NCBI GenBank assembly: GCA_963791045.1
Contig: CAWBQK010000007.1
Location: 128,001-192,000 of the forward strand
Source: Candidatus Latescibacterota bacterium
GTDB taxonomy: Bacteria > Krumholzibacteriota > Krumholzibacteriia > WVZY01
DNA length: 64,000 nucleotides
Direction: 5' to 3'
The translations under genes and the position numbers were made by a program. Below, in pieces: positions 1 to 64,000 of the stretch. The notes under the pieces were generated by a model. That model saw nothing but the letters and a program-made list of their open reading frames with translations. It ran no database searches and had not been told where the DNA came from. The first letter of the stretch is position 1. Each line of letters begins with the position of its first letter.

Positions 1-1
1 A

Positions 2-1951
2 ATGGGTCTCATAATAAAGGATTTTCCCGGCCCGAGGTTTTTTGAACGCGACGGGCTGCCGAGCGAACTGGTTCACGCGGTGTTTCCCGACGGCGACCGT
101 GTGTGGGTGGCCACCGATGAAGGGCTGGTTTTTCTGGACAAGTTTGGGTTTATCCAAAACCCAACCGACACATCGTTTGCCTGTTATGCAATCGCGAAAA
201 CGGATACGGCGATCTGGGTCGGAACCGACACCGGGGTCGCATACCTTAAGCAAGGGTCCGAAGACTGGGTGCATACGCAGCTCGAGCCGGATCCGCGGCC
301 TGTGTTTTCTTTGGCGTACGACGGCGCCGGAGGCAAGCTGTGGGCGGGAGCGCGTGCCCGTTTCTACTGGTATGACGGGGCCGTTTGGGAAAAGAACGAC
401 ATCTTTGGTCTTTACGGAACCTATGCATTGAACAATCGAATCTGCGAACTCCGCGGACTTCAGCCGATGCCCGACGGTTCGCTCTTTCTTGGCGGCGGCG
501 ATCCCGTATCTCAACGGCGCGGCGTCCACCTCGTATTCTTTGACGGCGCCGAGAAGACACAGATTCCATTCAATGGAATCATTATGAACGGCCTTCTGCG
601 AATCAACTTTGACCTGGACGAGTCGCTGTGGATCTCGACGGCGAACTTTGGTGTAGCCAAGTTTACGCCGGATGGTGACTGGTTCGCCTACAACTCGGTA
701 ACGGGCGATACGGATATGACGTCGCGATTCAACCTCTCGCTTCTCGCCGACTCGCAAGGATCGAAATGGTTTTGCACTCTCTCGTATCCGGCCAACCCCA
801 AACCGATCGATGAACTCGATGACGGTCTCGACACCGACTACGAAAATGACGTATGGGCGCACTACGGGATTGGCGACGGCGGCGGGGACGGACTCGGATC
901 GGTCCGCAACCAGGACGCGACCGAAGACCCGGTGGGAAATCGATGGTTCCTCTCGGACGAGGATTCCGAGAACGCCCCGGGCTGGTGGGGAATCAACATA
1001 CTGAGCCGGGACAAATCGGCATGGCGCCAGATCAACCCGGTGACGACCGATCCCAGCGGGCAGCTCGGCGGGATGAAAGCCGGGAATGTGACGGACGTCG
1101 CCTTTGGTCCGGAGGGGCTGGTCTACGTCGGGCTGAAAGGGTACGGCGTACAGTTGTGGGTTACCGGCGGCCTCGATCAGGACAATCTCTTTGATCTTAC
1201 CGACGACAATTGGTTGACGATCGCGCGAGTGGGAGATCGGAACGGCATCGAATCCGGGGCCAGCATACTCTCCCTCGCCCTGCGCGACGACGGTGTGTTG
1301 TGGATCGGCACCGATGCTGGAATCTACCGGTATCAGAGCGGCACGCTGATCCACATTGCAGCCAATCGCGGGTTCGGAGTCGGACTTCTCGGGACCAACG
1401 CCAACGATCTCGTTCTCGATCGAGGGGACAATCTTTGGGTTGGGACGGATCTCGGGCTCAATCGGATCGCCAGCGATAACATTAACGACATTGCGTCTTA
1501 TACGACGCCGATCATCTGGCAAACACAACTGAGCTTGTTTTTCCCGCCGACAGTCGTGTCTCCGATCGTGGATGCTTATTGCGAGCGACTCGCGTTGCAC
1601 CCTTCGGAGGATCTGCTGTACATCGCCACACGCAACGGACTTTCTAAACTGGATATCGCCGCGCTGGAGAACAGGGAAACGGACCTGTCGAAGGTCTACG
1701 TCTACCCGAATCCGGTGAGCGCCGCCAAGGGGCATGTATCGCTCAAGATCGCAAATATCAACACTGAAGTTGATGTGGAGATTTATACGCTCGAAGGTGA
1801 ATTGGTCCATACGCAGCGTGTGAGCGAATCCGAGGAGGCGGTATGGGATTTGACCACAAAGACGGGTTTTCTCGCCTCGAGCGGCGTCTATGTGGTACGC
1901 ATCACCGGTTCCGAGGGGACTGTCGTCAAGATGGTGTCACTGATCCGTTAG
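2..1951 (+). CDS. PorZ-like beta-propeller protein with T9SS type-A C-terminal sorting domain (probably 5'-truncated by the window edge)
   Basis: Repeated 'D..G.lWvGT..Gl' propeller blades. The C-terminus 'VYVYPNPV...VEIYTLEGELV...WDL...ASSGVYVVRI...KMVSLIR' has the T9SS CTD pattern. Confidence 0.75.
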   Translation: MGLIIKDFPGPRFFERDGLPSELVHAVFPDGDRVWVATDEGLVFLDKFGFIQNPTDTSFACYAIAKTDTAIWVGTDTGVAYLKQGSEDWVHTQLEPDPRPVFSLAYDGAGGKLWAGARARFYWYDGAVWEKNDIFGLYGTYALNNRICELRGLQPMPDGSLFLGGGDPVSQRRGVHLVFFDGAEKTQIPFNGIIMNGLLRINFDLDESLWISTANFGVAKFTPDGDWFAYNSVTGDTDMTSRFNLSLLADSQGSKWFCTLSYPANPKPIDELDDGLDTDYENDVWAHYGIGDGGGDGLGSVRNQDATEDPVGNRWFLSDEDSENAPGWWGINILSRDKSAWRQINPVTTDPSGQLGGMKAGNVTDVAFGPEGLVYVGLKGYGVQLWVTGGLDQDNLFDLTDDNWLTIARVGDRNGIESGASILSLALRDDGVLWIGTDAGIYRYQSGTLIHIAANRGFGVGLLGTNANDLVLDRGDNLWVGTDLGLNRIASDNINDIASYTTPIIWQTQLSLFFPPTVVSPIVDAYCERLALHPSEDLLYIATRNGLSKLDIAALENRETDLSKVYVYPNPVSAAKGHVSLKIANINTEVDVEIYTLEGELVHTQRVSESEEAVWDLTTKTGFLASSGVYVVRITGSEGTVVKMVSLIR

Positions 1952-1977
1952 CGGGGTTGGGTCGAGGTGGTCGGCAC

Positions 1978-2005
1978 ATGACAAAAACTGTATTTAAATT
2001 ATATT
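1978..2005 (+). promoter_or_regulatory. Possible sigma70-type promoter for the glycan locus
   Basis: ATGACA-N16-TATATT in an AT-rich patch just upstream of ATG 2034. Confidence 0.35.
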
Positions 2006-2033
2006 GTTTCAATCGCGGGGCGTTTGCATTTCC

Positions 2034-3455
2034 ATGTCAAAACGAGTTTTAATAATCGGCGCCGGTGAAGCCGGGCGAATGGTCGCCCGCGAAATCAAGG
2101 CTACGCCGGACAGCGGTCTCGTCGTCGACGGATTTCTCGACGATGACGCGTCTTTGCACGGCAAAGAATTCGACGGTTACTCCGTTCTGGGGCCCTGTGA
2201 CAGGCTTGCCGAACTCGCCGGTCCCAGGCAAATCGACCAGGCGATTATTGCGGTTCCAACGGGCTCGCGCGATTTTGTCAGGCGGGTAATCGTGCTGTGC
2301 CGGGACGCGGGGATTTCTTTCAAGATCGTTCCCGGAGTAATAGAGATCATCGAGGGGCCCGTGCGCCTCGAACAGATTCGCGACGTGCACCCCGAGGATC
2401 TCCTCGGAAGAGAGTCGGTCGAGTTCGACGAACGCGAGATCGCAAAGGATCTCGCCGGCCGCCGTATCATGGTCACGGGCGCCGGCGGATCGATCGGTGG
2501 CGAGTTATGTCGTCAGATCGGCCGGTTCGATCTGGCTGAACTCCAGCTTCTCGGTCGCGGCGAGAACCAGATTTTTGAAATCGAACAACAGCTGCGAAGG
2601 CTTTATCCGTCACTTGCCGTTACGGCAATAATTGCGGACATCCGTGACGCCGTCGGTCTTGATCGGGTCGTAAAGCGCCACAACCCCGACTGCGTGTATC
2701 ACACCGCGGCCCACAAGCATGTTCATTACATGGAGGCGTTTCCCGTCGAAGCGGTTGTGAACAACGTGTTCGGTACGCTCAACCTTATCCGCGCGGCGCA
2801 AAACTCGCTCGTCGGCCGGGTTGTCATGATATCGACCGACAAGGCTGTCAATCCCGAAGGCGTGATGGGCGCGACCAAGCGAGTGGCCGAATTTATAATG
2901 ACGGATCTTGCCGGAGAGTCCGAGAAGACCAGGCTTCTAAGCGTTCGATTTGGAAACGTTCTTGGTAGCCGTGGAAGCGTTGTTCCGCTTTTTATGGATC
3001 AGATTCGCGCAGGCGGACCGGTTACGGTCAGCGATCCGAACGCGACGCGGTTTTTTATGTCGCTGAAGGAAGCCTGCATGCTGGTCGTTCAGGCATCCCT
3101 GATGGGCAACGGCGGCGAGATTTACGTTTTGAGAATGGGAACGCCCGTCAAGATCATGGAGATGGCCAAGGACTTGATCGCGCTCCACGGTCTTCGTCCC
3201 GGCGTCGATTTGAAGATCGATATAGTCGGGCTCCGCCCAGGTGAAAAGCTCCACGAAGATCTCACCGTGGGTGGTGAGGCGGTTACCGAATCGGCGCACA
3301 GCAATATTGTCACGGCGCATCCGACGCTTCCGGATGATTGGAATCTCGACGCCGTGCTCGGAAAATTACACGGTCTGGTAGATCAGGGAAACGAAGAAGG
3401 TATTCGTTCGTATCTGGGGGAACTGATTCCAGACTCACAGATTGTCGGGAATTGA
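2034..3455 (+). CDS. Polysaccharide biosynthesis NDP-sugar 4,6-dehydratase (CapD/PglF/WbpM family), no N-terminal membrane domain
   Basis: CoA-binding-like 'IIGAGEAG' domain, 'TGAGGSIG', 'AAHKHV', 'STDKAVNP..MGATKR', 'RFGNVLGSRGSV', 'GLRPGEKLHE'. Confidence 0.9.
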   Translation: MSKRVLIIGAGEAGRMVAREIKATPDSGLVVDGFLDDDASLHGKEFDGYSVLGPCDRLAELAGPRQIDQAIIAVPTGSRDFVRRVIVLCRDAGISFKIVPGVIEIIEGPVRLEQIRDVHPEDLLGRESVEFDEREIAKDLAGRRIMVTGAGGSIGGELCRQIGRFDLAELQLLGRGENQIFEIEQQLRRLYPSLAVTAIIADIRDAVGLDRVVKRHNPDCVYHTAAHKHVHYMEAFPVEAVVNNVFGTLNLIRAAQNSLVGRVVMISTDKAVNPEGVMGATKRVAEFIMTDLAGESEKTRLLSVRFGNVLGSRGSVVPLFMDQIRAGGPVTVSDPNATRFFMSLKEACMLVVQASLMGNGGEIYVLRMGTPVKIMEMAKDLIALHGLRPGVDLKIDIVGLRPGEKLHEDLTVGGEAVTESAHSNIVTAHPTLPDDWNLDAVLGKLHGLVDQGNEEGIRSYLGELIPDSQIVGN

Positions 3456-3494
3456 TTCCGTGACGTCATAACACCAATCGAATTCGCAATCAAG

Positions 3495-4703
3495 ATGATG
3501 ACAAACAACAAAGATCTGCCGGCGGTAGAAGGGGGCGTCCCGGTTCGGGAAAGCGTCCTGCCTTTTTTCAGGCCTTCCGTCGATGAATCGGATATCGAAA
3601 GTGTTGCCGACACGATTCGTTCCGGTTGGCTCACGCTGGGGCCCGTGACCGAGTCGCTCGAAAACGAAATTCGCCGGTATATCGGCTGTTCACATGTTGT
3701 CGCGGTGAGTTCATGCAGTGCGGCGATGTTTCTCGGGCTGAAGGCGTTGGGTGTGGGGCCGTCCGATGAGGTGATTACCTCTCCATTGACCTTTGCATCC
3801 ACGGTTCACGCGATAATCCATACCGGCGCCACACCGGTGCTCGCCGATATCGAAGCGAATTCGTTTTGTATATCCCCCGACGAACTCGAGAAGAAAACCA
3901 CGGCGAAAACAAAAGCGTATCTCCCCGTCCATTTCGGCGGCCAGGCGTGCCGGATCGACGATGTCCTTTCGCTGGCGGCGGAGAAGGGGGTTCGTGTGCT
4001 CGAGGATTCCGCCCATAGTTTCGGGGCGCTCGCCGGTGGCCGCAAGGTAGGTTCCTTCGGCGATATGGCGGCCTTCAGTTTCTATGCGACAAAAAACTTT
4101 ACGTCGGGTGACGGCGGTTGTATTGCGACGGGGGACGAGGAAATCGCCGAACGTATCCGGCTCCTCTCGTACCACGGGATGTCCCGCGATGGTTGGGCGC
4201 GTTACGCCGATCGCGGATCGTGGTATTACGAGGTGACCGAGGCGGGGTTCAAATTCAACATGAGCGACGTTCTCTCGGCGCTCGGTCTTGCGCAGTTGAA
4301 GAAAATCGACTTGATGACGGATGGGCGGAGGGCGGCTGCGGAGAGGTATACGGAGCTTTTGGAGGATTCGCCGTATTTCGAACTCCCGCGGGAGCTCCCC
4401 GGCAACGCGCACACGTGGCATCTTTTTGTGATCAGAATCAACGCCGAGAAACTTCGTATCGACAGGGACGAGTTTATTCGTGCGCTGGCCGCCGAGAATA
4501 TCGGATGTTCGGTTCACTTTATACCCATATACGTTCATCCATTCTTCGAGCCGTATCGCCGATCCGGGGAATCTTTCCCGGTTTGCGATGATTTTTTCTC
4601 GAGGTGTATTTCACTTCCGATGTTCCCATCGATGGAGGATCGGGATGTCGATGATGTGGTTCGGGCTCTCACCCGGATTGCGTCGTTCTATGCGAAAGAC
4701 TGA
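3495..4703 (+). CDS. DegT/DnrJ/EryC1/StrS family PLP-dependent sugar aminotransferase
   Basis: 'EDSAHSFG', 'FSFYATKNF.SGDGG', 'GFKFNMSD' motifs. Confidence 0.92.
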   Translation: MMTNNKDLPAVEGGVPVRESVLPFFRPSVDESDIESVADTIRSGWLTLGPVTESLENEIRRYIGCSHVVAVSSCSAAMFLGLKALGVGPSDEVITSPLTFASTVHAIIHTGATPVLADIEANSFCISPDELEKKTTAKTKAYLPVHFGGQACRIDDVLSLAAEKGVRVLEDSAHSFGALAGGRKVGSFGDMAAFSFYATKNFTSGDGGCIATGDEEIAERIRLLSYHGMSRDGWARYADRGSWYYEVTEAGFKFNMSDVLSALGLAQLKKIDLMTDGRRAAAERYTELLEDSPYFELPRELPGNAHTWHLFVIRINAEKLRIDRDEFIRALAAENIGCSVHFIPIYVHPFFEPYRRSGESFPVCDDFFSRCISLPMFPSMEDRDVDDVVRALTRIASFYAKD

Positions 4704-5665
4704 TGCAAGTAGACCGTATTGACCGATTTTCGCCGGACCTCGATGAATTCGCCGTCAACTCCCCCGACGCGACATTTTATCATTCGAGCACATGGATCGA
4801 GTGTCTCGCCCGCGCGTTTCCCGCAATGAGGTTTGAATGCCTCGTGGCGAAAAGCGGAACGGAACTTCTCGGATATCTCCCATACTTCATAGTGAAAAAA
4901 GGACCGCTTCGAGCGGCGTGGTCGCTTCCATTTGGAACCTATGGCGGACCCGTCGTGGGCGACAACGATGAGGCGGCCCGATCACTTCTAGCCTCTTTCT
5001 GGGAGCTAAAAAAACGAGGCGGTATCCACGAGGTTGGCCTCGTGGATTTTTCGAACCGGTTTGTCGAAAGCGGATCCGGCGGAATCGAAGAAACAACGCA
5101 CATCCTTGACTTGAGCGAGGATTTCGATTCGCTCCAGGCGAGCCGTTTTGAGAAATCCAAACGGCGACAGGCGCGAAAAGCCCACCGGGAGGGCGTCCGC
5201 GTCACTGAGGCGCGTACGGTGGAAGAGGTGCTGCGGTACTATGAGATCTATGCGCGCCGAACGGAGGAGTGGAACGAACGGTTTCGTTATCCAGATCGTT
5301 TCTTTGCCGAACTCTTCGAACGGGGAAACGGTCGAGTCCGGCTTTTTCTCGCGCGCGACGGAGACGAACTCGTCGGCGGACATCTCAACTTTTATTTCAA
5401 AGATACTGTGATTGCGTGGAACGGGGTGACCGCGGGCCCCGGTGGCGGATCACAGGCGAGCACGCTGCTCTACAACGAATGTATCCGCCACGCGTGTGAA
5501 AACGGTTTCCGCTATTACAATCTTGGTGGTAGTCTCGGCAAGCAGTCGCTGGTCGAGTACAAGGAGTCAATAGGCGGTGTTCTTTTCCGGTACCGGACGG
5601 CCCGTTGGCGATCGTTGGGAGGAAAGGTGGCTTCGACATTGAAGGGATTCGTGCCGAGGCGCTGA
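4703..5665 (+). CDS. FemAB-like GNAT acyl/aminoacyl transferase
   Basis: 'ATFYHS..W', 'SLPFGTYGG', 'RRQARKA..GV', 'YNLGGS...L..YKESIG' pattern. Starts by TGATG overlap with the upstream gene. Confidence 0.75.
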   Translation: MQVDRIDRFSPDLDEFAVNSPDATFYHSSTWIECLARAFPAMRFECLVAKSGTELLGYLPYFIVKKGPLRAAWSLPFGTYGGPVVGDNDEAARSLLASFWELKKRGGIHEVGLVDFSNRFVESGSGGIEETTHILDLSEDFDSLQASRFEKSKRRQARKAHREGVRVTEARTVEEVLRYYEIYARRTEEWNERFRYPDRFFAELFERGNGRVRLFLARDGDELVGGHLNFYFKDTVIAWNGVTAGPGGGSQASTLLYNECIRHACENGFRYYNLGGSLGKQSLVEYKESIGGVLFRYRTARWRSLGGKVASTLKGFVPRR

Positions 5666-5668
5666 TAC

Positions 5669-7216
5669 ATGCAATACGATGCCGATAATCAAAGGGGAAA
5701 ATCGAGGTTTGTTTCGAACGCGGTGGCCCTCGTTTTTCAGACGGTCGTGGCCACGCTTCTCACATTGGTTCAGATCAAACTTCTCGCCAACTATCTTTCC
5801 AAAGATGACTTCGGCCTGTTCGCTTCCCTGAGAGGTTTTTCGCTTCTTCTCGCCGCGCTTGCCGCAAACGGGCTGCCCCAGCTTCTCATCCGCTTCATCC
5901 CCGTTCACGAAACCAACAAGGCGCGGAGAAACGTCCTCCGGTTCGCCGTCAGCTGTTTCGCTGGATCGACGCTTCTTCTCGTCGCGGTGGTTGCCGTCGT
6001 TCAGGTGCTGCGACGTTGGACGTTTGATTTTGTCCCATCCGACGTGCTTACCAGCGGCTTTTACATTTGGTTTTATGCGACGACCCTCGGTGTAATGCTA
6101 AAGCTCATCCTTTATGGAGGGTTGAACGGGCTGAGGCGCCTGTCGGTACAGGTGCTCCTCGAGACCCTGTCACTGGCGTTGATTTTGGGGTGGATAATTG
6201 CGGCGCGGGAAACGCTGACGATCACCGGCTTGTTCAGGATTCTCGGCGTCGTCAACCTCGTCACGGTCGTCATTGGTCTGCCGGTGTTTTTTGCCGCATT
6301 GTTCAAAACGACGGCGCCGGCAGGGGACGAACGTGCGCGGGTTTCCCGGGGTGACGGTCACGGGTATGCGTCGTATCTGTGGTGGGCGGTCGGCTTGAGC
6401 TTTGTGGCGCTGGCGTTCACGGATGTCGACCGTTACCTGCTCGCCCAGGTGATTTCACTGGAACTGCTCGCGCTCTTCCATATCGGAGCGAGGATCGCGC
6501 GCCTCGCCAACCGGATTCTCGGCGTGGCGAATCTCGCCTTTCAACCCGAAATGACACGACTGGACACCGAGGGCCGGAATGCCCGGGTCGCCCAGTCGAC
6601 GATGATTTTCCTGAAGTTCAACACCACGGTCGCGATGTTGATGGCGGCCACGATCGTCGTATTCGCGCGAGAGATAATCGTCGTTGTTGCGAGCGACGCT
6701 TACACGCCGGCGGTTCCGCTCTTGATGATCCTCGCCTTGTCTCTTCCGCTTACGACCATGACGGCGCCGATCACTTCTGTCATGAAAGCCATCGACCAGG
6801 TGAAAGAGGCGTTGTACTGCGACCTCGTCTGGGCCGCATCTTATATTGTTCTCATGTTGGCGCTCGCTCCGGCGATCGGCCTCATCGGCATCGGCTTAGC
6901 GCAGCTAATCGCCTGTCTGGCTCAGCTTTTGCTTGCCGTAACTATTTCCAGGTTGCCAATCGACAACCGTCATCTGTGGCGTTTTCTCTCGCGTTTCGTG
7001 CTGGTCACCGCCGTGTCGTTTTCGCCCGCCCTTGTGGCCGGCGAGTTGCTCGGGCTGCCGCTGGTAGCGAAGACTGCGGCTTTTGTGGTCGGCCTTCTTG
7101 TGTTTCGATGGATTCTGAGGCGGGTCGGCGTTTACGACAAGTCCGAGCGGGACGCGCTCGTCGCGCTTCTCGAAGACAGACGAATGGGAATCATCGGCAA
7201 AGTGATCGGAGTCTGA
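5669..7216 (+). CDS. Oligosaccharide flippase (Wzx/MATE-like)
   Basis: Many hydrophobic segments, 'L..YLSKDDFG.F' and 'DVDRYLL' motifs, glycan-locus context. Confidence 0.8.
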   Translation: MQYDADNQRGKSRFVSNAVALVFQTVVATLLTLVQIKLLANYLSKDDFGLFASLRGFSLLLAALAANGLPQLLIRFIPVHETNKARRNVLRFAVSCFAGSTLLLVAVVAVVQVLRRWTFDFVPSDVLTSGFYIWFYATTLGVMLKLILYGGLNGLRRLSVQVLLETLSLALILGWIIAARETLTITGLFRILGVVNLVTVVIGLPVFFAALFKTTAPAGDERARVSRGDGHGYASYLWWAVGLSFVALAFTDVDRYLLAQVISLELLALFHIGARIARLANRILGVANLAFQPEMTRLDTEGRNARVAQSTMIFLKFNTTVAMLMAATIVVFAREIIVVVASDAYTPAVPLLMILALSLPLTTMTAPITSVMKAIDQVKEALYCDLVWAASYIVLMLALAPAIGLIGIGLAQLIACLAQLLLAVTISRLPIDNRHLWRFLSRFVLVTAVSFSPALVAGELLGLPLVAKTAAFVVGLLVFRWILRRVGVYDKSERDALVALLEDRRMGIIGKVIGV

Positions 7217-7224
7217 TCGTCTCG

Positions 7225-8538
7225 ATGAAAAACGTTCTCATGATAATTCCGTTCTTCCCGCCGAACGCGGGGGGTGGCGTTTACCGGCCGCTTGGATTTG
7301 TCAAGTACCTGCGAGAGTATGGGTGGCGGCCGACAGTAATTACGATGGAGTCGGGATCGTTCTGGATCGGGGACAAGAGTCTGATGCTCGATGTTCCGGC
7401 CGAGTGCCGGGTCGTCCGGACAAAAGCACTCAGCGGTCAGTACATTCTGTCGCTCGCGCGGCGGAACAAGACGACGGAGCCCGTGCCCGATCGACCGACA
7501 TCGAGCCAGGTCAGGTCTTCCAGACGTTTTGGTTTTCTGAGAACAATCGGGGCGACCGTACTCGTTCCCGACACATACGTCGGCTGGTATCCTTTCGCCC
7601 TGCGTGCCGCCCTCGACGCGGTAAGGGAAGGGAGTATTGACGCGATCTACTCGACGTCGCCGCCTGAGACCAGCCATCTGATCGCGTCGCGGATCCACGA
7701 GAAAACCGGAATCCCCTGGGTTGCCGATTTCAGGGATCCGTGGATGAACCTGTATCTTCTTCCGCACCCGACGCCGCTCCACGGGATGGTTCATCGCCGG
7801 CTGGAAAAAAGGATCTGCTCGCGCGCGTCAACCATCGTCACGAATCTCTGGCACCGAGATCTTCTGCGGGAAAAATATCCGTCGATCGGCGAGGTCGGGT
7901 TGATTCGCAACGGATATGACCCGTCCCACGTGGCGCCGGTGATGAATCTGGCGCCGCCGGCGGATCGGTTCCGCATCGTTCACGCTGGGATGCTTACACA
8001 GAAGAGAAGCGCCGTTCCTTTCTTAAGAGCGCTCAAGATGTTTATTGACCGGGTGCCTGAGGCGAGAGACGTTTGCAGTGTGGAGTTTTTTGGACCCAGG
8101 GAAAGCGAAAACGACGACGCCGTGTCCGAACTCGGGCTCGAAGGGATCGTCGAATTCAAGGACACCGTCACGCACGACCAGGCGTTGAAAATCGAGAGGT
8201 CCTCCCATATACTGCTCCTCATAAAACACACCGACCCCGTCTACAACGGAATCATACCGGGAAAACTCTTCGAGTACATCGGAGTCCGCCGCCCGATCCT
8301 TGCGTTGGTTCCCGATGGCGAGGCGGGGGATATTGTCAAAAGACTCGGCCGTGGAGAAGTTGTTTCGCAGGAAGACACGGAAAAGGTCGCGTCAAAACTC
8401 CGGTCGCTTTACGAGAGATTTCGTGAGGGTGTCCTCGATACCCACTATGATCTCTCGCAGGTCGATGAATTCCGGCGCGATGTCCTTACTGAAAAGCTTG
8501 CGCAAAAACTTGATTCTCTTGTCAACGAGAGGAATTAG
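7225..8538 (+). CDS. Glycosyltransferase family 4
   Basis: 'FFPP.AGGGV.R', 'STSPP', 'WVADFRDPW', 'PGKLFEYIG'. The real start is ATG 7225, not the upstream ORF extension. Confidence 0.85.
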   Translation: MKNVLMIIPFFPPNAGGGVYRPLGFVKYLREYGWRPTVITMESGSFWIGDKSLMLDVPAECRVVRTKALSGQYILSLARRNKTTEPVPDRPTSSQVRSSRRFGFLRTIGATVLVPDTYVGWYPFALRAALDAVREGSIDAIYSTSPPETSHLIASRIHEKTGIPWVADFRDPWMNLYLLPHPTPLHGMVHRRLEKRICSRASTIVTNLWHRDLLREKYPSIGEVGLIRNGYDPSHVAPVMNLAPPADRFRIVHAGMLTQKRSAVPFLRALKMFIDRVPEARDVCSVEFFGPRESENDDAVSELGLEGIVEFKDTVTHDQALKIERSSHILLLIKHTDPVYNGIIPGKLFEYIGVRRPILALVPDGEAGDIVKRLGRGEVVSQEDTEKVASKLRSLYERFREGVLDTHYDLSQVDEFRRDVLTEKLAQKLDSLVNERN

Positions 8539-8539
8539 A

Positions 8540-10048
8540 TTGTCGCCGCGTATTATCGGATCGCTGGTTGTTCCAATGCTCGTTTTTCTCGTCTTGCTGC
8601 TGCCGTTGGCGGATGGGTTTACCGATGATGGTTACATCCATATTCAGTACGCGCGTAATATCGTCGAACACGGCGAATACAGCTTCAACCCGGGCGAGGT
8701 CTCGTTCGGGACGACGAGTCCGCTGTGGGTGATGGTGCAGGCCGCCTTTGCAACCTTTGTCGGAACCGGCGAAAACCTGATTGTGACGAGCCGTATAATG
8801 TCGTGGCTCTGTGGTTTCCTGTCGATCGCGGCGATGTTTTTTCTCGCCCGGATGCTTGGTCTCGGCGTCCTCATGTCGTTTTGTGCGTCTCTCGTGCTCG
8901 CGTCGCACACGTGGTTTGTCCGCTGGACGGCTTTGAGTATGGAAACGTCCGCCGCGGTACTCGCTATTATCGCCGTCGGGATCGTTTCGGTGAAGGCTTT
9001 CGACAGCCGCCGGCACGCCGCGCTGCTTGGTTTCTTTATGGCCCTCTCGGCGCTCGTGCGCCCGGAGGCGTACCTTCTTTTTCCGGTCTACATCGGGGTC
9101 GTTATACTCCGGGGCCGTCGGAATGACGCGGGATGCGTGGCTCGGACGGTGGTAATGTCCGCGCTTCTTCTTGGGCCGTGGCTCGTTTTTGCGAAGTATC
9201 ACATCGGGAGATTCCTTCCCAACACGGCCGGGGCAAAGAGCGGCGGTTTGATTCTAGACCCCACCACGTTCATTAAGAAATTTCTGCCGATCGTCAAAAT
9301 TGTGGGGAGCGCCGAAGGTGTGCTCGCTTTGATCGTGGTGGCCACGCTCGTTCTTTGCGCGAGGAGGACGCGGATCTTGTCGGACACCCACCGGTTTCTT
9401 CTTCTCTGGGTGATTGCGCTTCCCGTTGCCTATGTCGTGTTCGATATTCAGGTGCTGTCGCGTTACATGCTCTTGACGACACCGTTCGTGATCGTGTTGG
9501 GACTGAGTGCGTTGGAAGAGTGGATCGAGAGGTACGGTATCGAATGGACACGGCGCGTTGTCCCGGTTGCCGTGGCGGTGATAACCCTCGCCATCAATGT
9601 CGCTTTCTATTTCACGGTTGTCGTTCCACCCTCCAGGGCGTTTACCGAGGACCTTACGTTCAACTTGAAAGAACTCGGGACGTACATCAATGCCAATTCT
9701 AGTGAAGACGCGGTTGTCGCCGCGGCCGATATCGGCTACCTTGCGTTTTATTCAAAGCGATGGGTGCTCGACCTCGGTGGTCTCGTCGACAACGAAACGC
9801 TCGCGCTACGCGAAACCAACACGTACGAAGAGATCGTCGACAAGGGCCTCTATCTTGATTTGCCGAAGTACCCGCGGGTAGATTTCTTCATCGACAGGGT
9901 CCTCATTGCAAATCGATTCGATGGAAAAATTCTCCGCGGATACCGTTTCGAGAGCATACGTCTGACGGAAGTGCGCAATCTTGGAATTCGTAAACCGGGC
10001 CCCTACTTTTACACCCTTTACCGACTGACACGCGTTGAAGATGACTGA
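8540..10048 (+). CDS. Polytopic GT-C-fold glycosyltransferase-like membrane protein
   Basis: 'TDDGYIH..YARN..G..FNPGE..GTTSPLW', 'MET', 'RPE', 'PNT..AK', 'DIG..AFYS...DL.GL'. TTG start after AGAGGA. Confidence 0.7.
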   Translation: MSPRIIGSLVVPMLVFLVLLLPLADGFTDDGYIHIQYARNIVEHGEYSFNPGEVSFGTTSPLWVMVQAAFATFVGTGENLIVTSRIMSWLCGFLSIAAMFFLARMLGLGVLMSFCASLVLASHTWFVRWTALSMETSAAVLAIIAVGIVSVKAFDSRRHAALLGFFMALSALVRPEAYLLFPVYIGVVILRGRRNDAGCVARTVVMSALLLGPWLVFAKYHIGRFLPNTAGAKSGGLILDPTTFIKKFLPIVKIVGSAEGVLALIVVATLVLCARRTRILSDTHRFLLLWVIALPVAYVVFDIQVLSRYMLLTTPFVIVLGLSALEEWIERYGIEWTRRVVPVAVAVITLAINVAFYFTVVVPPSRAFTEDLTFNLKELGTYINANSSEDAVVAAADIGYLAFYSKRWVLDLGGLVDNETLALRETNTYEEIVDKGLYLDLPKYPRVDFFIDRVLIANRFDGKILRGYRFESIRLTEVRNLGIRKPGPYFYTLYRLTRVEDD

Positions 10049-10850
10049 TTTTCAGCTCCCCGATATTCGCGTTCCCGCCGATATGGCGCCCGAGGAGATG
10101 CCCGATCTTCTGAGGTACTGGTATCTGGGGACGAGGGCACGAAATCACATGATGCTCCGGCGCTTTGCCGAAGTCGATGTCGAGGTAGGCCACGGCGAGG
10201 GGTCGAGGATTCTGGACATTGGGTCCGCGTGGGGTTACAACGTTCTCGCGCTCACGCGCGTGGTCGAGTCCGCCACGGGAATGGATCTCGTCGTCGATCA
10301 ATTCGAAGCAGGTGTCCGTATAGCCCGTGCGAATGACATGACACTATCGGTCATCGGCGCCGATGCGTCGGCGCTCCCGTTCGAGGACGGGAGTTTTACG
10401 GGAATCACCATGGTGGAAACGCTCGAACACATCTTTGAAGCCGATCGACCGCAGGCGATGCGCGAATGTCACCGCGTCCTGCGTAGCGGGGGGCGGCTTG
10501 TCCTATCGACGCCAAATGTGGGCAGCGCCGTCGAGAGGCTCAAACGGCTTGCCGTCCGATACCCGTGGATTCAACGCCGATTGCCGACAATGTGCTACCC
10601 GGCCGACGATATTGACCGGGCCGATTACCATCCCTACCAGTATCACCAGCCGTGGGCCGCGGACCGGATAAAAAGGGAGTTGGGTGAAGTGGGGTTTAAA
10701 GTATTGAAAACAAAGCAATTCCTGTTTGTGCTCAAAAACACGTCCGATAGAGCCTATCCGGTAGCGGTAGTCTTCGAGAAAATTCTCGAAAAAACACCAA
10801 TTCTGAATGGTTTCGCGGCCACGGTATGCGTTGTGGCGGAGAAAATCTAA
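10041..10850 (+). CDS. Class I SAM-dependent methyltransferase
   Basis: 'ILDIGSAWG', 'DASALPFEDGSF', 'ETLEHI', 'RVLRSGG.L.LSTPN'. Confidence 0.88.
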   Translation: MTDFQLPDIRVPADMAPEEMPDLLRYWYLGTRARNHMMLRRFAEVDVEVGHGEGSRILDIGSAWGYNVLALTRVVESATGMDLVVDQFEAGVRIARANDMTLSVIGADASALPFEDGSFTGITMVETLEHIFEADRPQAMRECHRVLRSGGRLVLSTPNVGSAVERLKRLAVRYPWIQRRLPTMCYPADDIDRADYHPYQYHQPWAADRIKRELGEVGFKVLKTKQFLFVLKNTSDRAYPVAVVFEKILEKTPILNGFAATVCVVAEKI

Positions 10851-10968
10851 CTATATATATTTGAATGAGTTGCAGGAGTGTCCGTCGACGATTCGTTGGC
10901 GGATTTTCTTTTGTGGCGGATTGAGGGCATTTTTTTTACGAAAAAACCCTAAAAACTCCGTTTTGGGC

Positions 10969-10997
10969 TTGACCGATCCCAAAAATGCCCGTAATCT
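10969..10997 (+). promoter_or_regulatory. Sigma70-type promoter of the dcw cluster
   Basis: TTGACC-N17-TAATCT about 70 nt upstream of mraZ. Confidence 0.6.
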
Positions 10998-11067
10998 GAC
11001 GTCATTGTGGTGGTCAGTCCCAATTTTGTTAGAGCTTGATCGTTAAAGCGGAAATATTCTCAGATAA

Positions 11068-11511
11068 ATGAATAACTACTTCAACGAGAAGAATCTGCAT
11101 TCGATTGATTCTAAAGGTCGTATCCTCCTTCCCAAAGAAATACGCGACCATTTACGGATCAAGAAAGGGGACGCGCTCCATCTCGTCCCGAATCTTTCCG
11201 GCCCATTATACATCGAAATCCGTACTGCGGCCCAGTGGAAAACCTACCGTGAAGGCCTGCGCGATCTCGAGGCCGGTGAGAAGAAAAAGGACTCCTACCG
11301 CTACGCTACCATGCTTCAGGAAACGGCAACCATGGATGGGCAGGGACGGGTGCTACTGCCGCAGAGGATCCGCGAACTGTGCAAAGTCGTGGATCTGGTC
11401 GCGGTCATCAACATGGACGAGTATGTCGAAGTGTGGGCCAAGGCGAACCTGGAACAGAAATACTCCGATATGGTCAAAGCGTTCAAGGAACTCAACGATC
11501 GGATGTTCTGA
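11068..11511 (+). CDS. mraZ: Division/cell wall cluster transcriptional regulator MraZ
   Basis: Two 'D.KGRI.LP'/'DGQGRVLLP' repeats; first gene of the dcw cluster. Confidence 0.9.
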   Translation: MNNYFNEKNLHSIDSKGRILLPKEIRDHLRIKKGDALHLVPNLSGPLYIEIRTAAQWKTYREGLRDLEAGEKKKDSYRYATMLQETATMDGQGRVLLPQRIRELCKVVDLVAVINMDEYVEVWAKANLEQKYSDMVKAFKELNDRMF

Positions 11512-11565
11512 TGAGCCGGAGTGTCGCCCGCACATCAACTGCACAAACTTTTACGGGAGAAACCG

Positions 11566-12492
11566 ATGGATCACGTGCCTGTTATGGTCAGGGAAGTGAA
11601 TCGGTATCTTCTGCACGAGCGCTCCAGGCTTGTGCTCGATGGAACATTGGGCTGTGGTGGTCACTCGCAGGCGATTCTGGATGCGAGTCCCGGTGTTTCC
11701 ATAATCGGTGTGGATCCGGATGGTCAGGCGCTTCAGAAGGCCAAGCAAGTTCTCGGAGCCTACGGAGAACGAGTTCGGCTGGTTCAGGCGAGCTACACCG
11801 ACCTGGGGGCGGTTGTCGCTCTGGGGGACCGGCTCGACGGGGCGCTACTCGACCTTGGGGTCTCGAGCCTTCAAATAGACGAGCCGTCACGCGGGTTTAG
11901 CTATTCGAAGGACGGGCCGCTCGACATGCGGATGTCGGGGTCGGGATCCACTGCAGCGGAACTTATCGAAACTACAAGTGAGACGGAGCTTGCCCGGATG
12001 TTGAAGCAATACGGCGAGGTTACACGCCCGGCGAGAATTGCACGGTCGATAAAAGCCGCCTCGAAAGAGGGCCGGCTGTCGACCACGTCTTCGCTGAAGG
12101 AAGCCATCGACGATGCGCTCAGCGGCAACGCGGCTCCCGGGTTGCTCAGCAAAGTGTTTCAGGCGATTCGAATCGCGCTCAACGGAGAGCTCGAGAACAT
12201 CAAGCGTTTCCTTGATTCGATTCTGGACTATACGAACGCCGATGCGCGTCTTGTGTTCATCAGCTACCACTCGTTGGAAGATTCGTTGATAAAGGAATTT
12301 CTTCGACGGGAGAGCAGTAGTTGTTTGTGCCCGACCGCCGCGCCGGTGTGTGTGTGCGATCACGAAGCCTCTGTCGAGATCCTGACCCGGCGTGTGGTCA
12401 AGTCTTCAGACGAAGAAATTGCCGAAAATCCGCGGTCGAGGAGCGCAAAGCTCAGAGCCGCACGTGTGTTGAAACGGGGAGAACCACGGTGA
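11566..12492 (+). CDS. rsmH: 16S rRNA m4C1402 methyltransferase RsmH
   Basis: 'HVPVM', 'DGTLG.GGHS', 'DLGVSS.Q', 'ISYHSLED', 'NPRSRSAKLR'. Confidence 0.96.
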   Translation: MDHVPVMVREVNRYLLHERSRLVLDGTLGCGGHSQAILDASPGVSIIGVDPDGQALQKAKQVLGAYGERVRLVQASYTDLGAVVALGDRLDGALLDLGVSSLQIDEPSRGFSYSKDGPLDMRMSGSGSTAAELIETTSETELARMLKQYGEVTRPARIARSIKAASKEGRLSTTSSLKEAIDDALSGNAAPGLLSKVFQAIRIALNGELENIKRFLDSILDYTNADARLVFISYHSLEDSLIKEFLRRESSSCLCPTAAPVCVCDHEASVEILTRRVVKSSDEEIAENPRSRSAKLRAARVLKRGEPR

Positions 12493-12935
12493 AAAAAGAG
12501 ACCAGGGGCAACATCTACAGGGGTTTCAGCCGGACGCTGATTTCGGCGCTGACCGGCCAGGCGAGAATCAGCGTGACGATTTTTGTCTACGCTGTTGTCG
12601 CCGTGCTTCTCCTCACGTACGTGTCCGCTCAGGTGTACGCGGATGTCCTCCGCCAGGAGATTGCCGTGTTCAAGCAAGAGCGATGCGATCTCAAAGAAGA
12701 CCTGAACATGTTGACGAGCGAATACGTTACCAATTCGTCGAGGATCCGCGTGTCGCGGTACTGCGAGAAAAAACTCGGGATGATCAAGGCGGGCGGCGAA
12801 AGCCTCGAAATTTTCGCCGTGGAGGATATCAATAATGGGTTTGCCATACCCGTCGAACTTACGAAAAGACAACGAGCAATACCTTCTGCCTATCGTTACA
12901 CGCTTCGTCGATGTGACGAGAATCTAGGACAATGA
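12489..12935 (+). CDS. ftsL: Cell division protein FtsL-like
   Basis: Single TM segment, coiled coil and 'KLGM'; position between rsmH and ftsI; GTGA overlap. Confidence 0.7.
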   Translation: MKKETRGNIYRGFSRTLISALTGQARISVTIFVYAVVAVLLLTYVSAQVYADVLRQEIAVFKQERCDLKEDLNMLTSEYVTNSSRIRVSRYCEKKLGMIKAGGESLEIFAVEDINNGFAIPVELTKRQRAIPSAYRYTLRRCDENLGQ

Positions 12936-15043
12936 GCAAAAAGAAAAAGAACTTCCGCTTATATATTGTCGGTGGTGCTTTTGTTCTGATATCAATGGTC
13001 CTCTGGGGACGGCTCGTCCAGGTCCAGGTGTTCGGGCGCGCCCACTACAGCGAACTCGCCGGAGATCAAGGAAAACACACAAAGACGATTCCCGCCGTTC
13101 GAGGCGGCATATTTGACCGGGCTGGAAGACCGCTCGCTCTCAGCATCCACTCTTGTTCCATATCGATCAGCCCCAAAGAAATCGAACACCCCGACCAGGT
13201 CGCCGATATCCTCGCCAAACGGCTTTCGGTCTCCAAACGAAACATCCGTGACGGTATCCGGTCGGGAAAATCTTTCGTATGGGTCAAGAGGCAGTGTTCG
13301 TTGACAAAAGACGTTCAGCGGCAGCTTCGCTCTATTAGAGGCGTTGGAGTTCACCGCGAGGCCGACCGCGTGTATCCGTACGGATGTACTGCGGCGAAGA
13401 TCGTCGGGTTCGTGGGACACGACAGCAAAGGCATGGCGGGGATCGAAGCGGCGTACGACGCCGAACTGAGAGGCGAGCCCGGTTGGGAGGAAGTGCAACA
13501 GGACGGCGCCAACCGGTCACGCGGATATCATACTTATGCAAGCAAGAAGCCCAGGAACGGCAAACACGTGTTTTTGACCATCGACGCGCGGCTCCAGGAA
13601 ATAGCCGAGATGGAGCTCGAGGGAGCCATCAAAAAGACAGGGGCCCGTGCGGGAACCGTTGTTTTGATGCACTGCAAAACGGGAGAAATCCTGGCATTGG
13701 CCGAATATCCGTCGGCGCGGTCGCGTTCGGGCCGGTCGCTGGCGGACTCGTTGTGGACGATCCGTTCGATTTCATGCGTTTACGAACCGGGGTCAACATT
13801 CAAACTCGTTACTGCCGCCGCACTCCTCGAAACCAAGAAGGTGCGGTCATTCGACGTGTTCGACGGGGAGAACGGCCGGGCCGACATGGATGTGGCCGTG
13901 ATTTCGGACGCGCATCCATTCAAAGAACTCACATTCAGGGACGGATTTGTTCAGTCGAGCAATATTGTAATGGCGAAGGCGGCCTTGAAGCTGAAACCGT
14001 TCGAATTCATGAAGTTCGTGCGGCTGTTTGGTTTCGGGGAAAAACTGGGAATCGAACTTTTTGGGGAATCTCCGGGGCAAGTTGTTCCCCTGGACGACTG
14101 GTCGAAACGCACTCAGATCACGATGGCGTTTGGCCAGGAGATCGCCGTGACTCCTCTTCAGCTGGTAAACGCTTTTGCCGCCGTTGCCAACAACGGCGTG
14201 CTTCCCATGCCGAGGGTCGTCCGGGCCGTGGCGGATGAAAACACCGGGGAGACCGAGGAGACCGAAATGGTCGAGCTTCGGAAAGTGATTTCGAAAAATA
14301 CGGCGAAAAAATTGAGGGAATACTGCAGAGCCGTGGTGACCGAAGGGACGGGGACCGCGGCCGGGCTCGAATTCTTGACGACCGCCGGCAAAACCGGAAC
14401 TGCTCAAAAAGCCTCGCCAAACGGCGGATATCTCGAGAGGAGATTCGTTTCGAGTTTTGTGGGGTTCGCGCCGGCAGACGAGCCGGAGGTAGTGTGTCTC
14501 GTGACGCTCGACGAGCCCAGCTTCAAATACAGATTTGGCGGCGTGTCCGCCGCCCCCGTGTTTGCGAGGATCTCGGAGGCTATCGCCGCATCGTCTCACA
14601 TTTTTGACGACGAGCTCACAACCACCCGGCTTGGACTGGAACAATCCGAGGGGCAGTGGTTCGAGGCCCCGAATTTCTTGAGGTTGAGCCGCGAAGCGGC
14701 GATGGAGCGGGCAAGGATGTTCGATCTGAATCTTCTTTGCAAGGGCGAGGGCGGCGAAGTCATCGCGCAGGAGCCCGACCCGGGCGTGGCGATGGACAGG
14801 GATGAAGTCCTTCGCGTGTACCTTAGTCCCAGCGCCGACAAGTCGAAAAACCGGAAGGCTCCGGATCTGCGGGGGCTATCGCTTCGCGCGGCAAAACGTC
14901 GTGCCGCAGAATTTGGTCTCAAATGCGATATCGTCGGCAGCGGTTATGTCTCAAAGCAAAAACCATCGCCGGGTGGTGTGTCGAAGAACGGCGTTATACG
15001 GGTGTACTGCAAGAGCGCGACAAACAAAAACCGAACAGGCTGA
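12932..15043 (+). CDS. ftsI: Peptidoglycan transpeptidase FtsI/PBP3 with C-terminal PASTA domains
   Basis: 'RG.IFDR.G', 'EPGSTFK' (SxxK), 'SSN', 'KTGTAQK', two PASTA-like repeats. Confidence 0.93.
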   Translation: MSKKKKNFRLYIVGGAFVLISMVLWGRLVQVQVFGRAHYSELAGDQGKHTKTIPAVRGGIFDRAGRPLALSIHSCSISISPKEIEHPDQVADILAKRLSVSKRNIRDGIRSGKSFVWVKRQCSLTKDVQRQLRSIRGVGVHREADRVYPYGCTAAKIVGFVGHDSKGMAGIEAAYDAELRGEPGWEEVQQDGANRSRGYHTYASKKPRNGKHVFLTIDARLQEIAEMELEGAIKKTGARAGTVVLMHCKTGEILALAEYPSARSRSGRSLADSLWTIRSISCVYEPGSTFKLVTAAALLETKKVRSFDVFDGENGRADMDVAVISDAHPFKELTFRDGFVQSSNIVMAKAALKLKPFEFMKFVRLFGFGEKLGIELFGESPGQVVPLDDWSKRTQITMAFGQEIAVTPLQLVNAFAAVANNGVLPMPRVVRAVADENTGETEETEMVELRKVISKNTAKKLREYCRAVVTEGTGTAAGLEFLTTAGKTGTAQKASPNGGYLERRFVSSFVGFAPADEPEVVCLVTLDEPSFKYRFGGVSAAPVFARISEAIAASSHIFDDELTTTRLGLEQSEGQWFEAPNFLRLSREAAMERARMFDLNLLCKGEGGEVIAQEPDPGVAMDRDEVLRVYLSPSADKSKNRKAPDLRGLSLRAAKRRAAEFGLKCDIVGSGYVSKQKPSPGGVSKNGVIRVYCKSATNKNRTG

Positions 15044-15078
15044 GACAGGCCGTGCAAACAGAATACGGAAAACGAATC

Positions 15079-16575
15079 ATGGCGCGTGACATTCAACTGG
15101 CCCAACTCATCGCGAGACTTGACGACGCGCATGTCCATGACATGCAAGACGTTTCGATCTCGAGCGTCACCAGTGATTCGAGAAAGGTTGAGCAGGGGGC
15201 CCTCTTTGTGGCGACAAAGGGCGGTCAAACGGACGGGCACAGCTTCATTGATGGCGCGTTGGCAAGAGGCGCCGCAGCGGTAGTTTCTGAGAGGCGTGTG
15301 CCCGTCCGCGGAAAACCCAATATTGTGGTGGACGACTCGACGCGGGCCCTTGCCGAGTTGGCGTCGGAGTTTTTTGGCAACCCATCCAGCGATCTTTTCG
15401 TGATCGGGATTACGGGAACGAATGGCAAGACGTCAACCACACACCTGCTCCGCGCAATTTGTGACAATTCAACATGGGGAAAGGTCGGTGTCGTCGGAAC
15501 CGTCGGACACGGCGTTGGGGCGCGGCTCGAAGAGAGTTCGCACACCACGCCGGAGCCGGTGACGCTTCACCGATTGTTCGCCGGGATGAAAGCTCAAGGG
15601 TGTCGCGGGGTGGTCATGGAAGTCAGTTCTCATGCGGTAAAACAGCAACGAACATGGGGAGTGGATTTCTCAATCGGGATGCTTACAAACATTACCCGTG
15701 ACCACCTCGACTACCACCCTTCGTTTGAGGACTACGTCGACACCAAGCGAGGGTTTTGCCTGTCGCTGGAGTCGCCGGGGCGGTCCAAAGAGAATGGAAC
15801 GCTTGTCTATTCACTGGACAACGATCAGTCACGGAAAATCGGTGAAGAGTTCACCGGGAGAAAGGTCTCGATTAGCGCCGAACAGGCCGGCGACGTGTTC
15901 GCCACCGATGTTCGGGCGACGATTAATGGCACGCGGTTTACGCTCAATACAAAGGGCGAAGAACCGGTGGAGATCGATCTCAAGTTGTTGGGCACGTTCA
16001 GCGTATCCAACGCAGTAATGGCGGCGGCGGGAGCACGTTTACTAGGAATCAACCACAATCACATCAAGCAAGGTCTTGAATCGGTCAAACGGGTCCCTGG
16101 CCGTTTTGAGGCTATCGGTGGCGGCTCCCGCCCGCTCGTCATTATCGACTACAGCCATACTCCGGACAGCCTCGAATTGACGCTGTCATTTTGTCTCGGT
16201 CTGAACCCTGAAAGGTTGATCGCCGTGTTTGGTTGTGGCGGCGACCGCGATCGGGGGAAGCGGCCGATTATGGGAGAGATCGCACAGAGATTGTCAAACG
16301 TCTGTTTTGTGACCAGCGACAATCCACGAAGCGAGGATCCCCATGAAATTATCGACAACATTGTTGATGGGATGGATCGCCAGGCCAAAGGGTTTTTTGT
16401 GGAGATCGACAGACGCAAGGCGATCAGCCGCGCGATAGAGAGCGCGAAACCGGGCGACGTAGTTGCGATATGCGGTAAAGGTCACGAGGATTACCAGATA
16501 ATTGGATCGACCCGTCATCACTTTGACGACGCCGAGGAAGCAGGGAAGGCGCTGGAAACATGGAAAGCCCGTTGA
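15079..16575 (+). CDS. murE: UDP-MurNAc-dipeptide:meso-DAP ligase MurE
   Basis: 'GITGTNGKTS', 'MEVSSH', 'DYSHTPD', 'DNPR' (DAP-specific), 'GKGHE.YQ'. Confidence 0.95.
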   Translation: MARDIQLAQLIARLDDAHVHDMQDVSISSVTSDSRKVEQGALFVATKGGQTDGHSFIDGALARGAAAVVSERRVPVRGKPNIVVDDSTRALAELASEFFGNPSSDLFVIGITGTNGKTSTTHLLRAICDNSTWGKVGVVGTVGHGVGARLEESSHTTPEPVTLHRLFAGMKAQGCRGVVMEVSSHAVKQQRTWGVDFSIGMLTNITRDHLDYHPSFEDYVDTKRGFCLSLESPGRSKENGTLVYSLDNDQSRKIGEEFTGRKVSISAEQAGDVFATDVRATINGTRFTLNTKGEEPVEIDLKLLGTFSVSNAVMAAAGARLLGINHNHIKQGLESVKRVPGRFEAIGGGSRPLVIIDYSHTPDSLELTLSFCLGLNPERLIAVFGCGGDRDRGKRPIMGEIAQRLSNVCFVTSDNPRSEDPHEIIDNIVDGMDRQAKGFFVEIDRRKAISRAIESAKPGDVVAICGKGHEDYQIIGSTRHHFDDAEEAGKALETWKAR

Positions 16576-17966
16576 TGGAACGAACACTGACCTGGATAGA
16601 GCAGGTACTCGATTCGGGGGGGCTGCTCGTCGATTCGGACCTCCGCGACCGCGGCGCGGATCCGTGGTATGGAGCGTCGATCGACACGCGGTCGGATTGT
16701 GCCGGTCGGGTGTTTTTTGCGTTAAAGGGAGACAAGACCGACGGACACCGTTTCATCGAAGACGCGTATGCGAGCGGATGCTGCGCGGTGGTGATCGAGG
16801 ACAAACAGGCCGCCCGCACGGCTGCTCCGTGCTTGCTCGTCAACGACACCCTCGAGGCGCTTCAGGAACTTTCCCGTGCTTACAGGAATGCACTGGACAT
16901 GCGAGTTGTCGCCGTGACCGGGAGCATGGGAAAGACAACAACAAAAGAATACATCAAAACGATCCTGAAAAAGAAATACCGCATCCATTCGAACCCGGGG
17001 AATTTCAACAACCACATCGGTGTGCCGCTGACGGTGCTCGAAACCGATCCCGACAACGAGTACCTATTGTGCGAAGTGGCAGCAAATCATGTCGGTGAAA
17101 TCGAGTTTCTCAGCCGTCTTCTCAGGCCCGATGTCGGAGTTATAACCAATATTGGTGATGCCCACATCGGCCATTTCGGCAGTCGCGACAAAATTGCCGA
17201 GGCGAAGGCGGAGCTTTTCAAGGGTGTCGACGAGCAAGGATTCGCCGTTCTTCCCGCGGATGATGAGTTTCTCGGTCTTCTCACCGAGCGGGCCAACTGT
17301 CGTGTTGTGACATTTGGACGCGAGGAATCGAGCAACTACCGGATAGCCAATGTCGAGGAAACCGACGCCCAGATCACCTTCGACGTAAACGACGCTGCCA
17401 TGGCCATCAAGACTATTGGCCTCTACAACGTGTTGAACGCGGGAGCGGCATTCGCCGTCGGCGAATTGTGCGGAGTTGAAATTGAAGAGATCCAGGATGC
17501 TCTCGTCGAAACCGAACCGATACCGGGAAGGGCACAGGTTTGTCGCGTCGGCGGGACGGTTGTCATCGACGATTCGTACAACGCAAATCCCACGAGCATG
17601 CGCGCCGCGCTCGACGGTTTGAGCCGGTTGTCGGCAAAGAGAAAGATCGCCGTCCTGGGAGATATGGCGGAACTGGGGATATTTTCGGACCAGGCGCACC
17701 GCGATCTTGGAGTTTATGCCGCCGGATTGTCCATCGACGTCATCTACTGGTTCGGTGAGAACGGCGGCCTGGTCGGAGAGGGTCTCTCGAGTCAAGGTTC
17801 AAAGATGGCATTCGAGTCTTTTGGAAGCAGGGATGAGCTTGGGGCCAGGTTGGCGGATCAAACCGCGCCTGAAGATGTGATTCTCGTCAAGGCGTCGAGA
17901 TCGTGTCAGCTCGACAAGATCGTGAGCGGACTTCTCGACGCCGTCGCCGAACGAGGAAATAGCTGA
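16575..17966 (+). CDS. murF: UDP-MurNAc-tripeptide:D-Ala-D-Ala ligase MurF
   Basis: 'TGSMGKTTTKE', 'NN.IGVP.T', 'DSYNANP.SM', 'LGDMAELG', 'KASR'. Confidence 0.95.
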   Translation: MERTLTWIEQVLDSGGLLVDSDLRDRGADPWYGASIDTRSDCAGRVFFALKGDKTDGHRFIEDAYASGCCAVVIEDKQAARTAAPCLLVNDTLEALQELSRAYRNALDMRVVAVTGSMGKTTTKEYIKTILKKKYRIHSNPGNFNNHIGVPLTVLETDPDNEYLLCEVAANHVGEIEFLSRLLRPDVGVITNIGDAHIGHFGSRDKIAEAKAELFKGVDEQGFAVLPADDEFLGLLTERANCRVVTFGREESSNYRIANVEETDAQITFDVNDAAMAIKTIGLYNVLNAGAAFAVGELCGVEIEEIQDALVETEPIPGRAQVCRVGGTVVIDDSYNANPTSMRAALDGLSRLSAKRKIAVLGDMAELGIFSDQAHRDLGVYAAGLSIDVIYWFGENGGLVGEGLSSQGSKMAFESFGSRDELGARLADQTAPEDVILVKASRSCQLDKIVSGLLDAVAERGNS

Positions 17967-19051
17967 TGCTTTACCACCTTCTTTATCCTCTTCATGAGTA
18001 TTTTTCCGCACTCAACGTGTTCAGGTACATCACGTTCAGGGCGGCGTACGCAACGGTGACGGCTCTGTTGATCAGTTTTCTTCTCGGCCCATGGTTTATT
18101 CGTTTTCTCAGAAGACGGCAGATTTCCGAGGATATCCGAGCGGATGGCCCGAAGTCGCACGAGACAAAAAGGGGAACGCCCACGATGGGAGGGCTTCTGA
18201 TCCTCGCCGCGATTTTTGTCCCGGTGCTTCTCTGGTGCAATCTTGCGAATCCCTACATCCAGATAACGCTGCTTACGACCTTTTGGATGGGGGTCATTGG
18301 ATTCGTTGACGATTATCTCAGCGTCGTGAAGAAAAGACCGAAGGGGCTGGTCGGCCGTTACAAACTGATCGGCCAGGTAACCTATGGGTTGGCCCTTGGG
18401 GCCGTTCTCTACTTTCATCCCATTCAACCGGATGTGGGCGCGCTGACCAGTATTCCGTTTATGAAGGGACTCTTTATCAACTTCGGTTGGTTTTACATCG
18501 TCCTGGTGATGCTGGTGGTCACGGCGACAAGCAACGCGGTCAACCTCACCGATGGGATCGATGGTCTCGCGATCGGCCTCTGCGCGTTTTGTTTTGTTGG
18601 TTTTGCCGGCCTTGCCTACCTCGGCGGCCATAAGGGTTTTTCGAATTATCTCAATATTCTTTACCTCGAAGGAAGCGGGGAGCTGGCCATCTATTGTATG
18701 GCGGTCGTCGGAGCGTCACTGGGGTTCCTTTGGTACAACACGCATCCTGCCCAGATTTTTATGGGAGACACCGGGTCGCTCGCGCTTGGAGGCGCGCTCG
18801 GTGTTGTGGGGCTGCTCCTCAAACGTGAATTCCTGCTGCTCGTCATCGGCGGACTTTTTGTCGCCGAGGTTCTCAGCGTCATCATCCAGGTGACCTATTT
18901 CAAACTGAGAAAAAAGCGGGTGTTCAAGATGTCGCCGCTCCACCACCACTTCGAGTTGAGCGGTTGGTCCGAACAAAAGATCGTGGTCAGGTTCTGGATT
19001 ATCGCGTCGCTGCTTACACTGTTGAGTCTTAGTACGTTGAAGCTCCAGTAA
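17966..19051 (+). CDS. mraY: Phospho-MurNAc-pentapeptide transferase MraY
   Basis: 'KRGTPTMGG', 'NAVNLTDGIDGL', 'FMGDTGS', 'PLHHHFE'. Confidence 0.97.
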   Translation: MLYHLLYPLHEYFSALNVFRYITFRAAYATVTALLISFLLGPWFIRFLRRRQISEDIRADGPKSHETKRGTPTMGGLLILAAIFVPVLLWCNLANPYIQITLLTTFWMGVIGFVDDYLSVVKKRPKGLVGRYKLIGQVTYGLALGAVLYFHPIQPDVGALTSIPFMKGLFINFGWFYIVLVMLVVTATSNAVNLTDGIDGLAIGLCAFCFVGFAGLAYLGGHKGFSNYLNILYLEGSGELAIYCMAVVGASLGFLWYNTHPAQIFMGDTGSLALGGALGVVGLLLKREFLLLVIGGLFVAEVLSVIIQVTYFKLRKKRVFKMSPLHHHFELSGWSEQKIVVRFWIIASLLTLLSLSTLKLQ

Positions 19052-19063
19052 CCGGGGGTTGGA

Positions 19064-20422
19064 TTGGGACTTCTTAACAACGAGAATTTCCTGGTTTTTG
19101 GTCTTGGCAAAAGCGGGAAGGCCGTGGCTCGGCTTCTCGCCGCCAGTGGCAAGCGGGTCGCCGTCTCCGACGACTCCGTGGCGGCCGTCGCCGAGTCGAT
19201 CGAATCAAGGGAGTACGGTGAATTTACCGACAAGATCGCGGCCTTTGCCGCCCCGGATGCAGCGGACGCGCTTTCCGGAACCGACGTGCTCGTGGTGAGC
19301 CCGGGTGTCCCACTCGAACATGAACTGATTCGGCGTGCGGCCGCTGAGGGAATCCCCGTCGTGGGCGAAATCGAGATTGCGTACGGGTTCTGCCATTGTC
19401 CGATTATCGGGGTGACCGGCACAAACGGCAAATCGACCGTCGTCAAAGTCATCGGGGCGATTCTTGACGCGGCGAAAAAGAAGAACGTGGTTGCGGGTAA
19501 TATCGGAACACCTTTTTCGAGCGTCGTTGCCGACGGCGAGGAGTATGAAGTCGTCACGCTGGAGCTCAGCAGTTTTCAGCTGGACACGATTGACAATTTC
19601 AAATGCGACGTTGCCGTTTTGCTCAACGTCACGGCGGATCATCTCGACCGATACGGCGACAGCTTTGATGAATACTCGCGATCGAAGGCAAGGATTCTAA
19701 ACCGGGCTCAGGCCGAAACCGTTTTTGTGTATAACGCCGAAGATCCGGCGTGCAAGGCGATCGCTGAAGAACATGACGGTCTGCAAATCCCCTTTAGTTC
19801 GGAAAAGGTTCTCGCGCGGGGCGTGTTTGCCAAGGATGAATTCATCGTCCGGAGCAGTGGAGGAGTTGAAGAGCCCCTCATCGCGATTGCTGATTTCCCG
19901 CCGGTCGGTGTTCACAATCTCGAGAACGCGCTCGCGGCGGTGGCCGCGGTGACTCCGTTTGATATCGACAAAGCAAGCATACGGGATGCGTTGGCGAGTT
20001 ACACGCCGCTTGCGCACCGGATGGAGCCGGTTCGAACGGTCGGTGGTGTCGAATACATCAACGATTCGAAGGCGACGAATGTCGACGCGACAATCAAGAG
20101 TCTTCGCAGTGTCGACGGAAATGTCGTCTTGATTATCGGTGGACTCGACAAGAACGGCGATTTCAAACCGCTTCTTGATTATGTCGATCGTTTGCGCCGG
20201 GTCATCCTTATCGGGTCCGCCCGTGACAAAATCCGACGGGTCCTGGAGGGAAAATGTGAATTGTCCGAATCGGAAACCCTCGAGGACGCCGTCCTTGAAG
20301 CGGCGAAGGCGGCGGCGCGCGGCGACACTGTTCTTCTTGCGCCTGCCTGTGCAAGCTTCGATATGTTCAAGAGTTACGCGGATCGAGGTGAGGTGTTTCG
20401 TTCCGCGGTGAACGCACTGTGA
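19064..20422 (+). CDS. murD: UDP-MurNAc-L-Ala:D-Glu ligase MurD
   Basis: 'GLGKSG', 'VSPGVP', 'TGTNGKST', 'ELSSFQL', 'NDSKATN', 'PACASFDMF..Y..RG'. Confidence 0.95.
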   Translation: MGLLNNENFLVFGLGKSGKAVARLLAASGKRVAVSDDSVAAVAESIESREYGEFTDKIAAFAAPDAADALSGTDVLVVSPGVPLEHELIRRAAAEGIPVVGEIEIAYGFCHCPIIGVTGTNGKSTVVKVIGAILDAAKKKNVVAGNIGTPFSSVVADGEEYEVVTLELSSFQLDTIDNFKCDVAVLLNVTADHLDRYGDSFDEYSRSKARILNRAQAETVFVYNAEDPACKAIAEEHDGLQIPFSSEKVLARGVFAKDEFIVRSSGGVEEPLIAIADFPPVGVHNLENALAAVAAVTPFDIDKASIRDALASYTPLAHRMEPVRTVGGVEYINDSKATNVDATIKSLRSVDGNVVLIIGGLDKNGDFKPLLDYVDRLRRVILIGSARDKIRRVLEGKCELSESETLEDAVLEAAKAAARGDTVLLAPACASFDMFKSYADRGEVFRSAVNAL

Positions 20423-20445
20423 AGTAAAAACGACGAAGGACAACG

Positions 20446-21618
20446 ATGGCAAAGTTGAACAAACCAAGAGTTGAATGTGATCGGCGCATTCTTTTAATCG
20501 TGCTTTTTCTGATGGCGATCGGCGCCAGTCTGGTTGCGTCTTCCAGTTCGTACTTTGCCGCGGCCAAGTTCGCCGATCCGTACTTGCTTCTCAAAAAACA
20601 CATCGTACGGATCTTTATTGCCGGTTTGTTTCTCACGCTTGCCGTCAAACTCGATTACCGGATTTTCCGCCGGCCGGCGCCGTTTATTTTTGGGATCGGT
20701 GTCATTACACTGGTCGGTCTTTTTATATTCGGGCACGTCATTCGGGACACGGTGCGGTGGTACAAGATCGAGTCGCTTCAGATGACGGTTCAGCCCGCCG
20801 AATTTGCGCGGCTTGCGCTCATCGTTTTTCTAGCCTACTGGATCGCTCGGGTCGGAAAGCAGATGAGTGATTTCACAAACGGATTTTTGCCCGCGGCGCT
20901 CGCCGTCCTTCTTGTTGTGGGTTTGATGGCCGCTCAGCCGAATTACGGCACCGCCTCCGCGACGGCGATCATAGCGTTCATCATTCTATTTGTCGGAGGG
21001 GCGAAGATTCTCCATCTTGCGGCGCTCGCGGGAACGTTCGCGGGAGTGGCGGTGATACGCGTGTTGAGCGTGGATTATCTCAGGGAACGGATTGTCGCCT
21101 TTCTGAATCGCAGTGAAGACTTGACGGCGATGAACTGGCAGCCGTTCCAATCGCTCATCGGTCTGGGTTCAGGTGGGATCTTCGGGATTGGATTCGGGGA
21201 AAGCAAGCAAAAGCTCAACTGGCTCCCCGACTCCCACACGGATTTTATTTTCTCGATTCTGGGGGAAGAGGCGGGGCTCGTGGGGACGTTTATCGTGAGC
21301 CTGTTGTTTCTGCTTCTTGCGCTCCGTGCGTTGAAGATCTCGACAAAAAGCGGAGACACCTTCGGACAGTATCTGGTTATCGGACTCGGCACATCGGTAT
21401 TCGTCTACGCCGTTCTCAATATGATGGTCGCTACGGGCCTTTTCCCGGTGACGGGATTACCTCTCCCGTTTTTGAGTTACGGAGGGTCCGCGCTGGTGGC
21501 CAACGCTTTTTCGGTCGGAATCCTTCTGAACGTTTCGAAGAAGCGTTCGACCCGCAGGGTTCAAAGGCCGCGACGACAGCGTGGCGTTTTGAGGAGTGAG
21601 GCGACATGCGTGTCATGA
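20446..21618 (+). CDS. ftsW: SEDS peptidoglycan polymerase FtsW
   Basis: 'QPAEF', 'LPDSHTDFIF...EE.G', 'P.TGLPLPF.SYGGS'. Confidence 0.94.
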   Translation: MAKLNKPRVECDRRILLIVLFLMAIGASLVASSSSYFAAAKFADPYLLLKKHIVRIFIAGLFLTLAVKLDYRIFRRPAPFIFGIGVITLVGLFIFGHVIRDTVRWYKIESLQMTVQPAEFARLALIVFLAYWIARVGKQMSDFTNGFLPAALAVLLVVGLMAAQPNYGTASATAIIAFIILFVGGAKILHLAALAGTFAGVAVIRVLSVDYLRERIVAFLNRSEDLTAMNWQPFQSLIGLGSGGIFGIGFGESKQKLNWLPDSHTDFIFSILGEEAGLVGTFIVSLLFLLLALRALKISTKSGDTFGQYLVIGLGTSVFVYAVLNMMVATGLFPVTGLPLPFLSYGGSALVANAFSVGILLNVSKKRSTRRVQRPRRQRGVLRSEATCVS

Positions 21619-22754
21619 TCGCCGGTGGTGGGACCGGTGGCCATATTTATCCGGGTATCGCGATGTACAACGCGCTGAAACGGCGAACGGACGACATAGA
21701 TGTTCTGTTCGTCGGCGCGCGCGCCGGTGTCGAGAAGAAGATTTTTTCCGAGCTCGGACTTCCTCACGTGCTGCTTCCCGGGCGGGGTGTGCGCGGGAAG
21801 GGTCTGCTTTCAAAGTTGACGAGCCCGCTGGTTATCCTCCGGGCGGTAATAGGGGGCACTCGGGAGATCCTCTCGTTCAAACCTGATGTAGTGATCGGTA
21901 CGGGCGGTTATGCGAGTTTTGCCGTTGTTGCCGCTTCGGTGCTCTGCCGGCGGACGCGGGTTCTCCAGGAGCAAAACAGCGTTCCGGGAATGACAAATCG
22001 CTTCCTGTCGCGGGTTGCCGATCTGGTTTTGCTTTCGTTCGAAGAGTCGAAATCGTTCATTCGCCGGGGTGTTCCCGTCGCGGTTGTCGGCAACCCGATC
22101 CGTGTCGATCTATCGACGACGCGTGATCAAGCGCTCGACTTCTTTGGTTTGTCGCCCGCAATGCCTACGGTGTTGGTGTGTGGCGGCAGCAGAGGCGCGC
22201 GATCGATAAATACGAGCGCCGCCGCCGCGGCGAAGGAAATCCTCGAAAAGAGAGACGTCCAGTTTATTTTTCTGACCGGCGATCTCGATTTTGAAACGAT
22301 AAACGGGGAGCTAAATGGGTTCAAAGACCGCGTCCGTGTTTTCCCATTCCTGCAGGAAATGAACCATGCCTACCGTGCGGCCGACATTGCCGTTTCGCGG
22401 GCCGGCGCGTCCGCGGTGTTCGAACTTGGCGCATTCGGCGTTCCGACGGTATTCGTGCCGTACCCGCACGCCGCGGATGATCACCAAAGAAAAAATGTAG
22501 CCGGCCTCAAAAAACTCGATGCCGTGGCCACCGTCGACGATGGCGAACTCAGCGGGGAACACCTGCGAACAATTCTTGAAGCGCTTCTTGATGATGAGGC
22601 GGGGAGGAACAAAATGAAAAACACTTTTTCCGCGTGGGCGAAACCCGACGCGGACGATTTGGCCGCCGAGAAAATTATGGATCTGGTGGTCCGCACACGT
22701 TCACACCACGCGCCCTGGCCGACTCGGGTTCGTCGGCGCGTAGAAGAAATGTAG
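21606..22754 (+). CDS. murG: Lipid II GlcNAc transferase MurG
   Basis: 'GGGTGGHIYP', 'EQNS.PG..N', 'GNPIR', 'GGSRGA', 'SRAGA', 'HQ..N'. Confidence 0.96.
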   Translation: MRVMIAGGGTGGHIYPGIAMYNALKRRTDDIDVLFVGARAGVEKKIFSELGLPHVLLPGRGVRGKGLLSKLTSPLVILRAVIGGTREILSFKPDVVIGTGGYASFAVVAASVLCRRTRVLQEQNSVPGMTNRFLSRVADLVLLSFEESKSFIRRGVPVAVVGNPIRVDLSTTRDQALDFFGLSPAMPTVLVCGGSRGARSINTSAAAAAKEILEKRDVQFIFLTGDLDFETINGELNGFKDRVRVFPFLQEMNHAYRAADIAVSRAGASAVFELGAFGVPTVFVPYPHAADDHQRKNVAGLKKLDAVATVDDGELSGEHLRTILEALLDDEAGRNKMKNTFSAWAKPDADDLAAEKIMDLVVRTRSHHAPWPTRVRRRVEEM

Positions 22755-22761
22755 GGACAAG

Positions 22762-24144
22762 ATGGTTTACCTGGGACGGACAAGGAGAATTCATTTCGTC
22801 GGGATCGGCGGAATCGGAATGAGCGGAATCGCGGAGGTTCTTCTCAACCTCGGTTTCGATGTATCCGGATCGGATCTCAACAAATCCGATATAACCGATA
22901 ATCTCGAAAAGCTCGGAGCGAGGATCAACTATGTTCACGAGGCGTTCAACGTCGTCGACTGCGACGTTGTCGTTTACTCGAGCGCGGTAACGGCGACCAA
23001 CCCCGAACTTGTCGAGGCCAAGAAGCACGCTGTTCCGACGATCCCGAGGGCCGAGATGCTCGCCGAGTTGATGCGGCTCAAGTTCGCGGTGACCGTCGGC
23101 GGGTCGCACGGGAAAACAACGACCACCTCACTGATCTCTTCCGTCCTGGCCGAGGGCGGGCTCGACCCGACGATCGTGGTGGGCGGTAAGCTCAGATCCT
23201 CGAGCAGCAACGTGAGGTTGGGGAGCAGCAGGTACATGGTGGCGGAGGCGGATGAAAGCGATGGATCGTTCGTTCAGCTTCCGTCGAGCATTGTTGTAAT
23301 CACCAATATTGACCGTGAACATCTCGACTACTACCACGATCTGGAGTCGATAAAAGACCATTTTGTCCAGTATGCGGGGCGGGTTCCTTTCTATGGGTCG
23401 GTCGTTGTGTGCGTCGACGATGAGAATATCCGATCGATTCTCCCTAGAATAAGAAAACGGAAAGTGACATACGGGCTCGATGAACCCGCCGACATTTCGG
23501 GGAAGGTTGTCGAGAGGTCCGAGGCGGGATGCCGCGTCGACGTGAATTATCAGAACCGGCTTATCGGCGATATCCTCGTCGGAATGCCCGGTGACCATTA
23601 CGTGAGAAATACGCTCGCCGCGGTGGCCGTCGGTATGGAACTGGATGTTCCCTTTGTGGCAATCAAAAAGGCAATAGAGTCCTTTGAGGGCGTCGGTAGA
23701 CGGTTCGAAGTGAAGGGAACAGTTGGCGGGGTAACGGTAGTCGATGATTACGGGCATCATCCGACCGAAATATCTGCGACGATACGCGCCGCCCGCGAAA
23801 ACCTCGGTAAGCGAGTCGTCGTCCTTTTTCAGCCGCATCGTTATACACGCACCCAGGCGCTGGCCGAACAGTTCGGCACTTGCTTCGAAGGCGCCGACTC
23901 GGTGCTCGTCGCGGATATCTACGCGGCGGGCGAAGAGCCGATTCCAGGCGTGTCTTCGCAGATCGTTATCGAAGCGGTCAACAAGCACGGAGGCGTCCAT
24001 GCGGAACACATCGACTCTTTCGACAAGATGGTCGATGAAGTCTGCGGTCGCGTGCGGGACGGAGACCTGGTGCTGACTCTTGGAGCGGGCGACATTTACA
24101 AAGTCGGAGAGCGAATTCTCGAACGGCTCAAAGGAGCCCAGTGA
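22762..24144 (+). CDS. murC: UDP-MurNAc:L-Ala ligase MurC
   Basis: 'GIGGIGMSGIA', 'GSHGKTTT', 'EADESDGSF', 'DDYGHHPTEI', 'FQPHRYTRT'. Confidence 0.97.
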   Translation: MVYLGRTRRIHFVGIGGIGMSGIAEVLLNLGFDVSGSDLNKSDITDNLEKLGARINYVHEAFNVVDCDVVVYSSAVTATNPELVEAKKHAVPTIPRAEMLAELMRLKFAVTVGGSHGKTTTTSLISSVLAEGGLDPTIVVGGKLRSSSSNVRLGSSRYMVAEADESDGSFVQLPSSIVVITNIDREHLDYYHDLESIKDHFVQYAGRVPFYGSVVVCVDDENIRSILPRIRKRKVTYGLDEPADISGKVVERSEAGCRVDVNYQNRLIGDILVGMPGDHYVRNTLAAVAVGMELDVPFVAIKKAIESFEGVGRRFEVKGTVGGVTVVDDYGHHPTEISATIRAARENLGKRVVVLFQPHRYTRTQALAEQFGTCFEGADSVLVADIYAAGEEPIPGVSSQIVIEAVNKHGGVHAEHIDSFDKMVDEVCGRVRDGDLVLTLGAGDIYKVGERILERLKGAQ

Positions 24145-24181
24145 TCAACGGCGAAAGAGCCGCAGTGGAAGCAAGGAAACG

Positions 24182-25093
24182 ATGAAAACGGACGTGGAGC
24201 AAAGAATTCGGCAATCGCTCGAGCGTGCATGCGGCTCCGGGCTCCGTCTCGATGAGCCGATGTCGCGCCACACCACGTTCGGCGCCGGCGGTGCGGCGCG
24301 ATATTTTGCTGAGCCCGATTGCACGCGGGATGTGGTTGCGCTCGTTCGTGCGGCTTTGAAATTCGATGTCCGCTTCATCGGGATCGGCAGAGGGTCCAAT
24401 CTCATTGTCCGCGATGGCGGTTTTGACGGCATTGTGATCAAGGTTGCGTCAAAACTCGGTCAACTCGACTTGCGGGCGCGCACGGCGAATGCCGAGGCTG
24501 GTGTGTCGTTCACGCGTCTCGGTCGGACCTTGACGCGTGAAGGACGGCCGGGGTTCGAGTTTGCCGTCGGAATCCCCGGTTCCGTAGGCGGTGCGGTACG
24601 GATGAATGCCGGCGCGTGGGGTGGTGAGGTTTCAAAGGTCCTGAAGAGCGTAAAACTCGTCGACCGCACCGGTCGCATATCCGTTCTTCAGTCCGATCAG
24701 CTCGGTTTTGGATATCGAAAAAGCGAAATTCCTGCGGGCGCGATCGTGCTTTCGACGGTCTTCAACTGTCCGCCGGGCGAGATGGATGAGGACGCGGTTC
24801 GGGAAGCCCTGCGGCGTTTAGATACCCAACCGCTCTCCAAAAGAAGTTTTGGAAGCACGTTCAAGAATCCGCCCGGGGATCACGCGGCGAGAATGATCGA
24901 CGCGTGCGGGCTCAAAGGCGCACGCCGGGGGAATGTGATTGTGTCGGAAAAACACGCGAACTTTCTCGAAAATGACGGTGAGGATACCAGAGCAAACGAT
25001 GTAGAAGATTTGATGACGATGATAGTCGAAACGGTCAGATCCCGTTTCGACATCACGCTGGACCCGGAGGTGATCATAATTGGCGATCGTTAG
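24182..25093 (+). CDS. murB: UDP-N-acetylenolpyruvoylglucosamine reductase MurB
   Basis: 'G.GSNL', 'GIPGSVGGA.RMNAGA', 'GS.FKNP', 'SEKHANF', 'L.PEV'. Confidence 0.94.
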   Translation: MKTDVEQRIRQSLERACGSGLRLDEPMSRHTTFGAGGAARYFAEPDCTRDVVALVRAALKFDVRFIGIGRGSNLIVRDGGFDGIVIKVASKLGQLDLRARTANAEAGVSFTRLGRTLTREGRPGFEFAVGIPGSVGGAVRMNAGAWGGEVSKVLKSVKLVDRTGRISVLQSDQLGFGYRKSEIPAGAIVLSTVFNCPPGEMDEDAVREALRRLDTQPLSKRSFGSTFKNPPGDHAARMIDACGLKGARRGNVIVSEKHANFLENDGEDTRANDVEDLMTMIVETVRSRFDITLDPEVIIIGDR

Positions 25094-25850
25094 AACAAAG
25101 AAACAGAACAAAAAGGCCGCGAAAGTTCTCGTTATGAGACTGTTGACGTCGGCGATGCTTGGAGTCTTGATATTCGGTCTGTTCCATGTTTACAATTTCA
25201 TGACGACGAGCGAAAAACTCAGCGTCACCCTGGTGGAATTCGAGGGCTTAAGCCGTGTGGACTCGACGGAGATCGACAGACTTGTTGCCGATATCCGCGG
25301 GGAGAACATCCTCCTGGTTCCAATAGAAAAGTACGAGGCGCGTTTCGACGGGCATCCGCGGATCCAGAATGTGAGATTTAAAAAGATTCTTCCCAACAGG
25401 GTCGTTTGCACCGTGGAAGAGAGAGAACCGGTGGCCCTTATCTACACAAAAGATTTTTACGAGGTTGACCGGGAGGGGATGGTCTTGACGGCGGACGCGC
25501 TGACCGCATACCTCGATTTGCCAATAATTTCGGGTTTGAGCGGGAAATCGGTCAAGGAGGGGGAATTCTGCGATGATGTTCGTCTGGCAAGCTCGCTCGA
25601 GATTCTTTCATACTGCAAGAAATACGGGGGTAGTTTCGCCAACGATATATCCGAATTAAAGATAGCGGACAATGGAATAAATCTTGTCTCTTTGAAAGAA
25701 GGTGTGGTATTGCTGCTCGGTGAGTCCGAGTATGAGAACCGTCTGAAGAAATACTTTCTCATAAGGAATACCATCGCCAAGAGGGACGAATCAGCAAAAA
25801 CGATCGATCTGAGATTCGACGACCAGGTCGTTCTGCGGAGCGGGATCTAG
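25080..25850 (+). CDS. ftsQ: Cell division protein FtsQ/DivIB
   Basis: N-terminal TM, POTRA-like region, 'LPN...EREP.A', C-terminal 'IDLRF'. Confidence 0.88.
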   Translation: MAIVRTKKQNKKAAKVLVMRLLTSAMLGVLIFGLFHVYNFMTTSEKLSVTLVEFEGLSRVDSTEIDRLVADIRGENILLVPIEKYEARFDGHPRIQNVRFKKILPNRVVCTVEEREPVALIYTKDFYEVDREGMVLTADALTAYLDLPIISGLSGKSVKEGEFCDDVRLASSLEILSYCKKYGGSFANDISELKIADNGINLVSLKEGVVLLLGESEYENRLKKYFLIRNTIAKRDESAKTIDLRFDDQVVLRSGI

Positions 25851-25863
25851 ACCTGAGAGGCAG

Positions 25864-27108
25864 GTGGAAACATTGAGAACAGAAGCGCGAATAATCGGAA
25901 GCATCGACATGGGGACCACCAAAGTCTCGGCCCTCCTCGGTGAACGGCTGGAAGACGGTATTCGAGTCGTAGGGATCGGTAATGCGCCTTCGGACGGGCT
26001 CAAACAGGGTGTTGTGGTGGATATCGACAAGGCTTCGGCCTCGGTTGAACGTGCGGTGGGGGAAGCCGAACGGATGGCGGGCGTCCATTTAAAGCGCTAC
26101 AACGTGGGTGTGGCCGGCGAACATATCCGGAGCATGAACAGCCGCGGGGTAGTCGGGATTCCCAGCCAGGATCATGAAATCACGCGGGAAGACGTGGTGA
26201 AGACGCTGACGGCCGGACGAAGTTTCGCGCTCCCGTCGGACCGGGAAATCCTTCACACACTCCCGCAGCAGTACATCGTGGACGACCAGGCGGGGATCCA
26301 GGAGCCGTGCGGAATGTACGGTTCGAGACTCGAAGCCCGGATCCATGTGGTCACCGCGTCGAGGCATGCACTCGATAATATTGCAAAAACTCTTGACAAC
26401 ACACGCCTCGAGGTTGGTGAATTGGTGTTGGAGCCCCTCGCATCGAGTGAGGCGGTCCTGACAAGGGACGAAAAAGAGCTTGGCGTGATGCTGATTGACA
26501 TCGGCGGCGGCACGACAGACGTCATGATTTACCATGACGGGGGCGTTATCGCGAGCGGTGTGATCGGTATCGGCGGCAACAACGTGACCGCCGACGTCGC
26601 CTACGGTTTGCGGACGGCGGTGAATTCCGCGGAGACAATAAAGATCGAGCATGGTTGCGCATTGTCAACCATGGTCGACGCGGGAGAGAAAGTAGAAGTT
26701 CCCGGCATAGGGTTTCGGGAAACAAAACAAGTTGGAAGACAACTTCTCTCCGCGATAATCGAACCGAGAGTTACCGAGTTGTTTACATTGATAAACGACC
26801 AGTTGAACAAAAATGATTTCAAGGGAACTTTGGGCGCGGGTGTCGTACTCACGGGCGGATCGTCGCTCTTGATGGGTACCCGCGAGCTGGCGGAACAAAT
26901 ATTCGACGTCCCCGTCAGGATCGGCGCTCCGATCGGTGTCGACGGGCTCGCCGAAGTTGTCAGCCACCCCATGTATGCAACGGGAGTCGGTCTCCTTCGT
27001 TACGACGGTGACGCATACGAAATGGGTGGTTACACACGGATATCCTCTCGCCAGTGGTGGAAGCAGTCATTCAATCACCTTCGGAAGGCAATTGCCAGTT
27101 TCATCTAG
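25864..27108 (+). CDS. ftsA: Cell division protein FtsA
   Basis: 'DMGTTKV', 'DIGGGTTD', 'VLTGG', C-terminal amphipathic helix. Confidence 0.96.
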   Translation: METLRTEARIIGSIDMGTTKVSALLGERLEDGIRVVGIGNAPSDGLKQGVVVDIDKASASVERAVGEAERMAGVHLKRYNVGVAGEHIRSMNSRGVVGIPSQDHEITREDVVKTLTAGRSFALPSDREILHTLPQQYIVDDQAGIQEPCGMYGSRLEARIHVVTASRHALDNIAKTLDNTRLEVGELVLEPLASSEAVLTRDEKELGVMLIDIGGGTTDVMIYHDGGVIASGVIGIGGNNVTADVAYGLRTAVNSAETIKIEHGCALSTMVDAGEKVEVPGIGFRETKQVGRQLLSAIIEPRVTELFTLINDQLNKNDFKGTLGAGVVLTGGSSLLMGTRELAEQIFDVPVRIGAPIGVDGLAEVVSHPMYATGVGLLRYDGDAYEMGGYTRISSRQWWKQSFNHLRKAIASFI

Positions 27109-27129
27109 TGCGACGAAAGGAGAGCGGTT

Positions 27130-28324
27130 ATGGGTATGCGTTTTCACCTCGATGAAGAGAAGAGGCTGACCGAATTAAAGGTCGTTGGAATCGGGGGCGC
27201 CGGGGGGAATGCCGTTAACCGGATGTTGAGCAGTGGCTTTTCCGGAGTCGATTTTCTCGCTGTGAACACCGATCTTCAGGTGCTTCGCGGCGCGACGGCG
27301 CAGCAGCGGCTTCAGATAGGACAAAAGCTCACGCGCGGCCTGGGGTCGGGCGGTGTGCCGGATATGGGAAGGGACGCGGCGGAAGAAAGCAGGGAAGTTA
27401 TTAAGGAGAGTCTCCAGGGCGCCGACATGGTGTTTCTCACCTGCGGCATGGGTGGAGGCACGGGGACCGGCGCGTCGCCGATCGTTGCGCAGATCGCCCG
27501 CGAGACCGGCGCGCTCACGGTTGGAATCGTTACAAAGCCGTTCTTCTTTGAAGGCGATCAGCGAATCGCGCAGGCGGAAGAGGGAATAGAGGAATTGAAA
27601 CGTGAAGTGGACACACTTCTCGTTATTCCCAACGACAAGCTTCTTGCGATAACCGAGGAGAACACTCCGCTTCTCGACGCGTTTTCAATTGCCGACGAGG
27701 TGCTCTGCAACGCAACCCGTGGAATCTCCGATCTCATTACCGAGACCGGGGTCGTCAATCTTGACTTCGCCGATGTGAAAAGCGTAATGCGGAATGGCGG
27801 CGACGCCATCATGGGTACTGGGATAGCGCGAGGAGATGCGGGCGCCGAGGAAGCTGCAAGAGTTGCGATCAATAGCCCGCTTCTCGACAACGTGTCGATA
27901 AAAGGAGCCAGCGGAATTCTCGTGAATATCACTGGGTCCAAGACCTTGAGTCTCCAGCAAGTGAGTAAGGCCGCGACGATCGTGAACAAGGAAGCGGGAC
28001 CGGGCGTCCATGTATTCCTCGGCGCGGTTATCAATGACTCGCTCGAGGCTGATGAACTCAGCGTGACGGTTATCGCGACAGGATTCAACTCTGCCCCGAA
28101 GAGAAGAGAAGAACAGGTTGAGGAAAAAAAGGCGATCAATTTTACCGAGTTGTTGAGCAAACAGCCGGCATCCGAGATTTCCCTCTCGAAAGAAGAGCCG
28201 GTCGCCGGAAGAGAAAAAAGAGACAAAAGAAGAAGAGACTGTCGTGATAGACAACGGGTCTATCCGTTCGTTCAACTCGGATAATTTCAGGATACCCACC
28301 TTCGTTCGCAAGCAGATGGACTAA
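27130..28324 (+). CDS. ftsZ: Cell division protein FtsZ (single-base frameshift near 28205; conserved C-terminal peptide in the +1 frame)
   Basis: 'GGAGGNA', 'GMGGGTGTG', 'NLDFADV'. The +1 frame from 28208 reads EEKKETKEEETVVIDNGSIRSFNSDNFRIPTFVRKQMD* (stop 28322-28324). Confidence 0.95.
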
Positions 28325-28337
28325 CCTGGAGGTAGAC

Positions 28338-29988
28338 TTGTCGATTTGGAGCCGGTTGTTCCGGGTCTCTGCCGGTGACCAGTATCACAAAGGAATCCGG
28401 TACTTCAACGAAGGTGATTACGACCGCGCCATTGAATGCCTCGAAGAGGTAGTGGCCGGCGATAAAAGCCGCGAAAGCCCCATCGCGAAACTCGGCGCTT
28501 TTTATGCGGCGGAGGCGCATAGCAAGCTCGGGATTGCAGAGTTTCACCGCGAGAACTACGACAAAGCGCTGATCCATTTCAAGGCGGCGCTGCAGGTTAA
28601 CCCGCACTACCCCGACCTCTACTATTATCTCGGCGTCGTGAATCACAAACAGGGTGAACTCGACGTCGCCGTTGAGTATCTGAAAAAGGCGACCGAGCTC
28701 AACCCGGATTATGCAGAGGCGACTTGCTATCTGGGAATAGCGCTCCACGACGGTGGTTATTTCGACCGGGCCGGCAAGTGTTTTTCACACGCTCTGGAAC
28801 TTACCAGGGCGGTGCCCAACCCCCTCAGCCGGCTCCTCATGGATAAGCTCGAATCAAAATCGTTTGAGCATCCTATCCTTCAGGAACTCAAAAACGCGGC
28901 TCTTGAGAATACGAATTTCGAAGAGACCGTGAAAGAGGGTAATCGCGCGTTCAACAACCACGATTACGAGAGGGCGGCCGCGTGTTTTGCGGAGGCCTCC
29001 CACAAGAAGCCCTCCTACGCCGATCTTCACTGCAAACTCGGTTTGGCTTTTCTCGAATTGGGAAGGGATGAGGAAGCGATAGAAAGCCTCAAGCGATCGC
29101 TTCAACAGAATCCAACTTATGTCGAAGCCCTCTATTGTCTCGGAGTGACGTGCTATCAAGGAAAAGATTACGTGGCGAGTCGAGAGCACCTGGAGAGGGC
29201 AGTGGCGTTGAGGCCTGAATACGCGGATATTCACTGCCAACTCGGCATAGCGATGCTCGCGCTGGGAGAATTTGCGGCGGCGAAGGACCGAATTTGAAAA
29301 TGCCGTCGAGATTTCGCAATCTTATGCGAAGGCCCACTACATGCTCGGGATGGCTCTTCATGCGCTGGGTGACAATGATGCGGCGAATGTCGAGCTCAAG
29401 GAATCGCTTGCCCTCACGCCCGACTTGTTTCCCGCGGCAATCGATTCCGGGCTGGCGTGTCTGGGTTCTTCGGATTGGGCGGGTGCGGTGGATCGGTTCA
29501 GCAGAATCATAGACAAGAAACCCGACCAGGCGGACGCGCATTGTTTTCTGGGGATCGCTTGTCTCAACGAAGGTAATCTCGACGAAGCGGGAGAAAGGCT
29601 GTCTCGTGCATTGGAGTTGAACCCGGAGTATGTTGAGGCAAAAAAACAACTCGCGCTTGTTCACTTCAAGAAAGAACGTTACGAGGCGGCGGAACAATTG
29701 ATAAGAGAAGCCGTCGAGATTCATCCCGACTACGCGGATCTGCACAAAATTCTTGGAGACATTTGTTTGGCGCAAGATTATCTGTCACAGGCAAGGCAAG
29801 CGTACGAAGATGCGCTTGCGTCAAACCCCGATTTTTCGGACGCCGTTCTGGGTCTGGTGGTCGCTTTGCGGCGTGATGGCCGCGGAGACGCCGCCGACAC
29901 TATCCTTCGAACCTACCTCGACAGGCATCCTGCTGACCTCGCTGTGCGACTGCTCCTTGCAGACAAGCGGATGCAACTCCTTGATTGA
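28338..29988 (+). CDS. Multi-TPR protein, split by a single-base frameshift near 29285 (ORFs 28338-29297 and 29272-29988)
   Basis: Continuous 'P.YA(D/E)..LG' TPR repeats across both ORFs. Removing one base gives '..FAAAKTEFENAVE..'. GGAGG RBS precedes the TTG start. Confidence 0.8.
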
Positions 29989-30039
29989 CAATGACTAAGA
30001 TCGGAAAACACAAGGTGTGGGTGGGTGCGGGTGGTGATA

Positions 30040-30168
30040 ACCGTCTTGTAAACAGTAAGGAAGGACTCCCAACCAGAGTATCCGAAATCACTTGGACCGA
30101 GAACACAGGAAGAGGAAACAAGTTTCGTCCCAGATAACACGGAGCCACAGCTAGTCGAGAATCCTTCC
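30040..30168 (-). ncRNA. Candidate structured small RNA (long hairpin, 18-bp closing stem, CU-rich apical loop)
   Basis: Minus-strand GGAAGGAUUCUCGACUAG (30168-30151) pairs with CUGGUUGGGAGUCCUUCC (30076-30059) with 4 G-U pairs, which would be A-C mismatches on the plus strand. Inner stems are present and a promoter lies directly upstream. Confidence 0.6.
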
Positions 30169-30175
30169 ATAAATT

Positions 30176-30204
30176 AGTTTAGTTACAAAACTCTGTGCTG
30201 TCAA
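30176..30204 (-). promoter_or_regulatory. Sigma70-type promoter driving the minus-strand hairpin RNA
   Basis: Minus strand TTGACA-N17-TAAACT. The predicted +1 (about 30168-30170) coincides with the 5' end of the stem. Confidence 0.65.
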
Positions 30205-30256
30205 CGCGGCCCGCGCAATTTGTTTATAAAATCAATATAACCAGGTCAAGCAAATG

Positions 30257-30334
30257 CGATAGCTGGCGGGCGTGTTGAGTTCGTTATCTAATTGTTTCCT
30301 CTGTGAATAGGCAATAAGTTTAAACAAACGCTCG
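30257..30334 (+). ncRNA. Second hairpin RNA candidate, apparently paralogous to the minus-strand RNA (or a recG leader element)
   Basis: CGGGCGU/ACGCUCG, UUGAGUU/AGUUUAA and GUU-A-UCUA/UAGG-C-AAU stems (G-U pairs favour plus) close a loop with the same UUGUUUCCUCU motif. Confidence 0.4.
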
Positions 30335-30498
30335 AATGTATGTGAATAATAGAACACAAAAACGGAGACGTTGGATGGGCAGCCGGGGATGGCTGGACGT
30401 TACCTCCGGTCTGGCATAATATCTACGCTTCGATGAATATTTTCATTATTTGAATGGTTTTGGAATCCGATGCGGAATTCGACCGACGGGAGTGACAG

Positions 30499-32597
30499 GT
30501 GGCCGACGCTTCGAAGTTACACAGGCGATCGCTATCGCAAGAGTGCCGTTTCTTGAAGGGAGTCGGACCGGCACGCGCGGAGCGATTGAGGCGTCTTGGA
30601 ATCGAAACGCTCGATGACCTCATTACTCATTTCCCACGGAAATATTACGACCGGCGGAACTTTGCGAAGATCAGCGCTCTTGTCCCCGGGGAAGACTCCG
30701 GTTTCGTCGGGCAGATTCTTTCCGTGGCGGGACGGTCAGCCCGCGGCCGCAGGTCGGTGATTACCGCGGCGGTTGGAGACGATACGGGAATCGTCCAGGT
30801 CGTCTGGTTCAATCAGCCCTACCTCTCCAAGGTTCTCAAAGCGGGAAACGAAATTATCGTAACCGGCGAGCTCTCGCACTTAGGGGAGCGCGGCAGGTCG
30901 TTAATCCCGAGTTCGAACTGCTTGGAACCGACCTGGACCAGGAACTCCTCCACACGGGTCGTATCGTGCCCGTCTATCCGCTTACGCGCGGAGTTTCGCA
31001 ACGATACTTGAGGGAGCTGATAGCGCGCACGCTCGATGAATACAGTGCCACTGTGTTCGAGAACCTCCCTCGATCGCTCGTCGAGTCACAAAACCTTGTT
31101 CCGCGGATCGCGGCACTGCGTGCAATTCACTTCCCGGATGGTGGGGAAGCGTACGAACGGGGTGTTTTGAGGTTCAAAATCGAGGAACTGTTTTATCTTC
31201 AATTGATATTCTCACTTCAGAGGCTTGGACGGACCGACCGCCGCAAGCGCGACGCGCTCGATATCGATTTCGAACTCGAAAATCAATTTGTTGGAGCGCT
31301 CCCATTTGAACTCACCGGAGCCCAGAAAAAGGTTCTCGACGATATCCGATCCGATTTGTCCGGCGCGGAGGGAATGCACCGGCTTCTACAGGGGGATGTG
31401 GGGTGTGGCAAGACGCTCGTGGCCGCGACGACGATGCTGGCCGGAATTGAGGCGGGCAGACAAGCCGCAATGATGGTGCCGACCGAAATACTCGCCAGCC
31501 AGCATCAGAAAACACTGACGAACTTTTTTAAGGGGCTCGACATTTCCGTCGCCCTGCTGATCGGGTCGCTCCCCGCCGCTGAGAAAAGAAGGATCCACAA
31601 GGGGCTTGCGGATGGTTCCATCCCCCTCGTTGTGGGTACGCACGCTCTTATCCAGGAGGGCGTCGAGTTCGACGATCTTGGCGTTGTGATCATTGATGAA
31701 CAACACCGGTTTGGCGTGAGGCAGCGGGCGGCGCTGCTCGGGAAAAAAGGCAATCCGCACATGCTCGTAATGACCGCGACGCCGATTCCCCGGACACTGG
31801 CTCTGACGGCCTATGCCGATCTGGATCTCTCGGTGATCGACGAGATGCCGCCGGGGAGGGCTCCGGTCAAGACCCGGATCGTCGGTCCCCAGAAGCGGGA
31901 AGCGATGTATCGGTTTATCACAGAGGAGATTTCAAAGGGGTTCCAGGCCTATCTTCTCTACCCCGTGATCGACGAGACAGAGAAACAGGATCTCGAAGCC
32001 GCTGTAACCGCCTTTGAAGAGCTCTCCAAGGGCGTATTCCAGGGAATCCCTGTGGGTTTGCTCCACGGTCGCCTGGGCTATGCGGAGAAGGACGCGGTCA
32101 TGGCCGAATTCAATTCCGGGCGGACGAAAGTTCTTGTGTCGACGACGGTTGTCGAGGTCGGTGTCCATGTACCGCAGGCGACGATAATGGCCATCCACCA
32201 TCCCGACCGTTTCGGATTGTCACAGATTCACCAGCTCAGGGGCCGCGTCGGCCGTGGCGGTCACGAGGGATACTGTTTCCTTCTTACCGGAGAGGGGATT
32301 TCCCGAACGGCCGGCGAACGGCTTGAAGTGCTGACCCGTGTGTCCGACGGGTTCGAAATCGCCGAAGAAGATCTTCGGATCCGTGGTCCCGGGGAGTTCT
32401 TCGGCGTACGGCAGCACGGAGTCCCCGGTCTCAAGATCGCGAACCCCGCCCGCGACGCCGTGCTCGTCGAAACCGCGCAAAATCTCGTAAAAAAAATCCT
32501 CCGTGAAGATCCCAGGCTCGAAGGGGCAGAGGCGCGTCCCTGTAGGCGTTATCTCGAAGAACTTGGCGCGGATACGGTGGGCGCCACAATCGGGTAG
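30499..32597 (+). CDS. recG: ATP-dependent DNA helicase RecG (single-base deletion near 30880 splits it into two ORFs)
   Basis: 'LKGVGP', 'RLLQGDVGCGKT', 'DEQHRFGV', 'MTATPIPRT', 'QLRGRVGRG', 'RGPGE'. Adding one T restores 'HFRGARQVVNPEFE...RIVPVYP'. Confidence 0.93.
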
Positions 32598-32611
32598 GGG
32601 CGGGCGTGGTC

Positions 32612-32628
32612 TTGGCGTAATAGTTGCT
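32612..32628 (+). promoter_or_regulatory. Sigma54 (-24/-12) promoter
   Basis: TTGGCGTAATAGTTGCT: GG-N10-GC with TGGC..TTGC context, upstream of 32756. Confidence 0.6.
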
Positions 32629-32755
32629 TGGGATTACCTTCGATGGGTATAAGGGGCACATCTGTGAAGGGTGCGTTGCGAAATAACGGGCCATCCTTGC
32701 ATATTTGTCCATGGAGGCCGGTATAGACCGGAACCGAAGCGGAAGGTAATCGCAA

Positions 32756-33244
32756 ATGATCATTCAATGTGAGAGCTGCATCTCCAAATATTTTTTGCCC
32801 GAATCGAAGATTCCGCCGACGCCGCTCAAGGTGAGCTGTCCAAAATGCCAGGCTGTTTTTCGCCTGGTCCCGCCGGCGGAGAAAGTCTTTGCGAGCAAGC
32901 CGGAGACCGTGGTACCGTCCGACGTGATTTCAACCGGACAAGCACCGGAGCCCGCTCAAACGACCGCGAAACCCGCGGGTCGCTCAAAGAGATCGGCGGG
33001 GCAGGGTCCGGACGCAAGGGCGAGACGTCTTGCCCGCGTGCTCGTGTCGGACATCCTGTGTTACAACAAAGAGAAGCGTGACCAGGCGCTCATCGACGAC
33101 GAACTGATGTCGGTTCTCGGTGATGAAATTAAAAAGTCCTGGGAGCTTTATAAGGAAAAGGTGGGGCCGGAGCTCGCCAATTCCACGAACTACTTCAAGG
33201 AAGCCTTGAACGAGATTTTAGCGGATGGGCAGAAAGTTTTCTGA
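32756..33244 (+). CDS. MJ0042-type zinc-ribbon protein with C-terminal RomX-like helical domain
   Basis: CESC..CPKC zinc ribbon, Pro/Ala linker, then 'ARRLARVLVSDI..YN...LYK..V.....NYF..ALN.IL', which resembles Myxococcus RomX as I recall it. Confidence 0.7.
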   Translation: MIIQCESCISKYFLPESKIPPTPLKVSCPKCQAVFRLVPPAEKVFASKPETVVPSDVISTGQAPEPAQTTAKPAGRSKRSAGQGPDARARRLARVLVSDILCYNKEKRDQALIDDELMSVLGDEIKKSWELYKEKVGPELANSTNYFKEALNEILADGQKVF

Positions 33245-33251
33245 TCAAGCC

Positions 33252-34145
33252 ATGACTTCGAATCACACGAAGTCTCAAGGTGCTCGTGAGCCGGCGGTTT
33301 TCGTCGTGTCAAACGATGCGGCCTATCTGAAGGCCGTATTGTCTTCAGTGTCGGGAAGTCCCCGACAACTACACCCCATGTTCGAACATAGACCAGATGA
33401 TGTCAGGCGCTGGCCGCGGCGCGACAAGCTCAATGTCGTTTTCGCGATCATCGTCGAGAAAGACGGTTATGCCGTCGACACGCTGATGCTGAGAACGTGC
33501 AAGCTCGATTATCCGCAGGTCAATTTCATAGTCATGCTGGAAGAGTGCGAGCAACGGTGTTACGTCCGATTCCAGTCCCTCGGAGTTCAGAGTATCCTCC
33601 TTGCACCGCACACCGAAGTCAGTCTCAAAAATGAGATTACCACCGCTCTGCCCAACATTCCCCAGTTCAAACGTCACCCGGATCTCCCGTTCCGGGGTAG
33701 CGTTCGTTTCGATTTCCTGGTTCCCAGCGATCTTTCGTATGTGCTGGGAATCAACCACCTCGTGTCGACGCTCCTGAAAGAGTTTTCGTTTCCCGCCGTC
33801 GATTACCGGATAAACATACCGCTGGCGTGCGATGAAGCGATAACCAACGCGATGGTCCATGGAAACAAGTCAGACGCTGAGAAGAAAGTGAGCGTTCAAA
33901 TCTACATCAGCTCGTCGAGGATCAAGCTGCGGATAAAGGATCAGGGCGAGGGTTTTGATGTTGAGCAGGTGGCGAACCCCATTGCGAGCGAGAACCTGAT
34001 GCGTTCATCGGGACGCGGCGTGTATCTGATGAGGAGTATCATGGATACCGTTGAGTACAAAGACGGCGGACGCGTTCTTGAGCTCGAAAAAACAAACACC
34101 AACTCAAACGGAAACGGCGCGATCCGGAACGGCGCCCCGCGTTAG
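33252..34145 (+). CDS. Degenerate receiver-like domain fused to RsbW/SpoIIAB-type anti-sigma factor kinase (HATPase_c_2)
   Basis: 'EAITNAMVHGN', 'IKDQGEGFD', 'GRGVYLMRSIMD'. The N-terminal half has a receiver-like pattern without the acidic pocket or Lys. Confidence 0.75.
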   Translation: MTSNHTKSQGAREPAVFVVSNDAAYLKAVLSSVSGSPRQLHPMFEHRPDDVRRWPRRDKLNVVFAIIVEKDGYAVDTLMLRTCKLDYPQVNFIVMLEECEQRCYVRFQSLGVQSILLAPHTEVSLKNEITTALPNIPQFKRHPDLPFRGSVRFDFLVPSDLSYVLGINHLVSTLLKEFSFPAVDYRINIPLACDEAITNAMVHGNKSDAEKKVSVQIYISSSRIKLRIKDQGEGFDVEQVANPIASENLMRSSGRGVYLMRSIMDTVEYKDGGRVLELEKTNTNSNGNGAIRNGAPR

Positions 34146-34156
34146 ACGGCGATCCA

Positions 34157-34597
34157 TCATTCGTCGTGCCACTTCTCCTTGGCGACCCTGCCCAGCATTT
34201 CATCGATTTGATTCCATATGCGCGCATTCTGATCGGGCTCGAACAGGGCCTTCTTGACACGGCCGTACTCGTCTTTCTGGACGTAGCGGATTGATTTGAG
34301 AGTCTCCATCGGTACAAGAATATCTTTGCAGACTTTGACCTCGAGAGGTTTGCCGTCGAGGTTGATGTCGGGATTGTTGTCGGGGTGCATTCCAAGGCCC
34401 CAGCCGTGTGCGATCATGCTGCAGATGAGCGCGCGAAATGTATCCTGGTCCTGAACCGTGTCCAGATCGAGCGTGCCATGAATTTTTTCTGACACTCCGC
34501 CGACCACGGGTATGAGTTTTTTCATAACTTGTGGGCTAATTTCCACATTCAGGAGCCGGGAAAACATCTCCGTAAGCATCTTTTCAATGATCCGCAT
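34157..34597 (-). CDS. Hypothetical 146-aa protein with a PD-(D/E)xK-like motif
   Basis: Last ORF of the minus-strand operon; contains 'NPDINLDGKPLEVK'. Confidence 0.55.
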   Translation of the reverse strand: MRIIEKMLTEMFSRLLNVEISPQVMKKLIPVVGGVSEKIHGTLDLDTVQDQDTFRALICSMIAHGWGLGMHPDNNPDINLDGKPLEVKVCKDILVPMETLKSIRYVQKDEYGRVKKALFEPDQNARIWNQIDEMLGRVAKEKWHDE

Positions 34598-34626
34598 GGA
34601 AGTACCACCCATCTTGGGGAACGATG

Positions 34627-35874
34627 TTAAATCTCGAGGTAGTCTTTTCTCTCCAACCACAAACCCACAACTGCAAGAAGCACGCCCAAACACAGGATGA
34701 TGAACGCCTTATCGAGAGCGACGGTTATCAGCGTGGCGAGAAGTGACATTGTGAGGAATGAGGTCTTGGTGACAACCTCGCGGGCGGCGAATACGCGTCC
34801 CCGAAAATCGCCGGGGATGTGGATCTGAAGGAGGGTCTCGGTGACGACGGAAATCGGCGAGACGGCCACGCCAAGGACGAAGGCCCAGACCATCAGGGGA
34901 ATCAAACCACCTGCGAATGACACCGCGACGAGAGCGGCGGCGAGGAGCAGGGTCGAGTGCGCCACCACCCGATTGAATGACAACCGTCCCTGGCACAGGC
35001 TGGCCAGGCCGGCGCCCGCGAGAAGTCCAACGGTACCCGACACGGCAACGAGAGAAAGGTATATCGTCCGGTCTGTGGGCAGTATCTCCTGGATACGCGC
35101 GATGCCGACAACGTAGAGGATCGAAAGGACTCCAAAAAGCGCCGTCTGCGCGGCGAGGCAGTAGGCGATCCGCCGATCTGTTTTTATGAGACCGATACCC
35201 TGGCGAATCGAGCCGAACAGTGAAGATGCCCGGGGGCGCGTTCGCGGTCTTGCGTCGACGGTATCGTTTTCGGCCGGGCGGTTTCGCCGAATGAGACGGG
35301 GGAGAAAGAACAGGGGCAGGAGGAAAATTACCGAGACGAAATAGCTCGTCGCGTCGGTATAAAAACTGAGCTGCCATGACCGGTAGTCGAAAAACCAGCC
35401 GCCGACAAGAAATCCGCCGATCGTGCCGATGATACCGAGCCCCCATAGCACCGCGTTTATCCGGAGAAGTTTCAGCTGCCCGAAATATTCGGGGATGGCG
35501 GCGGACTTGGCGGGCGCGAAGAGCAGATTGGCCATCGAGAGAAAGAATATGGGGATATAGAACGCGTACATGCTGTCCATGAAGTGATAAAGGACGGGAA
35601 TTACAGCCACACACAGACCACGGGCGAAATCCGTAACGACGAGCACCGTCGCCCGGTTGCCGCGATCCACGAGATCGCCAAAGAGGGGCGCAAAGAGAAG
35701 TATCGGGAGATGCCCGAAAAGAATGAATTGAAACAACTCGATGCTCGACCCCGGCGCGACTTTCCCGATCATGCCGACGACGGAGAATTGATGGAGCCGA
35801 TCGCCAAAAATCGATACCACCTGCGCGATTGTGAAGGAGAAAAACGCGAATTTGAGGAAGGACGATTTCGGCAA
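34627..35874 (-). CDS. MFS transporter
   Basis: About 12 hydrophobic segments, 'G.LVDRGNR' motif A, 'F.PAK.A.IP', 'RGRVFA'. Confidence 0.85.
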   Translation of the reverse strand: MPKSSFLKFAFFSFTIAQVVSIFGDRLHQFSVVGMIGKVAPGSSIELFQFILFGHLPILLFAPLFGDLVDRGNRATVLVVTDFARGLCVAVIPVLYHFMDSMYAFYIPIFFLSMANLLFAPAKSAAIPEYFGQLKLLRINAVLWGLGIIGTIGGFLVGGWFFDYRSWQLSFYTDATSYFVSVIFLLPLFFLPRLIRRNRPAENDTVDARPRTRPRASSLFGSIRQGIGLIKTDRRIAYCLAAQTALFGVLSILYVVGIARIQEILPTDRTIYLSLVAVSGTVGLLAGAGLASLCQGRLSFNRVVAHSTLLLAAALVAVSFAGGLIPLMVWAFVLGVAVSPISVVTETLLQIHIPGDFRGRVFAAREVVTKTSFLTMSLLATLITVALDKAFIILCLGVLLAVVGLWLERKDYLEI

Positions 35875-35878
35875 GCGT

Positions 35879-37042
35879 CTATGCCTTCTGGATCTGGAGT
35901 ACCGACTCGCGGTCGGGCCGCGACGCCAGCTCTTCGGTCAGGCCGGTGTCGTACACCTGCTCGAGCCGGCGGGCGATACTGGTCCAATGATAGCTTTCGG
36001 CGAATGTTCGGCCGTTTTCGCTGAGCGCCATCCGGAGTTCTTCGTCGTTGATGAGTTCGCTCAGGGCGGCCGCCAATGATTTCGAATCCTTCGGCGGGAC
36101 TGTAAGAGAGTTCCGCCGGTCTTCGAGTATCGTCAGATAGCCGGGAATTGATGTCGCGATGATCGGTGTGCCCGACGCCATAGCCTCGAGAAGAACGATT
36201 CCAAAACTCTCGTGATCCGTTGCCGGCGAACAGAAGACATGCCCGGTTGCGAAATACCTCGGGAGCAGGTCTTTCGGTACCACCCCGGCGAAGTGAAGTT
36301 CGATCCGTTTGGGGAGGCGCGGAAGAAGATGCCGGCGCGGCGTGTTGTCGCCGACGATGATAAGGCGGATTCTGCGCGTGGTTGATTTCGCCACCGATGA
36401 CATCGCGTGGAAAAGATACTTGAGCCCCTTGCGCTGATCGAGGCGCCCGACATAGAGAATGTTGAACGCGTCATCGCAGAACTCGTCGATGGGTTTGCGC
36501 TCAGGTGAAAACCGAGTGCAGTCGACCCCGTTCGGTATGATTGTGAAATCACCGGGGACGTACTTGTTCGCCAGCGCACGTGCGGCGTTCGAGACGGCGA
36601 TACGGGTGTCAATCCTCCGCGCGACTCTCCTGAAGAAATGCCCGAATGCCCAATGCCCAAAGCTGCGATCCGCGGCGGCGTGAAACGTCCCCAGGACGCG
36701 GCAATTCTTCGGAGCCGTAAGGAGTGTGAGCAAGGGAAGCGTCGGCGCCATCGGGCAGTGGGTGTGGATGACATCGGGTTCCAGATCGTTGAAGACCCGT
36801 TTGAGATCCCGGGCGAGGTTGGTGCCCACGGTCATATTCGCCCAGGCTCCGTATATGGGGACGAGAACATTCTTGCCCAGGCGAACAATACCCGGTTCCG
36901 TTTGTCTTGAATTGTCGAAGTTGGAAGTGACGACAGTTACGTCGTGCCCCAAACGTCTCAACTCGAGCGCGCTGTGATGAACGTGCTCGGTGACGCCGCC
37001 GGGGCGCGGGTAGTAAGACTGTGAAACAAGGGCGATTCTCAT
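35879..37042 (-). CDS. GT4 glycosyltransferase, PimA-like
   Basis: 'PGGV.EHV', 'GTFH', 'IAVS', 'IPNGVD', 'VGR...RKG', 'ESFGIVLLEAMASG'. Confidence 0.85.
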   Translation of the reverse strand: MRIALVSQSYYPRPGGVTEHVHHSALELRRLGHDVTVVTSNFDNSRQTEPGIVRLGKNVLVPIYGAWANMTVGTNLARDLKRVFNDLEPDVIHTHCPMAPTLPLLTLLTAPKNCRVLGTFHAAADRSFGHWAFGHFFRRVARRIDTRIAVSNAARALANKYVPGDFTIIPNGVDCTRFSPERKPIDEFCDDAFNILYVGRLDQRKGLKYLFHAMSSVAKSTTRRIRLIIVGDNTPRRHLLPRLPKRIELHFAGVVPKDLLPRYFATGHVFCSPATDHESFGIVLLEAMASGTPIIATSIPGYLTILEDRRNSLTVPPKDSKSLAAALSELINDEELRMALSENGRTFAESYHWTSIARRLEQVYDTGLTEELASRPDRESVLQIQKA

Positions 37043-37914
37043 AATTGAGGGGTAACGTCCGTTTTAGAGAGTTTCCGAAATATACACCACTGCCCGGGGT
37101 CATCTACAATACATTTTTCCACTCGGCTCATCAATGATTGCGTCATCTCCCGTTCGCCGGCGATATCGGCCGGCGGCGCCATCGGCGGTTCGACAATCAC
37201 ATCGAGGTGGTTGTCCGGGCGCCTGCGGCAGTAGGTCAACGCGACGGGCGTTGACATGACCCTCGACAACCGGGATGGTCCGCGGGGCGCTGTTATCTGT
37301 TTTCCCAGAAATGACACGTTATGTCCACCGGCAAAAAGATCCCCGTCGATATGAAGCGCCAGTGCCTGGTTCGCTTCGAGGGCCCTGTAAAGATCCCGGA
37401 GCGGTTGTTCGAGCCCGAGCATCTTGATGCCGAACCGTTCCTTGAGCGCTTTCACCTGTTCGGACCAGCCCGGACGGAGTTGTTCTCCGGCGATCGTGGT
37501 TATGGGCACGCCGTTCATTGAGAGGAAGAGCCCCCCGAGTTCCCAGTTGCCCGAGTGAAATGTTGCGAGGATGATGCCGCGCCCCCTGGCCAGCACTGCG
37601 TCGATATGCTCCCTGCCGTGCAGACTCATTCTCTCCCGGATGTCCTGCTCCGGCGCCGTCGTCGTCTTGAGAAGTTCGAGCACGTTGAGAGATTGGCTTT
37701 GGAATGATCGCCACGGCGGACGACCCGGGCCGAATTCGACGGCGGGTTTTGTGTTGGCCAGGTAATTTCGCCGTTTTCCGGGTGAGGTCCAGTAGTGGAT
37801 GAAGCCCCCGATTCTCGCCGCCCAACCGAGAAGTGTGTACGGCAGGAACGAGATGCCCCACGTGGCCAGACGGTACGAGAGAGGTCCGCGTTGGTTTCCG
37901 TTCCGGATCGGCAT
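37039..37914 (-). CDS. Lipid acyltransferase (LpxL/PatA family)
   Basis: 'GRGIILATFHSGNWE', 'V.FLG......GP', 'I...PGQW'. ATG 37914 follows GAGG. Confidence 0.82.
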   Translation of the reverse strand: MPIRNGNQRGPLSYRLATWGISFLPYTLLGWAARIGGFIHYWTSPGKRRNYLANTKPAVEFGPGRPPWRSFQSQSLNVLELLKTTTAPEQDIRERMSLHGREHIDAVLARGRGIILATFHSGNWELGGLFLSMNGVPITTIAGEQLRPGWSEQVKALKERFGIKMLGLEQPLRDLYRALEANQALALHIDGDLFAGGHNVSFLGKQITAPRGPSRLSRVMSTPVALTYCRRRPDNHLDVIVEPPMAPPADIAGEREMTQSLMSRVEKCIVDDPGQWCIFRKLSKTDVTPQL

Positions 37915-38121
37915 GCCCCGCCTCTCTGACGATCCCCCCGCTTTTGCGCCGCGATTCAAGGGGGAGATTCGTCGACTCACTTCCATTTCCGGAAATGCAA
38001 GTTCGTGAGCACTTTGCATTCCGCGTTCCCCGCCGGCACACGGGGCCTGCATCAGCAGTATTGTATGCGATTTGACATGAATGAGTTAAGCGGTTTCTGC
38101 CGGCGCTCTCGATTTGAGTGT

Positions 38122-38138
38122 TTGGCACGCTCTTTGCG
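38122..38138 (+). promoter_or_regulatory. Sigma54 (-24/-12) promoter
   Basis: TTGGCACGCTCTTTGCG, a near-consensus TGGCACG-N4-TTGC. An IHF-like CATGAATGAGTTA lies at 38076-38088. Confidence 0.72.
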
Positions 38139-38254
38139 CCTACCGGCCCTGCGGCAGTGTGCCCCGAGTCAAACGAATATCTAAGGTGCCGTTGATCCCG
38201 CCGTCGGGCGACACGGTTGAGAAGCTAAACCAGCGTGTTTCGAAAGGGTTAGAA

Positions 38255-39694
38255 ATGGTGGTCTTCAACACATCAGGATCGGAAGTCAACACCAAGATCG
38301 TCTACTACGGACCTGCCTTGAGCGGCAAGACGACCAATCTCGAGCACATCTATCGACAGATGCCGTCCGACGTAAAAGGCAAAATGGTGTCCATGAAGAC
38401 GCGGACGGACCGCACGTTGTTTTTTGATTTTCTGCCGCTGCAGCTCGGCGACGTCAATGGCTACCGCACTCGGATTCTTCTCTACACGGTTCCCGGCCAG
38501 GTTTATTACAACGCGACCCGGAAACTGGTTCTCAAGGGCGCGGATGCCGTGGTTTTTGTCGCCGACTCGGACCCGGAAAAACACGAAGAAAACATCGACA
38601 GCCTTCGGAATCTCGAAGAAAACCTCAACGAACTCGGGCTCACGCTCGACACGACGCCGTGGGTAATTCAGTTCAACAAAAGAGATCTGCCCAGTGCGGC
38701 GCCGGTAAGAACACTGGAGAGCGAACTCAATCTTCTCAATGTGCCGAGTTACGAGGCAATCGCCACACAGGGAATCGGCGTCTACGAAACATTCCAGGGG
38801 ATTGCCGGCATGCTTTACAACAAGCTGACGGAGAAGCTCGAACCACGGCGTCCCGAAGACGCCGCACAACCGGCGGCTACGCCGGAGGTACTCGCGGGCC
38901 CACCCAACAACGACAAGTCCATGACGGATGTGATCGATGACGCTCTGCGCGAAGTTGCGACACCCGTTCCTGGAAGTGCGCCTGTGGAAGCCACCGCGGC
39001 GCCCGTTGCAGAAGCATCCGAATCGCCTGCCGGCCAGGTCGATGGCGAAATGATCACCGCCCCGGCTCAAATAGCCGCCGCACCGGCGGGGCAGCCGGCG
39101 CCGATCACACCGGCTCCGGCCCAGGCGGCCGTCACACCGCCGGCGCCGACTTCTCAGTCCGTGCCGACCGATGTGGCTCCGTCAACCGCACCGTCCGCGG
39201 CCCCCGTCGCCAGCGCCCCGGTCACCGAAACCCCGGTGGCGCTCCAGGAAACCGCACGGCCATCGGCCGATACGGAACACATCGAGTGTGAACACGAGGA
39301 TACCGTTATGCCTGCGCCGCCGCGTGTCAGTGCCGATTCGGAGGATGAAACGTTTAAATTTGCTTCGCTGGAGGCCAAGAAAATGGACGAGACAGTCGGT
39401 CCGGTACTTGATCTCGATGAGAAAGACAACGAAGAAAAGGTCGATACAAAGCCGCTGGCGAAGGAAGATGAGTTTATTACGGATCCCTGCCGGTCGGACG
39501 CCGTGAACAATGAGATCGAGAACATCACTGAGATGATTTCGAACACGGAAGATGTCACTCTCGACGAGCAGTCCGCCATGTTGGACGATGAATGCACGAT
39601 AACAGTGCCTGTACTCCTCTCGCGGACGCAGATTCGCAAGACGATTCCGATCAAACTTCGGCTCGAGGTGCAAATCATAGACGACGATCTGTAG
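38255..39694 (+). CDS. MglA-family small GTPase with long Pro/Ala- and acid-rich C-terminal extension
   Basis: 'KIVYYGPALSGKTTN' (G1), 'RTLFFDFLP', 'YTVPGQVYYNATRKLVL', 'VFVADS', 'QFNKRDL' (G4), 'EAIA..G.GV..TF'. Confidence 0.88.
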   Translation: MVVFNTSGSEVNTKIVYYGPALSGKTTNLEHIYRQMPSDVKGKMVSMKTRTDRTLFFDFLPLQLGDVNGYRTRILLYTVPGQVYYNATRKLVLKGADAVVFVADSDPEKHEENIDSLRNLEENLNELGLTLDTTPWVIQFNKRDLPSAAPVRTLESELNLLNVPSYEAIATQGIGVYETFQGIAGMLYNKLTEKLEPRRPEDAAQPAATPEVLAGPPNNDKSMTDVIDDALREVATPVPGSAPVEATAAPVAEASESPAGQVDGEMITAPAQIAAAPAGQPAPITPAPAQAAVTPPAPTSQSVPTDVAPSTAPSAAPVASAPVTETPVALQETARPSADTEHIECEHEDTVMPAPPRVSADSEDETFKFASLEAKKMDETVGPVLDLDEKDNEEKVDTKPLAKEDEFITDPCRSDAVNNEIENITEMISNTEDVTLDEQSAMLDDECTITVPVLLSRTQIRKTIPIKLRLEVQIIDDDL

Positions 39695-39854
39695 CCGCAA
39701 GAGACTCCGTTTACACGGAAAGTCCCCTCTATTTTTCCCTTCCTCTCCGATTGCGAAGAAAAACCGCACTCTTTTGCGTCAAAATGCTTGACACGTTTTT
39801 TAATGCTGTAATAGTTTCGCTCTTGAAGAAGTTATCAACAGGGAAGCTATTCTA

Positions 39855-40979
39855 TTGGAAAATCAAGCGATTTCAAAAAAAGATCTCAAGCAGCTCGGCA
39901 AACTCCGGGGTAGAATCAATTCGAACCCGAACGACCAATTTGCGCTCTACGAGCTGATAGAACTCCTGTGGAAAGTCGGAGAGGTCGAAGAGGCCATCGA
40001 GCGCTGCCGCGCGCTCGTCAAACTTACTGACCTGTCCCCGGTGATCCTCGAGGCCGCAACCCGTTTTCTGTCAGACAATAAGCTCTACAAGGAAGCGGTA
40101 ATCGGATACAGGAAACTCGCGGAACTCCAGCCGGACCGGGCGCTCGCCCACTATTCGCTGGGGCGCATCCTCCAGCGGCTCGGCGCCGTCGAGGAGTCCA
40201 TTAGCGAGCACCGCAAGGCGATTCGCGCGGAACCCGACAACGCCGAATGCCACTACAGTTTTGGCGTTACGCTCGCCCATGTCGACAGGTTCGAAGAGGC
40301 GGAACGGTGTTACAAAAAGGCGATCGCCCTCGACCCAGCCCACGCCAAGGCCTATTCGAATCTTGGTTATATTCTCGATCTCAAGGGTCAGGGCGAAAAC
40401 GCGATACAGCTCTTCCGGAAAGCCGTTCAGTTCAATCCTCAGAGCGCCGAGGCTCATTTCAATCTCGGTGCGTTGTACGGCGAGACGGGGAAGCACGAAC
40501 GGGCGATTTACGAATTCAAAATGGCGATCGAACTCGATCCAAAGAGCCTCGAAGGTCATTTCAATCTCGGACTGGCGCTATTCGAGAGGAACGATATCGA
40601 CGGGGCGATCGAGGAGTTCAAGAAAGTGGTCAAGTTCGATCCGTCGAACAAGGCCGGCTACTTTTATCTCGGGATGGGATTCCACAAAAAGGGTCTCAAC
40701 ATGAAGGCGGTCAAATATTTCCAGAAGGCTCTCCAACTGGATCCGGAAAACCCGTCTACCCTCTACCACATCGGATTGTGCTACAACAGGATGGACCAAC
40801 CGGGGAAAGCGATCCCACCGCTCAAGCGCGTGACCGAGATCAACCCCGAAGACGGCAAGGCATTCTACTATCTAGGCGTCGTTTACGACAAAGCGGGTCA
40901 GGTTGACAAGGCGAAAGAGAACTATCGAGCAGCTGATCTCAAGTTCCAGAAACGCGATCGCCGGCGCCACTTGTCGTAG
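39855..40979 (+). CDS. Tetratricopeptide repeat protein
   Basis: About 9-10 regular TPR repeats ('AHFNLG.LY...G....A...F..A..LDP'). Confidence 0.88.
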   Translation: MENQAISKKDLKQLGKLRGRINSNPNDQFALYELIELLWKVGEVEEAIERCRALVKLTDLSPVILEAATRFLSDNKLYKEAVIGYRKLAELQPDRALAHYSLGRILQRLGAVEESISEHRKAIRAEPDNAECHYSFGVTLAHVDRFEEAERCYKKAIALDPAHAKAYSNLGYILDLKGQGENAIQLFRKAVQFNPQSAEAHFNLGALYGETGKHERAIYEFKMAIELDPKSLEGHFNLGLALFERNDIDGAIEEFKKVVKFDPSNKAGYFYLGMGFHKKGLNMKAVKYFQKALQLDPENPSTLYHIGLCYNRMDQPGKAIPPLKRVTEINPEDGKAFYYLGVVYDKAGQVDKAKENYRAADLKFQKRDRRRHLS

Positions 40980-42549
40980 ACACATCCCGGCCATCGGGCG
41001 TGTAATTCTACTTTTGCTCGCGTCATCGATGGCTCTTTTCTCGGGCGATGCCCTCGCCGACCGTATCGGTCAGGAATTCATTCCACCACAACACTGGGGT
41101 TACAAAGCCATCGATCGCTTCGAGGCGCTCGGGTTTGTTCGTCTCCCATCGGAGGGCGTATTTACCCGCGGCGACTTTATAGGTTTTGTCGAAACGATAG
41201 AGAAAAATGTCGAGGCGGCGGAAGTTGAACTTGCCGGGCGCGACCGTTTCAACCTTGATCGTCTCCGAAGCGAATTCACGGACGACAAACAGCTCGAAGA
41301 CCCCAAGAGTCGTTTTGATCCTCCCGCCCTCTTTTTTCACGAGAAACCTTTGTACTTCGAAGCGGATGCCGATTTGTCGCTCATGCCCATGAAGCCGCGG
41401 TTCGACGATCGCTGGTGGGTTTTTGGCGGCTCCAACCTGAGCGCCAGGCTTCATTTCGGCAAGTGGGTCACCTACGATGTGAACTATCGGCTGCTGTATG
41501 GTCCGGAGCGAGACGACTGGGAGCACAAGAACAAGCCGACACCCCGGACCCGGAGCTGGAATGGGCTGACCGCGCTTTATGAACGCGCAAATCTCGTTTT
41601 CGGGTGGAAGTCGCTGGTGCTCTTCTGGGGGCGCGATTACGCCGATTGGGGGCCGAACGACACGGGAAATCTGCTGGTGTCGAATACCGCCGGCAGTCTC
41701 GATAAAATAGGCGGTAGGGTCGGTTTCAAAAGCGTTCGTTTGAGCTTCCTCCACGGACAGCTCTCGACGATAGACCCGCGGCGGACGTTTTCGGCGCACC
41801 GGCTCGAATTCGATGTCTGGAAGCTCACGGTTGGTTTTGCCGAGACGGCTCTCTATACCGAACGCGGGATTGACCCGGTGTATCTGTTGCCCCTTAGCGC
41901 ATTTTACTCGAACCAGTACAACGAACGCGGAGACGACAATATTTTGTGGTCGGCCGACATACAGTACAGAATGCGCGCGGGAGTGGTTCTGTATGGAGGG
42001 CTGCTGATCGACGATTTCCAGTTCGAACGGGACGGAACGGCACCGGACAAGCTCGGGTTCGATCTCGGCGGGCGCTTCGCACTCGCCGGCCCCGTCCCCG
42101 TGACGATCAACCTTCGCTACCGTTACGTGGATATTTATACTTACACCCACCGGGATTCACTCAAATACCATGTGACCGGCGCCGGCGACCCGCTCGCGGG
42201 CAATCTTCCCCTTGGCGTCATCCAGGGGCCGGATACCGATTTTCTGAAACTCGCGGCGGATTTCTATCCGTGGCCGAGCGTAACGACGACCGGGTATGTG
42301 TCCAATCTCCGTCGCGGCGAGGGCGACGACTGGCGCCCGCACGACCGCACTCTCGACCCGTCACCACCCTTCCCATCGGGTGTCGTCGAACGGACGTTTT
42401 CGTTCGGGTTGGCGGTTGAGTGGGAACTTCGGGGCAATTCCCGGTTGGGGATGGAGATCAACCACTCTTTGATGTGGAACAGTAACCACGAGTCGGGGAA
42501 TGACATCGACAGCACCGGTTTCCGCGCCTACGCCACGTGGGATCTCTGA
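40903..42549 (+). CDS. Capsule assembly Wzi-family outer-membrane protein (start codon uncertain)
   Basis: Signal-peptide-like segment, 'GRD...WGP', 'SAHRLEF', 'DDN.L', 'LIDDFQ', C-terminal aromatic beta-strand. Confidence 0.6.
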   Translation: MTRRKRTIEQLISSSRNAIAGATCRRHIPAIGRVILLLLASSMALFSGDALADRIGQEFIPPQHWGYKAIDRFEALGFVRLPSEGVFTRGDFIGFVETIEKNVEAAEVELAGRDRFNLDRLRSEFTDDKQLEDPKSRFDPPALFFHEKPLYFEADADLSLMPMKPRFDDRWWVFGGSNLSARLHFGKWVTYDVNYRLLYGPERDDWEHKNKPTPRTRSWNGLTALYERANLVFGWKSLVLFWGRDYADWGPNDTGNLLVSNTAGSLDKIGGRVGFKSVRLSFLHGQLSTIDPRRTFSAHRLEFDVWKLTVGFAETALYTERGIDPVYLLPLSAFYSNQYNERGDDNILWSADIQYRMRAGVVLYGGLLIDDFQFERDGTAPDKLGFDLGGRFALAGPVPVTINLRYRYVDIYTYTHRDSLKYHVTGAGDPLAGNLPLGVIQGPDTDFLKLAADFYPWPSVTTTGYVSNLRRGEGDDWRPHDRTLDPSPPFPSGVVERTFSFGLAVEWELRGNSRLGMEINHSLMWNSNHESGNDIDSTGFRAYATWDL

Positions 42550-42560
42550 TCGGGGACAAA

Positions 42561-43400
42561 GTGTTCAAACGGCTTCTTGCAACCATCGAAATTGCACGAC
42601 CCCACAACATGGTTGCCACCGCGGGGTGCGTGTTGTCCGCCTTTTATTTGACGGGTGGAAGTAATACCGAGTTGATACTCGTCTCCGCGATCGTGACTGC
42701 TCTGGTCACCGGTCTTGGCAACCTGGTGAACGACTTCTTCGATGCCGATATCGATGGGATCAACAAACCCCGCCGCCCGATACCCTCGGGCCGGCTGTCC
42801 CGGGCGTATGTGTTCCGGTTGTATGCGGCGGGAACCGCGCTTCTCACCCTCTTTATCGTTTTTTTCCTTCCCGTGCCCGTGATGTCGTTGATGCTGATCT
42901 GGGAAGTCTTGCTGTTTTATTATGCGGCGAGCGCGAAACGTGTTGCGCTTTTGGGCAACCTCATTGTCGCCGGCGTATGCGCCAGCGCCTTCGTGATTGG
43001 AGCGATGGCGACGGGCGCGTACATCGATGTTTTGTTTCCGGCGTGTGTCGCTTTTACTCTCGTTTTAGGCAGGGAACTCGTCAAGGGCGCGGAGGATGTT
43101 GAGGGTGACATGTCCGTTGGGGCGAGAGACACTGGCGATCCGTTTCGGAGGCGCGCGCGTCGCGCTTTGGAGCGCCATGCTCCTGTCGCTGTGCGCGGTC
43201 GTCTTGCCGCTCCCCGGTCTTCTTCGGTGTATGGACGGTTGTACACCGTACTCGCCCTCCTCCTCGTGGTCCCGGGACTTCTCAGCGCTGCTTACCTGGT
43301 TCTGAAGTACCCTGGGAAAGCAATGTTCAACCGGGCGAGCTGGATTCTCAAGTTCGATATGCTCGTTGGGATCGTCGTTTTCGGGCTGGGGCGTGTCTAG
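42561..43400 (+). CDS. UbiA-family prenyltransferase, DGGGP-synthase-like (two compensating frameshifts near 43130 and 43225)
   Basis: 'RPHN', 'NDFFDADIDGINKP.RPIPSG', 'RELVKGAEDVEGD'. The alternative frame gives 'TLAIRFG' plus a TM helix. Confidence 0.8.
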   Translation: MFKRLLATIEIARPHNMVATAGCVLSAFYLTGGSNTELILVSAIVTALVTGLGNLVNDFFDADIDGINKPRRPIPSGRLSRAYVFRLYAAGTALLTLFIVFFLPVPVMSLMLIWEVLLFYYAASAKRVALLGNLIVAGVCASAFVIGAMATGAYIDVLFPACVAFTLVLGRELVKGAEDVEGDMSVGARDTGDPFRRRARRALERHAPVAVRGRLAAPRSSSVYGRLYTVLALLLVVPGLLSAAYLVLKYPGKAMFNRASWILKFDMLVGIVVFGLGRV

Positions 43401-43447
43401 CCCCGCACGATGTGCCGCTTTGTGCCGTTGTAACGGACGATCTCCCG

Positions 43448-43476
43448 TTGACCCCTCGAAAAGGTGATGGTACCCT
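43448..43476 (+). promoter_or_regulatory. Sigma70-type promoter for valS
   Basis: TTGACC-N17-TACCCT with a TG extended -10. Confidence 0.45.
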
Positions 43477-43564
43477 CTCATGTTTGGGACGAAAAACGCG
43501 GCTGGGAAGGCCGGAAAACTCCCCTCGCAAAGACTTGCCACAACTTAGACCCGGATCGGTGAAC

Positions 43565-46261
43565 ATGGCTCTCGACCGTTTGTTCGATTTCAAAAAAGCT
43601 CAGGCGAAGTGGAACCAGGCCTGGGATGAGTCGGGTGCGTTCACACCCGAGGCGGATCCCGAGCGGGAGTCGTTTGTCATCACGCTGCCGCCGCCGAATG
43701 TGACCGGGATTCTCCATGTTGGCCATGTGCTCGGGGACAGCGTTCAGGATCTGCTCGTTCGCTGGAAACGGATGTGCGGATTCAATGCGTTGTATGTGCC
43801 CGGGACCGATCACGCGGGTATCGCCACCCAGAACGTCGTCGAGAAAGACCTCAGAAAACGAGGGATCGAACGCAAGGATCTGTCGAGGGATGAGTTCCTC
43901 GAACACGCCTGGGAATGGAAAGACAAACATCACAAGCACATTGTCGAACAGATGAAGAACCTCGGGTGCTCGCTCGATTGGTCGCGCGAAGCGTTCACGC
44001 TCGATGAGAAGAGAAGCCGCGCCGTGCGCGACGTTTTTGTCCGTTTGCACGAGAAGGGCCTGATCTACCGAGGCAACTACATCGTCAATTGGTGCCCAAA
44101 GTGTGGGACGGCGATTTCGGACGAAGAGGTCAAGTACCAGGAAAAGAACGCCCAGTTGTATTGGATAAAATATCCGCTCTCCGACGGCGGGGAAGTGGTT
44201 GTCGCGACAACGCGCCCGGAAACGATGCTTGGGGATACGGCGGTGGCGGTCAATCCCGACGACGAAGCCAAAAAAGGGCTCATCGGCAAGAAGGCGATCC
44301 TTCCGATCGTCGGACGCGAGCTGCCGATAATCGCAGATGCCGTTGTCGATCCCGAGTTTGGATCGGGCTTTGTGAAGGTTACGCCCGCGCACGATCCCAA
44401 TGATTTCGAGATGGGACAGCGTCACGACCTGCCGCATATCGTCGTAATCGATCGCGCGGCCAGGATGACCGAAGCGGCGGGGAGCGAATTCGCCGGGCTC
44501 GAACGGCTCGAGTGCCGCAAGAAGCTCCTCGAAATGCTCAGTGCCGGGGGGCAGCTGGACAAGGTCGAACCATACGTGCATTCGGTCGGCGAACACGACC
44601 GCTGCGGCACTGTGATCGAACCGCTTCTCTCGCGCGAGTGGTTTGTCAAGATGGAGCCGCTGGCAAAACCGGCCATCGACGTCGTTGAAAAACGCGAGAT
44701 CGAATTCTACCCGCCGCGGTGGCGGAATGTTTACCTCAGCTGGATGTACAACATCAGGGATTGGTGTATTTCCCGGCAGCTGTGGTGGGGCCATCGAATA
44801 CCGGTCTGGTATTGTCCGAACGGGCACATGACCGTGTCGCGGGAGGATCCGACGCAGTGCGCAACATGCGGTTCAGGCGGGCTCGAACAGGACGAAAATG
44901 TTCTCGACACATGGTTCTCCTCGTGGCTGTGGACGTTTTCGCCGCTCGGATGGCCCGACAAGACAAAGGACCTGGAGGCGTTTCACCCCACCAACGTCCT
45001 CGTTACCGGGTCGGAAATCATTTTCTTCTGGGTGGCGCGGATGATCATGGCCTCGATCGAATTTCTTGGTGAAATCCCGTTCAGCGACGTCTTTCTTACG
45101 GGAATCGTCCGGGACGCCAAGGGCCGCAAGATGAGCAAGTCGCTGGGCAACTCCCCCGATCCGCTCGATATCATCGACCGCTTCGGAACGGACGCGCTCC
45201 GGTTTACGCTGGTGATGCTTTCACCCCCGGGACGCGATGTCTTTTTTGCCGAGGAGAAACTCGAGACCGGCCGCAACTTCTTGAACAAACTCTGGCAGGC
45301 CTCACGTTTGATTCTTGGTGCGTACGAAAAAGAGGGCGTGGACCTGTTCGCCGATGAAGCCGATACCGGGGATCGGTTTTCCGCCGCGTGGGCGGATGTG
45401 TACGCTCGGCGCTTAGGGTTCGAACCCGAGTTTTCGTGGGAGGACCGGTGGATTCTGGGCGCGCTCGACCGTTGTGTCCGCGATGTTGACGAAAAGCTCA
45501 ACGGGTGGCGGCTCAACGAGGCGGCGGCGCGAATATATGATTTCTTCTGGAATGAATTCTGTGATTGGTATCTCGAGCTTGCCAAGATACGATTGTACGG
45601 TGACGGCGATAAGCGAACGGTCCTCTCGGTTTTGCTATACACACTCGGGGAGTCGGTTCGGATGCTGCATCCGTTTGTTCCCTATGTGACCGAGGAACTC
45701 TGGGCGGAACTTCCGATGAGTGATGGACTGGTGATGACGGCGCCGTACCCGGTGCCAAACGACGGGTTGACCGATGACGAGGCGATGACCCGGATGGAGC
45801 TTTTCAAGGGGCTCGTCACGTCCGCGCGAAATATCCGGGCGCAGTTCGGTGTGGCCCCGTCCGCCTCAATCGAGTTGAGGATAAAGACGCCGCGTGACGG
45901 CGCGGAGTCGATTGAGAGTTTTTCGGATGGTTTGAAGCAGCTGGTTCGTGTGGACCAACTGGTTTTCGGGCCCGATTTGAAGAAGGAAAAGGGAAGCGCC
46001 AGTTCGCCGGTCGGCGCCTGCGAGGTAATTATACCCCTCGCCGGTGTGGCGGACATCGAAGGCGAGATCGCCCGCCTGACAAAAGAGAAGAAGAAAATCG
46101 AAGGCGAACTGGGCGGTGTCGCCAAAAAGCTTTCGAACGAAAACTTCCTGGCCAAGGCGCGGGAAGACGTCGTCCAGAAGGCACGTGACAAAAAGGAGAT
46201 TCTCGAAAACGAGCTCTCCAAGATAGATGAGTCCCTGAACATTATTAGCGAGGAACTGTGA
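43565..46261 (+). CDS. valS: Valine--tRNA ligase
   Basis: 'PPPNVTG.LHVGH', 'DHAGIATQ', 'DWCISRQLWWGH', 'DTWFSS', 'KMSKS', C-terminal coiled coil. Confidence 0.97.
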   Translation: MALDRLFDFKKAQAKWNQAWDESGAFTPEADPERESFVITLPPPNVTGILHVGHVLGDSVQDLLVRWKRMCGFNALYVPGTDHAGIATQNVVEKDLRKRGIERKDLSRDEFLEHAWEWKDKHHKHIVEQMKNLGCSLDWSREAFTLDEKRSRAVRDVFVRLHEKGLIYRGNYIVNWCPKCGTAISDEEVKYQEKNAQLYWIKYPLSDGGEVVVATTRPETMLGDTAVAVNPDDEAKKGLIGKKAILPIVGRELPIIADAVVDPEFGSGFVKVTPAHDPNDFEMGQRHDLPHIVVIDRAARMTEAAGSEFAGLERLECRKKLLEMLSAGGQLDKVEPYVHSVGEHDRCGTVIEPLLSREWFVKMEPLAKPAIDVVEKREIEFYPPRWRNVYLSWMYNIRDWCISRQLWWGHRIPVWYCPNGHMTVSREDPTQCATCGSGGLEQDENVLDTWFSSWLWTFSPLGWPDKTKDLEAFHPTNVLVTGSEIIFFWVARMIMASIEFLGEIPFSDVFLTGIVRDAKGRKMSKSLGNSPDPLDIIDRFGTDALRFTLVMLSPPGRDVFFAEEKLETGRNFLNKLWQASRLILGAYEKEGVDLFADEADTGDRFSAAWADVYARRLGFEPEFSWEDRWILGALDRCVRDVDEKLNGWRLNEAAARIYDFFWNEFCDWYLELAKIRLYGDGDKRTVLSVLLYTLGESVRMLHPFVPYVTEELWAELPMSDGLVMTAPYPVPNDGLTDDEAMTRMELFKGLVTSARNIRAQFGVAPSASIELRIKTPRDGAESIESFSDGLKQLVRVDQLVFGPDLKKEKGSASSPVGACEVIIPLAGVADIEGEIARLTKEKKKIEGELGGVAKKLSNENFLAKAREDVVQKARDKKEILENELSKIDESLNIISEEL

Positions 46262-46746
46262 GTCCAGAAGAGAAAGAAACGGGTTTTGCAAATTCGGTCG
46301 GCGAGCTGTTTCGTAACAAGCGCGAGTCGAAGAAGCTCTCTTTGAACGAGGCCCATCAGGATACGCGGATGTCGATCAATGTCCTGAGGGCGATCGAAAA
46401 CGATGACTTCGGATCCTTCGAGAGTGAAATATATCTCAAGGGGTTTATAAAGAACTACGCGAGTTACCTCGAAATCGATCCCGAATTCTCGTTGCAGGTT
46501 CTTGACGGTCAGAGGGGAGACAAGAAGTCCTCCCGCGGAACCACCTGGGACATCGAGGAGACGGTCAAAGAGGAAAAGATCAAGTCGCCGCAGATCATGA
46601 GTCGTTTTGTCGTGCCCGCACTCGTCATAATCATCCTTGTTCTCGCCGTCCTTTTTATGATGGAGCGCCGCAAAGTAAAAGAACTTCAAAGCAATCTCCA
46701 CAGGGTCGGAACTACGATCCACACGATCGAGTCGGGCTCCGCGTAG
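46258..46746 (+). CDS. RodZ-like HTH protein with one TM segment
   Basis: 'GE.FR.KRE...SL', 'AIE...F', '[13 protein letters not shown]', then a TM helix and a short tail. Confidence 0.75.
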
Positions 46747-46750
46747 TCCC

Positions 46751-48781
46751 ATGGACCGGTTTGTTCTCCAATCCAATTACTCTCCCACCGGCGATCAGCC
46801 GGAGGCCATTCGCAAGCTCGTCGAAGGGGTGCGCGGCGGCGCAACCGAGCAGGTTCTTCTCGGCGTGACGGGTTCGGGCAAGACCTTTACGATGGCCAAC
46901 GCGATTGCCGAGCTCAACATTCCCACGCTGGTGATTTCGCACAACAAGACCCTCGCCGCGCAGCTCTACGGTGAATTCCGCGGCTACTTTCCGGAGAACG
47001 CCGTCGAATATTTTGTCAGCTATTACGATTACTACCAACCGGAAGCGTTCATTCCGAGCACCAATACCTATATCGAAAAAGACGCGTCCATAAATGACGA
47101 CATCGATCGGCTGAGGCTGCGCGCTGCGAGCGCGCTCATGACCCGCAAAGATGTGATCGTTGTGGCGAGTGTGTCGTGTATCTACGGGTTGGGTTCCCCG
47201 GAAGCCTTTCGCCAGATGATGGTCGCGCTCAATGTCGGGGATACGGTCGACCGCGATGAACTTTTGAAACGGCTCATCGAGATACAGTACTCGCGAAATG
47301 ACGTCGCGTTTACCCGAGGGACCTTTCGAGTGCGCGGCGACATGGTCGAAATCCGGCCGGCCTACGAGGAAGAGGCTTTTCGGATTGAACTGTTTGGCGA
47401 CGAAGTCGAGGCCTTGTCGGTGACCGACCCGTTGACGGGAAGAGTCATCAGGACGACCGACTCGATGACGATTTACCCCGCCCGGCATTTTGTAACACCC
47501 GAACCGGTATTAAAGAAAGCGGTAAAGGGCATTCGCACCGAACTGGCAAAGCGTCTCGACGAACTCCGCCCGGCGAACAAACTCGTGGAGGCGCAGCGGC
47601 TCGAGTCGCGAACCCTCTATGATCTCGAAATGATCCAGGAAATGGGGTACTGCACCGGAATCGAGAACTACTCGAGACACCTGTCGGGAAGAAAGCCGGG
47701 GGATCGGCCGCTGACACTGATCGACTATTTTCCGCGTCCTTTCTTGACGATAATAGACGAGTCACACGTCACCATTCCTCAGCTCAACGGTATGTACAAC
47801 GGGGATCGGTCGCGGAAGATGACGCTGGTTGAACACGGCTTTCGACTGCCGTCGGCACTCGACAACCGCCCGCTTCGGTTTGAAGAATTTTCGAAGCTCG
47901 TAGATTCGCGTGTGTTTGTCAGCGCGACGCCAGGCGATTTTGAGCTCTCGACAACGGCGGGCGAAGTGGTCGAACAACTCATTCGCCCGACGGGGCTTGT
48001 CGATCCCGAAATAATCGTTCGTCCGGCGCGCGATCAGGTAGACGATCTTGTTGGTGAAATCAATAAACGGGTCGCCGGCAAACAACGCGTTCTCGTCACG
48101 ACATTGACGAAACGGATGTCCGAGGAACTCACCGATTACCTCGCCTCGCTCGATATCCGTGTTCGCTATCTTCATTCGGACATCGATGCCCTGGCGCGTG
48201 TCGAGATTCTCCGCGATCTGCGTCTCGGCGAGTTTGATGTCCTCGTGGGGATCAACTTGCTGCGTGAGGGGCTCGATCTTCCCGAGGTCTCCCTCGTCGC
48301 CGTCTGCGACGCCGACAAAGAGGGATTCTTGAGAAGCGAGACGAGCCTGATACAGACCTCCGGGCGCGCGGCCCGCCACGTGTCGGGACAGGTCATCTTC
48401 TATGCGGATGACACGACCAAATCGATGCGCCGCGCGATCGATGAAACCAACCGCCGCCGCGAGCTTCAGATGGCTTATAATGAAGAACACGGGATCATAC
48501 CGAAGGGTATCGTCAAGACGCTGGACGAGGTTCGTTTGAGTACGTCGGTTGCGGACGTCAGACGAACAGAAGGCGCCGATATCGTTTTCGACGGGGACCT
48601 GCCCACCGAAGATGTCGCGCGGATGCTCGAGGAAGAAATGATCCGCGAGGCGCGGGCGCTCAATTTTGAGAAAGCGGCCAGTCTGAGAGATCGGCTCGAG
48701 GAAGTGCGAATCCAAATGGCCATGAAGAAACAAGGTTACACGGTCAAACATCCCAGGAAAGGTCGCGGGAAAAAGCGATAG
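46751..48781 (+). CDS. uvrB: Excinuclease ABC subunit UvrB
   Basis: 'GVTGSGKT', 'YYDYYQPEA', 'DESH', '[13 protein letters not shown]', C-terminal UVR domain. Confidence 0.98.
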
Positions 48782-48879
48782 GAGGCGGCCGGCAGCCGAA
48801 GTTCCCTTATTTGGGGGTGGTGACGGCAAATCGGGAAATCCGAAGTGGGACAATCGGGACACTAACGAGAGACCATACG

Positions 48880-49746
48880 ATGATCGATAAAAAAGAAATT
48901 CGCGAGCTGGTGGCGGCGGCGCTCGCCGAAGATGACGCCAACGCCGACGGGACCACCGCATATCTCGAAGTCGCCGACAAACCGTTGGCCGCCAGAATAG
49001 AGGCGCGTGCGGGGGGCGTAATCGCGGGGCTGGAAGTTGCCCGAACGGCATTTGAACTTCTGGATCCGGATGCGGTCTTCACCGCCGAGGTCTCGGACGG
49101 AGATCGCGTCGGCGCCGGCAAGCTCGTTGCGTCGATAAGCGGGCGAGCCGGAGCGATCCTCGGCGCGGAACGGGTGGCGCTCAATTTTCTCCAGCGGCTC
49201 TCGGGTGTCGCCACGTTGACCGCGGCGTACGTCGCTGCCGTTGCACAGACGCGGGCCCGGGTTCTGGACACGCGTAAGACTACTCCGTTGTTGCGTAAGC
49301 TCGAAAAGTACGCGGTTAAAACCGGTGGGGGAGAGAACCATCGATTCAGTCTGAGCGATATGTTGCTTGTGAAAGAAAACCATTTTCGAGCCGTCGGCGG
49401 GGCGAGGAAATTTCTCGAAATCATCGGCGCGACAAAACCTCCGCTCGAAATAGAGGTCGAGGTGGATTCGATCGATTTCCTCATCGAACTTCTCGGCGCG
49501 CCGGTTGACCGAATAATGCTCGACAACTTTACACCTGAGGAGGTCGCACGCGCCGTGTCGATAGTTGCCGGGTTCCGCCAGAAAAACCCGGCGTTCCAAC
49601 CGGCGATAGAAGTGTCGGGTGGAATTACTCTCGAGTCGATCAGGGACTACGCGGTCAAGGGCGTCGATTATATTTCGGTCGGCGCGTTGACGCACTCGGT
49701 GCCGGCGCTCGATTTGAGTCTGGAGGTCGATTGCGATGCCGGCTAA
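48880..49746 (+). CDS. nadC: Quinolinate phosphoribosyltransferase
   Basis: 'ER.ALNFLQRLSG.AT', 'DTRKTTP', 'NHR', 'EVEV', 'MLDN', 'SGGI', 'S.GALTHS'. Confidence 0.95.
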   Translation: MIDKKEIRELVAAALAEDDANADGTTAYLEVADKPLAARIEARAGGVIAGLEVARTAFELLDPDAVFTAEVSDGDRVGAGKLVASISGRAGAILGAERVALNFLQRLSGVATLTAAYVAAVAQTRARVLDTRKTTPLLRKLEKYAVKTGGGENHRFSLSDMLLVKENHFRAVGGARKFLEIIGATKPPLEIEVEVDSIDFLIELLGAPVDRIMLDNFTPEEVARAVSIVAGFRQKNPAFQPAIEVSGGITLESIRDYAVKGVDYISVGALTHSVPALDLSLEVDCDAG

Positions 49747-50536
49747 CGACAGTGTTCTGCCGGGCGATATCAAGGCGTTGTTGTCGACGCGGGCGGTTGG
49801 AAAGCGAATTTATTACATGCCCGAGGTGGACTCGACGAACCGTGCGGCCGTTGAGCTCGCCAATTCGGGAGAGGCCCACGGGTCGATGGTGATTTCTGAT
49901 TTCCAGACCCGGGGGCGCGGCCGTTTTGACAGGTCATGGTTGAGCGATCGCGGCAAAAACTTGATGTTTTCGCTGATTCTACGGCCCGACATGCCGTTTG
50001 CCGCCATGCTCCCGGTGACCCTCGCCTTCGCCGCGTCTATCGGCCAGACTCTCGAAAACCTCCTGGGCACCGAGGTCGGCGTGAAATGGCCAAACGATGT
50101 GGTGGTCGACGGCAGGAAGATCTGCGGGATCCTGTCCGTGGGCACCAGCGAGGGCGACCGGACGCGGTTTATTGTCGTGGGCATGGGAATCAACGTGAAT
50201 GTCGAGCCTCACGAGTTTCCGGAGGAGATTCGGGGTCTCGCATGCTCGTGCGCTTCGGTGGCCGGCCGGCATTTTGACAGAAAGGATGTGCTTGTTCGTG
50301 TCCTTGCGTCGCTCGAAAGCACCTACGACGAATTTGTCCGGGATGGGTTTGAGGCGATGGCGGCGAGATTCAAATCCAAACTGGCGCTCCTCGACAAACC
50401 CGTAGTATATCGCGCACGGGGTGTCGAGTCGCGAGGGACTGTGGTGGATGTTGGTTCGGACGGTGGACTCGTCGTCGAAAAAGACGATGGCGGGCGGGTC
50501 GTTCTCTACGACCAGGATGTGTCACTCGGATCGTAA
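49736..50536 (+). CDS. birA: Biotin--[acetyl-CoA carboxylase] ligase (no HTH)
   Basis: 'DSTN', 'QT.GRGR..R.W', 'KWPND', 'KICGIL', 'GIN'. Confidence 0.92.
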   Translation: MPANDSVLPGDIKALLSTRAVGKRIYYMPEVDSTNRAAVELANSGEAHGSMVISDFQTRGRGRFDRSWLSDRGKNLMFSLILRPDMPFAAMLPVTLAFAASIGQTLENLLGTEVGVKWPNDVVVDGRKICGILSVGTSEGDRTRFIVVGMGINVNVEPHEFPEEIRGLACSCASVAGRHFDRKDVLVRVLASLESTYDEFVRDGFEAMAARFKSKLALLDKPVVYRARGVESRGTVVDVGSDGGLVVEKDDGGRVVLYDQDVSLGS

Positions 50537-50551
50537 AAGACGGGAAAACCA

Positions 50552-51313
50552 ATGATTCTTGGAGTCGACGCGGGAAACAGCCGGATAAAGATCGCGGTGA
50601 TCGGTTCGAGGGAGATCCGGAGACTGATCGACGTGCCGACAAAGCAGTTCGTCGAGCGCGAGGAGCGATTTCGCCGTCTATTCGCGGATCTCGCCCCGGA
50701 GATCGGCGAAGTGAGCGGGGCGGCGGTGTCGTCGGTGGTTCCCTCGTTGAACAAACCCCTCAACAAGGCGATTCGCGAGGCGTTGGGTGTGAGCGTGTTG
50801 ACAATTGACGCGGGTTGCCGGTATCCGTTTCGCGTCGCGGTAAAAGACCCGGGGAAGGTTGGCGTGGACAGGCTCTCGGCGGCCGCCGGACTCCACAAGC
50901 GGACGTCGAATGCAGTGATCGTCGATGTCGGATCGGCGATCACGGTCGACCTGATCCGCGAGCGGGTATTCGCGGGTGGGCTCATAATGCCCGGGCCGGC
51001 ACTTGGACTCAGCGCGCTTGGTACTTACGCGCGAAAACTCCCTGAAATCGACTATACATCGATATCAAAGCATTTTCCCGCGACCTTCAATGATACCCAC
51101 CCCTCGATGATCCTCGGAGCGCATATCGGGGCCGTAGGCGCCGTCAGGGAAGCGGTCCGATTTCTCACCCAGAAGACTCGCCGGCGGCCCGCAACGATGG
51201 TGGCCGGTGGCGGTGCGGCGGTGCTGGCCGGACACTGGCCGTCGAGCTGGCGTTATGACCCCGATCTCGTCCTCCGCGGTATCCGCCGGATCTGGGTTCT
51301 CAACCGCGGTTGA
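50552..51313 (+). CDS. coaX: Type III pantothenate kinase
   Basis: 'DAGNSRIK', 'SSVVP', 'GVDR', 'VDVGSA.T.D', 'GG.I.PG'. Confidence 0.92.
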   Translation: MILGVDAGNSRIKIAVIGSREIRRLIDVPTKQFVEREERFRRLFADLAPEIGEVSGAAVSSVVPSLNKPLNKAIREALGVSVLTIDAGCRYPFRVAVKDPGKVGVDRLSAAAGLHKRTSNAVIVDVGSAITVDLIRERVFAGGLIMPGPALGLSALGTYARKLPEIDYTSISKHFPATFNDTHPSMILGAHIGAVGAVREAVRFLTQKTRRRPATMVAGGGAAVLAGHWPSSWRYDPDLVLRGIRRIWVLNRG

Positions 51314-51362
51314 GGGAATCCGCCGAAACCTTCCAAGAATTGCAAATAATTACGTTTTTCTC

Positions 51363-51391
51363 TTGAAACGACTATGCGACGGGTGTATATT
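51363..51391 (+). promoter_or_regulatory. Sigma70-type promoter of groESL
   Basis: TTGAAA-N17-TATATT directly upstream of CIRCE. Confidence 0.7.
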
Positions 51392-51400
51392 TATGCCGTC

Positions 51401-51427
51401 TTAGCAGTCACACCTGTAGAGTGCTAA
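51401..51427 (+). promoter_or_regulatory. CIRCE element (HrcA operator)
   Basis: TTAGCAGTC-N9-GAGTGCTAA, one mismatch to TTAGCACTC-N9-GAGTGCTAA. Confidence 0.92.
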
Positions 51428-51474
51428 TCATCAACAAACAGTTCATACTATGATCTTTGAGAGGAGGTAACTTC

Positions 51475-51759
51475 ATGAAGATCAACCCACTAGCTGATCG
51501 CGTTCTGGTAAAGCCCATGGACGTGACCGAGACCGTAAAGGGTGGAATCATCATTCCCGATACCGCAAAGGAGAAGCCGCAGGAAGGCGAAGTGATCGCG
51601 GTTGGGAAGGGTCGGCTCAACGAAAAAGGTGAGCGGGTCACCCCAGAGGTAAAAAAGGGAGACAAGGTTCTTTTCAGGAAATACTCGGGTACCGAGATCA
51701 ACATCGATGCCGAGAAATATCTGATCCTTCAGGAAAATGAAATTCTCGCGACATTGTAA
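51475..51759 (+). CDS. groES: Co-chaperonin GroES
   Basis: 'PLADRVLV', '[21 protein letters not shown]'; GGAGG RBS. Confidence 0.97.
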
Positions 51760-51788
51760 TTTGGATAAAGAAACTATCGGAGGATTGA

Positions 51789-53438
<1,650 letters not shown>

Positions 53439-53470
53439 AATCGTGACCGCCGACAGGCGACCACGCTCTT

Positions 53471-53514
53471 ATCGCGCCGTGTGGGAACAGGTTCCCCGCG
53501 GCGCGATTGCTTTT
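53471..53514 (+). terminator. Intrinsic terminator after groEL
   Basis: ATCGCGCCG..GGGAAC/GTTCCC..CGGCGCGAT hairpin followed by TGCTTTT. Confidence 0.7.
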
Positions 53515-53530
53515 CGGGTCAAAAAAATGC

Positions 53531-53559
53531 TTGAAATCGTCCGTAACCGCCCCTATTCT
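53531..53559 (+). promoter_or_regulatory. Sigma70-type promoter
   Basis: TTGAAA-N17-TATTCT upstream of the lipoprotein gene. Confidence 0.55.
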
Positions 53560-53666
53560 TCATTATGCCCCACCTGAAAGAGACTCTGTATCCGTTACCT
53601 ATCTGAATCACCAAGTCGGGATATTAGGGTTGGCCTTGAGTCCTTCCCCCGGCGATGGAGGTATCC

Positions 53667-55283
53667 TTGAAAACCGCATTCAATTACAGGCACTTTATCG
53701 TCGCTATCGCTGCGGGGCTTCTCGTTCTCACCGGTCTTGTCGCGGGGTGTAGTGACGATGCGGAAGAACTGCCCGGGACGGGTCCGGGAGCTGCGACCAT
53801 CACGGTCGATGACATTATTTTCAATCCGAAATCCCCTGCACCGGGCGATACACTTCAGGCCACCGCCATTGTGAGCGTGGACATGGTTAACCCCGGCGAG
53901 TTTACCACATACAAGTGGACTGCCAATGGTGGGACATTTATCGAAGACAACATGGCGTCGGTGCGGTGGGTCGCGCCGATTAATTCTTCTATTTTTAATA
54001 TTTCGGTCACCGCTTCGATTAGTTCGAGCTCGTCGAATCTCGATGCCAACGTGTTCGTTGGTGAATTGACGGAGTTTATCGACGAGCGGGCGGGGCAACT
54101 TTTCCCGACGCCGGCGGGTGACGCGATGTTTTACCTGAGCGGACCCGCGCTGCCGGACTCCGGAGTGATTGTACGCAAAAAGGACGCTGGTTCCGACGTC
54201 GAGGTTTTCCCTGGGATGAAGGCGGGAACCGATTTCAGTTTTGACCGGAATCTCACCCATGGCGCTCATATGCACCTGACGGCGTTCCCGTGGCGTATCA
54301 CTGTAATGCACGATGAACTCACAACGGGTACACAGACTATTATTGCGATCGATGCACAGACTCTGACAATCCGCCCGTACGAGTACTCGGCGCCGTTCGT
54401 ATCTCCCGACGGCCAGATGATTGCCTACCAGGGCGCTCTGCTCGATCAACTGTTGCCCCCGTCGGCGGGCGGTGTGGATACCTTTACGGTATTCGTTCAC
54501 GATATCGCAAGCGGGGACGCACACCGTGGCACATTCGAGACACGGAGTTTTTACCCGTCGATTTCGAGTGACAACCAACACCTCGTGTTTGTATCGGACA
54601 AGGACGGGGCTCTTCTTTGGGAGCTCTATGCGCTTCCCATAACCGGGACGACGGTCACACCCGACACCATCCCGGGTGCGTTGATCAAGCTCACCGACAC
54701 CGGTGGTTTTCTCGGCGGGGAATCGATTCCGCCATCCCGGGTTCCGATGCAGTGGAATCCCAATTCGGCGTTTCCGTTGATCGCCGTCATAGGCACCGAT
54801 GAGAAAATGCGTATCGCGAATACGGATGGAACGCCGGCGGTCCTGGTAAATGTACCGGGTAAGGTGACCGACATGAAGTGGGCGCCAAACGGTCAGACCA
54901 TCGCGGCGAGCGTTTTTGATTCGGGTATCAGTTCGATCTATCTCGTCTCCGCGAGTGGAGAGCCGACACGGCTCCTCGACGCCCTCGAGGGTGACAAGTT
55001 CAGCGAGATATCGTGGTCGCCCGACGGTAATTTTCTGGTCTACCTGGTCACGCGGAGTTCGAACACGTGGTACGAACTTTTTGACGCGACAGGCGCGACG
55101 GGACAAACGGTTCCCGTGCGGGTGACTCCGGCGATCATTCCCGGTGAAGCGGTTGATTTTGGTCCCCCGCTTCAGTCATTCCGCCCTGTGTGGGAACTCG
55201 GAACCAAAAAGGTGTTTCTGTTCAGGCTGGACGGAACCACGCCGGCCGTTGAGTCGGTTGACCTGTCCGGGGTTGGTCAGTGA
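53667..55283 (+). CDS. Lipoprotein with Ig-like domain and TolB/PD40-like beta-propeller
   Basis: Lipobox 'LVAG-C'; repeats 'SPDGQMIAY', 'SSDNQHLVF', 'WAPNGQTIA', 'WSPDGNFLVY'. TTG start after GGAGG. Confidence 0.7.
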   Translation: MKTAFNYRHFIVAIAAGLLVLTGLVAGCSDDAEELPGTGPGAATITVDDIIFNPKSPAPGDTLQATAIVSVDMVNPGEFTTYKWTANGGTFIEDNMASVRWVAPINSSIFNISVTASISSSSSNLDANVFVGELTEFIDERAGQLFPTPAGDAMFYLSGPALPDSGVIVRKKDAGSDVEVFPGMKAGTDFSFDRNLTHGAHMHLTAFPWRITVMHDELTTGTQTIIAIDAQTLTIRPYEYSAPFVSPDGQMIAYQGALLDQLLPPSAGGVDTFTVFVHDIASGDAHRGTFETRSFYPSISSDNQHLVFVSDKDGALLWELYALPITGTTVTPDTIPGALIKLTDTGGFLGGESIPPSRVPMQWNPNSAFPLIAVIGTDEKMRIANTDGTPAVLVNVPGKVTDMKWAPNGQTIAASVFDSGISSIYLVSASGEPTRLLDALEGDKFSEISWSPDGNFLVYLVTRSSNTWYELFDATGATGQTVPVRVTPAIIPGEAVDFGPPLQSFRPVWELGTKKVFLFRLDGTTPAVESVDLSGVGQ

Positions 55284-55293
55284 CGGGTATCCA

Positions 55294-56448
55294 ATGAAAG
55301 CGAACAGACTCCTTTCGCTTCCACCGTATCTCTTCGAGGAACTGGAAAACCATTACCGCGAGGCAGTGGCGCGGGGGCGGGACGTTATCGATCTCAGTAT
55401 CGGTGATCCGGATTTGGCGCCGCCTCAATCCCTGATCACGAATCTGAACCGCGCACTGGAACGGCCGGGTCACCACAGGTATCCCCCTCAGCGCGGTTCC
55501 GTGGCGCTCAAGGAGTCTATCCGGCAGTACCTTGGGCGGCGGTGCGGCGTCCATCCAACGGATGACGAGATACTGATCTTGATCGGTTCCAAGGAAGGGA
55601 TCAGCCATCTTCCGCTCGCCGTTTGCAATCCCGGTGACATTGCCCTCGTTCCGGATCCTGGGTACCCGGTCTACAGCGCCGCGTCGGCATTTGCCGGTTG
55701 CGCGGTGCGAACACTACCGCTCGATATATCGAATGGCTTTCTCCCTGATTTCTCGCGGTTTGACGTTGACGACTCGAAGTCTCCCAGGCTCATATTCCTG
55801 AATTATCCAAATAATCCCACCGGAGCCTCGGCCGGCGAAAATGTATTCAGCGGGGCACTCGAGTTCGGCGCCGCGCACGGCTCCGTTGTGGCAAACGACG
55901 CGGCGTATGCCGATGTCTATTTCGACGAAGATCCTCCGCCGGTTCTTTGCGGACATCCCGGCGCGCTGGATCACCCCATGATTGAATTTTTCTCGTTTTC
56001 CAAGACGTTTTGTATTACCGGCTGGCGGGTTGGATTTGCCGTCGGACGCCGCGACGTAATCGATGCCCTGGCCCATCTCAAGGCGAACATCGACTCGGGC
56101 GTTTTCTCGGCGATTCAGGAAGCCGTCGCGGCGACGCTCAACACCGAGGGCGATGATTACGCGATTCGCATGCGTTCCGAATTCAAGGCCCGTCGCGATG
56201 CCGCCTTGGGCTTTGCCGCCAAGCTCGGCTTTGATTGTCTCGACACCTGTGCTACATTCTACATCTGGGCCAGGATACCCGACCCATTTGATTCAATGGG
56301 TTACGCCCTCCACCTGCTGGAACACGCGAATGTTCTCCTCACACCGGGCAACGGCTTTGGTGATGGGGGGGAAGGGTATTTTCGGATTGCCCTCACACAA
56401 CCGGTGGACAAGATCGAAGAAGCGTTCGAAAGGATCAAAGGATTGTGA
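55294..56448 (+). CDS. Class I/II aminotransferase, LL-diaminopimelate aminotransferase-like
   Basis: 'LPPYLF', 'IGDPD', 'GSKEGI', 'PDPGYPVY', 'NYPNNPTG', 'SFSKT...TGWRVG'. Confidence 0.85.
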   Translation: MKANRLLSLPPYLFEELENHYREAVARGRDVIDLSIGDPDLAPPQSLITNLNRALERPGHHRYPPQRGSVALKESIRQYLGRRCGVHPTDDEILILIGSKEGISHLPLAVCNPGDIALVPDPGYPVYSAASAFAGCAVRTLPLDISNGFLPDFSRFDVDDSKSPRLIFLNYPNNPTGASAGENVFSGALEFGAAHGSVVANDAAYADVYFDEDPPPVLCGHPGALDHPMIEFFSFSKTFCITGWRVGFAVGRRDVIDALAHLKANIDSGVFSAIQEAVAATLNTEGDDYAIRMRSEFKARRDAALGFAAKLGFDCLDTCATFYIWARIPDPFDSMGYALHLLEHANVLLTPGNGFGDGGEGYFRIALTQPVDKIEEAFERIKGL

Positions 56449-56536
56449 TCCCTGATCCGGGACGAGGATGAAAAGGGTGGAGGCGGTGGTTTCCGGATTG
56501 GAACCACGGGCCGGGATTTCCCGATAGGAGAATGTT

Positions 56537-56902
56537 GTGAGTGATATGATCAGGCTGAAGGATTTGACCGTTTTTGGCCACTTTGGAGTTTCCCCCGCGG
56601 AACGTGAAGTGGGGCAGAAGATCCAGTTGGACATAGACCTCTTCGCGGATCTCAGCGAGGCGTGTCAGAGCGACTCGCTCAAAGACACCATCAACTACGA
56701 AGCGGTCTACGCGAAGGTGTTCGAGGTTGTTTCGCTAAAGAAACATCGCCTGCTGGAGTCTTTGGGGGAAAACATATGTTATCATCTTCTCAACGGCTTT
56801 CCCGTGTCAAAGGTGTCGATACGTCTTCGTAAGCTCAATTTGCCGTTCCCGAACAGCTTGTCCTACGTCGAAGTTTGTCTCACCAGAGAGGCATCGATCT
56901 GA
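56537..56902 (+). CDS. folB: Dihydroneopterin aldolase
   Basis: 'GHFGV..AER..GQ', 'D.L.DTINY', 'LLE.L'. Confidence 0.92.
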   Translation: MSDMIRLKDLTVFGHFGVSPAEREVGQKIQLDIDLFADLSEACQSDSLKDTINYEAVYAKVFEVVSLKKHRLLESLGENICYHLLNGFPVSKVSIRLRKLNLPFPNSLSYVEVCLTREASI

Positions 56903-57420
56903 CAACGCGTCCCGCCTATCTGAGCATCGGCTCGAATCTCGGAAAACGGGAAATAGCGGTTCTCTCCGTTCCGCGGATAATCGAACAGGCCGCTACAGGC
57001 ACAAATGTGCGCCTCAGTTCGCTCTATGAGACCGAGCCCGTCGGTTGCCTGCCCATGGACCGCTTTGTCAACGCCGTCGTGGAATTTGAACCTTTACTTT
57101 ACGGAGAGGATTTGTTAAATCGGTTACAGACAATCGAGAAATCGTTGGGACGGTGCGGAGGGCACAACGAACCTCGGGAACTGGATATAGACATATTGAC
57201 CCTTGGCGGGCAGGTGTTCGAGACCAAAACCCTCACCGTTCCCCACCCGCGGTATCGTGATCGGGGATTTGTTCTCATTCCATTGAAGGAACTGGCCCCC
57301 GGCTTCGTCTGCCCCGCCACCGGACGCCGCATAGATGACCTCGTGGAGGCGCTGCCGTCGAGCGATGGTGTTGTCAGGATCTCGTCGCGGTACACAATTT
57401 CCGATATGGGCGCGAGATGA
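56899..57420 (+). CDS. folK: 6-hydroxymethyl-7,8-dihydropterin pyrophosphokinase (start uncertain, possibly CTG 56899)
   Basis: 'YLSIGSNLG', 'SSLYETEP.G', 'F.NAV', 'PRELDIDIL', 'PHP...R.FVL.PL'. Confidence 0.9.
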   Translation: MTTRPAYLSIGSNLGKREIAVLSVPRIIEQAATGTNVRLSSLYETEPVGCLPMDRFVNAVVEFEPLLYGEDLLNRLQTIEKSLGRCGGHNEPRELDIDILTLGGQVFETKTLTVPHPRYRDRGFVLIPLKELAPGFVCPATGRRIDDLVEALPSSDGVVRISSRYTISDMGAR

Positions 57421-58091
57421 GCTACTCTGATACAAAAACAAATCTCCTTAAAAATAAAATCTCGGTGATTGCCGTCGAGGGGAACATAGGTGTTGGCAAG
57501 ACATCGCTTTCGAGGATGCTCGCCCGCTATCTCGGCGCGCGGCTCGTCGAAGAACGTGTCGAGGACAATCCGTTTCTCGATCGGTTCTATGAAGACATGG
57601 GCTCGTACTGCTTTCAGACCCAGCTGGTCTTTTTGATGAACCGGTACAAACAGCAGATAACGCTCACCCAAAAAGAACTCTTCGACGAATTGACGATCAT
57701 CGATTATCTCTTTGCGCGTGACAAGATTTTCGCGCACGTCAATCTCAGTGATGACGAGCTCGGTTTGTACAACAGGATTGCCAAAGAACTCGAAGCCCAG
57801 GTGATTCGACCGGACCTCGTGATTTATCTCCAGGCGGACGGGAACGTGTTGTTCGAGCGAATTGGAAACAGGGGGCGGCAGCTCGAGAGAAGTATTTCAA
57901 AAGACTATCTGGAGACGCTCAACGATGCTTTCAATCATTTTTTCTTCAATTATTCGGACACACCGCTTCTTGTCGTCAATACGGACTCAATGGACTTCGT
58001 GAACAACGAGAAACACTTTGTGGATCTGGTGAAGCGGATATCGGAACCCGTGCAAGGAACGGAGTTCTACGTTCCGTCGTGGGAGGCATAA
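57417..58091 (+). CDS. Deoxynucleoside kinase
   Basis: 'IAVEGNIGVGKT', 'NPFL..FY', 'PDLVIYL', 'RGR..E'; follows folK. Confidence 0.9.
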   Translation: MSYSDTKTNLLKNKISVIAVEGNIGVGKTSLSRMLARYLGARLVEERVEDNPFLDRFYEDMGSYCFQTQLVFLMNRYKQQITLTQKELFDELTIIDYLFARDKIFAHVNLSDDELGLYNRIAKELEAQVIRPDLVIYLQADGNVLFERIGNRGRQLERSISKDYLETLNDAFNHFFFNYSDTPLLVVNTDSMDFVNNEKHFVDLVKRISEPVQGTEFYVPSWEA

Positions 58092-58900
58092 TGAGCGGGC
58101 GGCGGAAGATCACAGTAAATACCCTTATGGACATGAAGGACCGGGGCGAGAGAATCGTGATGCTCACGGCGTACGATTATCAGACGGCGCTCATTGAAGA
58201 CGAGGCCGGCGTCGAGATGATACTGGTGGGCGATAGCCTGGGGATGGTCGTGCTGGGGTACGAGAACACACTCCCCGTTACGGTTGACGAGGTGATTCAT
58301 CATGTCAAAGCGGTGAGCCGCGCAAAACCGAAGGCGATGCTTCTCGGTGATATGCCGTTTATGAGTTACCAGGCGGGTGTCGAGGACGCCGTTCGCAACG
58401 CGGGGCGCATGCTCAAAGAGGGCGGAGCCGAGGGTGTGAAGCTCGAGGGAGGCCGGCGGATGGAGGCTGTTATCCGCGCTATTCTCGACGCGGATATCCC
58501 CGTCATGGGACATATCGGGCTGACGCCTCAGTCGCTCCACCGTCTTGGCGGTTACCGGGTACAGGGCAAGAGTCCCGAAGCGGCGGCATTCCTTGTCGAG
58601 GAGGCGAAGTTTCTCGAAGAAGTTGGTTGTTTTAGCATGGTGCTCGAAGGAATACCCTGGGCCCTCGCAAAACAAATTACCGAATCGGTTTCGATCCCGA
58701 CCATCGGAATCGGCGCGGGGGTTCACTGTGACGGACAGGTCCTCGTCGTGAACGATATGCTGGGGATGAAAGAAGATTTTTCTCCGAAGTTTCTCAAACA
58801 ATATGGGGATGTGGGGAAGACGATGGCAAAAGCCTTCGCCGAATATGTGGCCGATGTTAAGGATGGCAAGTTTCCGACGGACGACCACAGCTACTCTTGA
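58091..58900 (+). CDS. panB: 3-methyl-2-oxobutanoate hydroxymethyltransferase
   Basis: 'MLTAYD', 'LVGDSLG', 'KLEGG', 'GHIGLTPQ', 'IGIGAG..CDGQVLV'. Confidence 0.96.
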   Translation: MSGRRKITVNTLMDMKDRGERIVMLTAYDYQTALIEDEAGVEMILVGDSLGMVVLGYENTLPVTVDEVIHHVKAVSRAKPKAMLLGDMPFMSYQAGVEDAVRNAGRMLKEGGAEGVKLEGGRRMEAVIRAILDADIPVMGHIGLTPQSLHRLGGYRVQGKSPEAAAFLVEEAKFLEEVGCFSMVLEGIPWALAKQITESVSIPTIGIGAGVHCDGQVLVVNDMLGMKEDFSPKFLKQYGDVGKTMAKAFAEYVADVKDGKFPTDDHSYS

Positions 58901-59815
58901 TTGGAATTGGATCCCACCGTGGAGACATTTGAATCGATAAGGAAGCTCCGGGCACACCTTCGAGGGCGTCGCGCCGGCGGCAAGACGGTGAGCTTCGTGC
59001 CGACCATGGGAGCCCTTCACGCTGGGCACGGTTCGTGTGTCGAAGTGGCCCGAACCCGCGGCGATGTGATTGTTGTATCCATTTTTGTCAATCCGACGCA
59101 GTTCGGGCCGGGTGAGGACTTTGGGAAATACCCCCGGCCGCTGGAGAAAGATCTCGAACTGTGCCGTGAGTGGGGCGTTGACGTCGTTTTCGCCCCGTCA
59201 CCCGGTGAGATGTACCCGGTCGAACAGTCGGTTTGGGTCGAGGTCGGAGGGATCACGGATGTGCTGTGCGGAAGGAGCCGCCCCGGGCATTTCAGGGGCG
59301 TGACGACCGTTGTGTTGAAGTTGTTCGATGCGGTACAACCCGACGTGGCCGTGTTTGGGCAGAAGGACGCCCAGCAGTCCGTGGTAATCAATGAGATGGT
59401 CCGTCAACTCAACTACCCTGTAGAGATAGAGCTTTCCCCCACCGTTCGGGAAGAGGACGGTCTGGCGGTAAGCTCGCGAAATCGATACCTCTCGCCCAAA
59501 GAGCGGGGGCGTGCCGCCGGGATCTACAAGGCGCTGACGGAAGCAAAGATAATGATAACGGACGGAGAACGGACGACTGCGGCGGTTGCCGAACGGGCTC
59601 GGGAGGTAATGGGGGGAGTGGGAATTGCCGATATCGAATATGTGGAATTATTGAATGCCCGGGATCTCAAACCGCTGTCGCGGGTGGAGGGGCGGGTGCT
59701 TCTTGCTATCGCGGCGAAAGTGGGAAAGACGCGTCTCATAGACAACATCGTTCTCCATGTGGGTGAGGGCGCCGACGTGAAGGAAGATCGGCTTTTTCGA
59801 GCCGCGTGCGTCTGA
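58901..59815 (+). CDS. panC: Pantoate--beta-alanine ligase
   Basis: 'VPTMGALH.GH', 'SIFVNPTQF', 'RPGHF.GV', 'FGQKDAQQ', 'SSRN', 'RLIDN'. Confidence 0.96.
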   Translation: MELDPTVETFESIRKLRAHLRGRRAGGKTVSFVPTMGALHAGHGSCVEVARTRGDVIVVSIFVNPTQFGPGEDFGKYPRPLEKDLELCREWGVDVVFAPSPGEMYPVEQSVWVEVGGITDVLCGRSRPGHFRGVTTVVLKLFDAVQPDVAVFGQKDAQQSVVINEMVRQLNYPVEIELSPTVREEDGLAVSSRNRYLSPKERGRAAGIYKALTEAKIMITDGERTTAAVAERAREVMGGVGIADIEYVELLNARDLKPLSRVEGRVLLAIAAKVGKTRLIDNIVLHVGEGADVKEDRLFRAACV

Positions 59816-59842
59816 ATTAACAGCAACCGGAGGTTGAGCATC

Positions 59843-60583
59843 ATGGATAGTGCGGCGGTGATTCTTGCCGCGGGCAAGGGGACCAGAATGCCGGCGTCGG
59901 ACCTGCCGAAGGTTATGCACGAGGTTCACGGCAAGCCGATGGTCGTCCGCGTGGCTGAAACCATGGACGATATTTGCGAAGGCCGCATCTACGTCGTTGT
60001 CGGTTACAAATCTGAAAAGATTATCGACGCCATGGGCGGAAGTGGGGTCGAGTTTGTATTCCAGCACGAGCAACTCGGGACCGGCCACGCCGTCCTCCAG
60101 TGCGAAGAAGCCCTGCGCGATTTTGTGGGAACGGTGATCGTGCTAAACGGCGATGTCCCGTGTCTCCGTCCGGAAACGGTCCGAGGATTCGCCGAGTTTC
60201 ACCAGTCCGAGGGCGCCGCCGCGACGGTATTGACCGCCGAGCTCGAGAATCCCACGGGCTACGGGCGTATCGTCAGGGATGATGACGGCTCGCTGCGCGG
60301 GATCGTGGAGGAGAAAGACGCGTCCGATGAGGTCAAACGTGTTCGCGAAATCAATTCGGGCCTCTTCTGTTTTGACAAAGCCCTGTTGTTCGAAGCGCTT
60401 AAAGACACGGGCACGGACAACGCGCAAGGGGAGTACTACCTCACCGACGTGATCTCCTGCCTTCGCGGCCGGGGAGAAAAAGTCCGGGCATACTGCGTCG
60501 AAGATCCGTGGGAAGTGTCCGGGGTCAACACGGAAGAAGAATTGAACGCCGTGCGCAGTTATTTCGAAGGAATGTCGTTGTGA
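59843..60583 (+). CDS. GlmU N-terminal-like sugar-phosphate nucleotidyltransferase (no acetyltransferase domain)
   Basis: 'ILAAGKGTRM', 'Q.EQLGTGHAV', 'GDVP', 'GYGRI', 'IVE.KDA', 'NAQGEYYLTD'. The ORF ends before any hexapeptide repeats. Confidence 0.85.
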   Translation: MDSAAVILAAGKGTRMPASDLPKVMHEVHGKPMVVRVAETMDDICEGRIYVVVGYKSEKIIDAMGGSGVEFVFQHEQLGTGHAVLQCEEALRDFVGTVIVLNGDVPCLRPETVRGFAEFHQSEGAAATVLTAELENPTGYGRIVRDDDGSLRGIVEEKDASDEVKRVREINSGLFCFDKALLFEALKDTGTDNAQGEYYLTDVISCLRGRGEKVRAYCVEDPWEVSGVNTEEELNAVRSYFEGMSL

Positions 60584-61059
60584 AACGGATTTATGCGCCG
60601 TGGAGGTCGATCTACTTGCAGAGTCAACACGACGGCGAATGTCTTTTTTGCACTTTTGCAAAAACGGCCGCCGATGACGAAAAGAACCGGATTCTGTTTC
60701 GGGGAGAATACCACTACGTCATCATCAACGCGTATCCGTACTCGAACGGTCACGTGATGGTGGTGTGCAAACGCCATATCGAACACTTCGGTGATCTCGA
60801 TGCGGAGGAGTCGGCCGAGTTAACACGGTTGATTTCCAAATGTGAGGAGGCGCTCCTTGGCGCCTACAACCCCGGCGGGATCAATGTGGGCGCGAATCTG
60901 GGCCGCACGGCCGGCGCTGGGATAGCCGGGCATCTCCACGTCCATCTCGTGCCCCGCTGGCACGGTGATACGAATTTTATGACGGCAATAGGGGAAACGC
61001 GGGTTATCTCCGAAGATCTTCTTGACACGTACACGCGATTGAAGGCCTACTTCGAGTAG
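60580..61059 (+). CDS. HIT family hydrolase
   Basis: 'APWR', 'C.FC', 'N.YPY.NGH', 'HLHVHLVPRW.GD.NF'. Confidence 0.9.
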   Translation: MKRIYAPWRSIYLQSQHDGECLFCTFAKTAADDEKNRILFRGEYHYVIINAYPYSNGHVMVVCKRHIEHFGDLDAEESAELTRLISKCEEALLGAYNPGGINVGANLGRTAGAGIAGHLHVHLVPRWHGDTNFMTAIGETRVISEDLLDTYTRLKAYFE

Positions 61060-61086
61060 GCCCTTTCGAAGGGAGAAAGACGCGTC

Positions 61087-61566
61087 GTGGCGCCCAGAAA
61101 AAAGAAGAATAAAAAGAAGAGATCCGGCTCTTCCGGAAGCGGACTTCACAAACTCGCCGTTTTGCTGATGAGCGTGGTTCTTGGTGTGTGCGTGGCGTCG
61201 GTCGCGGTGGGTGTAATGAACTGGCACGAGGGGGAGGAAGACGAAGGGATGGATGAGGTCCTTCGGATAGAGATCTTGAACGGGACGGGGGAGAAGGGAC
61301 TCGCGCGCAAAGTTGCCATCGCCCTTATCAAGAAAAAGGTGGACGTGCTCAACGTCGATAACGCGAAGAGCTTCGACTACAAGGAATCCGTAATTATCGC
61401 GCGCTCGGACAATCCGGCCGTGGCCGCCCTGGGGGAGCTGATAGGGTGCCGCCAGGTCGTGGAGCAACTGACGGAAGGCACGATGGTTGACGCCACGTTC
61501 ATCCTCGGTGAGGATTTCAGGAAGCTCGATATAGAGATTGATTTCGAATCTGACTTGTCCGAATAG
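61087..61566 (+). CDS. LytR C-terminal domain membrane protein
   Basis: Basic N-terminus and TM, then 'IEILNGTG..GLA', 'NA....Y..S.I', 'ILGEDF'. Confidence 0.8.
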   Translation: MAPRKKKNKKKRSGSSGSGLHKLAVLLMSVVLGVCVASVAVGVMNWHEGEEDEGMDEVLRIEILNGTGEKGLARKVAIALIKKKVDVLNVDNAKSFDYKESVIIARSDNPAVAALGELIGCRQVVEQLTEGTMVDATFILGEDFRKLDIEIDFESDLSE

Positions 61567-61597
61567 ACCAACTACCTTATTCTTAGAGGAGAAAGCA

Positions 61598-61870
61598 GTG
61601 GCCCCGAGAAGACGTTCACTCGCCGTTGTCGCCCTGGTCATGTTTCTTGGGATCGTGGTCGGAACCGTCGTAGGCGAGGTAGTCGGGTTGCTTCTTCCGG
61701 AAGGCAAAGTGATTCGCGACGTTTTTGTCAGTGCGACGGATTTTCACGTCGGACCGCTGCATCTGGATCTGGTTGTATTCAGCTTTACGTTTGGGTTCTC
61801 TCTGCGGGTCAATCTGATGAGCGCGGTGGGAATCGCGCTGGTGTCATTGATTCTCCGTTGGTACTGGTAG
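61598..61870 (+). CDS. Small membrane protein (DUF4321-like)
   Basis: Two hydrophobic segments with 'G..VG..VGE' and 'LDL.VFSFTFG..L.VN..S..G'. Confidence 0.7.
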   Translation: MAPRRRSLAVVALVMFLGIVVGTVVGEVVGLLLPEGKVIRDVFVSATDFHVGPLHLDLVVFSFTFGFSLRVNLMSAVGIALVSLILRWYW

Positions 61871-61887
61871 AAAGGAAGTCTGGCTTT

Positions 61888-62103
61888 ATGCACATTTTTG
61901 CGCTGGTCGGCCCGCTGGGCTGGTCCGAACTTCTCATAATCCTGTTTATTATTCTCATCATTTTTGGCCCGAGAAAGCTCCCCGAAGTCGCCGATGCTCT
62001 TGGACGATCGATCCAGAAATTCAAAAAAGCGTCGCGCGAAGTTCAGGATGAGATCCAAATGAACGGGGATGACGACAAGAAAAACACCGGCTCCAAGGAG
62101 TAA
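61888..62103 (+). CDS. tatA: Twin-arginine translocase TatA/E subunit
   Basis: 'G..ELLIIL.I.LIIFGPRKLPE...LG.SI..FKK'. Confidence 0.9.
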   Translation: MHIFALVGPLGWSELLIILFIILIIFGPRKLPEVADALGRSIQKFKKASREVQDEIQMNGDDDKKNTGSKE

Positions 62104-62128
62104 TAACTCCTCGGTTGCCGGTGTTTTT
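62080..62128. terminator. Bidirectional terminator-like hairpin between convergent tatA and PPIase genes
   Basis: AAAAACACCGGC...AGGAGT-AATA-ACTCCT...GCCGGTGTTTTT. Confidence 0.6.
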
Positions 62129-62154
62129 GCGATCGGTGTTTTCTGCGCTCGTTT

Positions 62155-63939
62155 CTAGTAGACCCGCCCCCGATAGTCTTCGATGACGCTTTCCTCTTTG
62201 AGCATCTCGTACCAGTAGGCCGTATAGGTCTGTATCTTCTGAGATTCGATATTGTCCCTCAACTGTCCAGCCCTCGCCTGGAAATCCGCACGGTCGAGTT
62301 CGGACTTTGTTAGGACACGGAGGACGACAAACGATCTCCGGAACTCAACCGGTGGGCACACCTGGCCGGGACCGGTTTTAACGGCTGCGGCGGCTACGGC
62401 GCTGTTGGGGCCGAATCCCTCGAGGTTGTCCGTCGCTTTGAACAATCCCGATTCCTTCGCCGTGAGTTCGTACGTCGCCAGCGCTTCATCGAATGTCCCG
62501 GACTGGGTTTTTCTGTAGAAGGCTCGCGCGTTTCTTAAGGTAGCGTCTTTTCTCGCTTCGAACACCAGGCGGAGCTTGATTGATTCGGTGACATCGGCGA
62601 GCGGGCGCGTGGCTTCAGGGATTCTGTCGACGACGCGAGCGATGTAGACGTTCTTCTCATCGCGGACGAGTTGACTGAGCGATCCCACTTCATTGCCGAA
62701 CGCGAAGATGTTGAGGTTCGGAACGAAACCAAGCGTTCCGATGGGCGCGCCTTCCGTGAAGGGCTCCGGAGTGACGAGCGTATATTCCTTTTCAGTGACG
62801 GCGACGTCGAGACCCACTTCGTCGGCCCGATCGCGGAGCTCATTCGCCGTTGTGTACAGCGAGTCCACCGTCTGCCGACTCAGCGCGGTCTTGATCAGGA
62901 TTTCCTGAGCATTGTACTTGGTCTGACCGTCTTCTTCTTTTTTCTCGATGAGTTTGATTACGTAGAAGCCGTCGCCGCTCGAGAACGGTTCGCTGATCTC
63001 ATCGGTGGCGAGACTGTCAAGGGTTTCGAAGTAGATTTCATCGCGTTGACCGCGGACCAGAAAACCGGTATTACCCTCGACATGAGCCGTCGGAGCCTCC
63101 GAATAGGTGCTGGCCAGCACGCCGAAATCCTCGCCCCCGACGAGCTGCTCCCGGACACGCCCGGCGGCGAACCCTGCGTCGTCGATATCCGACGCGCTTG
63201 GCGTCAGCTCGAAACGAACGACATCGAGCCGCGCCTTCGCGGGGTCGACGAATTCATCCTGGTTCGAGTTGTAATACTCCTCAATTTCCTGATCGGTGGG
63301 TGTGAAATCATCGAGTTCGGTCTCGTCGATCCGGAACTCGACGTACGACATCGTCATCTCGAGCTTTTCCATCTCGTATGCGAGTTCCACCTCATCGTCC
63401 GTAACAAAAACCTCGGCCGCAAGGTAGTTCTGCAGTTTGAGTCTGGGAATCCTCTCGCGGGCGAGCGCTTCGAGGTTCGTCCAGTCGATCTCTGGGTTGT
63501 TAAGGGCCGTCTGGTACGATTGGTCATCGAAGTTGCCCTGATCGTCCAGGAAGTACTGACGGATCTCGGGGGGCGGACTGGATCTCAGATAGCTGACGAT
63601 TTCTTCATTGGTTACCGTGATGCCCAGTTTATCGATTTGCTGGTCGGTGAGGACGGTATAAATCAGGTTGTCCCACGCCTGGGTTGCAATGAACTGTTCC
63701 TGCGAGTACGTGAGTTGTTCATTCGAGGCCGCACGGAACTGGCCGGCCAGCATCTCGTAGAATGATTGGTATTGGGCTCGCGTGATTTGTACACCGTTGA
63801 CCGTTCCCATTATGCCGGGGTCGCTTACCTGGGTGCCGGTTTCGAGGTCGAGCCCCCAAACGGCGAAGATCGTCACAACGAAGGCGACCACGACTATCCA
63901 CAGAACGATTCTAGTGTTCTCACGCAGTTTATGCATCAT
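62155..63939 (-). CDS. PpiD/SurA-like periplasmic chaperone, parvulin PPIase
   Basis: 'MMHKLRE' plus TM, SurA_N-like region, rotamase-like 'F..LA..YSE.......G..G', 'ISEPF....GFYVIKL'. Confidence 0.82.
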   Translation of the reverse strand: MMHKLRENTRIVLWIVVVAFVVTIFAVWGLDLETGTQVSDPGIMGTVNGVQITRAQYQSFYEMLAGQFRAASNEQLTYSQEQFIATQAWDNLIYTVLTDQQIDKLGITVTNEEIVSYLRSSPPPEIRQYFLDDQGNFDDQSYQTALNNPEIDWTNLEALARERIPRLKLQNYLAAEVFVTDDEVELAYEMEKLEMTMSYVEFRIDETELDDFTPTDQEIEEYYNSNQDEFVDPAKARLDVVRFELTPSASDIDDAGFAAGRVREQLVGGEDFGVLASTYSEAPTAHVEGNTGFLVRGQRDEIYFETLDSLATDEISEPFSSGDGFYVIKLIEKKEEDGQTKYNAQEILIKTALSRQTVDSLYTTANELRDRADEVGLDVAVTEKEYTLVTPEPFTEGAPIGTLGFVPNLNIFAFGNEVGSLSQLVRDEKNVYIARVVDRIPEATRPLADVTESIKLRLVFEARKDATLRNARAFYRKTQSGTFDEALATYELTAKESGLFKATDNLEGFGPNSAVAAAAVKTGPGQVCPPVEFRRSFVVLRVLTKSELDRADFQARAGQLRDNIESQKIQTYTAYWYEMLKEESVIEDYRGRVY

Positions 63940-64000
63940 ATCGCATCGAACTCCTCTGAATTTGATCAAGAGATATAAAAATTTGGCAGGGGAAAGATTA

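Follow-up and report, generated by a model that had tools for sequence, protein, structure and literature searches.

What is encoded on the minus strand between the end of the dcw cluster and recG in this Krumholzibacteriia-type bacterium, and on what might its product act? The window analyzed here (the whole stretch of DNA, 64,000 nucleotides) had been given a preliminary description in which this intergenic segment was read as a structured RNA with a promoter of its own, convergent on the dcw operon. The arrangement is as described there: the predicted gene faces ftsA-ftsZ-TPR-TPR from the opposite strand. The features of the locus are given below in window coordinates.

29272-29988, plus strand: second TPR-repeat gene (Pfam TPR families) at the end of the ftsA-ftsZ-TPR-TPR cluster, convergent with the sRNA
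~30169-30036, minus strand: predicted sRNA gene, a rod-shaped RNA of ~115-135 nt
30176-30204, minus strand: predicted sigma-70-type promoter of the sRNA (-35 TTGACA at 30204-30199, 17-nt spacer, -10 TAAACT at 30181-30176)
30050-30171, minus strand: sRNA body, a single long imperfect hairpin or rod (covariance model R1, 108.4 bits, G000:C7:158050-158171)
30151-30168, minus strand: 5' arm of basal helix P1, GGAAGGAUUCUCGACUAG, pairing with 30076-30059
30059-30076, minus strand: 3' arm of basal helix P1, CUGGUUGGGAGUCCUUCC, pairing with 30168-30151
30127-30131, minus strand: 5' side of the helix closing the apical loop, GGGAC (GGAC invariant in 22 of 22 homologues), pairing with GUYCC
30093-30098, minus strand: 3' side of the closing helix, GGUCCA (UCCA invariant)
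30104-30120, minus strand: apical-loop seed UGUUUCCUCUUCCUGUG, with the core CCUCUUCCUG at 30115-30106 invariant in 22 of 22 aligned homologues
30040-30056, minus strand: small 3' hairpin ACUGUUU-ACA-AGACGGU followed by UUAUC, in the minimum-free-energy fold
30499-32597, plus strand: recG (Pfam RecG_wedge, DEAD, Helicase_C and RecG_dom3_C), divergent from the sRNA promoter

The recG gene is split in the window over two overlapping frames (30499-31011 and 30966-32597).

The minus strand of positions 30030-30175 was found to fold at -50.8 kcal/mol, as against -36.0 +/- 3.6 kcal/mol for its shuffles (z -4.13, none of 200 as good). The plus strand, on the other hand, folded at -29.1 kcal/mol, and 104 of 200 shuffles were equally good (z 0.01). 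The fold thus lies well outside chance expectation and is specific to one strand, as had been supposed from an 18-bp basal stem with four G-U pairs. This stem is present in the minimum-free-energy fold, its G-U pairs form on the minus strand only, and the small hairpin ACUGUUU/AGACGGU is likewise found 3' of the rod. For the inner stems the outcome was mixed. Comparative data uphold CCG/CGG, a variable middle helix and GGGAC/GUYCC, but the innermost GAAAC/GUUCUC pairing is lost in the sister family. Without this pairing the apical loop spans ~22-29 nt, more than the 17 nt first proposed. Its closing helix corresponds to alignment pairs 43-47 with 77-81, among which pair 44-80 is G-C in 31 of 31 sequences. 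The core CCUCUUCCUG sits in the apical loop in every individual homologue fold, and the mean cost of opening the loop was calculated to be 4.6 kcal/mol.

The rod does not correspond to any RNA family in Rfam. A search of the 64-kb window against Rfam 15 returned no match at the gathering score, and relaxing the threshold to E-values up to 10 for positions 29600-30700 yielded three chance matches, of which RAGATH-5 scored highest (18.6 bits; gathering score 50). No known family is thus matched at either threshold, and the earlier view that the locus is not an SRP RNA, tRNA or tmRNA holds. 6S RNA was rejected as an identity on the grounds that RF00013 has no match at the locus, the 6S RNA of this genome being found at C6:15203-15379 (58.1 bits). 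The two resemble each other in their rod-like shape, in having a predicted promoter of their own and in being conserved single-copy genes, but the sRNA is shorter (~115 versus ~180 nt) and lacks a central bubble flanked by two long helices. The small SRP RNA (4.5S, RF00169) is also a single hairpin of ~110 nt; its model has no match at the locus and finds the true one at C7:60059-60159 (74.7 bits), and the sRNA lacks the domain IV motifs. Bacterial Y RNAs are accompanied by a gene for the Ro (TROVE) protein in the same genome, usually adjacent. This identity was set aside because PF05731 gave no match in the 81%-complete genome, while control genomes do match. Also rejected was an 85-aa open reading frame (29913-30170, minus strand) that starts at the sRNA 5' end. 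It has no Pfam match, its ATG is replaced by AUUGG, AUAGA or ACGGA in other genomes, and the frame is shifted by one- or two-base indels among aligned homologues. A literature search found no work on regulatory RNAs in Krumholzibacteriota, nor on an RNA motif or sigma-54 there; the sole match for Krumholzibacteri* together with sRNA was a CsrA survey that is not relevant here.

The fold was compared among homologues. When 31 distinct sequences were aligned to the model, compensatory changes were seen at 22 of 34 base pairs and 87.8% of cells were paired, which none of 500 shuffles matched; within helix 1, 16 of 22 pairs have changed on both sides. A MAFFT alignment of 22 sequences gave 85.2% paired cells versus 38.7–58.5% in slid registers, with a covariation score of 0.262 versus 0.149 in shuffles (none of 500 as high). 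Covariation thus bears out the structured RNA proposed for this locus, and we consider it almost certain that the segment is a genuine structured sRNA gene.

The promoter, described earlier as TTGACA-N17-TAAACT on the minus strand, is present as such. In a consensus scan it agrees with the consensus at 10 of 12 positions, and four promoter-like sites were found in 29500-31100 compared with 0.8 expected from shuffles. Both hexamers are kept in all 22 aligned homologues: the -35 hexamer has TTGAC throughout and the -10 hexamer is nearly constant as TAnAnT, its positions A2, A4 and T6 being invariant or almost so. The promoter is predicted to be strong, of the sigma-70 type and the sRNA's own, with a predicted transcription start near 30169-30168. 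A search of sequencing runs listed no RNA run with the locus, and the runs that were listed match small shares of it.

The sRNA is single-copy in its own genome, and the covariance model matched all 12 genomes of family f1 and 17 of the 23 genomes in its sister family f2, all of them Krumholzibacteriia-type metagenome-assembled genomes (MAGs). The 115 genomes examined from seven further families of the class gave no match. Of the six f2 genomes that lacked one, five stayed negative under laxer filters; in four of these five the recG 5' end was not found, and in the fifth it lies 99 nt from a contig end. A pattern scan was also run over all species genomes, and 62 of the 80 matched stretches examined (out of 115) were chance matches in unrelated phyla. 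The RNA is a previously undescribed sRNA of an uncultured sediment bacterial order and is specific to this one order of Krumholzibacteriia-type bacteria. Its synteny is fixed: the gene lies between the end of the dcw cluster (TPR genes or ftsZ) and recG. Of 30 loci, 23 have a TPR2 homologue facing the sRNA from the opposite strand and two have ftsZ directly there; in 27, the recG N-terminus is encoded upstream of the sRNA, likewise on the other strand.

The 3' end is uncertain and may lie at ~30050, after P1, or at ~30036, after the small hairpin. In the window, the basal stem is followed by UUACUGUUU and then by the small hairpin with a poor U tract, and a terminator scan listed none there. 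The hairpin, with changed sequence, is kept in the three closest genera (G010, with ACUGUUAACCUGACAGU and UUUU, G004 and G012) and is absent elsewhere, so that it is possibly the terminator in the sub-lineage of the window. In the sister family, a run of 5–8 U directly follows the basal stem, before the TPR gene.

Might the element simply serve its neighbors in cis? It could act on the dcw/TPR transcript as a bidirectional terminator or attenuator, or could affect the adjacent genes through antisense read-through into the TPR gene or interference with the recG promoter. Cis action would explain the fixed position of the gene, which is strictly conserved on the opposite strand between the last dcw-cluster gene and recG, and the predicted end of the sRNA is ~50-70 nt from the TPR stop codon. 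However, the plus strand folds no better than its shuffles (z 0.01), the G-U pairs can form only on the minus strand, a terminator would require much less conservation than the promoter and the loop sequence show, and the sister-family RNA would stop at its own U run before reaching the TPR gene. Moreover, the loop co-varies with a partner on another contig, as detailed below. We therefore regard a purely local role as very improbable.

Genome-wide, the best non-self complement of the loop (26-nt window, -29.8 kcal/mol) was found at G000:C5:~71451-71470 on the minus strand. It falls within a second RNA that, like the sRNA, is undescribed.

~C5:71190-71520 of the same genome, minus strand: candidate partner with a predicted sigma-54 promoter (sigma-54 RNA), ~270-340 nt, unannotated

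The locus is non-coding. A short reading frame within it was rejected because a variable hairpin in it differs in length between G012 and G010 by a number not divisible by three, and the ATG is missing in one genome. Neither gathering nor lax Rfam thresholds gave a match for this RNA or for four related loci. Its predicted sigma-54 promoter, TGGCAY-N5-TTGC, is conserved: TGGCAY-N5-[TA]TGC occurs in 26 of 30 loci, and of the other four, two are cut by contig ends and two are variants. The genome also encodes rpoN. An intrinsic terminator is predicted on the same strand, a T run following the conserved hairpin in 24 of 26 sequences; at the sister-family locus L208 the terminator scan missed it, although hairpin and T run are visible there. 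A 60-nt core is 86–96% conserved across the two families. All 36 genomes of the order contain the RNA, compared with none of 115 outside it, since the three weak matches there touch flanking coding sequence only. The window's genome is a MAG (81% complete, 5.8% contamination) in which the two RNAs lie on different contigs. Both are nonetheless found throughout the order.

The match between loop and site comprises 17 bp and is extendable to 28; with the whole loop, the 28-bp duplex has an energy of -39.0 kcal/mol. The site in the partner is purine-rich, ACAGGAAGAGG plus flanks, and lies ~50-60 nt from the predicted 5' end of the sigma-54 RNA. Its flanks co-vary with those of the loop between the two RNAs, as in GUGUUC/GAACAC, GUAUCC/GGAUAC and GUACCC/GGGUAC. 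In an ungapped register covering positions -5 to +12, 340 of 360 cells are paired, and double changes occur at +7 and +8 (A-U 11, G-C 9), at +9 (U-A 13, C-G 3, U-G 2) and at +10 (C-G 10, U-A 9). The variable flank from +7 to +12 is 94.2% paired in register, compared with 32–57% in shifted registers and 74.8% if the loops are set against partners of the other family. Cognate duplexes span 18–28 bp and average -35.1 kcal/mol versus -31.1 kcal/mol for non-cognate ones (n = 20), and none of 10000 permutations was as good, a test that overstates the significance because related genomes are not independent. The separate compensatory events number about five, not twenty. Judging from these alignments, the pairing of the sRNA loop with the sigma-54 RNA is under selection.

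The net interaction energy averaged -13.3 kcal/mol over 18 pairs, two of which were weak (+0.9 and -4.4 kcal/mol). In the partner folded alone the site is partly open, with a mean unpaired probability of 0.28–0.91, but the cost of opening it is high (mean 16.9 kcal/mol). RNAcofold of the two full RNAs failed to recover the duplex in three of six pairs. This program is uninformative here because it cannot represent the contact of a closed hairpin loop with a strand. On the whole we consider it quite probable that the sRNA pairs with the sigma-54 RNA.

The partner RNA is nevertheless not a full account of the loop. Several genomes of the largest sister-family genus have ACAGGAAGAUG or ACAGGAAGCGG at the site, which breaks pairing with the 5' half of the core, and the sigma-54 RNA alone therefore does not explain the invariant loop. 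A 13-mer, CAGGAAGAGGRAA, was found 58 times in 36 genomes versus six times for the reversed control, most occurrences falling within the sRNA gene, the sigma-54 RNA or a third RNA. The latter is a structured RNA of ~230 nt in the sister family that carries CAGGAAGAGGAAAC, matching the 5' half of the loop, and this RNA with its site was seen at 9 of 16 loci inspected. Pairing with this third RNA would account for the constancy of the whole loop, including genomes in which the site in the sigma-54 RNA varies.

A broader range of targets was also considered, since the preliminary description had called the loop anti-Shine-Dalgarno-like. As a description of its composition this stands: pyrimidines predominate in the loop, whose sequence UUUCCUCUUCCUGU is similar to the 16S tail of the genome, CACCUCCUUUCU, and can pair with GGRRGRGG. 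A CU-rich loop of this kind might repress the translation of many mRNAs by binding at their ribosome-binding sites, with the sigma-54 RNA as one binder or sponge among others, a proposal that is compatible with the sponge reading. Several strong purine-rich sites (-21 to -24 kcal/mol) do lie 12–30 nt upstream of candidate starts, and in isolated cases in relatives (G008:C15, G020:C66) the 13-mer is found 5–6 nt before a start codon. The general role is not borne out by the counts. By gene calls that are crude, GGAAGAGG, the exact complement of the loop, precedes a candidate start by 3–12 nt at 12 of its 223 occurrences (5.4%). This is no enrichment, since permuted purine 8-mers reach 3.3–8.0% and AAGGAGG reaches 20%. 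The 16 CAGGAAGAGG sites all lie away from starts, and the best mRNA-like site (C18, -28.8 kcal/mol) is inside a coding region that encodes QEEE behind a signal peptide. Neither the candidate complement sites nor the test for ribosome-binding-site enrichment yielded a conserved mRNA target. In addition, what is invariant is a set of 10 specific nucleotides and not a generic CCUCC, which points to specific partners. A general Shine-Dalgarno mimic thus appears rather unlikely.

The same invariance could reflect a protein. The rod, with its constant loop and closing helix (GGGAC...UCCA), might be a binding platform or decoy of the 6S, Y RNA or CsrB type, the match to the sigma-54 RNA being secondary. 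No variation is seen in GGAC, UCCA or the loop core, not even where base pairing to the partner imposes no such constraint, and both the rod shape and the strong predicted promoter would suit such a function. Yet the genome has a separate 6S RNA (58.1 bits), genes for TROVE/Ro, Hfq and CsrA were not found in its 81%-complete sequence, the loop has no GGA motifs, and covariation between two RNAs is unexpected for a pure protein decoy. We consider this explanation improbable.

The reading we favor, and judge likely, is that of a trans-acting base-pairing sRNA whose partner is the sigma-54 RNA, the two behaving like an sRNA and its sponge. The sRNA would be made from its strong sigma-70-type promoter, and its long hairpin would offer a 22–29 nt loop with the invariant core CCUCUUCCUG. 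The stem would be free to co-vary, and the loop would pair over 17–28 bp with ACAGGAAGAGG and its flanks in the partner. We infer that the two RNAs meet in the cell and that contact begins at the open loop. In the family of the window, binding would displace the 5' arm of a partner hairpin, UGUGUUCC, an arm that shares its nucleotides, GGAACACA, with the site. The resulting long duplex might lead to mutual titration or to cleavage by RNase III, an enzyme encoded in this genome. Induction of the sigma-54 RNA would then lower the level of free sRNA, or the reverse, as in sRNA-sponge pairs. Titration or co-degradation as the outcome is put forward tentatively. A more elaborate version, which strikes us as doubtful, is an obligate two-part riboregulatory module that forms a hallmark of the order: a constitutive rod RNA would dock on the 5' arm of the sigma-54 RNA and, by displacing this hairpin arm, turn its core, which would be a new ligand- or protein-binding domain, on or off. 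If so, a riboswitch-like or decoy RNA would have the sRNA as its expression platform in trans, and the sRNA would not be an ordinary one with a sponge.

The locus adds an sRNA family with strong covariation support and a likely partner to Krumholzibacteriota, a phylum known from sediment metagenomes. Finding a partner from sequence alone, through the co-variation of two unlinked genes, is uncommon. Two families are fit for submission to Rfam, along with a third candidate. The link between a sigma-70-type sRNA and a sigma-54-controlled RNA suggests a signal-responsive RNA circuit.

How does this pair compare with known systems? Qrr, GlmY/GlmZ and CrcZ are sRNAs with -24/-12 promoters, and the partner RNA likewise has a conserved predicted promoter of this type, but it has no Rfam match to any of them. 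To our knowledge, none of these is paired with a rod-shaped sRNA of this kind.

Closer in concept is RoxS (RsaE) with RosA in Bacillus subtilis, where, in the account given, an unpaired pyrimidine-rich seed pairs with a separately regulated non-coding RNA (PMC8216469). Compared with what is outlined there, the sRNA described here similarly has a pyrimidine-rich seed and a predicted, separately regulated RNA partner, and it is probably Hfq-independent as well, no Hfq having been found in its 81%-complete genome. It differs in having no likeness to RoxS in sequence or structure and no Rfam match. RoxS possesses several C-rich regions and is known to target mRNAs at their Shine-Dalgarno sites. 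The sRNA, in contrast, has a single loop on its 110-nt rod and yielded no conserved mRNA target, and its partner has a predicted sigma-54 promoter and a large conserved core. In Caulobacter crescentus, the constitutive SisA-D sRNAs are reported to be inactivated by an inducible RNA, the CrfA sponge, in an Hfq-dependent system found by Hfq RIL-seq (PMC12559287). The likeness is the pairing of two non-coding RNAs, in our case a predicted one; the sequences are unrelated to those of the sRNA and its partner.

With respect to architecture, the nearest parallels are the antisense RNAs of CopA/CopT, RNA I/RNA II and RNA-OUT, in which a long imperfect hairpin makes contact through an open loop and then forms a long duplex cleavable by RNase III. 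The sRNA is also a long imperfect hairpin with an open loop, and its cognate duplexes would span 18–28 bp. The classical antisense RNAs are encoded opposite their targets, and their complementarity is automatic. The two genes described here, in contrast, lie on different contigs, and their complementarity is maintained by co-variation.

On the minus strand, the sequence of window positions 30030–30210 agrees with the preliminary description of a structured RNA preceded by its own promoter. A promoter scan predicted TTGACA (30204–30199) and TAAACT (30181–30176) separated by a 17-nt spacer, with 10 of 12 positions matched, and the RNAfold structure of this strand contains both the 18-bp basal stem with its four G-U pairs and the small 3' hairpin that follows the long one. 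Folding was strand-specific, as had been proposed: the minus strand from 30030 to 30175 reaches −50.8 kcal/mol compared with −36.0 ± 3.6 for shuffled sequences (z −4.13; 0/200 shuffles equal), whereas the plus strand of the region reaches −29.1 kcal/mol (z 0.01). The structure is real, lies at the position described and exceeds chance. The RNA, hereafter the sRNA, is a rod with a loop at its apex, and its surroundings are as follows.

25864–27108, plus strand: ftsA
27130–28284, plus strand: ftsZ
28338–29297, plus strand: first TPR gene
29272–29988, plus strand: second TPR gene (TPR2)
~30169–30036, minus strand: the sRNA
30499–31011 and 30966–32597, plus strand: recG, beyond the sRNA, in two overlapping frames (wedge domain, then helicase domains)

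Transcription of the sRNA gene would run towards that of the TPR gene, matching the convergence on the dcw operon described earlier, and away from recG. Since the recG pieces form a single frame in relatives (e.g. genome G010), the split in the window is either a real frameshift or an assembly error. The spacer between the sRNA and recG, ~190–510 nt long in relatives, holds a second sigma-70-like site (TTCACA-N18-TAAACT, 30317–30346, minus strand). By eye, its plus strand at ~30290–30305 reads UUGUUUCCUCUGUG, which resembles the sRNA loop minus UUCC, probably by chance.

Comparison with known sequences places the sRNA outside every described family. The whole window gave no gathering-level match in Rfam 15, and searches at E up to 10 returned chance matches only. 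The window's genome, an 81% complete metagenome-assembled genome (MAG) whose 21 contigs total 3.66 Mb, encodes its SRP RNA elsewhere (C7:60059–60159, 74.7 bits), in keeping with the earlier remark that the sRNA shows no SRP motifs, and a 6S identity was rejected with the genome's own 6S RNA at C6:15203–15379 (58.1 bits). An 85-aa ORF beginning at the sRNA 5' end had no Pfam match and was rejected as a gene, with neither start codon nor frame conserved in homologues. Genes for TROVE/Ro, Hfq and CsrA were not found in this genome, whose 81% completeness leaves their absence unproven. A literature search found nothing linking Krumholzibacteri* with RNA motifs or sigma-54, and the one paper that matched with 'sRNA' was a CsrA survey.

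Blastn detected one copy of the 181-nt element in its own genome and clear matches in 12/12 genomes of the same family (f1) and several of the sister family (f2), which together we call the order. In an alignment of 22 sequences with flanks, the −35 TTGAC is invariant and the −10 TAnAnT nearly so; GGAC, CCUCUUCCUG and UCCA are also invariant, with a variable stem between them. The rod is alike in every individual fold: from a basal helix (~20 bp) it continues through CCG/CGG, a variable helix and GGGAC/GUYCC to an apical loop of ~22–29 nt. The innermost of the stems described earlier, GAAAC/GUUCUC, is not retained in f2. Covariation was evident in a MAFFT alignment built independently of structure (consensus of 34 pairs): the score was 0.262 versus 0.149 in shuffles (0/500 reach it), 85.2% of cells were paired versus 38.7–58.5% in slid registers, and both sides had changed in 15 pairs. 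An alignment of 31 distinct sequences to R1, a covariance model of the sRNA, is biased towards that model's structure; it had 87.8% of cells paired and 22/34 pairs compensatory, with 0/500 shuffles matching on any measure. In f2 a U run directly follows the basal stem, so that the rod itself would serve as terminator hairpin; in the window and the three genera nearest to it, the stem is followed by a small additional hairpin instead. A protein might also bind the invariant GGAC...UCCA helix. We have very little doubt that this is a genuine structured sRNA gene.

Searching 151 genomes of the class with R1 located the sRNA in 30, the window's own included: 12/12 in f1, 17/23 in f2 and 0/115 in seven other families. 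Laxer filters, applied to five of the six f2 genomes that lacked a match, still revealed no sRNA; the recG N-terminus was likewise not found in four of these five, and in the fifth recG begins 99 nt from a contig end, which indicates that the locus is simply unassembled there. When one genome per prokaryotic species was scanned with a pattern, 115 stretches matched, and R1 was applied to 80 of them. Eighteen reached at least 73 bits, and these were labelled 'Candidatus Krumholzibacteriia bacterium' (7), 'uncultured bacterium' (6), 'bacterium' (2; two loci of the same MAG), and 'Candidatus Latescibacterota bacterium', 'Chitinivibrionia bacterium' and 'uncultured beta proteobacterium' (1 each). 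The other 62 were dismissed as chance matches in unrelated phyla. One MAG carries the sRNA at the ends of two contigs (G008:C40:24–143 and G008:C129:6468–6585), probably an assembly duplicate and not two genes. A search of sequencing runs turned up no RNA-seq run containing the locus.

Synteny was assessed at 30 loci by tblastn with the window's proteins. In 27/30 the N-terminal part of recG is found upstream of the sRNA, on the opposite strand, and the other flank is a TPR2 homologue in 23/30 and ftsZ directly in two; the remaining loci are at contig ends or (G012, G001) gave no match within the DNA searched. At the two ftsZ-adjoining loci (L161 and L169, from genomes G006 and G002 of two genera), no homologue of either TPR gene was found in between.

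The loop had been called anti-Shine-Dalgarno-like. A role of that kind is not supported, although it may hold for a few mRNAs: start codons are preceded by GGAAGAGG without enrichment (5.4% versus 20% for AAGGAGG, with crude gene calls). No conserved mRNA target was found either, the best mRNA-like site falling inside a coding region. When the window's genome was scanned for duplexes with the loop UUGUUUCCUCUUCCUGUGUU, the best site besides the sRNA's own antisense strand was CACAGGAAGAGGGAACA (C5 ~71451–71470, minus strand; −29.8 kcal/mol in a 26-nt window), a 20-mer that is also the second blast match in many relatives. It belongs to the following locus.

C5 ~71190–71520 of the window's genome (G000), minus strand: sigma-54 RNA (loci L177 and L187), outside the window

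This locus is a 550-nt gap between a convergent NFACT-family gene and a 126-aa gene without Pfam match, beside selB. Its sequence is present in 36/36 genomes of the order and absent from the class sample outside it, where three matches cover only the neighbouring gene's end. A −24/−12 promoter (TGGCAY-N5-[TA]TGC) occurs in 26/30 loci on the strand bearing the loop complement; of the other four, two are truncated by contig ends and two are variant (CGGCAC, TGGAAT). Farther downstream this strand carries a core with 86–96% identity between f1 and f2, as well as a GC-rich hairpin with a T run (predicted terminator). Short ORFs were rejected as unconserved, and Rfam gave no match. A noncoding, conserved locus of this kind, with its own promoter, points to a second undescribed RNA of ~270–340 nt, probably sigma-54-dependent to judge from its promoter; rpoN is encoded in the window's genome. 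In one relative, L244 (G011:C58 ~9524) has TGGCAC-N5-TTGC followed 14 nt later by CACAGGAAGAGGAAAGGAGAUG; it may be a sigma-54 transcript with an sRNA site at its ribosome-binding site, although the ORF behind has only 8 codons.

In the 20 genomes for which both sequences were available, the loop is predicted to form cognate duplexes of 18–28 bp with the 5' part of the sigma-54 RNA (−30.8 to −40.2 kcal/mol). Their mean energy is −35.1 kcal/mol versus −31.1 for non-cognate pairs, and 0/10000 permutations were as good, in a test inflated by kinship. More telling are the pair types seen when the two RNAs are set in register on the invariant core, with no gaps.

Position +7: A-U in G007 (changed)
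Position +8: A-U 11, G-C 9
Position +9: U-A 13, C-G 3, U-G 2
Position +10: C-G 10, U-A 9

Matching changes in sRNA and partner include GUGUUC/GAACAC, GUGCUC/GAGCAC, GUAUCC/GGAUAC, GUACCC/GGGUAC (G030) and CCUGAA/UUCGGG (G007). We count ~5 separate compensatory events. From −5 to +12, 340/360 cells are paired; in the variable flank (+7 to +12) the figure is 113/120, compared with 32–57% at shifts of 1–3 nt and 74.8% with other-family partners. Opening costs 4.6 kcal/mol for the loop and 16.9 for the partner site, and the net energy with accessibility averages −13.3 kcal/mol (−21.2 to +0.9, n=18). This intermolecular covariation identifies the sigma-54 RNA as a probable partner, and it is likely that the two RNAs pair. 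In f1 the site nucleotides GGAACACA also pair with an upstream arm, UGUGUUCC, inside the partner, identical in sequence to the 3' flank of the sRNA loop; binding of the sRNA should therefore displace that arm of the partner hairpin. RNase III is encoded in the window's genome, and its cleavage of the long duplex would be plausible. That pairing ends in titration or co-degradation is a tentative proposal, somewhat short of an even chance.

The 13-mer CAGGAAGAGGRAA occurs 58 times in 36 genomes versus 6 for the reversed control. Sixteen loci other than those of the sRNA and the sigma-54 RNA were inspected; seven are coding regions or single cases, and nine are one conserved f2 locus.

L218, L219, L222, L223 and L227–L231 (f2; e.g. 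G019:C8 ~14775): third RNA

This structured RNA of ~230 nt carries the site (A)CAGGAAGAGGAAAC, the complement of the loop's 5' half, in a linker, has a co-varying long-range helix (GAAGCCGGUACC...GGUAUCGGCUUC), and ends in a hairpin and U-rich tail. Upstream, an AT-rich stretch contains a putative promoter read by eye (TTTACG-N17-TATATT). One member (L184) gave no Rfam gathering match. In the largest f2 genus the sigma-54 RNA site is ACAGGAAGAUG in several genomes and ACAGGAAGCGG in one; with a second partner, the invariance of the whole loop would be accounted for despite such variants.

The long hairpin with its open loop recalls the architecture of antisense RNAs that start from loop contact. 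The sRNA would be a trans-acting base-pairing sRNA, with a probable RNA partner recognized through intermolecular covariation. The closest functional analogues of the sRNA and sigma-54 RNA are sRNA–sponge pairs such as RoxS/RosA (PMC8216469) and, likewise, SisA-D/CrfA (PMC12559287).
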